Numbered from the stretch's first letter, positions 1 through 64,000 are shown. The stretch: DNA of 64,000 bases from Candidatus Poribacteria bacterium (GCA_965222225.1 CBDCTK010000002.1:2752001-2816000), one strand, 5' to 3'. The notes: generated by a model from the sequence alone, not told the origin. A program made the numbers and translations.

Positions 1-2
1 GG

Positions 3-495
3 GTTTATGTTCCCGGGCAGATGGCGATTGATGGCTCCTGGCTTTTGGCTCCGTGGCCGCACGTGCTATTCTGGCCCGGAACGAGCGCTTGGGTGGCGCA
101 GGCTTTCTGGTGGCACTACCTTTTCAGCGCTGATGAGGATTTCCTCAAGGAAAAAGCCTACCCCTTCATGCGGGAATGTATGCTGTTCTACGAAGGGTTC
201 TTGAAAAAGGAAGATGATGGGAAGTATCATGTCCATCCCACGCAATCGCCGGAAGCCGGCGGCTGGGGACGAGATGATACGCTGACGCTCTCTCTTCTTC
301 GCTACCTCATCAAGGGACTGTTAGAAGCTGTGGAAATTCTTGAGTTGGACGAACCGCATCAAGAAATCTGGTCAGAGATTCTTGAGAACCTTCCGGAATA
401 CCATAAGGATGAGACAGGTTTTCATCTGAAAGAAGCTACCGCATACACGCAATGCCATCGCCACCTTTCGCATCTCGCGCCCATCTACCCCGAAG
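3..495 (+). pseudogene. GH95-like (alpha-L-fucosidase-like) glycoside hydrolase fragment; starts before the window and is truncated at ~495
   Basis: Motifs AWVAQAFWWHYLFS, FLKEKAYPFMRE and HRHLSHLAPIYP. After ...IYPEG the similarity stops and an unrelated gene continues in another frame. Confidence 0.7.
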
Positions 496-811
496 GAATC
501 AGCTCAATCTGTCCAACCACAAAGCAAAAGATTATTCCCCAGCGTGGGCAGTGGATAATACAACAATTGCTTTTGTTTCCGAGCGAGATGGTAACAAAGA
601 GATATATATCGTAGATGCCGAGGCGAAACTCCAGCCCCGTAACCTAACCAATCATCCGAGCGATGACGCAAGTCCTGCCTGGGTCCCGGTGTCGTCTCTG
701 TCGGTATCTCCCACAGACAAGCGACCCCTCATGTGGGGTGAACTGAAAAAGTCAAAACTAGAGGGAACGACCGCCCCAGAGACCGATGAACCCAATGCAC
801 GCGAGGATTGA
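496..811 (+). pseudogene. C-terminal fragment of a TolB-like (PD40 repeat) beta-propeller protein
   Basis: DYSPAW...IAFVSERDGNKEIYIVD and RNLTNHPSDDASPAW repeats; no own start or N-terminus. Confidence 0.75.
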
Positions 812-998
812 CGCCTGCAAAATATGACACATCAGAATTTATAAACACAGATTAGGAACGCGAGCAATTGGCATCACATCGAAATCTCGCCCGAAGAGGG
901 CGGAAACAGCGCATTATCCGCTGAGCTGTGTACTTTGCAGGCGATCGACCTGCCAGCATTCCTCTTATCCGTCATAAACCGTCAGGCTTGCCAGCGCG

Positions 999-2937
999 AT
1001 GACAACTCCCATCTCACGACAAAGTGTCACCCTCCGCGCGGTACTGATTGCGCTGATTCTCACCGTCCCGAACGCCTATTGGCTGATGATTAATTGGGGA
1101 CCGGGGGGCTATGACACGGGCCAGAGTTTTCCCACCGTCGTCTCGCTGTACTTCAACGTTATTTTCATTATACTGTTGTTAATTGGCTGGAACTACCTCG
1201 CTCGGCTCTTCGCCCCACAGGGACAGATCGGAGACGGTGAGTTGATGGTCATCTATCTGCTTCTGGCAGTGGCATCATCCTTGGCAGGGCATGACATGCT
1301 CCAGATTTTCTGGCCCCTCATGACGCAGTCAATCTGGTACGCCACCCCCGAGAACGAGTGGGTGAAGTTATTCCATCACCACACCCCCGACTGGCTGACG
1401 ATTAAGGACCGAGATGCGCTCGCTTCGTTCTATCACGGCGAATCGAGCCTTTACATCTGGAGTAACCTGCGACTCTGGCTGAGGCCTGTGCTCTGGTGGT
1501 CCGCGCTGCTTATTGTCCTGACGGGGATGATGCTCTGTCTCACGGTGCTCATCCGTCGCCAATGGATTCGCCATGAGCGATTGACATACCCAATCATCCA
1601 GATTCCGCTCCTACTTACTGAACGGAGTGGCGGGGGGTTATTTTCAAACAGGCTGTTTTGGATCGGGTTCATCGTCGCAGGGATGATAAACCTGGTCAAT
1701 GGTATCCATTTTCTATTCCCGGTTGTGCCCAGTGTTGGCGGGATTGGCCACAATCCGTTTGAAATGGGCTATGACCTCGGACAGTTTTTTACCGAAAAGC
1801 CACTCAGCGCAATCGGTTATACTCCTGTCGCTTTTTATCCCTTCGCTATAGGGTTGAGTTTTTTTATTCCCCTCAGTCTTTCATTTTCACTCTGGTTCTT
1901 CTATCTGTTCCACAAAGTGGTTCAGGTCTGGCAAACCACATTAGGACTTGAACGGCTGGTGTCGAGTTTTGGACCTCAAGCGCAACTGTTTGGCGCATGG
2001 TTTGGCATTGGTATTGCTGCGCTGTGGGCAACCCGCCGATTTCTGGTACAGCAGTTCAAGCTTGTCTTTCGGGATAATGACGAAGACGATCAAGAAGTTC
2101 GTATGGTGAGACACGCTCTGGTGGGCTTGACACTGGGTGGGGTGTTTGTTTTGTTCTTCTGTATCAGCGCCGGGGTATCCGCGTTCCTCGTGCTGGCGTA
2201 TCTCGTCCTGTTTCTTGTGCTTGCGCTTGCCATTACGCGGGTGCGCGCCGAAGTTGGACCACCGACGCATGATGCACTCTGGAATCCCGGCAACGTCTTG
2301 GTCATCTTTCTGGGCACCCGCCGTTTGGCTCGAATGCTCTATCGCTGTTCATAATGTTTCGGGGCTTCAACCGATCATACCGCTGTCACCCAATGCCGGT
2401 CATGCTTGAAGGTTTCAAAGCCGCCGAATTGCGTTATATGTCTCTACGCCGGCTTGTGCTTGCTATCATGCTGGTAACAGTCGTCGGTATCATCTCATCT
2501 GCGTGGGCTTTTTATTCACAAGGTTATCGCTACGGTGCCGGAGCCTACGGCGAGCACTGGGGCATCGGTGCCTTTAATCAGTTGCGCGCATGGTTGGTAA
2601 CGCCTCAGTCGCCGTCCTCGGTAGAAATTACGATAGCAGTCTCGTCGCTCACCTTTACAGGGCTGCTGGCGGGATTTCACAGGCGTTTTATCTGGTGGCC
2701 CTTCACCCCGCAGCATACGCCATCGGGATTGGGTACCCAACCATGCATTGGTACTGGTTCTCAATCTTCATGAGTTGGTTGGCCAAGTTAATTCTGTTTC
2801 ACCTTGGCGGGGTGCGCGCCTATCGGAAAGCAGTGCCGCTTTTCGCCGGACTTGTCATTGGTGAATTCGTTGGCGGCGCGCTCTGGGCTTTGATTGGCAT
2901 TGGTCTGGAAAACCCGATGTACCGCTTTATGTTTTAG
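999..2937 (+). pseudogene. Polytopic membrane protein (DUF6785/DUF6784-like, OPT-like putative transporter) split by two frameshifts
   Basis: Three overlapping hydrophobic ORFs (999-2354, 2354-2773, 2590-2937) read as one protein (RRQWIRHERLTYPI, TRVRAEVG, F.WWP/HP.AY, P.F.GL..GEF); shifts near 2330 and 2705. Confidence 0.7.
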
Positions 2938-3113
2938 GCGTGAGATGATGAAGCATGTAGTTGTGAGTCTCCCAGGTTCGCCACAGCGCGGCTTGACCCC
3001 ACCAGTCTACCACATATGATACGGAATTTTGGGTAAAATCCCAGCATTCAATCGCCAAACTGATGAAATAAAATCGCGTCAAGCATCGTAGTCACGAAAA
3101 GGAGGGCAAATTA

Positions 3114-4400
3114 GTGAAGTTTACCGAAGACATATTACAGCGAAATGATCTGGTTTACAAAGTCTTTCCACCCCGCTGGGTGTTCGGACTGCCCATCGGC
3201 AACGGTTAGGTCGGTGGAATGATTTGGGTGGAAGACGAAGCCAAGGGGTTGTTGTCACGCTTGGCAGCGTGTGGGCGTGGGACCACCGTCATGGCCCTGT
3301 AGGTGCTACCTATGCCCGGTTTCGAGAACTCATGGCAGCGGGAAAAGAGGAGGAGTTACGCCAAAATCCCAACCGTGGCGATATTCTGCCGAGGAAGACG
3401 TACGTGGGTCGCCTCGTGATCGACGTGGGTCAAGAGATATCGGGGAAAGCCCGACTGCGTCTGCGAGATGCCGTGGTCGAACTTGAGGTTCGCACCGGCG
3501 ATGGCGAAGCAATCCATCTGGAGCTCGTTGCCTATGCAAATCTCCCCGCCATCGCCGTAGATCACCCTCAAACCTGCATCAAAGAGATTTGGCTCGAACG
3601 ACTCGGTACCGAAACTGTTGGCTTGCACGACGCTCCTGAACACATATATGGCAGGTCGGAATCGGTTGAGTGGATTCGCCAAGACATCCCAGAGAACTCC
3701 TCAATTGTAATTGGGCTGCGCCGTGGAGAGACACAATCCTTCACAACAGTCCAAGTTACGCGGAACGGGATTGATCCGGCCGAAGAAGCCGTAAACGTAC
3801 TTGAGAGGGCATCGGCAGCTCCCGACGAGCACCTCGAAAATCATCGCGCCTAGTGGGGACGCTTTTGGGACAAATCCGGCGTTCAGGTGCCGGAACGAGA
3901 AGATTGAATCGCTCTGGTATATGGGGCTATATATGCTCGCTTCCTCAAGCCGCGAAAACGGATGCGCGGCAAGCCTGCATGGGCTCTGGTCACCCGATAG
4001 TTGCATCCCCCCGCGCACGGTTTCTATATCTGGGACTTCTACTCACAGCATTGGGGACTTTACACAGCAAACCATCTGGAGCTTGGCGAGGTGTTCTGTG
4101 ACCATTTTCTATCAATTCTACCGCGTCTCAAAGAACAGACCCGGCAGTTCTACGGATGGGATGGCGTTTTTGTCCCCGGCGTCATGAGCGTTGACGGATC
4201 GTGGATTCGCGTCGGGCACAACGAGTTGCTGCTCTGGCCAGGAGCTACCGCATGGGTAGCGCAAGCTTTTTGGTGGCAATATCTCTAGTCATGACACCCA
4301 TTTCCTTAGGGAGAAGGCATATCCATTTATGCGCGAGTGTATGCTGTTCTATGAACGGTTGCTCAAAAAGGGGGAAGACGGCAAGTATCATCTCTACACC
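3114..4400 (+). pseudogene. Degraded GH95-like glycoside hydrolase, paralog of the fragment at 3-495
   Basis: GGAGG RBS plus GTG at 3114; GLPIGNG*VGGMIW (TAG 3207); HRA*WGRFW (TAG 3851); several frameshifts; ends with AWVAQAFWWQYL...FLREKAYPFMRECMLFYE. Confidence 0.8.
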
Positions 4401-4625
4401 CGCGGGGCGCCACGAAATTTGTGTGATGCTTAAGACATCTGTTGCACCTCTGGTGCTTGTGTTTATCTGGTTGCGTGTCCTCTATACACCTTCCGCCTCT
4501 CCGGGGCTTTTACTGTATCGTGCATTTTGTCGCGTGTGATCGGCCATCGTGAAATCATCAATTTCCACTCGTATCTTCAAGGTGTATAGAACTACCAACC
4601 CGCCTTACCCCAAAGCACCTTGCGC

Positions 4626-5432
4626 CTAACCCAAATCCTGCAAATGACTTACGGCTCCCGTATTCCCGAACCCCAAATCAATCGCTCCCTGGAGCATCTT
4701 CCGACGCCGCGGACCTGCCGTAGAAATTAGGCGATCGCTGTAAAACCGCCCCCACCCTCTTGTTTCACCGGCAAGGAAGCCAACGAGCCAATCAAGATGC
4801 TCTTGGTTCTTCTCGGCGCTCGTGTTCTGCACACAGTTGATGTGGATGGCGCGCCGCCCCGGCGTATCACTCAGCGACGAGTGAAATGTCTTGTGATTCA
4901 TAAAGATTATATCGCCCGGCTCGTTGATGAGAGGATACCGACCCGGAATGTCCTCCGGCTTAACGCCAATTTCGTTCATGTGCCGTGCCAGGGATTCCCG
5001 ATACTCTTTGAAGTGGCTACCCGGAATCACGTTAAGGCACCCGTCGTCGGGATCGAGTGGATCCAAATACATCGCCGCTCTCATACTGAAGAATCCCTCC
5101 GGACCGCAGGCATCATGATGCCATCCGCTGCCCCCGGTATGCAGAATTCCCTCGCTAACCGTCAGGATGAAGTCCTCACCCATCAAGGTTGAAAAAACAT
5201 CCATAGTTCGTTCGTCATCCAGAAAGGGGTAGAACGTTTCAGGATCATAGTCGAAGAACGGAACGACCTGTTGTCTCGGCTCACCGCTTACCGGTGCCTG
5301 AGCGCCTTTACGCGCCCGCTCCATCGCGCTATCGAAAGCCGAGGAAAGTTTATCAACCTCCTCCGGCGAAAAGAACTTCCTATAATGGACAAATCCCAAC
5401 GTTTCGAAATGACGAATCTCTTCCTGAGTCAT
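4626..5432 (-). CDS. Phytanoyl-CoA dioxygenase (PhyH) family protein
   Basis: F...GF N-terminus, WHHD (HxD), GCLNVIPGSH, PGDIIF...H motifs. Confidence 0.9.
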   Translation of the reverse strand: MTQEEIRHFETLGFVHYRKFFSPEEVDKLSSAFDSAMERARKGAQAPVSGEPRQQVVPFFDYDPETFYPFLDDERTMDVFSTLMGEDFILTVSEGILHTGGSGWHHDACGPEGFFSMRAAMYLDPLDPDDGCLNVIPGSHFKEYRESLARHMNEIGVKPEDIPGRYPLINEPGDIIFMNHKTFHSSLSDTPGRRAIHINCVQNTSAEKNQEHLDWLVGFLAGETRGWGRFYSDRLISTAGPRRRKMLQGAIDLGFGNTGAVSHLQDLG

Positions 5433-5460
5433 AAATCTCTGCTCCTTTCTACGAGTTGAT

Positions 5461-6612
5461 TCAGCGTCGCCGGCTGTATCGGCTATCCCACATTCTTCCT
5501 TCCAGCGACCACGGTGACGATTGATGAAGTTTTGAAAACAAAGCTTTTGCCTCTACTGATTCCTTCAGTGGCAGCTTGACGGTTGCTCCACGCATCACGG
5601 AAAGATATGCCGCATTGACGATTTCAACAACCGCCCTTCCATCTGCGCTATTAGGCTGCGGCTCCTCATCGTTCACAATACATTCGCAAAAGTGTTCCAG
5701 CGCGCGGAGATATTGCCAATCTTCGCGGATTCTTTGGCTAGGATGCCACGGAGCATCAAGGGTGAGATCTGTCGCTGTGCGACTGTTCTCGTATAGTGTC
5801 ATCAATGCCGGCTCCAGCGTGGACGTGCTGTGAGACAACCAACGCATTACGAGGGTGCCGTGCGTGCCGAAAATCTCGTAACTTTCTTCACCCACGGCAT
5901 GCGTCAGTCCAGTAACCTGCAACGTGCTCATCGCGCCGCTTTCATGTCTCAGCACCACACAACCCACATCCTCGGTCGGATGATGCTCCGGTGCAGCAAT
6001 CATCGCGTGTGCGGTCACCTCGGACACGTCGCCCAACCACCAGCGGCACACATCAAACGGGTGTGAACCGTCCTCCTGAATCATGCCCCCGCCGGATTCG
6101 ACCGTCATCCGGAATGCCTCGCCGCTAGGTCCTCTGACCTTGACATTGTCCCACCGCGCTCTCACCTCAAAAACCTCCCCTAGCCGCCCCTCCTCTATCA
6201 ACTCCTTTACTCGCTGAAACGACCAGTTGAACCTTTTCATGAAGACGGTCATCAGCTTTACACCGCCTGCCTCGCAAGCGCCAATCATTTCGTCCGCACC
6301 CTCTAGCGTAGGCGCCATCGGTTTCTCGCAGAAGATGTGTTTTCCCGCCTTCGCTGCCGCGACGACCGGCGCCAGGTGATGCTGCGGCGGCGTGAGTACC
6401 ATCACCCCATCTACGTTCCCATCATTTAAGATTCCATCCAAATTCGTGTAGACGCGCTTGACCCCGTGACGTTCCTGTAGGACTTTCACTCGCTCTGCGT
6501 TTAGGTCCATGACCGCGGCGAGTTCACCCTTCTCCATGTATTCAAATGCCGGACCATACAGGATGTCGGACGCCAAACCGCAACCAATAACGCCTAGCTT
6601 TACTTTTCCCAT
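5461..6612 (-). CDS. Gfo/Idh/MocA family oxidoreductase
   Basis: GVIGCG, AGKHIFCEKP, GGG...DGSHPFD. Confidence 0.93.
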   Translation of the reverse strand: MGKVKLGVIGCGLASDILYGPAFEYMEKGELAAVMDLNAERVKVLQERHGVKRVYTNLDGILNDGNVDGVMVLTPPQHHLAPVVAAAKAGKHIFCEKPMAPTLEGADEMIGACEAGGVKLMTVFMKRFNWSFQRVKELIEEGRLGEVFEVRARWDNVKVRGPSGEAFRMTVESGGGMIQEDGSHPFDVCRWWLGDVSEVTAHAMIAAPEHHPTEDVGCVVLRHESGAMSTLQVTGLTHAVGEESYEIFGTHGTLVMRWLSHSTSTLEPALMTLYENSRTATDLTLDAPWHPSQRIREDWQYLRALEHFCECIVNDEEPQPNSADGRAVVEIVNAAYLSVMRGATVKLPLKESVEAKALFSKLHQSSPWSLEGRMWDSRYSRRR

Positions 6613-6672
6613 TCGATTATCCTTGATTCGATTATCCTTGATTTCCCAATCTTGAGTAGTCGGCGACTTCGC

Positions 6673-7617
6673 TTAGCGCGGAGCGCATTTTTCAACGTAT
6701 GCCTTTAGTCCCTGTTCTAATGTATATTCAGGTCGGTACCCCAATTCCTCGTATGCTGCGGAGCAGTCCATTTTAAGGGCTTCCGCGGTTTTCATCGTCG
6801 ACGGCATCGGCACATCGCCGAATTCGATATCCGCAGCCGGCAGCAGAGCCTTCAAAATCGCCGCCATATCTCCCAAGGTGTACGGTTCCTCTCCGCAGAC
6901 GTTAAACACCCGTCTCTCCGTTTTTGGAGCAGTCAAGGCAAGCGTCATTGCTCTTACGTTGTCGTCGGCATAAACCCAATGAAAGCCAGTTGACTCATGG
7001 AAGGGAATGACAACCGAATTTCCAAGGGCGACCTTTTCGACGACATCAAGAACCACTGCCGACGCATACTCCCGCTCCAGTTCACCCGCCATCAGACGCC
7101 CCCTAGCCCCATAGTTCATCCCGAAACGCAGACCGATGGTATCGAGGCCAAATTCGTTATGGAAGTGATTTCCCATCACCTCATTGAGGCGCTTGAGGTG
7201 GCCATAAAGCGTCGTGGGACTGCACGGTGCGTCCTCCTTTGGACCGAGTGGGTTGACCGCGTCGGTAGTTGCATATACAACACGCTCGAGGCCCATAATC
7301 CGAGCGACTTCAAAGATGTTGTTCGTGCCTTCCCCGTTAATCTGAATAGCCAATGTCGGATCTTTGCGAATCGCGGCTTCGGGCAGATACGCTGCGAGGT
7401 GCATAATGTGGCTGACTGCGTGGGTCTCAATCGTCTCAAACAATTTCACAGTGTCGCGGATGTCCCCACGGACAACTTTTATCTTATCTTGGATCTCCAC
7501 GACTCTCGCGGGCGTCGGATTCAAATCGTAGGCGACTACCTCGTTCCCCCTCGCAACCAGACCCTTAGCCAAATTTGAACCGATGAAACCTGTTCCTCCA
7601 GTAATTATGACCTTCAT
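6673..7617 (-). CDS. NAD-dependent epimerase/dehydratase (extended SDR)
   Basis: ITGGTGFIG, HLAA, YGHLK (YxxxK); ATG at 7617 has the better RBS spacing. Confidence 0.92.
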   Translation of the reverse strand: MKVIITGGTGFIGSNLAKGLVARGNEVVAYDLNPTPARVVEIQDKIKVVRGDIRDTVKLFETIETHAVSHIMHLAAYLPEAAIRKDPTLAIQINGEGTNNIFEVARIMGLERVVYATTDAVNPLGPKEDAPCSPTTLYGHLKRLNEVMGNHFHNEFGLDTIGLRFGMNYGARGRLMAGELEREYASAVVLDVVEKVALGNSVVIPFHESTGFHWVYADDNVRAMTLALTAPKTERRVFNVCGEEPYTLGDMAAILKALLPAADIEFGDVPMPSTMKTAEALKMDCSAAYEELGYRPEYTLEQGLKAYVEKCAPR

Positions 7618-8401
7618 AATTGACACCCTTTTCGTTATCTTTCAGACTACACCGAACTCGTGGCGCCGCATCTCGACTTGCACAAGCACGATTTTATGAC
7701 AATTTCAGACTGCTGTCAAGCAATCAGTGTTGGAAGATTGGGAAAGCACTTCCTGATTCTTGAGGATCTTCAATCGTCAAATCATTGATTTACCCACTTT
7801 TCTATCTCCACTCATGTAAAATGCTTTAGGACTTACCCGCCTCAGACTGTAGGGATCAAGGGAACGATCAACTGAGTAGATAGCGAAGGAGCAACTGACC
7901 GATCAACCGAGTGGACAGCGAGGGCGATAGAGATCTTCTAGAGAAGGCGGTAGAGATCCCATAGTAAATCCCACAGTGACTACGATATAGGTTCCTAGGC
8001 AGATCTGTGCGTTCCCTACTCTCTACTAACCATTGCTCTTACCAATTTCCATTGACAATCATCAGATCGCCAATTTCCCTTCTTATCTTCATAATGTATG
8101 ACAAGGCCGTAACCCCGAACACTTGTAGGAGCGATCTCCCGATCGCGACTTCCTGTCGCAAGTACAGAAAAGGGGAAATCGACAATTTGATAGTCGAAAA
8201 TCGCACCTAAAGAAGACGCGGAATGAATTACATTACTACAAACCAAACTGCGTGAGCTCTATATGTATAATTCTTGGTTGCAATAACTATAGATGTGCTT
8301 GCCGTGCCTTCGGTCATTATAGATTTTGACAATCCTAACGGAAACTGATATAATCCACAATCGTCTTCACTAAATTCTTGGCGGCCAAGGCACAGGAACA
8401 A

Positions 8402-10150
8402 ATGCACGAATCCAAACAAAACAAACGAAAACCCGATTCCTCAATCTCTCGTCGGCGTTTCCTGATGATGACGGGGACTAGCGTTATTGCCCTCGTTGTC
8501 CCGCCGGCGAGCGATGGAGAACGAATGGGGACAACCATTATGCCCACCGAACCCGAAACTCGCATCCCCGACACGTTGGATTTGGTAGAACGCGCCGACT
8601 TCGTGATTAACGCCATCACGCGATGCACCAACCCGGAAGCGGAACACGCCGTTTACTTCTACACAAACCTTAATCGCAATCCACCAGTGATGGTCCGCCA
8701 AATCCCGCTGTACGGAAAGTTCATCGAAGGCCTCTCTCTAGCGCGGCTGATGACCGGCAGCACTTTCAATGAACATGTGGATTGCATCTGGCAGGAGGCG
8801 CTGTTACGGAAATTAGACGAAGAGAAACCCGTGCTCTTGGGACCCGAGGGTGGTAGACAGACGGCGTGGCTGGGAATTCAGTATGCAATCTCCAAAAATT
8901 CCAAGTGGAAAGAGCTGGGCGAGAGCGCTATTCGACGCGCACTCGACGCCGCGGTACATAAAGACGACTACTGCTACTTCCCCCACGACCCGGCAACCAT
9001 GCCGACCGGGTGGGCGGCAACCCTTCAGGGATGGACACTCCAAGGTGTGACGCAATTTTACAACGCCACAGGTTCCGAATTTGCCCTGGAGCTCGCAGGA
9101 AAACTCGCGCGTTACCTGAAAGATTACGCCCAAGTCTTCGACGCCGAAGGCAAGTTTCTCTCGCGTCACGACGTATCGATTCCGCTGAGTCCCGAGTCTC
9201 CCCTAGGGCCGGCGCTCCATTTTCATCACAACGGCAACGCTATGGACGCCCTGGCGGAGTATGCCTTGGCAACCGGCGACGCCGAATTCACCGAGTTCGT
9301 AAAGAAGAGTTATCGCTACGCCCGCTCGCTCAAGGATTCCTCTCCGCTCGTCGGCTTTTTCCCCGAATACATCGAGGACTGGCCCGATGAGCGTGGAGTC
9401 GTTGATAGCGAGGGCTGTTGTGTCGTTGATATGCTACTGACCGCGCTCTGGTTGACCAAGGCGGGTGTGGGCGATTATTGGGATGATATTGACCGCTACC
9501 TAAGAAACCAATTCGCGGAGATGCAGATGACCTCCGGTGACTGGATAACGCACATGGCAGAGAAACGACCGCCTCAACCCATTGGAGAGGACGAAGTTGC
9601 GGTCGGAGCCCCGGACCGATGTGTAGGCAGTTTCGCGGGATGGTCGTCCGCCAACGATTTCTACGTCGGTGCGGGAAACGGAATCATGCACTGTTGTACC
9701 GGCAACGGCGCGCGCGCGCTGTATTACCTCTGGGATAACATGATTGATTTCAGAAAGGGCGAGCTTCACCTGCACCTGCTCGTCAATCGTGTCTCACCTT
9801 GGGCGGAAGTCGCAAGTTATATTCCGCATCAGGGGCGTGTTGACTTCAAATTAAAACAGGAGTGTACCCGCGTCATCCTGCGTGTCCCCGAATGGATTGA
9901 AACTCGGAATTCGGCGATATCCTGCAAACTCAACGGCGCTCCGCACAATTTAGGTTGGGACGGACGTTATGTCGCTGTGGAAGGCGCATCGCCGGGCGAT
10001 ACAATCCAACTGAACTTTCCCATCCCCGAGCGAACAGTTGAGGAAACAATCGGTGAGGTAGACTACACGCTCAGGTTGAGAGGCAATAACGTGGTTTCAA
10101 TCTCGCCACCGGGAAAAAATTACCCCTTCTATCAGGCAGGTAGCGAATGA
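8402..10150 (+). CDS. Tat-exported six-hairpin glycosidase, GH127/GH146-like
   Basis: Twin-arginine SRRRFL followed by a hydrophobic stretch; SEGCC and MHCCTGNG motifs; LRVPEW in the C-terminal domain. Confidence 0.65.
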   Translation: MHESKQNKRKPDSSISRRRFLMMTGTSVIALVVPPASDGERMGTTIMPTEPETRIPDTLDLVERADFVINAITRCTNPEAEHAVYFYTNLNRNPPVMVRQIPLYGKFIEGLSLARLMTGSTFNEHVDCIWQEALLRKLDEEKPVLLGPEGGRQTAWLGIQYAISKNSKWKELGESAIRRALDAAVHKDDYCYFPHDPATMPTGWAATLQGWTLQGVTQFYNATGSEFALELAGKLARYLKDYAQVFDAEGKFLSRHDVSIPLSPESPLGPALHFHHNGNAMDALAEYALATGDAEFTEFVKKSYRYARSLKDSSPLVGFFPEYIEDWPDERGVVDSEGCCVVDMLLTALWLTKAGVGDYWDDIDRYLRNQFAEMQMTSGDWITHMAEKRPPQPIGEDEVAVGAPDRCVGSFAGWSSANDFYVGAGNGIMHCCTGNGARALYYLWDNMIDFRKGELHLHLLVNRVSPWAEVASYIPHQGRVDFKLKQECTRVILRVPEWIETRNSAISCKLNGAPHNLGWDGRYVAVEGASPGDTIQLNFPIPERTVEETIGEVDYTLRLRGNNVVSISPPGKNYPFYQAGSE

Positions 10151-11568
10151 TTACGAACGATACCACTGGGGGAGAGCGTTTTATCTATCGCTGTCTGCTG
10201 AAGATCTTATGTTGCTTCTTAACGGTTGGATTCCCCATGGCACCCGACCCAAAAGCCGATGACAAAACTGATATGATTCAACTTGTGGATTCCGATCTCA
10301 ACGACAAAGGTCACAATTCTCCCTTTCAGAGACCAATGGAGGTTAAGGTGTCTAGCGAATTGGCGGACAATCGCATCGGAGGCGACTACGGGAGCGATCA
10401 TCCGGGCTCCGAAGAGGGAATCTATCGACTGGGGCTAAAATGGTTGCGGATCGGATTTTGGGACAGCTCTCTTAATTGGCAGGAGGTGGAGTCCCGTCCG
10501 GGCGAATATAGCATTCCACCCGAACGAGATGCTTTCGTCCGCGACATGGTGGAAAATGGCGTCACTCTTGTGCTTTGCCTTAGTGTCGGATCAGGCAAAA
10601 ACCGACTGGATAGCACAAAATTCAAATCGGACGATGATATTAACCGCTACGCCAATTACGTGCGCTTCATGGTGCGGCATTTCAAGTCGTTCATCAGATA
10701 CTATGAAATCTGGAATGAGCCGGATACCGATACGCCTTGGGGAGGCATCGCCGTTGAAGACTTTGCCCGACTCATCAAGCACGTCATCCCTGTTATCCGA
10801 GAGGAGTATCCCGAAGCCAAAATCGTTGCAGGCGCCACCGGCGGTTATTGGGTATCCGGATTCCCCGGATACGGGAAGTTTTCACGTTACACCCTGGATC
10901 TTGATTACCTGAAAACGCTTCTAAAATCCGGGATAGCGCCGCTGATAGATGTGATTTCGTGGCACCCCTTCTACGGTCATACTCCCGACGATCCGTACTA
11001 CCAAAATTATCCGCAAATGGTGGAAGAACTCAAAGCGTTGGGGGCAGCCGAAGGCTTTAACGGAAAATACTTGGTAGAGGAGATGCTATGGAGAACCGAA
11101 CGGGCGGATGAACCTCAACAGTCAGTATCAGCGATTGTCTCGGCAAAATACCTTGCCAGAGCCATCCTGACACATCTCGGGTTGGACGTTACTGCCAGCG
11201 TCTCCGGCATGTTTCCCGGTGAATGTCCCCACTTCGTGCGGCGATTATGCACCGTTATGGCTGGCGCCGCGCCAATCAGCCTTCCTCTCGAGATCGAGAG
11301 CGCCGCCGCCAATATAAGGCACTACGGATTCTCTCTACCTAACGGCGATAGACTCCTCGCGCTTTGGACCAACGGCGTCGCCGTTGACGAAGATCTCGGC
11401 GTGCAAGCTGACCTACTGCTTCGGGGGCTTTCAGCTCAAAACGTGGTAGGCGTGGACATCCGAAATGGGGTGGAACATGAGATCCTGACAAGCGCGCAAA
11501 ACGGGAATCTAACGATTCGGGGCCTTCTCGTTAAAGATTATCCCATCATCCTTCGCCTGCTTCAATAA
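10147..11568 (+). CDS. Clan GH-A TIM-barrel glycoside hydrolase (GH39/GH5-like)
   Basis: YYEIWNEPD acid/base motif, DVISWHP, LVEE candidate nucleophile; ATGA overlap with the upstream gene. Confidence 0.8.
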   Translation: MITNDTTGGERFIYRCLLKILCCFLTVGFPMAPDPKADDKTDMIQLVDSDLNDKGHNSPFQRPMEVKVSSELADNRIGGDYGSDHPGSEEGIYRLGLKWLRIGFWDSSLNWQEVESRPGEYSIPPERDAFVRDMVENGVTLVLCLSVGSGKNRLDSTKFKSDDDINRYANYVRFMVRHFKSFIRYYEIWNEPDTDTPWGGIAVEDFARLIKHVIPVIREEYPEAKIVAGATGGYWVSGFPGYGKFSRYTLDLDYLKTLLKSGIAPLIDVISWHPFYGHTPDDPYYQNYPQMVEELKALGAAEGFNGKYLVEEMLWRTERADEPQQSVSAIVSAKYLARAILTHLGLDVTASVSGMFPGECPHFVRRLCTVMAGAAPISLPLEIESAAANIRHYGFSLPNGDRLLALWTNGVAVDEDLGVQADLLLRGLSAQNVVGVDIRNGVEHEILTSAQNGNLTIRGLLVKDYPIILRLLQ

Positions 11569-11591
11569 TGTCAATCTCCTAGCAAAACAGC

Positions 11592-11622
11592 GAAACCGAG
11601 TTTTTCTTCACAACTCGGTTTC
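11592..11622. terminator. Hairpin (REP-like or terminator) between convergent genes
   Basis: GAAACCGAGTT-N-AACTCGGTTTC inverted repeat. Confidence 0.5.
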
Positions 11623-11737
11623 TCAACTCCCCGGTAAATGGAAGCCACTCAATCCAGACCGTCCGCGTTTCCGATCTTACGGAATCGACAACCAGCCACT
11701 GCGTGCCCTCATACAGTTCAGTCCCTCTACGCTAGTC

Positions 11738-12820
11738 CTAAGCTTCGTGGGACGTTACCGCTAACGAACGGCTCAAATAATCGCGATAGTCTTGTGCCTT
11801 GGTGTGACTATGCACACCAAGAAAATCATTCAGCGGTAGGCTCCCTAGCAGTTTCAACTCGTTGGATATCACTTGGCAATCTACCGGCGATTCCTTCTTC
11901 CAACCCCCGATGATCGCCCGCTCCAACGGCGAAACGCCATCAAGTCCTTTGGCATCCCTTTGTCGTTTGAGGTCGAGATTAAGCACATAGAGATTGACAA
12001 AATTGGCGTTCAAATAATCAATCGTCGCCTTATCGCCGAGGACAACTGCCCTCAAGATTTTTCCGCTTCCTCAGCACGACTCGCCCATGAAGGTACCATC
12101 CGCCGAAACAACATGGATAGGACGATCAAGCGCTTTTGCCATCTCTGCTGCCTCTTCCAGCGTTACCCATTCAATGGATTGCGCAGGATAAAACTGCCTC
12201 GCTAATCCAAGTCGTGCCTCTTCCATGGGGATTTCTTCGGAGTAAGCCAACGCTTGAGTGACTTCTTCGCCGACAGTCATCTCAATTCGGCAAACACCGC
12301 ATTCGGTGACGGTGAGTTCGTCATCCCGTTTCCTGTGGGCATCAAAGTTAAGCGTGCTCGGTGGAACGGACATCTCAAAATATATCAATTCCTCCAAGCG
12401 CCGGTCAATAATCAGGGTTCCAGCAAGTTGAGAGGGTGTAAACTTCCCATCCTTGAACGTGAACACCGTGTGGATGCGGAACACTATCTCAGCGTAGTTG
12501 TCGTTGAATCCGCGAAGGGATGCCCACTGGCCTATGTCCTCATGATTCCACAGTTCAAGTTGCGGCTCTTCGGCGAGTTGCTTCAATAGCTGAAGTGCGG
12601 ATTCGGGGTCGATTTTCCAGTGTTCGCCGACAGAGACCGCCTTCCGCGGGAGAAAGCCTTGAAATGTCGAGGCGGGATAGTTTCTTTGTGCTTCAACCTC
12701 TCTCAGCGTCGCAAGCGGCTCCCAGTCCACATGAAAGCCGGCTGTAGTAAACGTAATTGGGGGAATAGATGCGTTAACGGAAATCGGCTCAGGTCCATTT
12801 AGCTCAAGCTAAATTTTCAT
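11738..12820 (-). pseudogene. Selenoprotein N-like protein, copy C (Sec UGA at 12071-12073; premature TAG at codon 4)
   Basis: ATG AAA ATT TAG CTT GAG at 12820; ORFs 12071-12730 and 11738-12055 join in frame through GESC-UGA-GSGKILRAVVL. Confidence 0.85.
12032..12058 (-). promoter_or_regulatory. Putative bacterial SECIS element (copy C)
   Basis: ATC-TT-GAGGGC-AGTT-GTCCTC-GG-C-GAT hairpin; loop begins 24 nt after the UGA. Confidence 0.75.
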
Positions 12821-12854
12821 TGTTTTTTCCTAAGAATCATTCTTTTTGCTTCCC

Positions 12855-13084
12855 GCGCAAGTCCTAACATAACTGGCATCCTCTTTTCCGTCTAGCGGAA
12901 CAGGAGTGCCGATATAATAATCAAAAGTCTCTCACTTGTACACAATTTCGGATGCACTTTACAACTTTCTCACATCGGATGCTGCCAGGCGAACACAGAC
13001 TCTTTTGCATTCGGTCTAGCTCGCCAAATTCACGAATCGCCAATCAATTGACGACACACCTCCCGTTACTTCGTGCAAGTCCTA
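12855..13084. repeat. Duplicated intergenic segment of the tandem array (matches ~14196-14425)
   Basis: Near-identical gcgcaagtcctaacataactggcatcc...cggatgcactttac...cccgttactt.gtgcaagtcctac. Confidence 0.9.
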
Positions 13085-14160
13085 CACTTCTGGAGGCGTT
13101 TCCGCTAACGAATGCTTCAAGAATTTACGATATCCCTGAGCCTCGTTGTTAACGTTCTCGTCAAGAAAATCATTGAGCGGTATGCTCCCTAGCAGTTTCA
13201 ACTCGCTAGAAATCACTTGGCAATCTACGGGTGAATCCTTGTTCCAACCGCCGATGATGACGCGTTCCAAGGGCGAAACGCCATCAAGTCCTTTTATGTC
13301 CCGGTGCTGTTTGAGGTCAAGATTGAGAACCCAGAGGTTAACAAAGTTGGCGTTTAAATACCCAATCGTGTCTTTATCGCCGAGGACAACTGCCCTCAAG
13401 AATTTGCCGCTCCCTCAGCACGACTCGTCCATGAAGGTGCCGTCCGCCGAAACAACATGGATGGGGCGGTCAAGCGTTTTTGCCATCTCTGCTGCGTCTT
13501 CCAGCCTTACCCATTGAATGGATTGCGCGGGGTAAAACTGCCTCCCAAGCCCAAGGCGTGCCTCTTCCATCGAGATTTCTTCGGAATAGGTTAATCCTTG
13601 GGTGACTTTTTCGCCGGCAATCATGTCGATGCGACAAACACCGCAATCTGTGATACCGCGATACTCATCGTAGTTCTTAATAACATCAAAGTTCAACGTA
13701 CCGGGAGGAACGGACATCTCAAAATAAGCTAATTCCTCCTGGCGCCGGTCATTGTTAACCGACCGGAAAACTGTGAGGGTGTAAACCTTCCATCGTCGAA
13801 CACTAACACCGTATGGATACGGAACACAATCTCCGCGTAATCGCCATTGAAGGCGCGAAGCGATGCCCACTGTCCTCCTTCATCATTCTGTAATTCCAGT
13901 TGTGGCTTTTCGGCGAGTTGCGTCAGTAGCTGGAGTGCGGCTTCCGGGTCAATTTTCCAGTGTTCGCCTACAGAAACCACCTCTCGCGGGAGAAAGCCTC
14001 GAAATGTTGAGACCGTATAGTTTCTTTGCGGTTCAACCTCTCTCAGCGTCGCAAGTGTCTCCCAGTCCACATGAAAGCCAGCTGTAGTAAACTCAATTGG
14101 CGGAATGGATGCGTTGACTAAAATCGGTTCCGCACCGTTTATCTCAAGCGGTATCTTCAT
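13082..14160 (-). pseudogene. Selenoprotein N-like protein, copy B (Sec UGA at 13415-13417; 1-nt deletion near 13752)
   Basis: FSGRLT-AT-DRRQEELAYF frameshift relative to the other copies; DESC-UGA-GSGKFLRAVVL. Confidence 0.85.
13376..13402 (-). promoter_or_regulatory. Putative bacterial SECIS element (copy B)
   Basis: GAGGGC-AGTT-GTCCTC at the same offset from the UGA as in the other copies. Confidence 0.75.
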
Positions 14161-14422
14161 CGTTTATTCCTAAAGAATTATTCCATTTGCTACTTGCGCA
14201 AGTCCTAACATAACTGGCATCCTCTTTTCCGTCTAGCGGAACAGGAGTGCCGATATAATAATCAAAAGTCTCTCACTTGTACACAATTTCGGATGCACTT
14301 TACGATCTTCTCACATCGGATTCTGCCAAGTGAACGCGAACCTTTTTGCTTTCCGTCGAAATAGCCGAATTCACGAATCGCCAATCAATTGACGGCACAT
14401 CTCCCGTTACTTTGTGCAAGTC

Positions 14423-15505
14423 CTACGATTTTGGGGACGTTTCCGCTAACGAATGCTTCAAGAATTTACGATATCCCTGAGCCTCGTTGTTAACGTTCTC
14501 GTCAATAAAATCATGGAGTGGTAGGCTCCGGAGCAGTTTCAACTTGCTAGAGATTACCTCACAATCAACAGGTGAATCCTTATTCCAACCCCCAATGATG
14601 GCGCGTTCCAAGGGCGAAACGCCATCAAGTCCTTTTATGTCCCGGTGCTGTTTGAGGTCAAGATTGAGAACCCAGAGGTTAACAAAGTTGGCGTTCAAAT
14701 ACTCAATTGTCTTCTTGTCGGCGAGGGCACCTGCCCTCAAGATTTTTCCACTTCCTCAGCACGACTCATCCATGAAGGTGCCATCCGCCGAAACAACATG
14801 GATGGGACGGTCAAGCAACTTAGCCCTCTCTGGTGCTTCTTCCAGCTTTACCCATTCAATGGATTGGGCAGGATAAAACTGCCTCGCTAATCCAAGTCGT
14901 GCCTCTTCCATGGAGATTTCTTCGGAGTAAGCCAACGCTTGAGTGACTTCTTTGCCGGCAATCATCTCAATTCTACAAACACCACTCTCCGCGGCCCAGA
15001 AACCTTCATCGAATTTCCTACCAGCATCAAAATTCAGCGTACTCGGCGGAACAGACATCTCGAAGTAAGCTAATTTCTCCAAGCGGCGGTCGATAATGAG
15101 ACTTCCGGCAAATTGTGATGGCGTAAAAAACCCATCCTTCCACGCAAACACGGCGTGGAAGCGAAACACAATCTCCGCATAATCGTCATTGTAGGCGCGA
15201 AGTGATGCCCATTTGCCTTCGTCATCACCAATCCGCGGCTCTAGTCTCGGATTTTCAGCGAACTGCTTTAGTAACTCAAGCACAGTCTCAGGATCAATTT
15301 CCCAATGTTCACCCACAGCAACTGCCTTCAGCGGCAGGAAACCACGTAGGGTTGAGATGGGGTAGCTTTTCTGCGATTCTACCTCTCGCATCGTTGCAAG
15401 CGACTCCCAGTCCACATGATAACCGGCTGTAGTAAACTCGATCGGGGCAATGGATGCGTTGACTAAAATCGGATCCGGTCCATTTAATTCGAGGTGAATT
15501 TTCAT
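14423..15505 (-). CDS. Selenoprotein N (SELENON)-like selenoprotein, copy A, intact, 360 aa with Sec at UGA 14756-14758
   Basis: In-frame DESC-UGA-GSGKILRAGAL. Flanking motifs (IVFRFHAVF, FTPSQFAG, EEISMEEAR..L....YP, YLNANFVNLW) match SELENON motifs as I recall them (VMFRIHAEF, FSPAQFTG, QELSWEEAAR, DQSCUGSGRTLR, LLNESFISTW). Confidence 0.9.
14720..14743 (-). promoter_or_regulatory. Putative bacterial SECIS element (copy A)
   Basis: GAGGGC-AGGT-GCCCTC perfect stem; the G-U pair of copies B and C is G-C here. Confidence 0.78.
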
Positions 15506-15650
15506 CGTTTTCCCCAGTAACTTGCCTGACCATTCAAAGCGCAGGGAATAACGATCAAGCAAGCGCACACCGAGTGCGATAGAAATCCCTCGTTAATCCC
15601 TATATACGAATTAGACCTTGCTTTTTTGTTCCTTTCTATGAATCAGGCAA

Positions 15651-15678
15651 GTAGGGGACGCAGATCTGCGTCCCCTAC
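15651..15678. repeat. GTAG-type REP palindrome
   Basis: GTAGGGGACGCAGATCTGCGTCCCCTAC perfect palindrome; variants at 36729, 42975, ~7990 and ~42740. Confidence 0.85.
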
Positions 15679-15800
15679 TTGCTTGCTGAAGTGCGTAGGT
15701 CCTACAGTGTTTCCAAATATACACAATTTCGGATGCACTTTACGGTTTTCTTAAATCGTCAATGATAATCGGTTTCACTCCGTCCCAAACTCAAAATTCT

Positions 15801-16625
15801 TCAACCCCTCCACTTATCCAACCCCAGCAGCTTCCTCCCCAACGGAGTGAGTTTTGCGGTCTTACCCTCCCCGTTTTCCTTCTCCTCACGCTCGCCGGTA
15901 AACCCTGCCCCGCGGTTGCGCCACCCGTCAATCCGTTTTGCTCGGGCTTCCTCGCTTTCCTCTTCGGCGGGAAACATCGTGATATATTGCGCCACGCGAG
16001 GTTGGTCGGCGCTATTCGGGCCCGCCCCGTGAGGCAAACTGCTGTGCCAGATTATCAGATCCCCCGCCTTCCCCGCAATCGGCTCTGCGCCCAAACTTTC
16101 CAAGTCCTGCTGCTTCGGATCGGCATCCTTCGGGAGGGATTCCAGCCACGCTTCCATCTTGTGATGAAACCCGGGCACGCAGGTGAACGCGCCCTGATTA
16201 GCCGCCGTGTCCGTCAGATACAGCACGCCTTGCACACCTAATTTAGCTGGCGGATTAAAGGGATTTCTATCCCAATGCAGCCCGGCATCCGTACGGTTCC
16301 AATTCGGCGGACGATTGGGCGGACTCATGCTTGCCCGATCAAAGCTTACCCACAACTGCTCCGTATCCCAGATTTCGGCAAAGGCTTGATGTACGCGCGG
16401 GATTTGACGATTGTCCCATAGCGCTTGATGCTGGTAAATCTCCACCATGATACTGGAGCGCGGCGGGTCAGGATACCAACTCTCCCTATCCTTCGCATCC
16501 ATCTCAAGAAATTCCCAAACCGCGGCCTCAGCCGCTTTCGTATTCACCGGTGATACCGCGTCATGAACGACAACGTAACCATGCTCTTCCCAGAAGGCGC
16601 GGTCTTCCGCACTTAAAACGGGCAT
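15801..16625 (-). CDS. Phytanoyl-CoA dioxygenase (PhyH) family protein
   Basis: FWEEHGYVVV, LHWD, VQGVLYL, GAFTCVPGFH, AGDLIIWH..LPHG. Confidence 0.9.
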   Translation of the reverse strand: MPVLSAEDRAFWEEHGYVVVHDAVSPVNTKAAEAAVWEFLEMDAKDRESWYPDPPRSSIMVEIYQHQALWDNRQIPRVHQAFAEIWDTEQLWVSFDRASMSPPNRPPNWNRTDAGLHWDRNPFNPPAKLGVQGVLYLTDTAANQGAFTCVPGFHHKMEAWLESLPKDADPKQQDLESLGAEPIAGKAGDLIIWHSSLPHGAGPNSADQPRVAQYITMFPAEEESEEARAKRIDGWRNRGAGFTGEREEKENGEGKTAKLTPLGRKLLGLDKWRG

Positions 16626-16805
16626 AATCTCTCCTCTTGATAGGCACCTAAAGCGATAACATGAAGGTTGGTACGCAGTGGTGATCCTCGACTACCGATT
16701 CAAGGCTTGTCTTTGCCAAGTTCGGGGCTGTCTGAACTCGGTCATGAATCGAACAACGACCAAAGTTTACAATCTACTGAACCCGATTACAACAGTTTTT
16801 TGCGC

Positions 16806-16833
16806 TTGACATAACCGCCGTTTGCCGTATAAT
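16806..16833 (+). promoter_or_regulatory. Sigma70 promoter of the pfkB operon
   Basis: Exact TTGACA-N16-TATAAT. Confidence 0.8.
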
Positions 16834-16918
16834 GTGCAAAATTTCCGCGCGGTGAGACGCGGCAATTATGCCGTCATCACCTACTCGCAGGCGGATCTGC
16901 TGAAAGGTTTGTAGAGAC

Positions 16919-17833
16919 GTGAAAACGCCCGATTTGGTTTGCATCGGTCATGTCATTTCCGAGACGATTTACTTCCCGAATGCCGTCAAGGGACCATTCT
17001 TGGGCAGCCCTCCCGCATACTGCTCCGTGGCGGCCTCGCGTCAGAACACCAAGACGGGGTTATCCACGAAGATTGGATCGGACATGCCGCAAGGGTTGCT
17101 TCAACCCCTAATTCAAGCCGGGGTGGATGTGACCGGTATACAAACAACCGATCGAACCACAACCACCGAGCTGATCTACAATGAACATGGGCACAAGGAG
17201 ATTCGCTATCCGACCAAGGCTTCGCCAATCACCGTTGAAGATATACCGAAATCATACCACGGATGCCGGTTGATCTATGTGTGTCCAATGGATAACGATG
17301 TACTCCCGGAAGATTTGGCGGATATCGTGGCGCTGGGAGAAGTCAGCGCTGTCGACCTCGGCGGATACGGCGGCGTTCACATGAGCGTCGCCAATCGCGA
17401 AGCCACTGCCTCTCTCGAAGACCTTGCCTGTGACGTTGCCGAGCACTTCGATATCGTCAAAGCCTCCGATGAAGATGCCGCGACCATCTTCGGATGGGAT
17501 AATCCGAACGAGGCGGCACAGCGGTTGCTGGATCGCGGGGCAAATGTCGCTGTCATTACGCTCGGTCCAAAGGGAGCGCTTGTCCTCACACGGGAGAAGC
17601 GTTGGGAGGTCCCACCGCTGTCGGGAAATGTAACGGACACGACCGGAGGCGGCGATACCTTTATGGCGGGCTTTTTGTCGGAGTATCTCCGCAGCGCTGA
17701 TCCGCTCAGAGCGGCGCAATGGGGGTGCGCTACCGCTATCTGTGTCATTGAGCAAAGCGGCGGCGTCTCTTTAGAGCGTATGCCGACACATAAACAGGTT
17801 GAAGAGCGCGTACATCTTGGTTATCATGAGTAA
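16919..17833 (+). CDS. PfkB family carbohydrate kinase
   Basis: VITLGPKGA and DTTGGGDTFMAGF signature. Confidence 0.93.
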   Translation: MKTPDLVCIGHVISETIYFPNAVKGPFLGSPPAYCSVAASRQNTKTGLSTKIGSDMPQGLLQPLIQAGVDVTGIQTTDRTTTTELIYNEHGHKEIRYPTKASPITVEDIPKSYHGCRLIYVCPMDNDVLPEDLADIVALGEVSAVDLGGYGGVHMSVANREATASLEDLACDVAEHFDIVKASDEDAATIFGWDNPNEAAQRLLDRGANVAVITLGPKGALVLTREKRWEVPPLSGNVTDTTGGGDTFMAGFLSEYLRSADPLRAAQWGCATAICVIEQSGGVSLERMPTHKQVEERVHLGYHE

Positions 17834-17858
17834 CGCCAGTTATTGAAAAGGGGAAAGA

Positions 17859-19034
17859 ATGTCAGACGTAAGAATGGGAGTTGTCGGTTGCGGCAGCATT
17901 GCCGAAATCGCACACCTGCCGTCAATCACCCAACGCAAAGAGGCGAAACTGGTTGCCGTTTGTGATTCGGATGACGATCAGGTAAAAGCAGCCGCGGCAA
18001 AATGGGGGGCTGAAAGACATTTCACCGACTACCGAGCGATGTTTGAACACGCAAAACTCGACGGTGTCGTGATTGCAACCCCAAACAACCTGCACCGCAA
18101 CATCGCGGTTGCGGCAGCGCAAGCGGGCGTACATGTGGTGGTTGAAAAACCTCTCGCCGTCACGAATACCGAAGCATGGGACATCGTCAACGCCTGCAAG
18201 GAAGCGGGCGTGAAGCTCATGGTCGGCTGTGACCGCCGATTCTGGACGCATAATCAGTGGGCGAAGCAACTCATCACGGAGGGGATCATAGGCAAGCTGC
18301 TGATGAGTCGAGGAAGCCTTCATGAACACTGGTACAATTATCAGAATCACGTTGCAAGGACGGAGTTTCGCCTAGACTGCAAGGTTGCCGGCGGCGCTGC
18401 CCTGAACGACACCGGCGCCCATGTGATAGATTTATTGACGTGGCTCAACGACAGCAAGGTCAAGCGCGCGGTTGGCGTCGCCCGACGTTTGGCGATGCCG
18501 GAAAGCTACACACTCTGCGATGATACCGCGCTAGTTATGGTCGAGTTCGAGAACGGCGCGGTCGGCACGGTCAGTTGCAACCGATTCTCGCCTGCTGTCA
18601 ACCAGATGACCGAACTGTGCGGCACGGAAGGCACAATCTTCACCGCCACCGATGCCACCAACCCCTTCCAGAGCTGGCCCATGGCGGTGTATACGAACAA
18701 GGACTTTACCGTAGACACCCTGCCCGAAGTGCTGAGCGATTACCGTTGGCCCGAACTGTTCTGGGTGGAGGATATTATAGATGAGCACGTCCGTAAGCGT
18801 TGGATACCCATCTGTCCGCCGCGCCGACCGAACAATTATGAGCGAATGACCGAGCACTTCTTGGATTGTATCATTAACGACAAGCCGCCGTTGATTAGCG
18901 GCGAGGATGGAGCACATGCCGTGGAAGTCATGTGCGCGACGTGGAAGAGCATGGAAACCGGTGCGTGGGTCGATTTGCCGCTCACCGAGGAAGTGACACC
19001 GCCATACTACGAACCGCTGCCGAAGGAGGCATGA
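17859..19034 (+). CDS. Gfo/Idh/MocA family oxidoreductase
   Basis: GVVGCGSIA, HVVVEKP, GGAALNDTGAHVID. Confidence 0.93.
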   Translation: MSDVRMGVVGCGSIAEIAHLPSITQRKEAKLVAVCDSDDDQVKAAAAKWGAERHFTDYRAMFEHAKLDGVVIATPNNLHRNIAVAAAQAGVHVVVEKPLAVTNTEAWDIVNACKEAGVKLMVGCDRRFWTHNQWAKQLITEGIIGKLLMSRGSLHEHWYNYQNHVARTEFRLDCKVAGGAALNDTGAHVIDLLTWLNDSKVKRAVGVARRLAMPESYTLCDDTALVMVEFENGAVGTVSCNRFSPAVNQMTELCGTEGTIFTATDATNPFQSWPMAVYTNKDFTVDTLPEVLSDYRWPELFWVEDIIDEHVRKRWIPICPPRRPNNYERMTEHFLDCIINDKPPLISGEDGAHAVEVMCATWKSMETGAWVDLPLTEEVTPPYYEPLPKEA

Positions 19035-20026
19035 ATTCCATGAAAGACGTGCTAGTCACCGGCGCCACCGGATATGTCGGACGTGAACTTGTGCGGCAGC
19101 TCTTGGAGATGGGGATAGCGGTCACGGGGCTCGGGCGAACCCGATCCAAAGGGAACATCCCTTTCATCCAAGCGGATCTGACCGATGCCGAGGCACTAGA
19201 CCGGGCTTTGGACGGCAGTTCATTCGATTGTATCATGCACCTCGCCTCACGGCCCGGCGATACCGGCAATCCGCTGCAGATGGTCGAACTGAATATCAAC
19301 GGCCTGCAGAACCTACTTGAATACGCCCGCCGCGTCGAGGTGAATCGGTTTGTACAAGCCAGTAGTGTATCTGCTTATGAGTGGTATCCGGGAACAAAAT
19401 TTAATCCTCCCGATTACATGCCGGTGGATGAAAATCATCCGTGTCGCCCAAAGGATATTTATTCCACCACCAAGCGGATGCAGGAGGAGTTGGCGCTAAC
19501 GTATTACCATCAGTACGAAGTCCCGACGACGGTACTGCGGCTGACAGCCGTTGTTGGCCCTCACGGACAGGGTGGCGGGCGTGGCTGGCGCGAGATCGCC
19601 GCTCAACTGGCTGAAGGCGTGAAGGTTCAAATACCGCATTTCTCGACCGAGGAACTTTGCCACTACGTGGACTATCGCGATGTCGCCCGAATGCACATCG
19701 CTGCCGGGGAGCACCCGGGCGCCGTGGGCGAGATTTTCAATTGCTGCGGCGCCAGTCCCACCCGAGGCTCGGAATTTGTCGAAATCATCAAAGGCATCTT
19801 GCCCGATATTGAGGTGGAGTGCGGCTTTCCTTGGAGCATGGCACAAGGGGAGGAGGTGTCTTTCGATATGTCCAAGGCAAAAACCCTTATCGGGTTTGAA
19901 CCTGCCTACACATTGGCAGACAGCATCCGGAGCATCAAGGATTGGGTTGATGCCGGCGGGCTGACGGCGGAAGCGTCCACCGGCGACGGATCCTTCAGTG
20001 CCGGGGTTGAGCAGTCGGAGAGATAA
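19031..20026 (+). CDS. NAD-dependent epimerase/dehydratase
   Basis: AAGGAGG RBS with ATGA overlap at 19031; VTGATGYVG; YSTTK. Confidence 0.92.
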   Translation: MNSMKDVLVTGATGYVGRELVRQLLEMGIAVTGLGRTRSKGNIPFIQADLTDAEALDRALDGSSFDCIMHLASRPGDTGNPLQMVELNINGLQNLLEYARRVEVNRFVQASSVSAYEWYPGTKFNPPDYMPVDENHPCRPKDIYSTTKRMQEELALTYYHQYEVPTTVLRLTAVVGPHGQGGGRGWREIAAQLAEGVKVQIPHFSTEELCHYVDYRDVARMHIAAGEHPGAVGEIFNCCGASPTRGSEFVEIIKGILPDIEVECGFPWSMAQGEEVSFDMSKAKTLIGFEPAYTLADSIRSIKDWVDAGGLTAEASTGDGSFSAGVEQSER

Positions 20027-20191
20027 TTCCTCGTTCTCCCTCGTTTTGCATCTTACGCTTCACGAATTACGCAGCATCTTTCCCCACCCCCAAAATCAAT
20101 TTTCATTTGCCATCCGCTCAAACAATCGTGTACAATTTAGCGCCAACTTCTGAGAAACCCGTAACTCAGACACATCGTTAGCATTTCATGA

Positions 20192-20267
20192 TCTCCCGTA
20201 GCTCAGTTGGTAGAGCAGGTGGCTGTTAACCACTTTGTCGGCGGTTCGAATCCGTCCGGGAGAGCCA
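20192..20267 (+). tRNA. tRNA-Asn(GTT)
   Basis: Acceptor stem TCTCCCG/CGGGAGA, D-arm AGCTCAGTTGGTAGAGC, anticodon GTT, GGTTCGAATCC, encoded CCA. Confidence 0.97.
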
Positions 20268-20365
20268 TATTTTTTCCGATTGCCAACGTGGGCAACCCGT
20301 TGGCTAACACAAGACCCCGAGAGGATACCCCATCGGGGTCTTGTCGTATCTGGGGTTTTTTCAAC

Positions 20366-23077
20366 GTGAACTACGACAATCCGACTACCAAAGTAAATGA
20401 TTCCATTGCTAGGGCGCTCAAATTGCCGCGCGGCGCCACATTCCACCGTTGCGCGTTACGCGTTAACTCCTATGGTTGCAGCGGCAGCGTCCGGGAGCAG
20501 AGCAGTATCTCGGATGCCGAAACGCACGCAAAACACATTATCGCAAAGGCCGTGGAGTTACAGGTTGCCGTCCTAGCGATAACTGACTACAATGATGTTA
20601 GAGGTGTACCGGTTTTTCAGGATGCCGCCGCCCGCCACGAGATCCACGTATTCCCAGGATTCAAGCTTTCTTCAAGCGAGGGAGTGCCTGTCTTGTGCAT
20701 TTATCCCGAGGATACCAACAACGAACTGGATAACTTCCTCGGCGAGTTCGGAATTACACAGCCGGGGCAGTCTACAGACCTTTCGACCAGGAGTTTCATT
20801 GAGATTCTGCGCGTAGTTCGACAGCAGGGCGGTGTCACCATTGCTGCGCCTGCCGTGAAGGGCAATCTTCGCCTTGGCAACCTTGGGGATCAAGCAAAGA
20901 TTCAAGCGTGGAAAAACGAGAATCTAGTCGCCATCCAGATTCCGGGTCAGATTGAACATTTACCGCAGGATGTACGCTCAATTATTCAAAACGCGAACGA
21001 CAGATACCGGCGCGACCATCCCGCAGGCGAGGAAATGGCGATAGCGGTCGTCAATGCCAACAACATCGTGCAACCCGAAGACTTAGAACACCCCTCGGCA
21101 ACCTGCTGGATAAAGATGTCCGAAATCAGCGTTGAGGGTTTGAGACAGGCGTTCTTGGACCCGGGTTCACGTATCCGCCTTAACCCTCAAGACGAGTCGG
21201 AAAAACACGCCGAGTTGGTTGCAATAGCCTGGGAAGGAGGATTTCTTGATGGCGCGGCGGTGCATTTCAACCAAAACCTCAATGTTCTCGTGGGTGGGCG
21301 CGGCGCCGGTAAGTCCACAGTCATTGAAAGCGTGCGCTATGTGCTAGGTTTGGAGCCTATTGGCGAGGATGCACGCAAAGCCCACGAAGGAATCGTTCGC
21401 CAAGTGCTACGCAGCGGGACGAAAATTTCCCTTCTCGCGCAATGCATTCGCCCGACACCACATAAATACACAATTGAGCGCACGGTTCCGAACCCGCCAC
21501 TAGTTCGCCTTGAGGAGGGCGAGATATCGAACCTTCTTCCTGAAGAGGTTCTTCCTCGAATTGAAGTCTATGGGCAACACGAGATCTCGGAACTCACCAA
21601 CAGCCCGGAGAAACTCACGCGGCTCCTCAATCGATTTGTGGAGCGTGATGGGTCTCTGGAGCGGCGGAAGGCTGAGTTGCGCCGGGATCTGGAGAAAAAT
21701 AGGCGGTCGATTGTAGATGTACGCGACGAGCTGGGACAAATTGAAGATCGGCTGGCAACTCTTCCCGCCCTAGAAGAAACCCTTGAACGCTATAAGCAAG
21801 CCGGATTTGAAGAGCGTTTGAACGAGCAGAGTCTCTTGGTGCGCGAGGAGCGCGTGCTCGACTCAATCCCCGAGCGGCTGCGGACATTTGACGAATGCCT
21901 TGACCTTCTGCGACAGGAGATTCCCATTGATCGCGCATTCTTGTCACCGCGTGCGCTCAGTGACCTGCCCGGAAGGGAGATACTCACTGATGCCAATCAA
22001 GTGCTGGAGCACCTGAATCGTGACATTGCCCAGATTGTGGACCGACTCGAGGAAGCACTGAGACTTGCTAACGAAGGGATTTCCGAGATCAGGTCTCGTT
22101 GGAACGTGCGGGTGCGCGAGGTGCAGACCGCATACGAGAGTATCCTTCGCGACCTGCAGGCATTGGCAGTCGACGGAGAAGATTTCATTCGCCTGCGGCG
22201 CGAAATTGAAGGACTTCAACCCTTGCGACAGCGCCAATCCCTGTTGCAACGGCTCCAAAATGAGTACGTGACGCGTCGTCGGACGCTCCGCGATGAGTGG
22301 AAAAATTTGAAAGACGAAGAGATAGAGCTCCTCCGCCAAGCCGCAAGAAATGTTGGGAAAAAGCTCCCTGACCGCGTCCAAGTGGAGGTCACCGAGGCAG
22401 GCGATCGAGAGTCGCTGTTCCAGCTACTTCGTGATGAGATTGGGGGCCGCCTCTCCGAAGCTATTGATGCACTTAGGCAACCACAGAAACTCTCCCCACA
22501 AGAGTTAGCTAAGGAATTACGCGCAGGCACGGAAGCCGTGCAAAGAATCTACGCAATCCCATCCGGCCAGGCGGAGCGTCTCACGAAAGCCTCGGAGGAG
22601 GTTTTTATGAAGATCGAGGAGTTGGACTTGTCCCCAACAACGGCAATCCAACTCAACACCGCCCCAGCAGGAAAACCGCCCAACTGGCGAGCGCTCGAGG
22701 ACCTGTCAAAGGGCCAGAAAGCCACCGCCGTTCTCCTGCTCCTGCTGTTGGATTCCGATGCGCCATTGATTGTGGACCAACCGGAGGACGACCTTGACAA
22801 TCGCTTCATCACTGAGGGCATAGTCCCCAAGATGCGGGAGGAGAAACTTAGGAGGCAGTTCTTGTTCTCGACCCACAACGCCAATATCCCGGTTCTCGGC
22901 GATGCCGAACTCATCCTCGGACTCACGGCGATAGGTGAAGCCATCCAAGGAATGGCACAAATCGCGGCTGAACACATGGGATCTATTGACTCACAATCGA
23001 TTCAAGAATTGGTTAAGGACCTACTGGAAGGCGGTAAGGATGCCTTTGAGACACGGCGGTTGAAGTATGGCTTCTAA
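20366..23077 (+). CDS. PHP-like domain plus SMC/ABC-type ATPase (TrlF/Ppl-like), PHP site degenerate
   Basis: Walker A GGRGAGKS, long coiled coil, LSKGQK signature, Walker B IVDQPEDDLD, STHN; N-terminal PHP-fold motifs. Start uncertain because the longer ORF overlaps the tRNA. Confidence 0.85.
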   Translation: MNYDNPTTKVNDSIARALKLPRGATFHRCALRVNSYGCSGSVREQSSISDAETHAKHIIAKAVELQVAVLAITDYNDVRGVPVFQDAAARHEIHVFPGFKLSSSEGVPVLCIYPEDTNNELDNFLGEFGITQPGQSTDLSTRSFIEILRVVRQQGGVTIAAPAVKGNLRLGNLGDQAKIQAWKNENLVAIQIPGQIEHLPQDVRSIIQNANDRYRRDHPAGEEMAIAVVNANNIVQPEDLEHPSATCWIKMSEISVEGLRQAFLDPGSRIRLNPQDESEKHAELVAIAWEGGFLDGAAVHFNQNLNVLVGGRGAGKSTVIESVRYVLGLEPIGEDARKAHEGIVRQVLRSGTKISLLAQCIRPTPHKYTIERTVPNPPLVRLEEGEISNLLPEEVLPRIEVYGQHEISELTNSPEKLTRLLNRFVERDGSLERRKAELRRDLEKNRRSIVDVRDELGQIEDRLATLPALEETLERYKQAGFEERLNEQSLLVREERVLDSIPERLRTFDECLDLLRQEIPIDRAFLSPRALSDLPGREILTDANQVLEHLNRDIAQIVDRLEEALRLANEGISEIRSRWNVRVREVQTAYESILRDLQALAVDGEDFIRLRREIEGLQPLRQRQSLLQRLQNEYVTRRRTLRDEWKNLKDEEIELLRQAARNVGKKLPDRVQVEVTEAGDRESLFQLLRDEIGGRLSEAIDALRQPQKLSPQELAKELRAGTEAVQRIYAIPSGQAERLTKASEEVFMKIEELDLSPTTAIQLNTAPAGKPPNWRALEDLSKGQKATAVLLLLLLDSDAPLIVDQPEDDLDNRFITEGIVPKMREEKLRRQFLFSTHNANIPVLGDAELILGLTAIGEAIQGMAQIAAEHMGSIDSQSIQELVKDLLEGGKDAFETRRLKYGF

Positions 23078-23086
23078 GGAGGCAGA

Positions 23087-24307
23087 ATGAACAAAAGCGA
23101 GCTACAGGAGCTTATTCACAATCCGGAAGATTCAGGTGTGGAGTTCAAGCGCGACGATGTTGCAAACCACGACTTAGCCAAGGAACTCGTCGCATTCCTG
23201 AACCTCGAAGGTGGAACCGTTCTGCTAGGAGTCGAGAAGGACGGATCAATCACGGGCACCACACGCGAAAACCTTGAAGAGTGGGTTGCGGAACTTTGCC
23301 GGGTAAAGATTGATCCGCCGATAATTCCGTTTCTTTCTTGGGTGAGGGAGGCACTGCCGGGCCGCGATGTTCTCGCCGTTAGAGTGCCTATAGGACCAGA
23401 TAAACCCTACGCTCGGGTTCACAATGGTCGTACGACCTATTTCATCCGCGTCGGAAGCACTTCACAGGAGGCGAGCCGGGACGAACTTGAGCGTATGTTC
23501 CAGGCGTCGGGACATCTGCACTACGGCGTGAAACCCGTGCCGGGTGCCGGATTCGACGGTTTAGATTATCGCCGACTACGCGATTACCTGACTCGCGTCC
23601 TCGGCGGACAGGAGCCCGCAGATGTTGATTCTGAAGGCTGGCAGACTTTGCTTCTGAATCTAGATCTGATGACGCTGTCGGCAGGGATGGCGCTTGCTAC
23701 GATTGATGGGTTGCTTCTCTTTGGAAGAACGCCGAAGAGATTCCTGCCGCAATCCGGCATTCGCGCCGTTTGCTTTCCGGGAACTGAACCCGATTACGCG
23801 ACACGCGCCGACGAGAACTTACGCGGGCCAATGGTTTCGTTGCGCGCCGCAAACGGCGACATCATTGAAGCCGGTCTCGTCGAACAGGCGTGGGACTTCG
23901 TTCGGCGTAACACCACACCAATAGCTAACATAGAAGACACACAGAGGGTTGATTCCTGGCAATACCCCGAGAGTGTGGTCCGCGAAGCTGTCGTGAATGC
24001 CCTCGTTCATCGCGATTACAGCATCGCGGGTACCGACATAATGCTGGAAATCTATTCTGATCGCTTGGAGATCGCCAGTCCCGGGCGACTCCCCAACACA
24101 ATAACCCCGGACGGAATGAAAGCGGGGGCACGTTACGCTCGCAACCAAATACTGGTTAATATCATGCGTGACTACGGTTACGCCGAGGCAAGAGGCATGG
24201 GCGTTCGAAACAAGATTATTCCCGGCATGTTCGCCCACAATGGCACCGAGCCAGATCTGATAGCTGAGACAAATCGTTTCATCGTACGGTTGTGGATGGA
24301 GTCCTGA
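23087..24307 (+). CDS. Schlafen/AlbA_2 domain plus HATPase_c_4 (RecG C-terminal-like) protein
   Basis: E...VEFK, AFLN..GGT.LLGV..DG, REAVVNALVHRDY, G..EARGMG; strong RBS just after the ATPase stop. Confidence 0.9.
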   Translation: MNKSELQELIHNPEDSGVEFKRDDVANHDLAKELVAFLNLEGGTVLLGVEKDGSITGTTRENLEEWVAELCRVKIDPPIIPFLSWVREALPGRDVLAVRVPIGPDKPYARVHNGRTTYFIRVGSTSQEASRDELERMFQASGHLHYGVKPVPGAGFDGLDYRRLRDYLTRVLGGQEPADVDSEGWQTLLLNLDLMTLSAGMALATIDGLLLFGRTPKRFLPQSGIRAVCFPGTEPDYATRADENLRGPMVSLRAANGDIIEAGLVEQAWDFVRRNTTPIANIEDTQRVDSWQYPESVVREAVVNALVHRDYSIAGTDIMLEIYSDRLEIASPGRLPNTITPDGMKAGARYARNQILVNIMRDYGYAEARGMGVRNKIIPGMFAHNGTEPDLIAETNRFIVRLWMES

Positions 24308-24526
24308 AGCAAGCTAGTCTTAACCAATGTAATGTCTGGGCGGGACAGAGCACAGTATTGGGCTTACCTCGCTGAGGGAAACGAGCGAGGTTGACGTGTA
24401 GATCTACCCCAAACATATGGGACAGGCCGACTCGCTACCGATACAACTTTCGGCTAATGATTTCCGCGAAGATAGGACGGATGCTCTTGAGACATGACGA
24501 TTTAACGACTGTTACTGAGGACGGCC

Positions 24527-25762
24527 ATGAACAGCACTGAATTGAACGAACTGATTCGCAACGGAGAAAATTCGGGAGTTGAATTCAAGCGTGACGAGAT
24601 TCACCCGGACGAACTGGCTAAAGAACTCTCAGCAATGCTCAATTTCGAAGGCGGGAAGATTTTGCTTGGGGTTGAGGATGATGGCAGCATCACAGGATTG
24701 ACAGGGAGCCGTGAGAAGGCGGAAGAGAGGGTAATGAACATTGCACGCCAAAACCTGCAACCCGGGATTATCACATCATGGTCTTGTATAACGCCAGACG
24801 ATGGCAAGGTTGTCGGTGTAGTAGAACTGCCCGCCGATGGTCCCGGTAAACCGTACAAAGCTAGGCGCGGTAAGGCCTGGGTGACCTTTATCCGAGTGGG
24901 AACCACATCACGCGAGGCAACGCGTGACGAGGAAACGCGTCTTTATCAAGCAAGCCGCTTAATTCGGTACGATATTAGTCCCGTTCCCGACACAGGGCTG
25001 GATAGCCTTGATCTCGATCGGATCGAGAACTACTTTCGCGTCATCCTACAACGGGATGCTCCTGCGGTTGAAGATAGCGAAGCTTGGCATCAGATCCTAG
25101 TGAACATTGACCTGCTTACTGAATCAGGGAGAGCCACCGTGGCTACGGTAGCAGGAATGTTGATTTTCGGCGAATATCCAAATCGCAGACTGCCTCAGGC
25201 TGGCATTACGGCAACGGCTTTTCCGGGCCAAGAGAAAGACTACGACACGATTGACGAGGAACTCATCAGAGGACCTTTGGTCTCGCTTTTATCGGCAAAA
25301 AAGCGCCCAGTGGAAAAGGGCGTTATCGACCGAGCGGTGGACTTCGTTGAACGCAACATGGGTACAAGTGCCTGGCTTGAAGGGGGCCGACGTCGGCGGA
25401 AGAAGGCACTTCCAAAGGATGCCATCCGTGAGAGCATCGTGAACGCGGTCGTCCACCGAGACTACACACTTATCGGCACGGATATTGAAATTTCGCTGTA
25501 CCAGGATCGCTTTGAAGTCATTTCACCCGGTCGGCTGCCCAACGGCGTGAACGTGGAGAAGATGAAGGAGGGGCTGCGGGCAGCCAGAAACGAACAGCTA
25601 AAAGAAATCCTGCGCGACTATGGTTACGTGGAACACCTCGGCATGGGTGTCCGCAACCGAATTATTGGGTCCATGCGTGTGCATAACGGCACCGAACCCG
25701 ACCTGATTGAGGATGAAAGTCGTTTCATCGTCCGTTTGTGGAAGAAACCTAAAGGCACATGA
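24527..25762 (+). CDS. Second Schlafen/AlbA_2 plus HATPase_c_4 paralog
   Basis: GENSGVEFKRD, RESIVNAVVHRDY, EHLGMGVRN. Confidence 0.9.
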   Translation: MNSTELNELIRNGENSGVEFKRDEIHPDELAKELSAMLNFEGGKILLGVEDDGSITGLTGSREKAEERVMNIARQNLQPGIITSWSCITPDDGKVVGVVELPADGPGKPYKARRGKAWVTFIRVGTTSREATRDEETRLYQASRLIRYDISPVPDTGLDSLDLDRIENYFRVILQRDAPAVEDSEAWHQILVNIDLLTESGRATVATVAGMLIFGEYPNRRLPQAGITATAFPGQEKDYDTIDEELIRGPLVSLLSAKKRPVEKGVIDRAVDFVERNMGTSAWLEGGRRRRKKALPKDAIRESIVNAVVHRDYTLIGTDIEISLYQDRFEVISPGRLPNGVNVEKMKEGLRAARNEQLKEILRDYGYVEHLGMGVRNRIIGSMRVHNGTEPDLIEDESRFIVRLWKKPKGT

Positions 25763-25894
25763 TTTCTAACGAATTCTAGCATCTGTCACAGGCCGCGCGT
25801 ATCGGGCGTCTGCGCTCTGCTCAGGTCCCGACGCTACAAGGTGATAGCTGACTATGGCACTGAAGAAATCCCAAATCTACGCCTCTCTCTGGCA

Positions 25895-26030
25895 AAGTTG
25901 CGACGCGCTCATTGACTCCCTGACGGCGGTGGCTTTGCCGACATGGTGAAGCTAAACGGTGACATTGAGATTGACGACAAATTCAACAAGATTATCGGCA
26001 AGTTCGCCGAGGCAAACGAACTTAAGGAGG
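25895..26030 (+). pseudogene. Remnant of the N-terminal region of a type I R-M methyltransferase (HsdM)
   Basis: DALID/PDGGGFADMVKLNGDIEIDDKFNKIIGKFAEANELK; no start codon. Confidence 0.6.
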
Positions 26031-26108
26031 TCTTGTCGTATCTGGCACCCGTTCAACGGGTTGTGTCCCCTCAAACAACCGATAATTCCTAACGTAGAGG
26101 CATGATCA

Positions 26109-26480
26109 ATGATCAAAGGTGTGCACACGATGTTCTACTCTTCGGAGCCGGAGGCGTTGCGCGAGTTCCTCCGCGACAAACTTGGCTTCGACTCCTATAC
26201 GGACGTTGGCGGTGGATGGCTCATCTTCGATCTGCCGGAGGCGGACATGGGGGTGCACCCCGCCGATCCGAGCGGCGAACATGGTGCACCCGCCGGCACC
26301 CACGACATCTCCTTCTACTGCGACGACATCAATGCCACGGTCGCGGAGTTAGGAAGCCGTGGTGTGGTCTTTGATGGTGAGGTAGTTGATGCCGGATTCG
26401 GTCTGGTGGTACACTTCGAGATGCCGGGCGGTGTGCGTGTGCAACTCTACTAGCCCCATTACGAAAAAGGTACGGGCTGA
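26109..26480 (+). CDS. VOC/glyoxalase family protein with premature TAG near the C-terminus
   Basis: FLRDKLG, GGGWLIF, ISFYCDDI; QLY-TAG-PHYEKGTG-TGA. Confidence 0.8.
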
Positions 26481-26588
26481 AGCGCGACAGGCAAAGATAT
26501 TGGTTTGCTGCCGGCGCCATTCTTAAACTGTTAGGCAAGGACACCTAGGCGCTTTACCCATCTCACTAAGCACAAGGAGAACAGAATC

Positions 26589-27026
26589 ATGCATGAAGTC
26601 AATCTTCTGGCGGTGCTGGCTGCCGGAATCGTTCCGATGGTTGTCGGCGCCCTCTGGTATGGCCCGCTATTCGGCAAACGGTGGCTCGAACTGATGGAAA
26701 CCACCGCGGAGGAGATTCAAGAAGGTTTCAACCCGTTGAAGACGTATGGTGTGAGTTTCTTGCTGGCGTTGGTTACCGCGTTTATCTTGGCGCAGTTGTT
26801 CGCCGGGATGGGTGGAGCCGAGCCCGTCGTCTCAATCACCGGCAAGAGCGGGGACGCGCTGGCGGGCGTTTACTTGGCGATCATGGCGCTGATTGCTTTC
26901 ATCCTCCCGGTCGGCTACCAGTCGGTCGCTTTTGAGAAGCGGAAGGCGGGGCTCTTCTGGCTCAACCTGGGTCATAACGGAGTGGCGCTTCTCGGGCAGG
27001 CGGTGATAGTCGCTGCCTGGAGTTGA
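26589..27026 (+). CDS. DUF1761 family membrane protein
   Basis: VNLLAVLAA...GALWYGPLFGKRW; four hydrophobic helices. Confidence 0.85.
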   Translation: MHEVNLLAVLAAGIVPMVVGALWYGPLFGKRWLELMETTAEEIQEGFNPLKTYGVSFLLALVTAFILAQLFAGMGGAEPVVSITGKSGDALAGVYLAIMALIAFILPVGYQSVAFEKRKAGLFWLNLGHNGVALLGQAVIVAAWS

Positions 27027-27180
27027 TCATGAGGTCTAGTTTGTCGTTTGACCTCTGCGCCGTGGTCGAAGAAGCCGTACGTTTCCGGAGCGAGAACTGA
27101 AGGATTGTAAATTGGCTAGCCTAAGACAATCTGGAGAGGCCAATTGGGACGACGATAAAGCTAGACAAGGTTGGTTTATG

Positions 27181-27504
27181 ATGAAACGAGAACTAGACCA
27201 GAGCACGTTGGACGATATCATTCGGCGCGTAGTTGAGGTAGCCCAGCCGGAGCGAATCATACTCTTTGGGTCCGCCGTTCGAGGCTTGATGGCACGGAAT
27301 AGCGATGTCGATCTGCTCATCGTCAAAGAGGGGGGCGACGCGAAGAATCTCAGGGCACGGATTTACGAGAACCTCTACGGAGTGCGTGTTGCGGTCGATG
27401 CGATACTGGTTTCGCCGGCGGATCTTGAGCGATACAAAGACAGCCACGCTTTGGTCATCAAGCCCGCCTTGCAAGAAGGTAGGGTCGTGTATGAAGCCTC
27501 CTGA
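27181..27504 (+). CDS. Minimal nucleotidyltransferase (MNT) antitoxin
   Basis: IILFGS..RG....SDVDLL; ends EGRVVYEA. Confidence 0.9.
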   Translation: MKRELDQSTLDDIIRRVVEVAQPERIILFGSAVRGLMARNSDVDLLIVKEGGDAKNLRARIYENLYGVRVAVDAILVSPADLERYKDSHALVIKPALQEGRVVYEAS

Positions 27505-27559
27505 ACGATTTCCGCCCGATGATCCGCGAGAGTGGTTAAACCGCGCCAGTGTCCCGTGA
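27491..27559 (+). pseudogene. Truncated HEPN toxin (N-terminus only)
   Basis: MKPPERFPPDDPREWLNRA overlaps the MNT stop and is then cut off. Confidence 0.65.
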
Positions 27560-27759
27560 AGGTCCCAGCGTAACTGTGTTTGTATCCGGTCGGGAGAGGC
27601 ACTTACCGGGACGGGTTAGAAAATCTCGGTTTTGGTGAACAGTGGACATCGGAAAATCGGACTCTTCCAGAATCTTCACGAGTGATCGAACCCGGAGCGG
27701 TAATGCATGCGATGCTAAACGGTAGCCGTCATAATTGCGGTTGGTCGCTCGTGAATGGT

Positions 27760-29151
27760 TTACATCCATTGCCTAAATAGCGCCGAATTCACATTTGCAG
27801 GCACGTACCACTTCTTTTTGAACGGATCCCACCGTCCGCCGAGTTTCTTGCACTCATCCTTGTCGGAATAAGGGCAGTTCAAATAGATACGGTCTTCAGA
27901 CTGCGCGGTAAAAATTTTTGCTTGATTCTGTTCCTCAATCAGTTTTGTCGGCGGGGCATCCTTACCTTTGCAAAACCGGCACACCCTCCCATGTCCTCCT
28001 TTGCCTTTCTTCAACTTCTGATCGAAGAAGTCGGCTAGCGGTTTGATTTCGCCGCATCGGCTGCAGACCTTGCTATTCTTCTTGTTGAGAGCCTCCTGAA
28101 GTTTCTTTTGTTCCTCAATGAGCTTTGGCGGTTCGCGCTCAATATCGATTTTTGCGAGCATCTTTCGCAAGCGCTCATCGATCGTTTTGACCGGGTCATC
28201 ACCTATTGTGAACCGGTTGATTCGAAGAAAGCGGTATCCATACCCTTCCAAAATTTTCTGACGTTCGACATCCTCAGGCTTCATGTAGAATTCATAATTA
28301 GTCTCATCAACTTCGTCGAGATGGTCGAAGTGCTCCTTGAAGCCGTCATATTCGATAACAATCTTAGCAGTCTCGCGCTTGCCGCTTACCTTGATTAGGA
28401 AATCGACCTTGTAATTTGGGTGCATGTAGCTTGGATCGAGCTGGCGGAGGTAGGCACCGAGTTCAAACTGAGCATCGATTTCCACACGCTCGCCGAGTTC
28501 ATCCAAGAGCGGAACCCCACGCAGCCAGTTCAGGACCTGAAGTTCCATAGGTGAATTTGGATCCACTTCATCGGCCTCCGGTCCCTTACGGCCCTTCTCC
28601 AAAACTCCACGATAATGCGACAATGCAACCTGGATTCCCCCCTGCATGCCTTCAATGGGCTTCGAATGAAAAATGATTATCCGTTCCTTCGCGCGGCTGA
28701 ACCCGACGTTCAGGCGCTGAAGGCGAAGTTTTTCTTCGACATCATGGTCGTGGGTAATGTCTTTTGCGAAAATGTAATTAAGCCGATCACGGAGTGGCGT
28801 TGCGACCATTGAATAGATACAGACCTCAGCTTCCTCTCCTTGGCAGGTGTCAAAGGTGAAGACTCGAAGCCGGAGGCTGTCACTTAGATCGTTTCCATCT
28901 GGTAGTTCCCGCACACGTTCGAGAATAAGTCTCTGCTGCTCGTTGAATGGCGTAATCACACAGACATCCGGCGGGTTGTCGGATTTGCCAAGAGTTTTTA
29001 GGTAATCAATGACCGCGTCTGCTTCAAGCCGATTCGTGTTCCCCTTAATTTCGTGCAAGCCGTCATGCTCAAGTTCTACGAACTCAATGACCTCATCAAT
29101 CGGTTTACCTCGGATCTTCACAGCCTGCAGAGACCCGCCGTAAAAATACTT
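27760..29151 (-). pseudogene. C-terminal part of IS-disrupted SF1 helicase (AAA_12) + Vsr/REase-like nuclease + CxxC module + DUF5710-like tail
   Basis: VITPFNEQ, TFDTCQGEE, RLNVGFSRAK; VDF...IEYDG..H; YLNCPYSDKDECKKLGGRWDP..KKWYVP. Confidence 0.88.
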
Positions 29152-30400
29152 CGGAATTAGTAGCTTGTAGCTTTTAGACTGACGACAAACATAAAACTTG
29201 GTACCCTGTCGTAAATCTTTTCGTCACACGTAGATGTCCATAGTGACTATTCTTCTCGTAGGAGTTTGCTATGGACATTTTGAATCTTATGAAAGAGTTT
29301 CCAAATCAAGAATCTTGTCTCAGATTTATAGAGGAAAAACGTTGGAAGGACGGTGTTTGCTGTATCCACTGTGGCAGTGAAAAAGTTGGACGCAAGAACA
29401 AAAACGACATTACTACTGGTTGGAATTGCTACGATTGTGAATCTAGCTTTTCGGCTACAGCAGGAACCATCTTCCATGGTACCAAGATACCTCTCCAGAA
29501 ATGGTTTTTGGCTATCTCAATTCTTTCCAATGCCAAGAAAAGCATATCGAGTTGTCAGCTTGCTCGTGACTTGGACATGAATCAAAAGTCCGCTTGGTAT
29601 ATGGCAATGCGCCTCCGTGAGAAAATGAGTGATAGTGATGAATTGCTGAAAGGGATAGTTGAAGCGGACGAAACCTATGTCGGCGGCAAACCCAGAGCAA
29701 AATCTAAGAGAGGTAGAGGCACAAATAAATCTCCCGTCATCGGCGTAGTCGAGAGAGGCGGTCGGGTGGTTGCTAAATTCATGAAGGTTCTATCTGGTGA
29801 AAATATCAGAGAATTCATCCTTAGCAATGTCTCACCCGATGAGTCTATTCTTATGACTGATGAATTTCGCTCTTACAATAGTCTGGACGAAGATATCGAA
29901 AGACATGTTATCCATCACCAAGAGAGATATGTTTCTGAGGACGGCGTAACTCACACCAACACCATCGAGTCGTTTTGGGCTTGTGTCAAGAGGTCATTCT
30001 ACGGAACGCATCATCACTACAGCAAGAAGTGGCTGCCACTGTATATCATGGAGTCTTGCTGGAAATATAATCGCAGAAAAGATGATGAGATTTTCATAAG
30101 ATTTTTTGATGAATGCTTCACCTGAGCCACATGAATTGTTTGGCTATCGGTATATTCTGTCAACGACAACATCATGGTGTGCTGAAAATCCCATAGTGTT
30201 GGAAATTAAAATCCCGCAGATAACCCGCAATGCTCCCGCGAGCATGTACAAACGCTTGGTCAACATGATATGCCTCCATTTCTCTCTTATAGAGATGTAT
30301 TTTAGTGTGAATCAAGATTCCGAACACTGTCTAAAATGATTGTACATTAAGAAGAGAAAAGCAAGCAAATCGACCAAAAAGCAGTTAACTACTAAGTCCC
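29152..30400 (+). mobile_element. IS1595-family insertion sequence
   Basis: Imperfect terminal IRs GGAATTAGTAGCT / GGACTTAGTAGTT; 8-bp target duplication AAATACTT at 29144-29151 and 30401-30408. Confidence 0.92.
29271..30125 (+). CDS. IS1595 family transposase
   Basis: Zn ribbon (CIHCG, CYDC), VEADETYVGGK, LMTDE, HTNTIESFW. Confidence 0.95.
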   Translation: MDILNLMKEFPNQESCLRFIEEKRWKDGVCCIHCGSEKVGRKNKNDITTGWNCYDCESSFSATAGTIFHGTKIPLQKWFLAISILSNAKKSISSCQLARDLDMNQKSAWYMAMRLREKMSDSDELLKGIVEADETYVGGKPRAKSKRGRGTNKSPVIGVVERGGRVVAKFMKVLSGENIREFILSNVSPDESILMTDEFRSYNSLDEDIERHVIHHQERYVSEDGVTHTNTIESFWACVKRSFYGTHHHYSKKWLPLYIMESCWKYNRRKDDEIFIRFFDECFT

Positions 30401-30408
30401 AAATACTT

Positions 30409-31454
30409 TTAGGAGTTACGCAGTTGGCTGAAGCGTATAAAGAGGTTGTGCCAAATAAGCCCGTACCGCATCTCTGACAATAGAGAGTTTTGCATCAAAC
30501 CAACTGATACCGGTATGATAGCAATAGTGCTCAATTCTCAGAAAGGCTCTCAGCGCTAAACCGATATGATTTCTTTGAGTGCGAGCAGAGCGCACTTGTG
30601 CGCGTTCAATGCCAACAAATTGCTTAATCCCGCGATGATATTCTTCTATTGTCCAAGACCATTCGGCATATTTGAGACGCGTCAATTCGTCCATCTGTAA
30701 ATCATTCGTTGCCCAATATTCAATGTCACCTTCTGGAGTGTCAACCTTAAATACTCGAATCAATCCATAGCCTTTGAGATGGACAATTGTACCTGTTGAT
30801 TCACTCGGAAGCGTACTCACCGGACGGTTACCGGAATAATCTTTACTGACAAGTCGGTTGGCAGCTAGACGAGTAAGCCACTTCCAACCATGACCTCGCA
30901 CCGCTTTTAGATTCTTTAGACTGGCATACCAACTATCAAAACACACACATTCAGGAGCAAAACCGCGTGTTTTCGCTTCTTCAAGCATGGCGCGGAAATG
31001 CTCATTCTTCGTCAAGCCGTCTTTGGCTTTATCATAGATTCGATAATCACACGGAATATGTCTATCGCCATCCGTCCAGAGCAAAGTGACCAAGTTAATC
31101 CCATTCACAACTCGGTGGTGTTTCCCTGACCAGTGTTTTGTCACGAGTTCAATCTTTTGTGAATAAGGTTTATCCAGAGTCGAGTCATCTATAACTAAAA
31201 TTCCGGATTCTAATTTCACCTGATTTCTCGATTCTTGCCACAGTTTGCCAGTATCGGGTTCCTCTCGATGCAAGAGCCGTGTTATCGAATCGTGAGCCGG
31301 AGGATTATCAGCTTGGGGTTGAACTTTTTCCGATTCAAGACAACTGTAACTTTTCTGAGCGGCTACCAAGAAATCAATATAGTCAGTGTCAGTATATTTA
31401 GGGGGATTCATACTCAAATTATAACCTATTTTCACTCAACTGCGTAACTCCTAA
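30409..31454 (-). mobile_element. IS701-family insertion sequence
   Basis: Perfect 18-bp IRs TTAGGAGTTACGCAGTTG; CTT duplicated at 30406-30408 and 31455-31457. Confidence 0.9.
30416..31411 (-). CDS. IS701 family DDE transposase
   Basis: HDSITRLL, VIDDSTLDK, FDSWYAS, WTIEEYHRGIKQ. Confidence 0.92.
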   Translation of the reverse strand: MNPPKYTDTDYIDFLVAAQKSYSCLESEKVQPQADNPPAHDSITRLLHREEPDTGKLWQESRNQVKLESGILVIDDSTLDKPYSQKIELVTKHWSGKHHRVVNGINLVTLLWTDGDRHIPCDYRIYDKAKDGLTKNEHFRAMLEEAKTRGFAPECVCFDSWYASLKNLKAVRGHGWKWLTRLAANRLVSKDYSGNRPVSTLPSESTGTIVHLKGYGLIRVFKVDTPEGDIEYWATNDLQMDELTRLKYAEWSWTIEEYHRGIKQFVGIERAQVRSARTQRNHIGLALRAFLRIEHYCYHTGISWFDAKLSIVRDAVRAYLAQPLYTLQPTA

Positions 31455-34400
31455 CTTTGATGAAAAACCAATGATTTCAGGATATCCTCTGAAATGCTTC
31501 TTCAACATTATTTTCAGATTTGCGATCCGCTCGACAAACTCAAGTATAGAGGTCTTAATGTCGAACATCTTAATTTGATTAAGGAGTGCAACATCCGGCG
31601 ATTCTTCCTGTCTGAATTGCTCGACAATCCTTGCCTTGTAGGATTGATTTATCATCTTTGAAGCATTTGCAGTTTTGACGTTCGAAAACTGATTGCGGTC
31701 GCCAAGAACTAGTATCTTCTTGGCTCGAACGAACGCGGGTAGCGCTCGAGCGATGGAAACCTGGCTCGCCTCGTCAATAATAATTAAATCGAATAGCTCT
31801 CGCTCTAAAGGAACATACTCAGCGTAATCACGAATACCAGCAATCATTACAGGAAATGCCTCTCGGAGATCGGCAAAAAGATCTTTTGGGAACTTCTGTT
31901 TCTTCTGAATAATGGTCTTTATCTGTGCTGCTGTGTTTCTCTTTTCGTTCGCGAAAGCAACGACACGGCCGTCAAGGGTGTCGGCCAATCGCCGGGTATG
32001 CAGATGCTCAAGGTCGCGAAGTTCTTCGGCATAGTCAATCTCTGGAATTTCCCCAAACATCTGGCGTATTTCTTCAAAGTTTTTCAGATGATCGGCAAGG
32101 AACATGAGGCGGGAAAGAACCTTCGATCTTTTGTGCGCCCCCAAGGCTGATAAATCATGGCTCGAAATGCCAATCTCAGCGAAGAGTCCATCTTCGTCAT
32201 TGTCGAGTACATCGATAAGCTCAGCGTACGCTTCAGACAGCTCCGTTAACTCGTCGCTGCTCATCATGAGATCCTGCATCATCTGATAGAACGCTACGTC
32301 AATCTCGGCTTCGGCCGTGATATTGATACGCTTTAAGTCGTCAATTGCGTCACGGAAACCTTGCTGCGCCCGACGTAGGTGGTCAATGTGTTTATGTGCG
32401 TCTACTGCGGAGCGATAATTGAATTCATCGGTTAGGCGTCGGGCAATGCGGCGGACTTTTTTGCCTGCGAATATAAAGCCGATGAGCGGCATCCTTGCAT
32501 CTTGGAACTCGTCAATAATTCGACCCAACACTGGTAGGTTTGCTACTTGAAACTTCCCGAAACTCTTCATCTCGTCTGTGATTGTGCAGGCACTTGCCAC
32601 ACTCATCATCTTTTTTTGAAAGTCAAGAAATATCTCAAGCGGACGTCGTTGTATCTCGCAGCCGTTCACGGACAAGAGCGACTGGATTTCAGGCAGCAGA
32701 AAAAAATCGGCGACAACCTTGGCCTTAAGAACACCGCGTCTAAAATCACTATGACGGCAAAGGAAGTCTGAGTCGTCTGTCAGAAAATCAAAGTGTTTCT
32801 CGGCTTTTTGAAGCGCGATAATCCGTTTCATCTCAATGGCGATGGCCGCGGTGGAGGTGCCTGCAATCCTCCCCTTCAGGGACCGTTCCTTGTCTTCAAC
32901 ATTCTTTTTGAATTCGCCCTTCTTTGCCTTGAAGACTTGGTGACTTTGATGTATCTGACTAATCGTCTTCACCGCTAGAATCTTGGCATAGGTGCTGCCC
33001 TGTTTACCAAGCCGTAGGATTGGATCCTGGAAATTTTCACCAAGGCGAACTGTCTTCAGGGTGTCCGTGATTTTTTGTTCGGCAACATTGAGTGCTTCTT
33101 TTTTTTCGGAGAGAATGAGCACATTACGATTCTTTAGAATTGCATCAAAGACCACAGCCGTAATCGTGTGCGACTTACCAGTTCCTGGCGGCCCCTCGAC
33201 CGCGATGTACTTCCCCTCGGACGTGTTGAGAGCAAAGAGTATCTTCCGTTGCTCCTCGTTGAGCGGTACCGGGCTGTCATAGACGAGGCGATCGGGCAGC
33301 GTGGTGTTCAGCCATTTTTCGCTAACATGGTCCTCGAGCGATTCAGGATCCTCTGTCATGAACCTCATGATGAGCGCCTTGAATTCTTCGCCCACTGGGC
33401 TCTCCCCGTTGAGCAACTCAAGCAGTTCCTCGTAATCGTTAAGGAGGCTTTCGTCAGACTGGTCGAAAGCTGCGAAGTGAAGGCTATTGTCGATTGAGAT
33501 TTGCGACCGTGCTATCTTCTGCGGTCTCAAATCGTGCAGGTCTATCTCCCCGTCCATTGCGAGCGCATTGGTGAACTCATCAAGCGTGTCCTGAATATGT
33601 GCTAGGAATGTCTCTCCCTGGCCAACATATACGATTCGCTCTGAAAGTGAAAAGGCGATTGGTTTATTGATTGCGCGGCTAACTTCGCTGATTCCGAAAT
33701 CTATAGCCTTCTTGTTAATAAGTAGATGGGGGTCGATCCGAATCGTGTAAATAGACTCAGAGAGTTCGACCTCGACGGGAAAATAGAATATCGGATACGA
33801 CGTTTTGCCGAATCGCAAGGCACTTACATAGACATAAATCTGGAAGTTTTCTTTGAGTTTCAGCGTGGCTCTCAGTTCACTCAGATCACTATGAAAATCA
33901 CTGGTAGTGAAACCTTCAAAATAGTAATTCAGTTTTGTCCGAATGAGGCCAAGCTGGCAAGTCTCCTCAACAAGCCTATCAAACTCTTCGTAATTGTCAT
34001 TGACAATGGCCGAGGCAATAACAACCGGGATTGGCTCAGTTAGAGGATCGACGAGCAGGTCACCGAGTTCCTCCTCAAGGTTGTAAATCGTCTCAAGACT
34101 CTCGTTGCCTTGGTTTTCTAAGAATGTACCTAGGCTCGTCAATAACGGATTGACACTGGTAAGAAGGAGTGCTGACTTTAGTTGAGAAATGACATAATCG
34201 GCAAAGCGCTCTGGGTCGTCAGCGAGATGCTTACAATTCTCACGAGCGAATGCTTTCACGGCGTCGATAATCTCCGCGATCTTCTCGCCATCGACACCAT
34301 TTATGTGCTGGTTGATAACCTCTAGCAAGTACACACTTAATCGTGAGCGATATCTCTCGCGACGGATTCTGAACTCCAACGCCATCTTAGTATCGAAGGG

Positions 34401-34640
34401 CTGTCCAAGCAAATTCCAAAGATCCCGTGTCAATTCTGGATATTTCGATAGCGGTACACCAGTCCGGATTCCGCTACTGTCCCTTGAAGAGATTTGACGC
34501 TTAGGCGCAGACGTTTTCTTGAAGTCAGTATCCAGAAAGTCTCGGAAATAACTGGCAATGGAACCAACCCAATTATTTTCTGGCGACAAAGCAACGGGGT
34601 TTTCTATGTTTGGAGGTGTTTCCTTACCAATCAACGACAA
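31455..34640 (-). pseudogene. N-terminal part of the IS-disrupted SF1 (DNA2/NAM7-like) helicase-nuclease
   Basis: LNEEQ, EGPPGTGKSHT, FDLIIIDEASQ, LGDRNQ, LKKHFRG; joins 29148 in frame once both IS are removed. Confidence 0.9.
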
Positions 34641-35070
34641 TTCCTTACGTCAGCGACCTTCTGTCGCCGCTGGCTACAATTACTCAACAAATTTTTATTT
34701 GGTCGTCCGGATGAACCTTCTTATACACCCACCCATGTGTCGACCGACCTCGCTGGAAATCAAAGATTCATAAGTTCAGAACCGTCCCGATTTTGAGATT
34801 CAATCTGCCCTTGAGGAACGGTGATTGCGACGAGAATCGAGCACTTCCGGTACCTTGACTACCTTCCTAATCCCGTAGGCCATTTGAGTCATTGTACCTC
34901 TCTCATCCCGTTCTCGTCGTTGACCGCCCGGGGAAATATACTATACTTTCATTGTGATGTCAAGAACACCCCAACCACCCCTCGCTGTGAGCAAACCACC
35001 TTGCACCTTCCTCCCGCCATTGGGTATCATACACATTCACAAATACGTTTACCTTTATTAGGAGGAATCA

Positions 35071-35493
35071 ATGGCTCTCAACACCTACTTAACCTTTGAA
35101 GGCAACTGCCGCGAAGTGTTTGAATTCTACCGCTCCGTCTTCGGCGGGGAGTTCGCGTTCATCTCGACATTCCGCGAAGGGCCGGAAGACATGGGCGTTG
35201 CGGAGGTGGAGCTTGACCGTATCCTGCACGTTTCCCTTCCCGTTGGCTCAAGCGTCCTCATGGGCAGCGACAGTTGCTCATCGTTCGGTCCCCCGCCGGT
35301 CGTAGGGAACAACGTCTCACTCTCCTTCGAAGCGGAAAGCAAAGAACATGCGGACGAAATCTTCGCCAAACTGTCAAGCGGCGGCGAGGTGAAGTGCCCG
35401 ATGGCAGATGCGTTCTGGGGCGCCTATTTCGGCGCATGCACCGACAAATTCGGCATCAACTGGCAGATTATCGCTAAACAATCACAAGACTGA
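35071..35493 (+). CDS. VOC family protein (PhnB/YjdN-like)
   Basis: YLTFEGNC.E..EFY..VFGG, LMGSD, FWGAYFG..TDKFGINW. Confidence 0.93.
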   Translation: MALNTYLTFEGNCREVFEFYRSVFGGEFAFISTFREGPEDMGVAEVELDRILHVSLPVGSSVLMGSDSCSSFGPPPVVGNNVSLSFEAESKEHADEIFAKLSSGGEVKCPMADAFWGAYFGACTDKFGINWQIIAKQSQD

Positions 35494-35552
35494 ACAGGCG
35501 CGCGTCCAACGGCTCGCAATATCCACCATTTTCCATCGGCAGCGAGGTCAAC

Positions 35553-35972
35553 ATGTCCAAGATCGATAACCCTGAAGTTGCGCGAGTGTTCGACGGCTAC
35601 CCGGAGCCCATGCGCAAGAAAATGATGCGCCTCCGGCAACTCGTCCTGGACACGGCATCGGAGACCGAGGGCGTCGACGCGCCGGAGGAAACCCTGAAGT
35701 GGGGAGAACCCAGCTACCTCACGAAGGACGGCAGCACAATCAGAATGGACTGGAAGGCCAGGGCGCCCGACCAGTACGCGATGTACTTCAATTGCAACAC
35801 GTTGTTGGTCGCCACATTCAAAGCGGTCTACGGTGATGTGTTCACATTCGAGGACAACAGAGCCATCGTGTTCGGCGAAACCGACGAGTTCCCGGTCGAC
35901 GAGCTGAAACACTGCATCTCGCTCGCTCTGACATATCATCGCGTGAAACATCTACCGTGGCTAGGCGCCTGA
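35553..35972 (+). CDS. DUF1801 domain protein
   Basis: LRQLV, EETLKWGEPSY, ALTYH. Confidence 0.85.
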   Translation: MSKIDNPEVARVFDGYPEPMRKKMMRLRQLVLDTASETEGVDAPEETLKWGEPSYLTKDGSTIRMDWKARAPDQYAMYFNCNTLLVATFKAVYGDVFTFEDNRAIVFGETDEFPVDELKHCISLALTYHRVKHLPWLGA

Positions 35973-36009
35973 CCGAGACGCTCAGCGGCGCTTTCTCAGG
36001 AAATATCTC

Positions 36010-36600
36010 ATGGACAAGATTGACTTCAAAAAGACGATGAAGAATCTCTATCGTGCCACCAACAAGGTGGAGCGCGTCAAGCCGGGCGAGGGAACCTTCC
36101 TGGTTGTGGATGGGCAGGGCGCTCCCGGCGGCGAAGCGTTTCAAAAGGCGATTCAAGACCTCTACCCGGTCGCCTACACCGTGAAATTCTCTCTGAAAAA
36201 GGCGGGGACGATCGACTTTGTCGTTCCTCCTCTGGAGGCGCTTTGGTACGATGATCCGGCTGAAGTTCCCGACGTTTCCCGGTGGCGTTGGAGGACGATG
36301 ATCCGTGTGCCGGAGAGTGTGAAAAGCGAGCAGCTGCAAGAGGCACAGAGTACCATCTTGGAGAAGAAGGGAACTGACACCTCCGACGTCCAATTGGTAA
36401 GATGGGAGGAAGGCGATAGCCTTCAGGTCTTGCACATTGGCCCCTACGACCAAGTCGGAGCTATCTACGAACAGTTTCAGAGTAGGGCGCTGTTAGAAAA
36501 TGTCACTCTCCAGCCTCCGGGGCATGAAATCTATCTCAGCGATCCCCGTCGTACCGCGCCAGAAAAGCTCAAGACAATCGTACGGATGTCCCTAGTTTGA
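36010..36600 (+). CDS. GyrI-like small-molecule-binding protein
   Basis: KIDFKK..K.LY, PLEALW, HIGPYD, HEIYLSDPRRTAPEKLKTIVR. Confidence 0.92.
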   Translation: MDKIDFKKTMKNLYRATNKVERVKPGEGTFLVVDGQGAPGGEAFQKAIQDLYPVAYTVKFSLKKAGTIDFVVPPLEALWYDDPAEVPDVSRWRWRTMIRVPESVKSEQLQEAQSTILEKKGTDTSDVQLVRWEEGDSLQVLHIGPYDQVGAIYEQFQSRALLENVTLQPPGHEIYLSDPRRTAPEKLKTIVRMSLV

Positions 36601-36704
36601 GAATCTCTGTAGCCATCTCCCCGGCAGGAAATTTCGCAGCCACATCCGGTGAGAGCACAATTCCGTGCCGTTACCCCGACATGCTCTCTTCAGCACATCT
36701 ATAT

Positions 36705-36910
36705 TAGGATTTACCCAGTTCGGTTTTTGTAGGGAACGCAGATCTGCGTTCCCTACTTGCATCATTTAAAGAAAGAGAGTACATAGGGAATAACGATCAA
36801 GCGAGTGAATAACGAGTGCGATAGAGATCCCTCGTTATTCCCTACTACAAGCGCCCTGCAAAATGAGATTGTCGTGAAGATAGCCATTTCTACTTTTTGC
36901 GTAAGTCCTA
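36705..36910. mobile_element. MITE-like element with IS701-type ends enclosing REP hairpins
   Basis: TAGGATTTACCCA...TGCGTAAGTCCTA flanked by TAT on both sides; internal palindromes at 36729-36756 and ~36785-36844. Confidence 0.6.
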
Positions 36911-36941
36911 TATTAATTGGACAAGAGGAAATAGCATAACA

Positions 36942-37544
36942 ATGTCAAATGAGAGAATTATTGAGCTCGAACAGAATATCGGCAAGTTAATAGCAGAGCT
37001 CAATGCTCTGCGCAAGACCAACCCGGGGACGCCGGTCCCCAATTACACCTTTGCGACGCTGACCAGTCAGGTGACGCTGCTCGAACTGTTCGGCGGAAAG
37101 GACAAGCTGCTGGCTATCCATAACATGGGACAGGGCTGCCGCTATTGCACGTTATGGGCGGACGGCTTCAACGGCTTGTTGCCCCATCTGGAATCTGCCC
37201 TGTCCGTCGTGTTGCTCTCGAAGGATCCGCCCGAAGTTCAGCGCCGGTTTGCCAACGCCCGCGGCTGGCGGATTCGCCTAGCGTCGCACGGAGGCGGGGT
37301 TTACATGCGTGAGCAGTCGGTGGTTAACGAAGAAGACAATTACCCGGGCGCCGTGGTCTACGAACGGGACGGTGACACCATTCTGCGCAAGAGCGCGTGC
37401 GAGTTCGGCCCAGGCGACATCTACTGTGCGATGTGGAGCCTTCTCGGCTTGGCGGGACTCGGCGAAGATGAATGGACGCCGCAGTACACCTATTGGAAAC
37501 GTCCCGCCGAATTGGACGACGGCGGCTTGGACGTGCTTGACTGA
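36942..37544 (+). CDS. DUF899 family thioredoxin-like protein
   Basis: VTLLELFG.KDKL...H, CRYCTLWADG. Confidence 0.8.
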   Translation: MSNERIIELEQNIGKLIAELNALRKTNPGTPVPNYTFATLTSQVTLLELFGGKDKLLAIHNMGQGCRYCTLWADGFNGLLPHLESALSVVLLSKDPPEVQRRFANARGWRIRLASHGGGVYMREQSVVNEEDNYPGAVVYERDGDTILRKSACEFGPGDIYCAMWSLLGLAGLGEDEWTPQYTYWKRPAELDDGGLDVLD

Positions 37545-37577
37545 ACGCGGCAACAAGCCGCTGCGGAGCCTACCGAA

Positions 37578-38558
37578 ATGGCACAAGACGTTTTGACACA
37601 AGCAGGCGCCTTTGCGCGTGAGGGCAACCTTGAGGCACTCGAAAATCTGCTCTCCTCCTCCCCGGCGGTTCTCACGGCAAGGGATTCCGAAGGGCGCACG
37701 CTGCTCGATCTTGCTTGCCGCGCCGCGACCGGAGACATCGCCATTCCCTTGCACCCGGGCACACCCGAACAGCATGCCGCCGTTGACCTGATCTTGAAGG
37801 CGGGTGCTGACCCGTCCGCCGCCGACCACGACAACTGGTCGCCGCTGCATTCCGCGGCTATGGCAGGCCACACCGACCTGGCACGGCGGCTCGTCGCCGC
37901 GGGCGCTTCTACCGAGATGAACGCATATGGCAAGGAAGGCGGCTCTCCGCTGTCCTACGCGCTGTTTTACGCCAAAGCCTATATGGGCGAGGTGTTGGTG
38001 CCGGTCTATCCCGACAATCTGCGCGCCGCTGCCGCGCTCGGGAACGACCTCGGCCGATTCGTTGACGGCGATGAGCTGACGCCGGATGCCTACCGCGGAC
38101 TCGACTTCTACGCCCCCGAGTTTTTCCCGGCTTGGGATCGCACCCGCAGCCGTCAGGAGGTGCTTGATGAATCGCTTTCTTGGGCGGCGCGGAACAACCA
38201 GAGCAATTCCATGGCAGCGCTCGTCGCTCTCGGCGCGGACGTCAACGCCAATCCCTTCCGCGGCACGCCGCTCCTGTGGGCGTGCTACAGCGACAAGGTC
38301 GAAGCGGCGGCTTGGTTGCTGGATCATGGCGCGGATTCGGATCTGCGGCACGATTGGGGCGGCGAAGGCCACGGCGTCGATGCCGTCGCCATGCACCTGG
38401 CGGCGCAATACAACTGCGTGAGATGCTTGAACCTACTGCTCGACCGAGGAGCCGATTCGACCGTCGTCGACGGCGCCCACGACGGCACACCCAAGGGATG
38501 GGCGGAATTTCACGGTGCGACCGACGCCGTCGAGATATTAAACCGACGAGTCGGATAG
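37578..38558 (+). CDS. Ankyrin repeat protein
   Basis: GRTLLDLA, SPLHSAA..G, TPLLWA, LLDRGAD repeats. Confidence 0.92.
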   Translation: MAQDVLTQAGAFAREGNLEALENLLSSSPAVLTARDSEGRTLLDLACRAATGDIAIPLHPGTPEQHAAVDLILKAGADPSAADHDNWSPLHSAAMAGHTDLARRLVAAGASTEMNAYGKEGGSPLSYALFYAKAYMGEVLVPVYPDNLRAAAALGNDLGRFVDGDELTPDAYRGLDFYAPEFFPAWDRTRSRQEVLDESLSWAARNNQSNSMAALVALGADVNANPFRGTPLLWACYSDKVEAAAWLLDHGADSDLRHDWGGEGHGVDAVAMHLAAQYNCVRCLNLLLDRGADSTVVDGAHDGTPKGWAEFHGATDAVEILNRRVG

Positions 38559-38687
38559 CGTGTCAGCCTGCCTTGCCCCGGACCCCATCATTGACTTGAT
38601 ACGCGGCGCGTGCGTTGACCCTCGCGCCGATGGTATGATATACTCACGCGCGTCTACAGATTCTCGCACTTTTTTCGGGAGGAAACG

Positions 38688-39122
38688 ATGATTCTCAACA
38701 CCTACTTAACCTTCGACGACAACTGCCGAGAAGTGTTTGAATTCTACCGTTCCATCTTCGGCGGCGAGTTTGAAACTCTTATGACGTTCCGTGATGGCCC
38801 GGAGGACATGAACGTCGCTGAAGAGGAGCTTGACCGTATCATGCACGTCTCACTTCCGATCGGATCCAGTGTCCTCATGGGCAGCGACAGTTGTTCAGGG
38901 TTCGGTCCACCGCCTGTCGTAGGGAACAACTTCTCGCTCTCGTTCCAAGCGGAGAGCAGAGAACATGCGGACGAGGTCTTCGCCAATCTGTCAGACGGCG
39001 GCGAAGCGAAGTGGCCAATGGGCGACATGTTCTGGGGCGCATACTTCGGCGGATGCACCGACAAGTTCGGCATCAACTGGCAGGTGCTTGCCCAATGCGA
39101 AGATGATCAAGCGAGCGAATAG
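38688..39122 (+). CDS. VOC family protein (PhnB-like), close paralog of 35071-35493
   Basis: Long identical stretches shared with 35071-35493. Confidence 0.93.
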   Translation: MILNTYLTFDDNCREVFEFYRSIFGGEFETLMTFRDGPEDMNVAEEELDRIMHVSLPIGSSVLMGSDSCSGFGPPPVVGNNFSLSFQAESREHADEVFANLSDGGEAKWPMGDMFWGAYFGGCTDKFGINWQVLAQCEDDQASE

Positions 39123-39309
39123 CGAGCAGGATTTTCTATGGGAGTTCTATCGCACTCATTATTCATTCGCTTGATCCCTCCTTATCCAGTCGGTTGATCG
39201 ATAGAGATCCCCTTGCCCCACCGACTTTGCGCGAAGGCAAGACTTTTTACTCCGCTCCACGCAATCAATGCACTAGCATTTTAGAGAAATGGTATAAGCC
39301 ACAATCTTC

Positions 39310-39450
39310 ATGAACGAAAAATCGAAGGTACGTACCTGTCTCTGGTTTGACAACCAAGGCGAAGAGGCGGCACAAAGGGCGCACAACGCCATGATGAAAA
39401 TGGCCAAGATAGACATCGCTGCCCTTGAGTCCGCTTTTAACGGTGAGTAG
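39310..39450 (+). pseudogene. Internally deleted VOC (3-demethylubiquinone-9 3-methyltransferase-like family) gene
   Basis: MNEKSKVRTCLWFDNQGEEAA fused directly to QRAHNAMMKMAKIDIAALESAFNGE*. Confidence 0.8.
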
Positions 39451-39672
39451 TGCGGCGGAGGAACCGTGCACTGCTGTCTCCGCTCGACATCAATCACTGA
39501 GGGCAGACAAGTCCTTCAATATTGGGTCGAATAAGTGGCTGCCGGACTTGGCAAGCGACGAACAGTGGACACACACGACTGAACGAAAATCAACCCTACT
39601 TTCTGTCGCGCGTCAGTCATCGCTGTTGTTCGTCGCGCTGAGAGAGAACACGATAAGGATCGGGAAGCAATA

Positions 39673-40106
39673 ATGACGACCGAAACACGACCCAAGGTGC
39701 GAAAATCATTCCGGCTCTGCGCTACGTAGACGCTCCCGCCGCGATCGAATGGCTGTGCGCGGCGTTCGGCTTCGAGAAGCACTTGGTCGTGCCGGGTGAC
39801 AACGACCTGATTGCCCATGCCCAACTCACCCTTCGAAACAGTATGATTATGCTGGGTTCGGTCCGCGAAGGGGAATATGACGACCTGCTAATCCAACCGA
39901 CGGATGCCGGCGCGGTAACCCAGGCACCCTACGTGATCGTCGATGATGTGGACACCCACTGCGCGCGGGCACGGGCGTCCGGTGCCGAGATTGTAATGGA
40001 GCCTGCCGACCAAGATTATGGCGGTCGACTCTATATCTGCCGCGATATCGAGCGCCACGTATGGAACTTTGGTTCTTATGACCCATGGGCAGATCCCGGC
40101 GGCTAG
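39673..40106 (+). pseudogene. Glyoxalase/bleomycin-resistance (VOC) protein with a frameshift just after the ATG
   Basis: IIPALRY.DAPAAIEWLC.AFGF...HAQL...DQDYGGR...RD.E.HVWNFGSYDPW; the ATG at 39673 is off-frame. Confidence 0.7.
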
Positions 40107-40227
40107 GAACATACACAGGTCTGCGCTCTGCGATGCTTGCGACGCCGGCGTCAAGTATTTCGAAACGTGCCAAGTTCAAATCAACAACATCTTCTTCCGT
40201 ACACATTCGCGCATGTTATGGTGAGAA

Positions 40228-41013
40228 TTGGAAACTAGAGACACATTGATAGAATCGTCAAACGAGAAGGCTGCGCTACGATACCGCGCCCGACTCTATC
40301 CGTCAGCCGAACTTTGCAGCGCGCTGCGGGAGGCACTGCGCGAGAACGGCAATCCCGAGAAAGCGCCGGGGATGCAGGCTTACATGAAGTCGGAGATGCC
40401 CTATCTCGGAGTGCAGACGCCGGCGCTGAAAGTGGTGTGCCGCAAAGTCTTCGCCGCGTACCCGCTCCGAACACAGAAACGCTGGCTGCACACCATCCTC
40501 GCCATCTGGCGGAATGCGGACTACCGGGAAGAGCGCTACGCCGCCATCAGGCTCGGCGAAAATCCCGCCTACGAGGACTTCCAGACACTTGAGGCACTGC
40601 CCTGCTACGAGGAGATGATCGTCGATGGCGCGTGGTGGGACTATATAGACACCATCGCGCCCCGGCTTGTCGGCGGTCTTCTGACCCGCTATCCGGAGGA
40701 GATGAAAGGGGTGATGCTTGAATGGGCGCACTCGTCCGACATCTGGAAACGCCGCACCTCCATCCTCTGTCAATTGAAATTCAAGGATGCCACGGACGTT
40801 GATTTCCTTCAAGCGTGCATTGAACCGTCCATAGAGCATCCCGAATTCTTCCTGCGCAAAGCGATTGCTTGGGCGCTGCGCGAGTATGCCAAGACTGATC
40901 CGGACGTGGTCATCGCCTATATCACGGAGAACGCACATCGGTTGAGCACATTCAGCAAACGCCAAGCCTTGCGCCTCCTCCTCAGGACGGGCCGCATTGA
41001 CGCCGTGCCCTAA
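40228..41013 (+). CDS. DNA alkylation repair protein (AlkD-like HEAT-repeat glycosylase)
   Basis: MQAYMKS, YREER, WWDYID, W.RR, EFFLRKAIAWALREYAK; start uncertain. Confidence 0.9.
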   Translation: METRDTLIESSNEKAALRYRARLYPSAELCSALREALRENGNPEKAPGMQAYMKSEMPYLGVQTPALKVVCRKVFAAYPLRTQKRWLHTILAIWRNADYREERYAAIRLGENPAYEDFQTLEALPCYEEMIVDGAWWDYIDTIAPRLVGGLLTRYPEEMKGVMLEWAHSSDIWKRRTSILCQLKFKDATDVDFLQACIEPSIEHPEFFLRKAIAWALREYAKTDPDVVIAYITENAHRLSTFSKRQALRLLLRTGRIDAVP

Positions 41014-41123
41014 CCGACGATCGGGGTTCGGGTGGGAAAGAGGACTTGTATTCTTTTATCTCAACCGTGCCGGCAATCCATGTCTAGCTATAAATCTGTT
41101 GCTTGACAAAGGAAACTCCGAAA

Positions 41124-41561
41124 ATGAACAAATGTCACTACTCAATCACGATTTCAGCGCCGCGATCCACCGTGTGGCACGTTCTGCTAGACGATGAGAC
41201 CTACAGACAGTGGACGACCGTATTCGCTGAAGGTTCGTACTTCGAGGGCGGCTGGAAGGTGGGCAGCACCCTTCGTTTCCTTACGCCGGAAAAGGACGAA
41301 ATGGTGAGGGTGTTTGCGGAAAACCGAAAGCACGAGTTTGTATCAATCGAGCACCTCGGCTGTGTCGTCAAGGGCGTCGACGATACGGAAAGTGACGAGG
41401 TGAAGGCGTGGACGCCGGCTTACGAAAATTACACACTCGCCGAAGTGGACGCTGGTACCGAACTAGTCGTTGACATAGATATACCTTCGACGTATCAGGC
41501 TTACTTTAAAGACGTATGGCCCCGAGCGCTGAAGGCAGTTAAAGAACTATCCGAAAAATAG
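41124..41561 (+). CDS. SRPBCC/START-like domain protein
   Basis: I.APRSTVW..L.D.ETYRQW...F.EGS; WPRAL..VK. Confidence 0.88.
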   Translation: MNKCHYSITISAPRSTVWHVLLDDETYRQWTTVFAEGSYFEGGWKVGSTLRFLTPEKDEMVRVFAENRKHEFVSIEHLGCVVKGVDDTESDEVKAWTPAYENYTLAEVDAGTELVVDIDIPSTYQAYFKDVWPRALKAVKELSEK

Positions 41562-41569
41562 GAGAAATT

Positions 41570-41968
41570 ATGAGCAGATTAACCTTTACCAACCTACCCG
41601 TTAAAGACCTCGACAAATCAAAGGAATTCTATTCCCAACTAGGATTTGAATTTAACCCCGATTTTAGCGGCGAAAATTGCGCCTGCTTGGTCATCTCCGA
41701 AGGCAGCTATTCCATGCTAATGACCGAGTCTTTTTTCCAGATGTCTACCAACAAAGAAATCGCCGACGCATCAAAGACCAGCGAGGTCGTCATCGCGTTA
41801 TCCACTGACAGCCGTGAGGAGGTCGATGCGATAGTAGACAAGGCGCTCAACGCCGGCAGCAGCGAACCGGTGCCAACCGAGGATCAGCCTTGGATGTATT
41901 GCAGGACATTCCAAGACCCCGATGGGCACGTGTGGCAACTGTTTCACATGAGCCAAGGAGAGGGGTAA
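41570..41968 (+). CDS. VOC/glyoxalase family protein
   Basis: NLPVKDLDKSKEFY..LGF, FQDPDGHVW. Confidence 0.92.
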   Translation: MSRLTFTNLPVKDLDKSKEFYSQLGFEFNPDFSGENCACLVISEGSYSMLMTESFFQMSTNKEIADASKTSEVVIALSTDSREEVDAIVDKALNAGSSEPVPTEDQPWMYCRTFQDPDGHVWQLFHMSQGEG

Positions 41969-42074
41969 CCCACCTATCTCGGTCATCGCACACTGCGCGG
42001 ACTGGTGAATAGCCTTCGGTCAAAGGGATGATATAGTTCCGCAACATCCGTCCTTCGACGAAAGGAGAGATAGC

Positions 42075-42374
42075 ATGACCAAACACTACAACCCGGTAGG
42101 TTGGTTCGAGATTCCCGCAATCGACCTGAACAGAGCCAAGAAATTCTACGAAGCCGTGTTGGATGTCCAACTCACTCTCGCCACAATGGGGCAAGTGGAA
42201 ATGGCATGGTTTCCCTCGGTCGAGGATGGAATTGGCTCCTCCGGGACACTAGCGAAGGTCAACGCCAATGGCGGAATGATTCTCACTCCCAAGACCAGCA
42301 TCGGCGAGTACGGCTTTTACGCCTTCTTCGAGGATTCCGAGGGAAATCGCTTGGCATTGCACTCTAGGGAATAA
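42075..42374 (+). pseudogene. VOC family protein with an apparent in-frame internal deletion
   Basis: VGWFEIP..DL.RAKKFY...SGTL joined to AKVNANGG; the usual central segment is missing; FEDSEGNRLALH. Confidence 0.65.
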
Positions 42375-42840
42375 CTTCCTGTAGGGTGGGATCAAGCGAG
42401 TGAATAGCAAGTGCGATAGCAATCCTTTCAAGCGCGTAGGTTGGGTTGAGCGAGACATGGAAAACCACATGTGCGTGGGCTGGAAACCTTCGCGTACCGA
42501 TGCCGCTTCCAGTCTCCGAAATTGTAGCGAAACCCAACACTTCATAACACGCGGATTGGTCCATTTGGATGTTGGGTTTCGCTATAGATATCCCACAAGA
42601 CAATCTGCCTGACAAGCAGTCGCATGGGACAACACAAGGGAGGGATTTCTATCGCACGGGATTTTCTATCGCGGTCACTATCCGTTCCCTTGATCGCTAT
42701 TTACTCGCTTGATCGTTCAACCCAACCTACATGGTTTTATAGGGAACAACGATCGTTGTTCCCTACCTCAACGAAACAATTTCCCGCGTGGAATCCTCAA
42801 TCCCCAAATCAAAGCGGCACAACGATATAAAATAGACTCC

Positions 42841-42869
42841 TTGACCTAACAGAGATGACGTATTAAAAT
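42841..42869 (+). promoter_or_regulatory. Putative sigma70 promoter of the ATPase-TOPRIM operon
   Basis: TTGACC-N17-TAAAAT. Confidence 0.5.
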
Positions 42870-43038
42870 ACAAACTCGCGTCAATAACATACTTGTCATC
42901 CGGCTGCCGCAATGCGAAACGGTGTTGGAGGCGGCCCACGTGATAGACGACACGGGTGAATGTTCATAGGACTTGGGGAACGCAGATCTGCGTTCCCTGC
43001 TGGCAAGTCCCGGTCATATCCCGTATAAGGACTGTAAC

Positions 43039-44319
43039 ATGGCAAAGATAGAAGGTTTCAGAGTACGAAATTTCAAAGTGCTCAAGGATGTGACGCTGGG
43101 GCGACTGTGGAACCTGCAAAAAAAGAAACCCCTCGCCGCTATGACAGCGGTCATCGGCAAGAATGGGGTCGGCAAAAGCGCCTTATTCGATGCGTTCGGC
43201 TTCCTTGCTGATGCCTTAAAGTCTGGTATCGAGGAGGCGTGCGACCAACGGGGGCGAGGCGGCTTTGAGAGGCTGCGATCCCAAGGCGAAACTGCCCCCA
43301 TTGAGTTCGAGGTGTATTATAGAGAACACGGAAACGCCCGGCCAATTACCTACCAGATTGCTATTCAAGCAGACGAGTTCGGCCGCCCATACGTCCTACG
43401 AGAACGCCTCAGACAGAGACGCAAAGGCCAGAAACACGGTCAACCGTTTCCTTTTTTGTTCCTTGAGAACGGCAAGGGCGTGGCGTGGAAGGGGGGACAA
43501 GCAGGGCGTCGGATTGACGAAGAAATGGAGCAACTCGATCTCACCAAGTTGATAGAGTTGATAACGGCAGAGGAATCCAGTGCGACAGAGATTGTCGAAT
43601 TGGAAGATCGGCGCAAACTCGGCAGCGCCACGCTCGGCGCGCTGAAACAGCATTCGAGGATTTCCGATTTTCGCCGGTTTATCGAGGGATGGTATCTCAG
43701 CTATTTCACCCCGGACGCGGCGCGCAGCCTACCGATGGCGGGGCCGCAGCAACACTTTAATTTCCACGGCGACAACCTCGGCAATGTCGTGCAATTCATG
43801 GAGCGCGAACACCCGGGGAGATTCAAGACTATCTTGAATCGCATCGCTGATAAAATTCCGGGCATAGACCGGATTGACACCGAACGAACTTCTGACGGCA
43901 GGCTGCTGCTCCGCTTCAACGACAAAGGTTTTCAGAATCCGTTTCACGCGCAGCAGGTGTCCGACGGCACGCTGAAAGTCTTCGCCTACCTATTGCTGCT
44001 CGAAGATCCGACACCCCACCCGTTCCTGTGCATTGAAGAACCGGAGAACGGATTATACCATAAACTCTTGGAGACTTTGGCGAACGAATTCCGCGAACAC
44101 ACTAGCCGAGGCAGAAGGAGGTCGCAGGTCTTTGTCACCACGCATCAGCCGTACTTCGTTGATGCGCTTGACCCGGAGGAGGTGTGGATTCTGGAGAAGG
44201 GCGCGGACGGCTTTTCGACGATTCGCCGGGCAAGCGACGATCCAACCGTGAACAACATGGTCGCCGAGGGATTGCCGTTGGGAGGTCTCTGGTACAGCGA
44301 TTATCTGGAGGCAAGTTAG
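43039..44319 (+). CDS. ABC-type (AAA_21/AAA_15-like) ATPase
   Basis: IGKNGVGKS, VSDGTL, CIEEPENGL, VTTHQP. Confidence 0.92.
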   Translation: MAKIEGFRVRNFKVLKDVTLGRLWNLQKKKPLAAMTAVIGKNGVGKSALFDAFGFLADALKSGIEEACDQRGRGGFERLRSQGETAPIEFEVYYREHGNARPITYQIAIQADEFGRPYVLRERLRQRRKGQKHGQPFPFLFLENGKGVAWKGGQAGRRIDEEMEQLDLTKLIELITAEESSATEIVELEDRRKLGSATLGALKQHSRISDFRRFIEGWYLSYFTPDAARSLPMAGPQQHFNFHGDNLGNVVQFMEREHPGRFKTILNRIADKIPGIDRIDTERTSDGRLLLRFNDKGFQNPFHAQQVSDGTLKVFAYLLLLEDPTPHPFLCIEEPENGLYHKLLETLANEFREHTSRGRRRSQVFVTTHQPYFVDALDPEEVWILEKGADGFSTIRRASDDPTVNNMVAEGLPLGGLWYSDYLEAS

Positions 44320-44322
44320 TCG

Positions 44323-44967
44323 ATGCGCTTTGAGATTCTGGTGGAAGACCTGTCTGGGAAGAGGGCGCTTGAGGTTCTGATGCCGAAAATCCTCGGCGAC
44401 CAGCATTCTTTCAGGATTATCAATTATCGAGGAGTCGGACACATTCCCAAAAACCTCACGAGTATCGCCGATGCGGGCAAACTGCTTCTGCTCAATCAGC
44501 TTCCCAAGCTACTTCGGGCGTATGGGCGTAGTTCTGACAACAATCCAACGGCGGTGATTGTGGTTTGCGACTTGGATAACAGGTGCCTGAAAACCTTTCG
44601 CCAAGAACTTTTCTCAGTTCTAAATGCATGCAACCCGAAGCCGGAGACTAGGTTTTGCATCGCCGTGGAGGAAGGCGAGTCCTGGTTGCTCGGCGATATC
44701 CCCGCCATCAAGGCAGCCTATCCGAAGGCTAGGGACAACGTACTGAATGGATACAAAAACGACGCGATTTGCGGAACATGGGAACTTCTGGCGGACGCCG
44801 TATTCATCAAAGGCTCAGGCGCACTCAAAAAGCGGGGGTGGCAGGCGGTGGGTCGGGAGAAATCTGCTTGGGCAGAGAATATCGCGCCGCACATGGATGT
44901 AAATGTCAACGCATCGCCCAGATTCCGATACTTTCGGGAAAAGGTTCGAGATCTAACCAAGGGATAA
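44323..44967 (+). CDS. DUF4276-like TOPRIM-fold protein
   Basis: ILVED.S, VVCDLD, EEGESWLLGD, N.SP.F..F; 3 nt after the ATPase stop. Confidence 0.8.
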   Translation: MRFEILVEDLSGKRALEVLMPKILGDQHSFRIINYRGVGHIPKNLTSIADAGKLLLLNQLPKLLRAYGRSSDNNPTAVIVVCDLDNRCLKTFRQELFSVLNACNPKPETRFCIAVEEGESWLLGDIPAIKAAYPKARDNVLNGYKNDAICGTWELLADAVFIKGSGALKKRGWQAVGREKSAWAENIAPHMDVNVNASPRFRYFREKVRDLTKG

Positions 44968-45439
44968 TGTCTAGAAAAAATACCTTTTAGGTGGGACATC
45001 TGCCCCACCTACGGCGGGATTTGACATAATCCCAATGCTAACGCGTGGGAAGGGGATGAGACCCCATGTTTTAGCATTGTTGATTGTGCCGTAGACGCAG
45101 GCACCAGCGGTGATCTTCTATCATCAAATCGAAGATTGGATCCTCACAAGTGTATAAGCAGACCTACGCGGCGGAGATGGCTAACCCCCACCTGTCGCCC
45201 CGCCGGGGCTTGAGGTCTTTGGGGCGCCTGTATTCTATACACCTTTCGCCCTTCTAGGGCTTTAAGAGGCTGGTGGAATCTCTATGGGGGCTCTATCGCG
45301 CTCGTTGTCCACTCGCTTGATCCCGACCTACGGGCTGCGGTGCGACAGGTGTATAGCGACCATAGCACCCCAGCAAAAGATTAACTCAGCCGAGGAAAAT
45401 CTCAGCAAAATCACTGTTACATTAGGGAGGTAGTTGCTA

Positions 45440-46186
45440 ATGGCACGACTGAAAGATAAGATTGTCGTAATTACGGGATCGGGCCTGGGGCTAGGCGAAG
45501 CGATGGCGCTGCTGTTTAGCCGCGAAGGCGCCAAGATAGTCGTCTTTGACATCAACGAGACGGCCGGACGAGAAACGGTGGGGCAAATCCGCGAGCGAGG
45601 GGGCGAGGCAATTTTTGTTCGGGGCGATGTCTCGAATCCGGACGACGCTACCCGCGTGATTCACGACGCTGTCGATGCTTACGGCCGTGTCGATGTCCTG
45701 GTCAACAATGCGGGTGTCCATGTCGACAAGAACGTCCCTGACACGACCGAGGCGGAATGGGACCATGTTCTGGGAGTGAATCTCAAGGGGATTTTTCTGT
45801 GTTCGAAGGCTGCCATACCGCAGATGCGCCGACAAGGCGGCGGGAACATTATCTGCATCTCATCAATCTCGGGTTTAATCGGACAAGTGAACCAAGCAGC
45901 TTACAACGCTTCCAAGCACGGTATCATCGGGCTTGTCAGATGCATGGCGTATGATCACGCCGGAGAGAGCATCCGGGTCAACGCGATCTGCCCCGGAGTG
46001 ATGAATACACCGCTGGTGGCAAGTGTCCCCGAGGAACACATCGCGCCGTATCGAAAGGCGAACTTGTTGGAACGTTTTGCCGAGCCTATTGAAGTCGCGA
46101 ATGCTGCCCTGTTCCTGGCGAGCGACGAGTCGTCGCACGTAACCGGCTCTGCCATGGTCGTTGACGGCGGTTACACCACGAAGTAA
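45440..46186 (+). CDS. SDR family oxidoreductase
   Basis: TGSGLGLG, VNNAG, YNASK, IRVNAICPG, VDGG. Confidence 0.95.
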   Translation: MARLKDKIVVITGSGLGLGEAMALLFSREGAKIVVFDINETAGRETVGQIRERGGEAIFVRGDVSNPDDATRVIHDAVDAYGRVDVLVNNAGVHVDKNVPDTTEAEWDHVLGVNLKGIFLCSKAAIPQMRRQGGGNIICISSISGLIGQVNQAAYNASKHGIIGLVRCMAYDHAGESIRVNAICPGVMNTPLVASVPEEHIAPYRKANLLERFAEPIEVANAALFLASDESSHVTGSAMVVDGGYTTK

Positions 46187-46479
46187 CGCCTCAATGGACA
46201 AACGGCTAAGGGAGTATCAATTGTTAGCAGGTTTCGGTATTAAGTTTATCTTCTGAAGCAACCGGGAAGAATAAGATTGGAAGGGTGGAAGAATGGAAGG
46301 GCGGAAAATTTCCTTCCACGCCGCCGTTAATCCTCTGGAGCGAAAGGATGGAAGCTGAATAGTTGGGTTTCACGGAGTTCAACCCAACGTACAGGCTAGA
46401 TAAAGATCTGCTGGATTTGGCAATCCAGCCGGTGCAGCCGGTGCGCCGGTGTATCATCCCGTGATTGAAAGAGGTAGCC

Positions 46480-47541
46480 ATGCCTGAAAAACTGACCGTT
46501 TTGTTTTTACCCCATCCCCTCGACCCCTCAATGTTTAAACCGTGGGGCGAGGACGTGGTGGCTGCCATCGGTGACCGCCACAATCTGAAAATCTTGGACT
46601 ATAACCAACCCATTGCCCCGCAGTTTGAAGGGGTTGAGGTAGTGATTGACCAAGGCGGTTCCGCGGGCACTCGAGAAATGGCGGACGCAGCCGCGGGCAA
46701 GGTGCGTCTATGGCAGATTCTTGGCACGGGGATCGACCATTTCGATATGGATTACTGGCGCACCAAGAAAATTGCTGTGGCGAACTGTCCGGGACCTTTC
46801 AGCGCCGCGGCTCTGGCAGAATGTGCGATGATGTTCATTCTGATGCTCGCACGGCAGTATCCTATTACCCAGGCGAATCTTAAAGCAGGGCAGATGTATA
46901 AGCCCACGGGGCTGGAACTCGAGGGATTGAAATTGGGCATCGTCGGTTTCGGCGCCAGCGGGATGGAGTTGGCGCGTCGAGCGCTGCCGTTTGGCATGAG
47001 AATCTTTGCGATCGATATTCGCGATGTCGGATCGGATGAGGTGCGCGAGTTCGGCGTGGAATTTGTCGGGAAACCGGCGGATTTGGATAAAGTCCTCGCC
47101 GAGTCCGATATCGTGTCCCTGCATCTACATCTCAACGTTGAAACACGACACACTATCAATGCACGCCGCTTGCGTCTAATGAAGCCGAGGGCGTTTTTGA
47201 TTAATGTCGCTCGCGGGGCGTTGGTGGACGAAGCCGCGCTGGAAGCCGCATTGGTGGAGGGGCAGATTGGTGGAGCCGGCTTAGACGCTTTCAGCCAAGA
47301 GCCGCCGGATACGACCTCGCCGATTTTCAGCTTGCCAAATGTAATTGCGACGCCTCATATCTCCGGCACTACCGATGGCACATCGCGGAAACGGGCACAG
47401 GCGGCGGCTGAGAATGTGGATCGCGTAGCGCTGGACTCGAACCGCTGTACCGCGTGGATTGAGGGATTGATAGTCCACGGCATCCAAGAGTTGGCAGATC
47501 AGATCCCGGTTATCACGGGGCAGCCACTGGGACGGGCTTGA
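46480..47541 (+). CDS. D-isomer-specific 2-hydroxyacid dehydrogenase; 1-nt frameshift near the C-terminus (native stop probably 47460-47462)
   Basis: GIVGFGASG, INVARG, LDAF..EP, TPHISG; the alternate frame gives GLEPLYRVD*. Confidence 0.88.
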   Translation: MPEKLTVLFLPHPLDPSMFKPWGEDVVAAIGDRHNLKILDYNQPIAPQFEGVEVVIDQGGSAGTREMADAAAGKVRLWQILGTGIDHFDMDYWRTKKIAVANCPGPFSAAALAECAMMFILMLARQYPITQANLKAGQMYKPTGLELEGLKLGIVGFGASGMELARRALPFGMRIFAIDIRDVGSDEVREFGVEFVGKPADLDKVLAESDIVSLHLHLNVETRHTINARRLRLMKPRAFLINVARGALVDEAALEAALVEGQIGGAGLDAFSQEPPDTTSPIFSLPNVIATPHISGTTDGTSRKRAQAAAENVDRVALDSNRCTAWIEGLIVHGIQELADQIPVITGQPLGRA

Positions 47542-47650
47542 AGTTCAATATCCGTATTGTGTTCGGCGACGAAACCCTACCAGATCCAGAGGCGGTGGAA
47601 AAGATTAACCAACTCCTCGCCGAGGTGGATGATACACTGAGGCTTAAATG
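47476..47650 (+). pseudogene. Remnant resembling the C-terminus of a DUF499-family ATPase
   Basis: GIQELADQIP then, frameshifted, GLKFNIRIVFGDETLPDPEAVEKINQLLAEVDDTLRLK*; recognised from memory only. Confidence 0.45.
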
Positions 47651-47728
47651 AGGGGAGTAACAACCGAGAACCTCGTGTTCATCATTCGTGATGCACATAA
47701 CCTTGTTAGTTCTTCGGAGCAGTACGCA

Positions 47729-50700
47729 ATGAGATTCGATGAGGTCGAAAGACCAGACGCCATTGGTGAATCCGAGCCTACAGAACAATTGACTAGCTCC
47801 ATGTCCCCGGTTCCAAGTCCCGCTGCTACCGGTGGAGCAGGCACTTTCTTTGAGCAGCACGTTGATGCCTACTGGCTTGGGCTGCTTCTTGTACGAGCCA
47901 TCCCGCCAATATTAATCGACTGCACCTTGGAGCACGTGCATCTGCAAACAAGGCACCTCGGCTGGCAAACGGACGATTTCTTGGTCATGGGTAAAAACGA
48001 ATCGGGACAACAACAGAAACTTGCAGGTCAAGTAAAACGGACCTTCACTGTTAGCGCAAGAGATGCTGAATGCAAAAAGACGATCAAGGCTTTTTGGAAG
48101 GATTTTAAGAATACTCAGCAGTTTTCGTCGGATTCCGATAGGTTTGTCCTTGTTACGCTGCGAGGCACTAATAATCTACTAGTGCACTTCTCGGGGCTCT
48201 TGGACTGCGCACGTGCCTCTCAAGATGGAACTGATTTCGAATATCGGATGGCTCTTCCTAACTTCATCAACAGAAAGTCCGTGCAGTACTGTAATGACAT
48301 CCGGAAGATTGTTAGTGAAATTGAAGACAGAAATGTTTCCATTACTGATATCTGGTCGTTTCTCCGTGTAATGCATGTCCTAAGCCTTGATTTGAATAGC
48401 GCAACGGGCCAAGCAGAAGCAACTATCAAGAGCCTTCTGGCTCATGCCACCAGTGAGCCGGATGCGGTTGGTGTCGCGGATGCCACATGGAATGCGTTAC
48501 TTCGCGTGGTGAGTGAAGGGATGCCGGGCGGACGTAGCTATCGACGCGAGGATTTGCCGGAGGAGTTGATAAATCGTCACCGCCCAATAGCGGACACTGA
48601 GCATAGCGTATTACAGTCGCTAAGCAATCACTCCGCGCTTATATTGGACGGAATTCGGTCAACAATCGGAAGTTTTCATTTGGAACGCCATCATCTTGTG
48701 CAGCAGGTCATTGAACATCTGGAATCTGCCCAAGTCATCCTAATCTCAGGCCCCGCTGGAAGCGGGAAATCTGTCGTTGCCAAGGATGTTCTCCGAACCG
48801 TCCGTGACGATTATTTCACGTTTAGTTTCCGAGCGGAGGAGTTCGCACGCGCCCACTTGGATGAAACGCTGCAAGCAGTCCAAATCTCCGCCAACGCGGC
48901 GACAATCGGGGCTATTCTCGCTGGTCAGGATCGAAAGGTTTTGTTGGTCGAAAGCGTTGAACGGCTGCTTGAAAAACCTACTCGAAATGCTTTTGTCGAT
49001 TTGCTGTCGCTTGTAAAGAAAGACAGGAGTTGGTGTCTCGTGTTGACCTGCCGAGATTATTCAACCAACCTTGTACAATCTGCTTTTTTAGGTCATGAAA
49101 GTGTGGCTCACCCTGTCGTTGCGGTTCCGCCATTAGACGATGAGGAGTTGGAGGAAATCAAAGAGGCCTACCCGTCTCTGGCATATCCTCTAACGAATAC
49201 GCCGCTTCGCCGTGTTCTGAACAACCCCTACCTTCTTGACAAGGCACTGCAGATCGAGTGGTCGGTGGAGCGGCCACTACCTCACAGTGAACAAGAATTC
49301 CGGAAACTATTCTGGCGAGAAATTGTCCGCGCTGATCATCGTCGTACTGGAGGAATGCCTAGCCTGCGGGAGAATGCGTTTGTGGAAGTCGCGCTACGGC
49401 GAGCGCGTGCACTTACCATGTATGTTGCTTGTGAAGGTCTCGATTCGGAAATCGTGGAGGCGCTCCGTCACGACTCTCTTATAGTGTATTCTCAAGAAAG
49501 CAATTCGTTGCTCGCTCCCGCCCATGACGTTATGGAAGACTGGGCGATTCTACACTGGATACAGAAACTGTATTTGAAGCATGAGGGTTCGCTCTGGGAA
49601 CTCTCGGCTGCTATTGGGACCTTCCCTGCCGTACGTCGGACGTATCGGAAGTGGGCAACTGAACTCGTGGAATCAAGCCCCGACGCCTCAGACAGAATGT
49701 TTCAGGACATTGTAACTGAAAGTGGCATTCCTTCTCACTTTCGTGACGACACACTTGTGTCGCTCTTGGACTCATCATCTTCTGCGACATTTTTCGAGAG
49801 GCACGCCGCCGAACTGTTGGCAAACGATAACCAGTTTCTTCGTCAAGTGATACGTATCTTGAGGGTCGCGTGTTTAACTGCTCCCGCTTGGTTGGGTTCG
49901 TTAGCATCCCCCGCATCGGTGATGAATGTTCCTGAGGGACCGGCTTGGGCAAGTGTCTTGCACTTGATTCAAACCCATTTGTCATCATTCACCCAAAAGG
50001 ATAATTACCTTCTTCTGGGACTTATTCAGGATTGGGCTAGGAGTGTTAATTGGCAAAATCCTTATCCAGAAGGAGCCGAGGCAGCTGCCACAATTGCACA
50101 TTGGCTTCTACCATTTTTCCCCAGTTACAGTTCGCGAGAAGAACACAAGATAATTCTACAGATCATTGCGAGAATTCCGAAGGCCAATGCTCATTGCTTT
50201 GACGGGCTTCTCCAAGAATGTCGCGAGAGAGAAATTCAAGGAATCGGGCCAGATCACCTCTTACAGATTATTTTCGCCGACGTACATGGTATGCCTCTGG
50301 TCAGGGACATGCCTGACCTCGCTATTTCTGCCGCTAAAGATTATCTATTGTGTTCGGAACCATCTCTTCAATCGCAATGGGTCTACGAACGACATCTGGA
50401 ATTAGAGCCGTTGTTCGGGATTAAGAAAAACAGACACTTTGGCTTTTTTCCCGCAAGTGCGCTTCACGGTCCATTTCTCCCCCTCCTCCAACACCACCCG
50501 TATCAAGGAGTTGATTTCATAGTTGAGGTATTTAACCACAGCGCGGACTGGTACGCGCACCCAAGGTTGGAATACGGTAATGTTGAACGTCCTTTTGAGA
50601 TAACACTGACATTCGCTGATCGTACATCAAGGTCGCAGTGGTGTAACCCACGACTTTGGAACCTTTATCGAGGCACCTCGGTCGGCCCTTATGTTCTCCA

Positions 50701-52891
50701 GTCAATGTTGATGGCATTGGAACATTGGCTGTTGGAATTTGCTGAGAATTGCCAGCACCAATTGGATGAATTCCTATTGAGCATCCTTCAACGAAGTGAC
50801 TCTGCCGCCATCACCGCAGTTGTGGCGAGTGTTGCTACAGCTTTTCCTCAGGAGGCATGTGAAACTCTTTTAGTTTTGCTCCGGTGTTGCGAATGCATCC
50901 TACTTGACCGGGAACGCTTCGCAATGGAAGTGCATGCACCCTCGACAGACGCACTACCCCAAATTAATGATAAAGATAGAGTCTATGAAGAGGAACGGAA
51001 ACAATCGGACGCACGTCCTAACCGAAAGTATGATCTTGAAGCTGCAATTTTTCATTTGCAGTTGGGCCCCCTTGCCGTTCGGGTGCATCAAATTCTAGAC
51101 CAGCACCGCGCGGAGTTGCCACCACCGGAAAATCAGAACAGAGAGCACCGAGTTTGGCGTATGGCGCTCAACCGGATGGACTCCCGATGCCACACAGTCT
51201 CGGAGCATGTAGAAGAAAACTCTACCAATTCTGATGACCATACGTCTCCCGAAGACGACAGACGTTATATTCGCTTGGATCCGAATGAACCTGAACCCGA
51301 CCTTAGAGAAATGATGGATCAAAGCAATGTACAAATGCAAATCATGAACGCAAGAGCGGGTCTTCTGATGTGGGGAATCAATGCCTTCGACAGCGGGGAG
51401 GAAAATGCACAAGATACTTCGCAGTGGCGACAGAGATTGCGCGAAGCTAGGAGTACTGCCGTCGAGGATAATGATGCCGAGGAGGACAGACTGTTCCGAG
51501 AAGCTCCCGGTTTCGTTGCTAGTGTTTGCGTTCGAGATTACTGGGAGGAGATGTCGGTGGAGGAGCAAGCTTGGTGTTTTAACACTATATGTTCCGTGTT
51601 GGAGCGCGATGACAATCAGCATACCGATATGGCGTACTCACAGCTGAGCAGCATGTCTGCGGGTCGTCCGTGCGCTTGGGTGTTGCCTCTTCTTTTTGGG
51701 GTACTCCTCTCAGGGCCACAGCAAATCCGTGCAAAGCAGACACTTGCAATCGCCTTGACACACCCAGTTCGCGAACTCCGTCGATATGTGGCGTCAAGCA
51801 TAGGTACAAACTTGTGGAAAATAAATCGAGATTTAGCTTTTCGCTGCGTGAATGCATTAGCAATAGAAGCTATGCTGATGCAACACGAGGTTGATGCTAA
51901 TTCGACACTTCCGTACACAGAGAGATGCCAGATAGACGATATCGCAATGAGGGTTTTTTCCATTGTTCGAGAACGGTTTGACGAAGCGATCGGTATTCCT
52001 AACGATGCATTTCGGCAATTTGACCCCACTCGAGGGTTCGGAGCAGGGGCCAACAATCAAATCCTGACAATCTTGGGACAGGTTCCCTCCGAGCCTTTAG
52101 CGATCATGGCATTTGAACAACTCGCCCACACACTCGTTGGCTGGTGGAACGATGCCGAGCAGCAGAGCGGGCGGGAAGGGCCTAGACACGAGAGAAACTA
52201 CGACTTAGAATCTGTCCTAGAAAGACACCTAGGGAGTTTCTTGCTCCGAACCTCATTGTCAAATGTCGAGAATATCCTGCAACCCATTCTACAAGCCATT
52301 GATCGTAATCCAAAGGAGGTTCACAGGTTAGTTCGAGATCTGGTCAGCGTTGAAGATCGTCAACCAAATACCCCTCAATTCTGGTCAATCTGGAATCTAT
52401 TCGCAGATAGTATACGTCGTGCTCAGTGGATTTCGCGAATTGATGATGAGCACGCAAGTGGAACCGAAATGATTTCGGTTATTTTCCTTGGACCATGGTG
52501 GAAGGAAGAAGTACGTCACTGGCGTAGCCTAGAGGGCTACGTGGGAAGCATCCACTCACTATTTGAAGATTTGCCATTTTCTGCGACGGTGTTAGACGAA
52601 TACGTTCGGTTTCTTTTCCAAATCGGCGAACAATCACTCCCCGATGCATTCATCCGTATTGCGAACAAACTTAATCAAGAAAGTTCCTCTTCGATAGCAA
52701 AAAGAGAGAATCTCATCTTTCACCTTGAGGTCCTTCTCCAGTCTTATGTATACTGGCGTCCCTTGGAACTCAAACATCGTCACAATCTCCGAGAGGCAGT
52801 TCTCTTCCTGCTCGACCTGCTTGTAGAAAACGGTTCATCCGCTGCTTACCGGATGCGAGACGATTTCGTGACCCCTGTTCCACCTAACTGA
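47729..52891 (+). CDS. Large nuclease-STAND NTPase (Avs/AVAST-like), ~1700 aa
   Basis: N-terminal GG.G..FE...TDD...QVK (PD-(D/E)xK-like); Walker A GPAGSGKS, Walker B LLVESVE, LTCR; long helical C-terminus. Start uncertain (47648, 47729 or 47801). Confidence 0.8.
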   Translation: MRFDEVERPDAIGESEPTEQLTSSMSPVPSPAATGGAGTFFEQHVDAYWLGLLLVRAIPPILIDCTLEHVHLQTRHLGWQTDDFLVMGKNESGQQQKLAGQVKRTFTVSARDAECKKTIKAFWKDFKNTQQFSSDSDRFVLVTLRGTNNLLVHFSGLLDCARASQDGTDFEYRMALPNFINRKSVQYCNDIRKIVSEIEDRNVSITDIWSFLRVMHVLSLDLNSATGQAEATIKSLLAHATSEPDAVGVADATWNALLRVVSEGMPGGRSYRREDLPEELINRHRPIADTEHSVLQSLSNHSALILDGIRSTIGSFHLERHHLVQQVIEHLESAQVILISGPAGSGKSVVAKDVLRTVRDDYFTFSFRAEEFARAHLDETLQAVQISANAATIGAILAGQDRKVLLVESVERLLEKPTRNAFVDLLSLVKKDRSWCLVLTCRDYSTNLVQSAFLGHESVAHPVVAVPPLDDEELEEIKEAYPSLAYPLTNTPLRRVLNNPYLLDKALQIEWSVERPLPHSEQEFRKLFWREIVRADHRRTGGMPSLRENAFVEVALRRARALTMYVACEGLDSEIVEALRHDSLIVYSQESNSLLAPAHDVMEDWAILHWIQKLYLKHEGSLWELSAAIGTFPAVRRTYRKWATELVESSPDASDRMFQDIVTESGIPSHFRDDTLVSLLDSSSSATFFERHAAELLANDNQFLRQVIRILRVACLTAPAWLGSLASPASVMNVPEGPAWASVLHLIQTHLSSFTQKDNYLLLGLIQDWARSVNWQNPYPEGAEAAATIAHWLLPFFPSYSSREEHKIILQIIARIPKANAHCFDGLLQECREREIQGIGPDHLLQIIFADVHGMPLVRDMPDLAISAAKDYLLCSEPSLQSQWVYERHLELEPLFGIKKNRHFGFFPASALHGPFLPLLQHHPYQGVDFIVEVFNHSADWYAHPRLEYGNVERPFEITLTFADRTSRSQWCNPRLWNLYRGTSVGPYVLQSMLMALEHWLLEFAENCQHQLDEFLLSILQRSDSAAITAVVASVATAFPQEACETLLVLLRCCECILLDRERFAMEVHAPSTDALPQINDKDRVYEEERKQSDARPNRKYDLEAAIFHLQLGPLAVRVHQILDQHRAELPPPENQNREHRVWRMALNRMDSRCHTVSEHVEENSTNSDDHTSPEDDRRYIRLDPNEPEPDLREMMDQSNVQMQIMNARAGLLMWGINAFDSGEENAQDTSQWRQRLREARSTAVEDNDAEEDRLFREAPGFVASVCVRDYWEEMSVEEQAWCFNTICSVLERDDNQHTDMAYSQLSSMSAGRPCAWVLPLLFGVLLSGPQQIRAKQTLAIALTHPVRELRRYVASSIGTNLWKINRDLAFRCVNALAIEAMLMQHEVDANSTLPYTERCQIDDIAMRVFSIVRERFDEAIGIPNDAFRQFDPTRGFGAGANNQILTILGQVPSEPLAIMAFEQLAHTLVGWWNDAEQQSGREGPRHERNYDLESVLERHLGSFLLRTSLSNVENILQPILQAIDRNPKEVHRLVRDLVSVEDRQPNTPQFWSIWNLFADSIRRAQWISRIDDEHASGTEMISVIFLGPWWKEEVRHWRSLEGYVGSIHSLFEDLPFSATVLDEYVRFLFQIGEQSLPDAFIRIANKLNQESSSSIAKRENLIFHLEVLLQSYVYWRPLELKHRHNLREAVLFLLDLLVENGSSAAYRMRDDFVTPVPPN

Positions 52892-52990
52892 TGCCAAATG
52901 TAATTGTTCCTCCCTTGAAACATAAGATTAACTTCACAGACAGCTCGTGCTAAATCTACCATACCAAGAAAGAATAAGGAGCAGACCACG

Positions 52991-54109
52991 ATGAAACCCG
53001 AAAAAGCACTCGCCGCCGCCGCCGCCCGCGGCGACCTCGACACCATGCGCGACATGATCAACGAGGACAAGACGCTCGCGGCACACTGGCAGCCAATAAT
53101 GGACGCCTGCTACGTCGGACAGGCGGACGCCGTAGCGCTTCTGTTGGAGAACGGCGCCGATCCGAACATCAAATCCAAGTCGGCGCACCACTACCGTCCC
53201 TTGCATCGCACCGTAGAATTCAAAAAGACGGCGCCCAAGCACGACGGTCACCATCAAGTCGTCGATCTGCTGCTCAATGCCGGCGCCGACCCGTTGATGC
53301 CCGGCAGCTACTGGCTCATCAGTGCCATTGCCCTGTGCGCCACCGGCGATTCCGCCGAATTTCTGCCGGCGCTGCTGAAGAAAGCGACCAATCAGCATGA
53401 CATCTTCCACGCCGCTGTCCTCGGCGATGCCGAGCGCGTGAATGCTCTATTGAAAGCCGACCCGTCTCTAGCGAAGGCTCACCACGAAGGCACTAAACTC
53501 TGGACGGACGACGATGGCTGGACACCGCTAAACTACTGTGTGCGCTCGCATGTAGGAAAGTACGGCGAGGAGACGAGCAAAGGGCTGGTACAGATTGCGC
53601 GGACGCTAATTGACCACGGCGCCGACATGGGAGGTTGTGTCGATCAAGCCATCTACAGCAACAACATGGAGGTCTTCGAAATGCTCCTCAAGGCCGGGGG
53701 GACTTGTGCCGACGACGACACCATCAATCACGCCGCCTGTGATGGGCAGTTTGACGCCTTGGAGCTGCTGTTGGCGTACGGAGGCAAACTCGACGGCACC
53801 CGCGGCACCGAGCATCACGGCGTGTACACCCCGCTCGGCTGCGCCGTTTCCTGTCACAGCATCAAGGGTGCAAAATGGCTGCTTGAGAAGGGGCAGGATC
53901 CCAACACAATCAAGAGCAAAGACGGAGAGAACTGCCTGCACGTGGCGGTGCATTTCGGCGCCAGCGACAAAATGCTGCAGTTGCTGCTTGATCGTGGCGC
54001 CAAGATTAATCAGAAGGATAAGCAGGGACGGACGCCTCTCGCCAGAGCGCACGAGAAGGACCACACGAAAGCCATCGCATTCCTCGAAGCTGCGGGATCC
54101 CAAGCCTAA
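52991..54109 (+). CDS. Ankyrin repeat protein
   Basis: LLENGADPN, WTPLN, TPLGCA, GENCLHVA, GRTPL. Confidence 0.93.
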   Translation: MKPEKALAAAAARGDLDTMRDMINEDKTLAAHWQPIMDACYVGQADAVALLLENGADPNIKSKSAHHYRPLHRTVEFKKTAPKHDGHHQVVDLLLNAGADPLMPGSYWLISAIALCATGDSAEFLPALLKKATNQHDIFHAAVLGDAERVNALLKADPSLAKAHHEGTKLWTDDDGWTPLNYCVRSHVGKYGEETSKGLVQIARTLIDHGADMGGCVDQAIYSNNMEVFEMLLKAGGTCADDDTINHAACDGQFDALELLLAYGGKLDGTRGTEHHGVYTPLGCAVSCHSIKGAKWLLEKGQDPNTIKSKDGENCLHVAVHFGASDKMLQLLLDRGAKINQKDKQGRTPLARAHEKDHTKAIAFLEAAGSQA

Positions 54110-54227
54110 CCATCCCTGAAACGCCCGGATTTTCACACACTTAGTTATGTATTACGCATTACGTATTATCGTTTTGACGTACGCCATTAAATGGGTTGGA
54201 ATCGTCCCATGAACATCGGAGTGAATT

Positions 54228-54611
54228 ATGAAAATCAATCTCGCCAGCATCTTCGTAGACGACCAAGAAAAGGCTCTCAAATTCTATGTTGAGGTACTAG
54301 GCTTTGTTAAGAAACAGGATGTGCCGGTAGGAGAATTCAAGTGGCTTACCGTGGTCTCTCCCGATGGCCCGGACGATATTGAGCTACTGCTTGAACCCAA
54401 CAATAATCCCGCAGCCAAGACCTACCAAAAGGCAATCTTTGAGCAGGGGATACCCCACACCGCGTTTGCCGTGGACGATATCCATAAAGAGTACGAGCGA
54501 CTGAAAGACCGGGGCGTCGTATTCACGATGGAGCCAACCGAATCAGGCCCGGCGATCCTGGCGATCTTCAACGACACCTGCGGCAACCTGATACAGCTCT
54601 ATCAGGTCTAA
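54228..54611 (+). CDS. VOC/glyoxalase family protein
   Basis: VDDQEKALKFY..VLGF, ELLLEP, DTCGNLIQL. Confidence 0.93.
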   Translation: MKINLASIFVDDQEKALKFYVEVLGFVKKQDVPVGEFKWLTVVSPDGPDDIELLLEPNNNPAAKTYQKAIFEQGIPHTAFAVDDIHKEYERLKDRGVVFTMEPTESGPAILAIFNDTCGNLIQLYQV

Positions 54612-54683
54612 GCCAACGAATTGTCGCGAGTACAACTCGCTCCTACAGAAGACGTGATCTCCCCGGCGATGCAATTTTATGCC

Positions 54684-54712
54684 TTGACAACTATACGCGT
54701 GTATAGTATAGT
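54684..54712 (+). promoter_or_regulatory. Sigma70 promoter with a palindromic operator in its spacer
   Basis: TTGACA-N17-TATAGT; ACTATAC-N4-GTATAGT at 54690-54707; ATG 7 nt after the -10 element. Confidence 0.7.
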
Positions 54713-54718
54713 TAAGGC

Positions 54719-55498
54719 ATGGCACATTCCCACTTAACCATAGAGGAGACCGGCGCGCGTTCGGTTCTAATGCCCCAAGACGGCCCCCCTGTCACGCAGT
54801 ACACGCTCAACCCGTACAGCGGCTGCGGCATGGGATGTAGCTACTGCTACGTCATGAAATACCCTCATGTCCGCGAGAATCCTCTGCCTTGGGGTACTTG
54901 GGTTCAGCCGAAGATGAACGCCCCCTTCCTCTTGGGAAAGGCGCGCGCCAAGATTTGGGGACGCGGAATTTTTATCGGGTCTGCCACCGATCCGTATCAA
55001 TACATCGAACGCCAATACCGTTTGACCCGGCGCTGCTTGAAAGTCCTGCTGGAAAGCAATCCGAAAAGCGTTGTGATTCATACGCGCAGCCACGTCATCT
55101 TGGATGACCTTGAGTTATTGCGGGAATTCGGGAATCGCCTGCGTGTGGGATTCTCCGTGCCCACCGACGACGATCGCGTACGGCGCAAACTCGAGCCGCA
55201 CGCCCCGCGGATTGAAGTGCGTCTCAAGACCATGCGGCGCCTTCGGGACGCGGGCATCACGGTGCAGGGAGCGTTAGCCCCGCTGCTCTACTGTCAGCCA
55301 AGCCGTTTCGTACGACTGCTCAAAGACGCCGCCGATCAGGTTTACATGGGGGAGATGCGTTACTTGGACAAAACCGCCATACGCCAGATGAAACAAGCCA
55401 GAGCCTATTTCGGCAGCACGGCATACGAGGAATTGCAAGACGAAATGAGACAGTGTCTCATCAATGAGGGGTTACTGAAGGATTATAACGGTGAATAA
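54719..55498 (+). CDS. Radical SAM protein, spore photoproduct lyase-like DNA repair family
   Basis: LNPYSGCGMGCSYCY (CxxxCxxC), SATDPYQ..E....LTR, EP.AP....R. Confidence 0.9.
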   Translation: MAHSHLTIEETGARSVLMPQDGPPVTQYTLNPYSGCGMGCSYCYVMKYPHVRENPLPWGTWVQPKMNAPFLLGKARAKIWGRGIFIGSATDPYQYIERQYRLTRRCLKVLLESNPKSVVIHTRSHVILDDLELLREFGNRLRVGFSVPTDDDRVRRKLEPHAPRIEVRLKTMRRLRDAGITVQGALAPLLYCQPSRFVRLLKDAADQVYMGEMRYLDKTAIRQMKQARAYFGSTAYEELQDEMRQCLINEGLLKDYNGE

Positions 55499-55502
55499 CA
55501 AA

Positions 55503-55985
55503 CTTGTAGGGTGGGCATTGCCCACCGTTTTTACTTACCGTCCACCGATTGTCTCTTGACGTGCCTGCCCACCTTTCGCCCCTCCGGGGCTTTTTCAAAT
55601 TTATCGGTATTGCCAGCTTTACACCTGTCGCACCGTTGGTGCTTTAATAGTCATTGCAGCTAAGAATTACACATATAGGATTTACGCGGTTCGGTTTGTA
55701 GTAGCGATCAACCGAACGGATAGTGAGGGATCGAGGGAATGGGTAATGACCGCGATAGAGTTCCCATAGAAATCCCATTATCGCGCGTCTTCCGTGGAAG
55801 CGACCTGTGCTCGCGACCGGGAGATCGCTCCTACAGTGGAGCCATCGTTACAATCTTTAAATCGCCAAGTGTGTGTAAATATGAATGACTATAGAAATTG
55901 GTACGCAATCTTGTAGGGTGGGCACTGCCCACCATTTTTACTTACCCTCCACCGATTCTCTCTTAACATCCCCGTCCACCGTTTC
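55503..55985. repeat. Mosaic of REP/MITE modules bounded by ~60-bp direct repeats
   Basis: CTTGTAGGGTGGGCA.TGCCCACC.TTTTTACTTACC.TCCACCGATT at 55503 and 55910. Confidence 0.8.
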
Positions 55986-56121
55986 ACCCTATCGACACAA
56001 TCGTCCACACAGCAACTGCGGAAACGTCCATTGACGCGCTCTCGATAGGCGTGCTATATTACAATCCCAACGCACCCTCACCCAAAATCCAATCTATCCA
56101 TCAAACCGATGTTAGTGCCTC

Positions 56122-56829
56122 ATGCCAAACTTCCAGACCTTTAGCACAGCACACCTTATTGTATTGGGGTTGACACTCGGCGTGCCGATTCTGCTTGCGG
56201 CAATCGCCCAACGCAGAGCAGCCACCGTAATCGGCTATCTTCTGGCTAGCGTGCTCCTGACCAACGAAGTAACCAACTGGTGCTACCGGTTCGCCGAGTT
56301 TAGTCTTTCCGATTTCATCCGAAACCACCTTCCCCTTCACGCCTGCGGCATTGCAGTGCTCGCGACGGCTGCAGCGCTCCTCTTTCGCAACCAGCGGGCA
56401 TACGAAATCGCCTACTTCTGGGGTTTGGTCGGTTCCTCAAATGCGGTCATTACCCCGTCATTGGGCGTAGAAGAGGGATTTCCATCATACCGTTTCTTCC
56501 AGTATTTCGTTGCACATTCTGGAATCGTCGTAGGTGTCCTATTCGCGACTTGGGGCTTGCGGATGCGCCCGAAACTTGGCGGTCTCTTCCGTGCCTTTGT
56601 CTGCCTAAACCTCTTTGCCCTGGGCGTCGGGGTATTCAACGTCGTTATGGGATCGAATTACATGTTTCTCTGCGAACCTCCCCAGACAGCCTCTCCCTTC
56701 TTCTTCGCGCCTTGGCCCTGGTATATTCCCATACTAGACCTAGTCGCGTTCGGAATGTTCTTCGCCGTCTTCTCCCCGTTTCTTGTATCCATGTGGTGGT
56801 CAACCCGCAAATCAGCCGGCCCAGCGTGA
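56122..56829 (+). CDS. TIGR02206 (YwaF-like) integral membrane protein
   Basis: LPLHAC, YFWG, F.F..YFVAH, NYMFL, PWPWYI. Confidence 0.85.
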   Translation: MPNFQTFSTAHLIVLGLTLGVPILLAAIAQRRAATVIGYLLASVLLTNEVTNWCYRFAEFSLSDFIRNHLPLHACGIAVLATAAALLFRNQRAYEIAYFWGLVGSSNAVITPSLGVEEGFPSYRFFQYFVAHSGIVVGVLFATWGLRMRPKLGGLFRAFVCLNLFALGVGVFNVVMGSNYMFLCEPPQTASPFFFAPWPWYIPILDLVAFGMFFAVFSPFLVSMWWSTRKSAGPA

Positions 56830-57086
56830 AGAATCAGTCTAATCGCCATCGCTGACCGCGTCGTCCGTCCATACGGGGTTCCTCGCGTCTGTCTTTCACG
56901 CATTACGCTGTTCGTTTACGCTGTTCGTGCCATCAAAAAAGATGTGACACCTGCGTAAAAATCTGATATAATAAATTGGCGCGTATGTTGCCAACACATG
57001 GGTAAGAACGCACCAGAACTTTGCGAGGGACGGAATCCACGTAAGCCTGTTTCCCAATAGCCCAAACAGCATAATCAGGAAAATTA

Positions 57087-57653
57087 ATGGTATTATCAGA
57101 TCGGGACATCGAACGCTACTTGGAGAAAGGCAAAATCAAGATTACACCCGCGCCGAACCTCCAAGAACAGCTTGGATCGTGTTCGATCGATTTCAGGCTG
57201 GGCAACATCTTCCGTGTATTTGAACACAGCAGGCACCCCCACATAGACCTACGCGCGGCGACCGACATGGGCGATCTGATGCGCAAGGTCGAAGTGCCGG
57301 ATGGCGAGGCGTTCACGATGCAACCCGGCGAGTTCGTGTTAGCCGCGACGTTGGAGCATTTTGAGTTGGCTGACGATCTGATGGCGCGCTTGGAAGGACG
57401 AAGCAGCCTCGGGCGGCTTGGCATTATAGTTCACAGCACCGCCGGACTGTTTGATCCGGGTTGGGTAGGAACGGCAACCCTGGAACTTGGTAACCTTGGG
57501 CGGATGCCCGTCACACTGTATCCCGGTATGCGGATATGCGCGTTCACCTTTGAACCCCTATCTTCGCCGGCAAAAGTGCCTTATCGACTGAAACCGGACA
57601 ACAAATATGCGGGGCAGATTGAGCCGGAAACAAGCCGCTTTGAACGATTCTAA
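57087..57653 (+). CDS. dcd: dCTP deaminase
   Basis: LSDRDI, SIDFRLG, LEGRSSLGRLG..VHSTAG..DPGW.G..TLEL, KYAGQ. Confidence 0.96.
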   Translation: MVLSDRDIERYLEKGKIKITPAPNLQEQLGSCSIDFRLGNIFRVFEHSRHPHIDLRAATDMGDLMRKVEVPDGEAFTMQPGEFVLAATLEHFELADDLMARLEGRSSLGRLGIIVHSTAGLFDPGWVGTATLELGNLGRMPVTLYPGMRICAFTFEPLSSPAKVPYRLKPDNKYAGQIEPETSRFERF

Positions 57654-57708
57654 GCCCATCGAACCGGCACCGCCCAGGTTCCACTGCAATAATCGCATAA
57701 GCGGCAAA

Positions 57709-57748
57709 TGCTAGAATCTTCAGCATTTTTATGCTCAATAATTGGGCA
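57709..57748. promoter_or_regulatory. Two tandem NtrC-like enhancer sites
   Basis: TGC-N11-GCA at 57709-57725 and TGCTCAATAATTGGGCA at 57732-57748. Confidence 0.55.
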
Positions 57749-57888
57749 ACAATCTGACCCGGTATGGCTGCCTCCGTAGATGAGGCACAGCCAAGCGGCT
57801 CCGGAATTTATCTCTAGCGTATAGTGAAGGTCGGAATAGCCGTCCCACTGCGAGATTTTTCCTGTGCCAGTAACTCTACTAATATTGT

Positions 57889-57903
57889 TGGCATATCCTT
57901 TGC
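57889..57903 (+). promoter_or_regulatory. Sigma54 (-24/-12) promoter upstream of glnA
   Basis: TGGCATATCCTTTGC (GG-N10-GC). Confidence 0.7.
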
Positions 57904-58231
57904 GCTGCGTTGGAGTCGCAAATATATTTGAATAAATCTAATGCAAGTTAATTTTGAACACTTTGGAGGTACGGAGGTAGTTAATCTCGTTATTTCGTTA
58001 ATCGCGGTTTCTTGTGAAGTACGGTTACGAGTTTTACCAGTGAATCCCATTCCGGCTTAAGGAATTCATAGATTTTGACTTACCCACTTTGGTCTGAATT
58101 GACTCGCGCGAGTCGTTTTTAAGTTTACGCATGCAGCTTGTCTCATGTTGGTTACAAAGTAGACACGTCAACACCATACTGCAGCAGTTCATCGTGTTTC
58201 TTGTTGAGGAGGATGTTGAGGAGGATAACGT

Positions 58232-59647
58232 ATGACACCAAGTGATGTAGTTGCACTTGCTAAGGAGAAAGAGGTTAAGATTGTCGACTTCAAGTTCATG
58301 GATTTGCCGGGGATGTGGCAACACTTTTCTATTCCGGCAACAGAACTTAAAGAGGACATGTTTGAAGAGGGGCTCGGTTTCGACGGTTCGAGTATTCGCG
58401 GCTTTCAAGCGATTAACGAAAGCGACATGTTGCTGTTCCCCGATCCCGCAACCGCAATCGTCGACCCGGTCTGCGGAATTCCCACACTGAGCATCATCTG
58501 CAACATCAAGGACCCGATTACGCTCGAAAGTTATACGCGCGATGTGCGGCATATCGCTCAGAAAGCGGAAGCGTACCTGATTTCGACGGGGATTGCCGAT
58601 ACGAGCTACTGGGGACCGGAAGCCGAATTCTTCCTATTCAGCGATGTCCGTTATGGCCAAAACCAGCATTCAGGCTACTATTTTGTCGATTCGACAGAGG
58701 GTAGCTGGAATACCGGCACCGATGAGGGACCAAACCTCGGCCATAAACCCCGCTACAAGGAAGGGTATTTCCCTGTGCCGCCATCGGATTCAATGCAGGA
58801 CATTCGATCCGAGATGATGCTCAAAATGATCGAAAGCGGCGTTGATGTGGAAGTCCACCACCACGAGGTAGGCACCGGCGGGCAGGCTGAGATCGATCTC
58901 CGTTTTGACACGATGACGCGAATCGGAGACAAGATGGCACTGTATAAGTACATCATTAAGAACGTGGCGCGCGCCCACAATCTGACGGCGACCTTCATGC
59001 CGAAACCCCTCTTCCAAGACAACGGGTCGGGCATGCACGTACACCAGAGTTTGTGGAAAAACGGGAAGAACATATTCTATGATCCGCAGGGGTATGCGCT
59101 TCTGAGTGAGGACGCACTATACTACATTGGCGGCTTGCTGAAACACGCGCCATCGCTCTGCGCGATTATCGCACCCACGACCAACTCCTACAAGCGGCTG
59201 GTGCCGGGTTATGAAGCTCCGGTAAATATCGCATATTCGCAGAGAAACCGTAGCGCCTGCGTGCGTATTCCTGTTTACTCTAAGAGTGAAAAGGGGAAGC
59301 GGGTGGAATTCCGTACGCCGGATCCCTCCTGTAATCCATATCTCGCCTGTAGCGCGCTGCTCATGGCGGGCCTCGACGGTATCCAGAACAAGATTCACCC
59401 CGGCGATCCGCTTGATAGAGACTTGTATGATCTTGAGCCGGAGGAGCTGGATTCAATCGATTCCACTCCGGCATCCTTGGCGGAGTCGCTTGACGCTTTG
59501 GAGGACGACCACGAATATCTGCTCAAGGGGGATGTAATTACTCAAGATGTAATTGATACGTGGATAGACTACAAGCGCGAAAACGAGGTCGATGCGGTCA
59601 ATGTACGTCCGCATCCACACGAGTTCCATCTCTACTACGATATTTAA
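58232..59647 (+). CDS. glnA: Glutamine synthetase type I
   Basis: [22 protein letters not shown]...[30 protein letters not shown]. Confidence 0.98.
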
Positions 59648-60085
<438 letters not shown>

Positions 60086-60314
60086 TCGCACGGCGCGCAC
60101 ATTTCCGCATTTGATAACGCATAGATTGTGACAACTATGATTGTTTAGGCGTACAACTGAGCGGATAGCGAAGGCGATAGCAATCCTACTCACTATACTA
60201 TTCCCTTGATCCTACAGCGAGAAACCGCGTCCTGCTCGCAGTCCGAAATCTTTAACTACCGGATGTTAAAAGCATGGTAGTTCGGTGTCGAACTGCACCA
60301 TCTCCGCCAGAAAC

Positions 60315-60364
60315 AAAAAAGGGAGGGACTATCACCTAATCTCCGGTGACAGTTCCTCCCTTTT
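60315..60364. terminator. Bidirectional intrinsic terminator
   Basis: AAAAAA-GGGAGGGACT.TCACC...GGTGA.AGTTCCTCCC-TTTT between convergent glnB and the tRNA. Confidence 0.7.
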
Positions 60365-60367
60365 CTA

Positions 60368-60450
60368 TGCCCCCGACTGGACTCGAACCAGCATGCCCGT
60401 TAAGGCACAGGCCCTCAACCTGCCGTGTATACCAATTCCACCACAGGGGC
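60368..60450 (-). tRNA. tRNA-Leu(GAG)
   Basis: GCCCCTG/CGGGGGC acceptor stem, anticodon loop TTGAGGG, long variable arm, GGTTCGAGTCC; CCA not encoded. Confidence 0.95.
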
Positions 60451-60685
60451 GTCAAACATTTTAATTATACCGACCCCCAAACGTTGTTGTCAAGGATTAT
60501 TGGAAGTTCACACTTACCATCACGCATTAGGCGTTGCTCCCCGCTTTTTTAAGGTATTTAACATAAAAAACTTGCGTAGGACACCTCCCTGTGATATCAT
60601 ATCCTTGCCAAGAGATGGAGGATAACCGGCATAAATCGAAGTCGATTATAGACATTATAGACCTTGAAGCGCCTACCGCAACGCC

Positions 60686-61681
60686 ATGAAATCGAAATTA
60701 ATCGACAATTTCAACCGCGTGCACACAAACCTGCGTATCTCCATAACCGATCAGTGCAACTTCCGTTGCGTCTACTGCATGCCGGAAGACATGGAGTTTA
60801 TGGAAGATGAAGGGGTGATGACGTTTGACGAAATTGTTCACCTTGCTCGCATCTTTGTCGATTTGGGCGTCCGTAAGGTCCGAGTTACCGGTGGTGAGCC
60901 GTTGGTTCGTCGTGGCGTGCCGGAACTCATCAGCCGACTCAGCCAAATGGAAGAGTTAAAAGATATCAGTTTAACGACAAACGGTATAGGCTTGATTAAA
61001 CAGGCGCAAGCGCTCTTCGATGCCGGGCTTCGCCGCATCAATGTCAGTCTTGATACGCTAAACCAAGCAAAATTTGAGCAGATTACGCGCCGAAAAGTGC
61101 TCTCTAAGGTATTGGAGGGATTACGCGAGGCGAAACGCTGCGGGTTTGACCCGATAAAGGTCAACGCCGTACCGTTGCGCGGGTTTTCCGACGATGAAAT
61201 CGTCGACCTGGCGGCGTTTGCTCGGGAGAATTCCTATCAACTTCGTTTCATTGAGTTTATGCCCTTGGACGCGGACGACATTTGGGGAAAGAATATGTTT
61301 ATTCCCGGCGAAGAGATTGTGAACAAAATCAATGCGGTCTTCCCCCTTGAGCCAATTCCAAACGAGGGTGACCGGAAACACGATACGGCGAAGTGCTACC
61401 GCTTCAGAGACAACGGCGGCGAGATTGGCATCATAGCCTCCGTCAGCGAACCGTTCTGTGACCAATGCAACCGCATTCGCCTGACTTCGGACGGAAAGTT
61501 CCGGACGTGCCTGTTTTCGCTGACGGAAACCGATTTGCTGATGCACCTGCGCGCCGGCGCCCCCGATGGCGTGATTGCGGACATGATTGTGGAAGCCGTG
61601 AAAGCCAAGGGACCCGGGCATAAGATTAACGCCGCTGATTTTGTCAAACCGGAACGTAATATGTCGAGGATAGGGGGATAG
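60686..61681 (+). CDS. moaA: GTP 3',8-cyclase MoaA
   Basis: LRISITDQCNFRCVYCMP, TGGEP, FCDQCNRIRLT, C-terminal IGG. Confidence 0.97.
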   Translation: MKSKLIDNFNRVHTNLRISITDQCNFRCVYCMPEDMEFMEDEGVMTFDEIVHLARIFVDLGVRKVRVTGGEPLVRRGVPELISRLSQMEELKDISLTTNGIGLIKQAQALFDAGLRRINVSLDTLNQAKFEQITRRKVLSKVLEGLREAKRCGFDPIKVNAVPLRGFSDDEIVDLAAFARENSYQLRFIEFMPLDADDIWGKNMFIPGEEIVNKINAVFPLEPIPNEGDRKHDTAKCYRFRDNGGEIGIIASVSEPFCDQCNRIRLTSDGKFRTCLFSLTETDLLMHLRAGAPDGVIADMIVEAVKAKGPGHKINAADFVKPERNMSRIGG

Positions 61682-61718
61682 CCTCCCGGCAGGATTTCGA
61701 AGGGATTTACTCAAAACG

Positions 61719-62552
61719 ATGAGCGATGACTTAGTTATTGAAGATTTACATGTGAATGTGGCAGGACAATCGATTATTAAAGGTCTAAACCTGACAATTA
61801 AACAGGGCGAGATCCACGCACTCATGGGGCCCAATGGTTCCGGGAAAAGCACCCTCTCCAACGCACTGATGGGCCACCCGCAGTATACTATTGATAAGGG
61901 TACAGTAACTTTCAATGGTACGGCTGTCCTTGGATTAGAGCCGAATGAACGTGCGAAACTTGGACTTTTTCTCGCCTTTCAATATCCAACGACGATTCCG
62001 GGTGTCAGTATGGCGAATTTCCTCCGGATGGCGGTAAGCGCGGTGCGCTCAGAAGGCTCAAACGGAAAAGAAACAACAGATTTGATTCCCATGCGCGAGT
62101 TTCGTCGCGAGCTTCGGGCAAAGATGAAACAGTTGGGAGTCGATGAATCGTTCGCGCGACGTTATCTCAACGAAGGCTTTTCCGGGGGCGAGAAGAAGAG
62201 GGCAGAAATTTTGCAACTGGCGATGCTCGAACCCAAGGTTGCAATCCTTGATGAGACGGACTCTGGCTTAGATATTGACGCTGTGCGCATTGTCGGTGAA
62301 AGCGTGAATCAGTTGATTGGCCCCAATTTGGGTGTCTTAATCATCACCCACTATCCGCGCCTCCTAAGCTACATCCGTCCTGAGTATGTACATATTCTGC
62401 TTGATGGCAGGATCGTCGAATCGGGAGGTCCGGAGCTTGCCGCACTGTTGGAGGAAAAAGGATACGACCCAATACGTGAGAAATACGGCATTACAGAAAT
62501 AGAAGTAGAGACTGATGGTGAAGCGGAAGGATTAAGTGGTTTGCGAAGCTAG
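61719..62552 (+). CDS. sufC: Fe-S cluster assembly ATPase SufC
   Basis: MGPNGSGKST, FLAFQYP, NEGFSGGEKKR, LDETDSGLDID, ITHY. Confidence 0.97.
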   Translation: MSDDLVIEDLHVNVAGQSIIKGLNLTIKQGEIHALMGPNGSGKSTLSNALMGHPQYTIDKGTVTFNGTAVLGLEPNERAKLGLFLAFQYPTTIPGVSMANFLRMAVSAVRSEGSNGKETTDLIPMREFRRELRAKMKQLGVDESFARRYLNEGFSGGEKKRAEILQLAMLEPKVAILDETDSGLDIDAVRIVGESVNQLIGPNLGVLIITHYPRLLSYIRPEYVHILLDGRIVESGGPELAALLEEKGYDPIREKYGITEIEVETDGEAEGLSGLRS

Positions 62553-62652
62553 GTTGAAATCGTAATCTCAAGCAGTAATACGTAAAGCGTAATACGTAAA
62601 AGGTTCCGTTACGCATCGCACATAATGAATCCCGCGAAAGAGGAGAAATAAA

Positions 62653-64000
62653 ATGGCAACACCTGAACAGACAGCTCAAACAGACTTGGGTATCAGCAGC
62701 GACTACAAATACGGTTTTCACGATGATGTCAAACCGGTTTTCAAATCACGGAAGGGCTTGGACACCGAAATCATCAATCAGATGTGCGACATCAAGGACG
62801 AGCCCGATTGGATGCGTGAATATCGTATGAAGGCTTACAAAATTTTTAGGCAGAAGCCAATGACGAATTGGGGTGGCGATTTGTCCCAACTCGACTTTGA
62901 TAATATCTATTACTATGTCAAAGCCTCTGATCGGACTGAGCGGAGTTGGGATGACGTGCCTGATGACATCAAGAATACTTTTGATCGGCTTGGCATTCCT
63001 GAAGCCGAGCGAAAGTTCCTCGCCGGCGTTGGGGCACAGTATGACTCGGAAGTTGTTTACCACAATTTAGAGAAGGAATTGGATGAGCTTGGTGTAATCT
63101 TCGTTGATACCGATACCGCGGTGCGCGACTATCCCGATCTGGTGAAGGAATACTTCGGGACGGTGATTCCGTCAGCGGATAACCAGTTTGCTGCGCTTAA
63201 CAGTGCCGCTTGGAGCGGTGGCAGCTTTATCTATGTTCCGCCGGGTGTGAAGGTTAATTATCCACTACAGGCGTACTTCCGCATCAACACTGAGAACATG
63301 GGGCAGTTTGAACGGACATTGATTATCGCCGACGAAGGCGCCGAGGTGCACTATGTTGAAGGCTGCACCGCTCCGACATATTCCAGCGAATCGCTGCACA
63401 GCGCCGTTGTCGAAATCATCTGTAAGAAGGGATCGCGTGTCCGCTACACCACTATCCAAAATTGGGCGAATAACGTGTATAATCTCGTCACCAAGCGTGC
63501 GATGGCGTATGAAGATGCCCACATGGAATGGATTGACGGTAATTTGGGTTCAAAACTCACGATGAAGTATCCCAGCATCTACATGATGGAGCCGGGCGCG
63601 CGTGGCGAGATTCTGTCAATTGCTTTTGCGAGCCGTGGCCAACACCAAGATGCAGGCGGCAAGGTTTTCCACCGCGCGCCGCACACCACATCACGGATTA
63701 CCTCCAAGTCGATTAGCAAGGATGGCGGGACCTCCAGCTATCGCGGTTGGGTTGATGTGGCAAAGGGTGCCAAAGGGTGCAAATCTCATGTTGTTTGCGA
63801 TGCGTTGATTCTCGATGAAGATTCCCGTTCCGACACTTATCCGGTCATCGAGGTTGGTGAAAATGATGTGAGTATTGAGCACGAAGCGCACGTCAGCAAG
63901 ATTGGCGAGGAGCAGCTCTTCTATTTGATGAGTCGCGGCCTTTCCGAAGAAGCAGCTTCAACGATGATTGTGAATGGGTTTATCGATCCGCTCATCAAGG
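62653..64000 (+). CDS. sufB: Fe-S cluster assembly protein SufB (runs off the window)
   Basis: My translation from the ATG at 62653: [59 protein letters not shown]. Confidence 0.96.

Follow-up and report, generated by a model that had tools for sequence, protein, structure and literature searches.

Selenoprotein N (SELENON, SEPN1) is a type II membrane selenoprotein of the endoplasmic reticulum and a human disease gene (SEPN1-related myopathy), and only part of its substrate chemistry is understood. The window analyzed here, a stretch of 64,000 nucleotides from Candidatus Poribacteria bacterium, contains an array of similar genes that raises the question of whether bacteria encode relatives of this protein, and whether the in-frame TGA in each gene is read as selenocysteine (Sec). 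Older literature treats SELENON as specific to animals (relevant passage of PMC2375036), and it is absent from the list of selenoprotein families common to prokaryotes in a 2012 paper (PMC3473315). Our analysis indicates that the array very probably consists of three paralogs of a bacterial selenoprotein family that is a homolog of eukaryotic SELENON in its catalytic core.

The array (11738–15505, minus strand) is composed of three 1.08-kb paralogs arranged in tandem, head to tail (Table 1). The preliminary description of this DNA had recognized three paralogs of about 1.08 kb with an in-frame TGA, which we confirm, each split into two open reading frames, which does not hold for copy 2, broken into three pieces by a frameshift. 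The six or seven ORF fragments of the window annotation thus represent three genes, two of them pseudogenes in this strain. The five codons following the TGA are GGA AGT GGA AAA ATC in copy 3, GGG AGC GGC AAA TTC in copy 2 and GGA AGC GGA AAA ATC in copy 1. Since the first four differ only synonymously, by the GGA/GGG, AGC/AGT and GGA/GGC changes already reported, the sequence G-S-G-K is preserved in all copies.

Table 1. Coordinates of the features of the array, counted from the first nucleotide of the window
Feature	Position	Strand	Remarks
Copy 3, conserved 23-nt motif GTAAAGTGCATCCGAAATTGTGT	15721..15743	-	216 nt 5' of copy 3 ATG
Copy 3, intact SelN-like predicted selenoprotein gene	14423..15505	-	ATG at 15505, 360 codons
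Copy 3, in-frame TGA (U250)	14756-14758	-	within ESC-TGA-GSGK
Copy 3, SECIS-like hairpin	14723..14738	-	GAGGGC-AGGU-GCCCUC, nt 21-36 from U of UGA
Copy 3, TAG stop	14423-14425	-	
Copy 2, 23-nt motif GTAAAGTGCATCCGAAATTGTGT	14281..14303	-	121 nt 5' of copy 2 ATG; promoter-like TGTACA-N17-TATTAT after
Copy 2, frameshifted	13082..14160	-	1-nt deletion between 13750 and 13751
Copy 2, in-frame TGA	13415-13417	-	within ESC-TGA-GSGK
Copy 2, hairpin	13382-13397	-	
Copy 1, 23-nt motif GTAAAGTGCATCCGAAATTGTGT	12940..12962	-	120 nt 5' of copy 1 ATG; promoter-like TGTACA-N17-TATTAT after
Copy 1, nonsense codon near start	11738..12820	-	TAG at codon 4 (12809-12811)
Copy 1, in-frame TGA	12071-12073	-	within ESC-TGA-GSGK
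Copy 1, hairpin	12038-12053	-	

Only copy 3 could be translated through the TGA without a break, into 360 residues of which number 250 is U. No lesion besides the UGA had been noted before; we found one in each of the other two copies. Codon 4 of copy 1 is TAG, versus CAG in related assemblies (TAG in contigs of run X1; CAG in those of runs X3, X4 and X17), and the next possible start is a GTG at 12730. An intact 249-aa counterpart of this copy, with Gln at codon 4, is P0015. Besides its 1-nt deletion, the site of which is spanned without gaps by contigs of runs X1 and X4, copy 2 lacks 3 nt, in frame, that are present in copies 1 and 3; its intact 248-aa counterpart in other assemblies is P0056. 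Copies 1 and 2 would be recent pseudogenes or, at best, sources of truncated products, leaving the full protein to copy 3 alone. With two of the three copies broken, this strain shows partial decay of the array. The earlier view of it as diversifying was not borne out: pairwise dN/dS values among the three copies (0.19–0.20) indicate purifying selection instead.

The decay may be thought to extend to copy 3, so that the whole array would be non-functional in this strain. The inactivating lesions in two of the three copies are indeed confirmed by independently built contigs. Contigs of RNA run X17 fall on 15 of the 30 bins of the array, RNA-library contigs being no proof of transcription and bins free of them being uninformative, and those on copy 3 are limited to its 5' part and come from a related strain, as they carry 10–15 differences. 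However, copy 3 itself is free of lesions and still has the hairpin, a ribosome-binding motif (AGGA-like or GGGGA motifs 7–9 nt before the ATG) and the upstream motif; dN/dS is near 0.2 in all copies; orthologs are intact in seven other array-bearing genomes of the genus, among the matches listed; and the same genome has two more intact paralogs outside the array. A completely silent array is therefore improbable.

The 23-nt motif upstream of each copy is a candidate regulatory or promoter-proximal element. A fifth genomic copy of it (2 mismatches) was considered as a regulon member and rejected: it lies upstream of an 848-codon frame in which no SelN-like sequence could be recognized by eye. 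A promoter and terminator scan gave 6 and 5 sites, respectively, against 4.5 and 5.0 expected, i.e., not above chance. The neighbouring genes, for oxidoreductases of sugar metabolism, epimerases, a PfkB kinase and a PhyH dioxygenase, offer no clue to function.

The product of copy 3 begins with MKIHLELNGPDPILVNAS and, read directly, has no hydrophobic stretch, hence no N-terminal transmembrane anchor. The array proteins are probably cytosolic, since the copies have no signal peptide. The AlphaFold2 model of this product (pLDDT 86.5, pTM 0.80) suggests that its roughly 360 residues form two parts. The N-terminal one, about 185 residues long, would be rich in beta-strands, and no solved structure is clearly related to it. 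Folded alone, it reached a pLDDT of 92.8. The best VIA match (2fr2; Z 5.7, rmsd 3.9, 121 aligned) was tied with assorted beta-barrels and Foldseek gave no match at E ≤ 0.001, so no fold is assigned to this domain. Residues ~205–360 adopt a thioredoxin fold in the model, with VIA Z scores of 12.4 (3f9u), 12.3 (2lst), 12.0 (AGR3, 3ph9), 11.5 (2ju5), 10.7 (7tkv) and, for UAS domains, 9.7 (2dlx) and 9.5; Foldseek E values for domains of these kinds were 2e-4 to 6e-4, with 2e-4 for DsbH-type domains. Cys249 and Sec250 would be located in the loop after the first beta-strand, at the place of the CxxC motif. A CxxC (or CxxS) motif at the N-terminus of helix 1 is not present; the site is C-U-G-S, with Cys and Sec adjacent. 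The protein would act as a thiol/selenol oxidoreductase via a selenenylsulfide, the mechanism that has been suggested for SCUG in SELENON. No curated family stands behind the assignment, since a search of the PDB by sequence with the single protein gave no matches at E ≤ 1 and Pfam and NCBIfam searches no families. With the family profile, the PDB search gave a non-significant match to 3ira (E 1.3), in which Cys249 lies opposite the first Cys of CxxC.

The relation to SELENON was traced through P0249, a database protein of 387 aa whose N-terminal segment is hydrophobic and which contains an EF-hand (Pfam E 7.9e-8). Its sequence ends with ...QSC, exactly at the position of the bacterial UGA, and all four members of its cluster stop there. 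P0249 matches the window protein in phmmer (E 2.2e-14, whole library) and BLASTP (7e-22, 30% identity), and the family profile in hhalign over 249 columns (probability 99.8%, E 1.1e-29). Homology to eukaryotic selenoprotein N in the region before Sec is thus well supported at the sequence level. In the ESM Atlas the nearest clusters of P0249 are eukaryotic (0.97 to a chordate 'hypothetical protein', 0.85 to 'selenoprotein N'), and the first match of P0123, a bacterial form with Cys in place of Sec, is a cluster named 'Selenoprotein N' (0.93, 207 of 256 features common). The P0249 record is nameless; its architecture and these language-model leads suggest that it is SELENON. Searches with the whole protein, region 225–381 and the family alignment A1 gave no named eukaryotic protein among the matches listed, which does not speak for its absence. 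The view of the array proteins as SelN homologs lacking the N-terminal transmembrane and EF-hand region fits these data: Pfam detects no EF-hand in the window protein, and a regular expression for the loop, applied to 292 family proteins, hit only the four members of the P0249 cluster.

It could be argued that the likeness is superficial, a common thioredoxin fold combined with a convergent C-U motif: no named full-length SELENON takes part in the alignment, Pfam and the PDB give no match, and the Atlas scores are leads only, that of P0249 to the 'selenoprotein N' cluster being 0.85. Convergence of this kind is nevertheless very improbable, because the P0249 alignment covers the beta domain, which is outside the thioredoxin fold, plus the beginning of the thioredoxin domain and extends up to the same SC, followed by a stop in 4/4 cluster members, and because the Atlas leads P0123 first to 'Selenoprotein N'.

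The next question is how the TGA is read. The proposed search for forms with Cys in place of U yielded five natural homologs (SCCGSGK in P0123, P0126, P0128 and P0129; ACCATGK in P0140), which align with the window protein on both sides of this position. The part after the UGA (codons 251–360) evolves under purifying selection, with dN/dS of 0.22–0.23 compared to 0.17–0.19 before the UGA, and the residues after U are conserved in alignment A1. Exactly one internal TGA was found in 150 of 150 read-through matches, among the matches listed from 151 sampled genomes of the phylum, which argues against a chance occurrence.

A hairpin with a 6-bp stem and the loop AGGU or AGUU begins 17 nt past the TGA in all three copies. 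Its 4-nt loop with G at position 2, 6-bp stem, UGA-to-loop distance of 23 nt and energy of −11.9 kcal/mol agree with the bacterial SECIS model in all four criteria given in the legend to Fig. 2 of PMC13188914. In 69-nt windows the energy alone was not better than that of shuffled sequences (z −0.1 to −1.3), so what speaks for the hairpin is its conservation and not its energy. Across 46 UGA sites of the family, from 32 loci, pairing is kept in 96.3% of the 270 pair cells, versus 47–74% when the 3' arm is slid. Synonymous sites of the stem and loop are frozen: Arg is encoded by AGG in 42 and AGA in 4 of 46 cases and never by CGN, Ala by GCA in 43/45, Gly by GGT in 31/31, Val by GTT in 15/15 and Leu by CTC in 44/45. 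In 24 long ORFs of the window the same Arg, Ala, Gly, Val and Leu codons make up only 18%, 22%, 19%, 26% and 24% of their families, and a Leu nine codons later varies freely among five codons. This conservation is partly due to protein constraint, since the stem encodes the conserved residues L-R-A-G/V; covariation is weak, with both sides changed in one pair only (3 cells). A search of positions 11500–15900 against Rfam gave no SECIS family and three chance microRNA-like matches (E 1.6–3.3).

All four genes of the Sec machinery, the search for which had been suggested, are present in the genome and score above their curated cut-offs: selA (601 bits), selB (343 bits) and selC, the tRNA-Sec gene (76 bits), which are mutually adjacent, and selD (364 bits), which itself has one in-frame TGA. 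ARAGORN likewise identified a tRNA-SeC with anticodon TCA. SelB carrying Sec-tRNA(Sec) would bind the hairpin (A-G-G/U-U loop) 17 nt past the UGA and insert Sec. The sequence features, the homology, the predicted fold and the genes of the Sec machinery are observations; that Sec is actually inserted, the redox chemistry and the substrate in the cell are inferences.

Taken as an ordinary stop, the TGA would leave two proteins per locus, an N-terminal one of 249 residues and another of roughly 105 residues starting from a TTG five codons later. Gene callers split the loci in this way, 119 of the 120 database matches listed span the pre-TGA part only, several short proteins begin at a TTG/CTG codon (query 277–278), and elsewhere in the window TGA is a normal stop, ending 12 of 33 long open frames. 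We nevertheless regard this reading as extremely improbable: the Cys homologs run continuously through the TGA position, the GSGK codons between TGA and TTG are conserved as protein, the predicted thioredoxin fold needs strand 235–240 from before the TGA together with helices and strands from after it, and the hairpin, the Sec machinery and the frame intact in all matches listed speak against it. Because Cys homologs, a SECIS-like hairpin, purifying selection past the TGA and selA, selB, selC and selD occur together, the in-frame TGA of the array most likely encodes Sec, as the preliminary description had proposed.

The family is large, with 303 clusters at 50% identity, and its expansion, suspected earlier from the array, is seen throughout the phylum: 117 of the 151 sampled genomes have matches, up to about 15 per genome. 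Sec forms dominate, as in 118 of 129 diverse representatives the sequence ends with the Cys that precedes the UGA. A Planctomycetota MAG carries a Sec form with SCUGSGK (a single locus; the range outside the phylum is poorly sampled). Some members have no signal peptide, others have signal-peptide or lipoprotein-like N-termini, and there are fusions to LRRs and to ECF sigma factors, the latter hinting at a redox-sensor role.

In a 129-row tree, obtained by a quick search, unrooted and with one eukaryote-like sequence on a long branch (P0249, 1.66), P0249 falls into a 51-row group (SH-aLRT 97) and the window copies into a clade of 11 rows (99) among the 78 rows of the other side. As P0249, the only eukaryote-like sequence, is placed apart from the array, the horizontal transfer between host and symbiont about which the preliminary description asked is not supported by these sequences. 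That the array was recently acquired from an animal host or donated to one, an idea suggested by the animal specificity ascribed to SELENON, by a Candidatus Poribacteria MAG as the closest named relative among the matches listed and by the earlier assumption that the organism is a likely animal symbiont, is scarcely credible given the breadth of the bacterial family, the same motif in the Planctomycetota MAG, the bacterial-type in-frame hairpin, the opposite positions in the tree and an identity to P0249 of only 30%.

It can tentatively be hypothesized that the catalytic core of animal SELENON (the beta and thioredoxin domains with the C-U centre) derives from an ancient bacterial family, large and with few members that do without Sec; we consider this possible, at somewhat below even chances. 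If so, the Sec position was kept across the bacteria–eukaryote divide despite entirely different SECIS systems, and the bacterial proteins would be the first tractable models for the biochemistry and structure of the human myopathy protein. For SELENON there was no solved structure according to the corresponding passage of a 2020 paper (PMC7474598), and for a bacterial SelN homolog none was found in our PDB searches or is supported by that passage.

The bacterial SelN-like family is apparently undescribed in Pfam, NCBIfam and the searched literature. NCBI and JGI records call its proteins 'hypothetical protein'. Searches for selenoprotein N with Poribacteria found no literature, those for SelN-like, SEPN1-like and SELENON-like irrelevant papers only, and that with Planctomycetes the term only in a reference title. 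The searched text of a 2026 review (PMC13188914) contains no SelN/SELENON entry and no SCU or CUG motif; apparent selenoprotein N matches there and in the BSepDB paper were other words. A bacterial family with the SELENON core and Sec position would change the picture of SELENON origin and provide small soluble homologs, among them natural Cys forms, that could be expressed, crystallized and studied as enzymes. The bacterial selenoproteome would gain a family that current annotation cuts at the UGA, and the predicted selenoprotein count of Poribacteria-like genomes, with their up to about 15 matches each, would rise.

Comparison with known systems revealed the following. (i) SELENON, like the window proteins, has Sec in an S-C-U-G motif (passage in PMC12839072; ESC-TGA-GSGK in all three copies) and a thioredoxin-like domain around Sec (part of PMC7474598; the AlphaFold2 model for the window protein), and P0249, the EF-hand protein ending in that SC, is significantly similar in sequence over about 230–250 pre-Sec residues. 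The window protein differs in having neither the N-terminal transmembrane segment nor the EF-hand, its SECIS would be a hairpin inside the ORF just past the UGA and not a 3'-UTR element, the gene is multi-copy, Cys forms exist, and the copies have no signal peptide. (ii) The DsbH (Thioredox_DsbH), DsbD-gamma-like, AGR2/AGR3/ERp19 and UAS domains are the best structural matches of residues ~205–360, but with 10–20% sequence identity and no significant sequence match; the window protein has C-U, not CxxC, and it alone has the additional N-terminal beta domain. (iii) Thioredoxin reductase, of whose GCUG the SCUG motif is called 'reminiscent' (same passage of PMC12839072), likewise has adjacent Cys and Sec followed by Gly, and the C-U site of the window protein likely uses selenenylsulfide chemistry as in that enzyme; its motif, however, is in the flexible C-terminal tail of a flavoenzyme, whereas ours is internal: it occupies the loop that joins the first strand of the thioredoxin fold to the first helix, in a protein with no FAD or NADPH domain (Pfam). 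(iv) The bacterial thioredoxin-like selenoproteins catalogued in the searched text of PMC13188914 share with the window proteins the recoded UGA, the downstream hairpin, the Cys homologs and the thioredoxin-like fold.

Three paralogs had been described in this region as a tandem array of selenoprotein N (SelN/SELENON)-like genes, and all three were found at the described positions. Under table 11 every unit (3/3) is broken by a TGA within the motif ...ESC-TGA-GSGK.... With a residue assigned to this TGA, copy 3 forms a single frame of 360 codons, the TGA being codon 250. In the five codons from the TGA to the next possible start, G-S-G-K is kept by synonymous changes (GGA/GGG, AGT/AGC, GGA/GGC). 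All these features were correctly given in the preliminary description; it overlooked, however, that two of the three genes carry lesions and that only one is intact. Alignment of the three units revealed that codon 4 of copy 1 is TAG (12809-12811) and that one base is missing in copy 2 between 13750 and 13751; because this deletion shifts the frame, copy 2 is seen as three ORF pieces. Intact counterparts exist among the database proteins: P0015 (249 aa) corresponds to the N-terminal part of copy 1 and P0056 (248 aa) to that of copy 2. They have Gln at codon 4 and the unshifted sequence ...RLTIDRRQEE....

The lesions were checked by placing Logan contigs of four public sequencing runs (X1, X3, X4 and the RNA library X17) on the array. 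Of the words sampled, 96% occur in run X1, which is possibly the source sample. Its contigs match the window at both lesions (record 3, 12238-12884, 0 differences; record 4, 13523-14225, no gaps). In X3, X4 and X17, which belong to three different studies, plus-strand position 12811 is G and the codon is CAG, not TAG; the nonsense codon of copy 1 was thus present only in X1 among the four runs compared. A contig of X4 (13433-13840) spans the deletion site of copy 2 ungapped, as does that of X1, and the deletion is therefore present in samples of at least two studies. An assembly artefact seems unlikely for either lesion, and copy 3 alone could yield the full product in this strain.

Coordinates of the array, of associated elements and of related loci (window positions unless a contig is named)
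Feature	Position	Strand	Remarks
Copy 1	11738-12820	minus	head to tail with copies 2 and 3
Copy 2	13082-14160	minus	head to tail with copies 1 and 3
Copy 3	14423-15505	minus	head to tail with copies 2 and 1; ATG at 15505
23-nt motif	12940-12962, 14281-14303, 15721-15743	minus	precedes each array gene by 120-216 nt
23-nt motif, 1 mismatch	G000:C2:5463386-5463408		~260 nt ahead of distant paralog L005
Spacers between copies	12821-13081, 14161-14422		261-262 nt; ~190 nt of each duplicated, motif included
Perfect 28-nt palindrome	15645-15682		in the stretch separating copy 3 from the upstream PhyH-like gene
ORF of 956 residues	20207-23077
Distant paralog L005	G000:C2:5461994-5462947		intact Sec form
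Distant paralog L006	C2:3545968-3546762		intact Sec form
selA, selB, tRNA-Sec	G000:C2:1590238-1593758		contiguous
selD	C2:2933348-2934274		one in-frame TGA
Four-copy array of another genome of the genus	G017:C41:67829-72347

Several independent lines of evidence agree with the reading of the TGA as selenocysteine (Sec) proposed in the preliminary description, and from them we infer that Sec is inserted at this codon. The search for homologs with Cys at this position, suggested at that stage, was successful. An exhaustive phmmer search (E <= 0.001) yielded 303 clusters, among which P0123, P0126, P0128 and P0129 (SCCGSGK) and P0140 (ACCATGK) have Cys in place of Sec; their alignment with the window protein extends to either side of the TGA. 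Comparing the copies in pairs gave a dN/dS of 0.19-0.20 over the whole length, 0.17-0.19 before and 0.22-0.23 after the TGA; selection is purifying, and the array is not "diversifying". The genes selA, selB, selD and tRNA-Sec (selC), which were also to be looked for, are all present in the same genome (5.7 Mb, 2 contigs), above curated cut-offs. ARAGORN identified the tRNA as tRNA-SeC with the anticodon TCA. The selD gene is located apart from the other three, and its own in-frame TGA suggests that SelD itself is probably a selenoprotein in this genome. A code in which every TGA is sense was excluded because TGA ends 12 of the 33 long open frames in the window.

The UGA is followed by a hairpin, which in copy 3 (GAGGGC-AGGU-GCCCUC) begins 17 nt past it; copies 1 and 2 have AGUU-GUCCUC in place of AGGU-GCCCUC. 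In each of its four points the consensus bacterial SECIS model quoted in PMC13188914 agrees with this hairpin. We analyzed 46 distinct UGA sites of the family from 32 loci (L005, L006, L026-L055), namely those matching a regular expression. In the six stem pairs 96.3% of 270 cells are paired, versus 47-74% with the 3' arm slid by 1-3 columns, and the observed pairing values were reached by 2 of 500 shuffles. Covariation is slight: pair 24-33 (GC in 32 sites, GU in 6, AU in 3) is the only one changed on both sides. Constraint at synonymous sites is a stronger hairpin signal. The Arg codon of the stem is AGG or AGA in 46/46 sites and never CGN, the Ala codon is GCA in 43/45, the Gly or Val codon of the loop has a final T in 46/46, and the closing Leu codon is CTC in 44/45; in 24 long ORFs of the window these choices make up 18%, 22%, 19-26% and 24% of their codon families, respectively. 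At the Leu nine codons downstream, five different codons are used across the family sites. Two sites have Glu in the 3' arm, and by eye their 6-bp stem is kept by a two-base shift of the arm.

Upstream of the genes we revealed a 23-nt motif, GTAAAGTGCATCCGAAATTGTGT, with five occurrences in the genome at <=2 mismatches and none for the reversed control. Besides those listed in the table, the fifth (2 mismatches) precedes an 848-codon frame in which no SelN-like sequence was seen by eye. Three other genomes of the genus each have a single occurrence of its 20-nt core, located 117-180 nt ahead of the leading array gene. The motif could act as an operator or a promoter-proximal element in this family. 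Most arrays of the genus have spacers of no more than 65-77 nt, and one contig of the RNA library X17 runs from 12830 directly to 13076, omitting 245 nt, as expected of an insert-free strain. In the part after the UGA (13082-13414 versus 14423-14755), copies 2 and 3 are far closer (dS 0.32) than in the part preceding it (dS 1.0), and they are near-identical at the 3' end, which suggests gene conversion between neighbouring copies. The palindrome GTAGGGGACGCAGATCTGCGTCCCCTAC gave only chance microRNA-like matches in Rfam and could represent either a terminator or a repeat. It should be mentioned that the 956-residue ORF of the window showed weak matches to AAA_21, AAA_23 and SMC_N (E 1e-6 to 1e-8), all of them below Pfam cut-offs or without a significant stretch; it could encode an ATPase involved in defence or repair.

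The family proved far larger and wider than one array. Matches were found in 117 of 151 sampled genomes of the phylum, the genome studied here (G000) included (8/9, 10/26 and 98/100 genomes in three families, 0/15 in six others). In total there were 766 matches, up to 15 per genome, and each of the 150 matches listed contains exactly one internal TGA (150/150); the single TAA of some entries is the natural stop, as checked in locus L031. All eight other genomes of the genus have matches, and seven of them carry tandem arrays of 2-4 copies among the matches listed. A search of the genome itself revealed two more distant paralogs (L005 and L006, ~37% identity) with ESC-U-ANAK or ESC-U-ANGK. Their hairpin, by eye, differs in sequence and has the loop GGUC or GGGUCA. 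The L005 protein has an additional C-terminal domain of ~140 residues, common to P0091 and P0273, that matched no family in Pfam. Beyond the phylum, one scan of named genomes detected a Sec-form gene with ESC-TGA-GSGK in a Planctomycetota MAG.

For comparison of variants, 129 diverse representatives were selected (rows >=80% identical removed; the window protein P0001 and rows with >60 gaps excluded). The majority (118/129) stop at the Cys before the UGA and are Sec forms truncated by gene callers. The other 11 are three read-through translations from this analysis, P0091 (TGA called as W), P0273, four Cys forms, P0209 and P0157. Neither Sec nor Cys is present in P0273 (Thr, ...EVC-T-SSGK...) and P0157 (Ala, ...TC-A-PMG...), which could lack activity or function in another way. 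Signal-peptide or lipoprotein-like N-termini were seen by eye in many family members and in none of copies 1-3. In P0126 (Cys form) and P0251 (Sec form), both from other organisms, the N-terminus is an ECF sigma factor (matches to Sigma70_r2 and r4 at E 1e-10 to 1e-16), to which a hydrophobic segment and then the SelN-like domain are joined; this hints that the domain could act as a sensor linked to the sigma factor. P0215 contains leucine-rich repeats, and P0264 (1101 aa) has a long N-terminal region.

An AlphaFold2 model of copy 3 built from 10 sequences (pLDDT 86.5, pTM 0.80) has a thioredoxin fold at residues ~205-360. The best VIA matches of this part were 3f9u (Z 12.4, rmsd 3.1, 121 aligned), 2lst (Z 12.3), human AGR3 3ph9 (Z 12.0), DsbH 2ju5 (Z 11.5) and the UAS domains 2dlx and 2ec4 (Z 9.7 and 9.5); Foldseek, in agreement, gave DsbH-type domains (E 2e-4 to 6e-4). 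In the model, Cys249-Sec250 lies in the loop between strand 235-240 and helix 254-258, the usual place of CxxC, within a 10-residue block of lower pLDDT (63). The N-terminal domain, modelled on its own (pLDDT 92.8), has no convincing structural relative, with a best Z of 5.7 tied with many beta-barrels and zero Foldseek matches at E <= 0.001.

Searches of Pfam, NCBIfam and PDB sequences with the window protein or the family profile gave no match, and three word-indexed protein searches returned only unnamed or "hypothetical" bacterial proteins. The link to SELENON was provided by P0249, an eukaryote-like protein of 387 residues from short Logan contigs (1.5-1.7 kb) found by the exhaustive phmmer search (E 2.2e-14). 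It is hydrophobic in an N-terminal segment, contains an EF-hand that scores above the Pfam cut-off (E 7.9e-8) and ends with ...LWGALDDQSC at the exact position of the bacterial C-UGA, where 4/4 members of its cluster stop. Copy 3 aligns with P0249 in BLASTP at 7e-22 (30% identity, 231 residues), and hhalign of the family alignment A1 gave a probability of 99.8% (E 1.1e-29) over 249 columns reaching the SC. This alignment lies mostly within the beta-rich N-terminal domain, outside the thioredoxin fold, and therefore does not reflect generic fold similarity. The ESM Atlas, taken as a lead and not as a test, placed P0249 nearest to eukaryotic clusters (a chordate "hypothetical protein", 0.97; "selenoprotein N", 0.85); for the bacterial Cys form P0123 the first match was a cluster named "Selenoprotein N" (0.93, 207/256 features), Planctomycetota clusters ranking after it.

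The idea of transfer between host and symbiont, also raised in the preliminary description, is not supported. In a quick maximum-likelihood tree of the region common with P0249 (129 rows, 178 columns, LG+C20, SH-aLRT) P0249 falls into a 51-row group (support 97) of mostly ...QSC-type proteins with bacterial-looking N-termini, and the window copies form an 11-row clade (99) within the opposite 78-row side. A recent exchange between an animal host and the array is not supported by this unrooted tree, which has no taxon labels and includes one eukaryote-like sequence on a long branch (1.66); the topology fits a family of long standing in bacteria.

A SelN-like protein of Poribacteria has reportedly been mentioned before; a literature search on selenoprotein N with Poribacteria, or on SelN-like names, gave no confirmation and found no account of bacterial SelN homologs. 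Text search of a 2026 catalogue of prokaryotic selenoproteins (PMC13188914) found neither the name SelN or SELENON nor an SCU or CUG motif, and a 2007 paper considers SelN apparently specific to animals (PMC2375036). Novelty of the family is thus likely but not certain, the text search covering neither supplementary tables (e.g., S9, PMC4807772) nor BSepDB itself.

The array finding is real, and its core interpretation holds. As published, SELENON combines a transmembrane anchor and an EF-hand with a thioredoxin-like domain in which Sec is part of SCUG (PMC12839072; PMC7474598). The window proteins, in contrast, have neither membrane anchor nor EF-hand, as the preliminary description had noted, and their similarity to SELENON before the Sec is seen via P0249. 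Because these two features are absent, we consider the window proteins homologs of the SELENON core, as seen in the part up to Sec, and not SELENON orthologs in the full sense.
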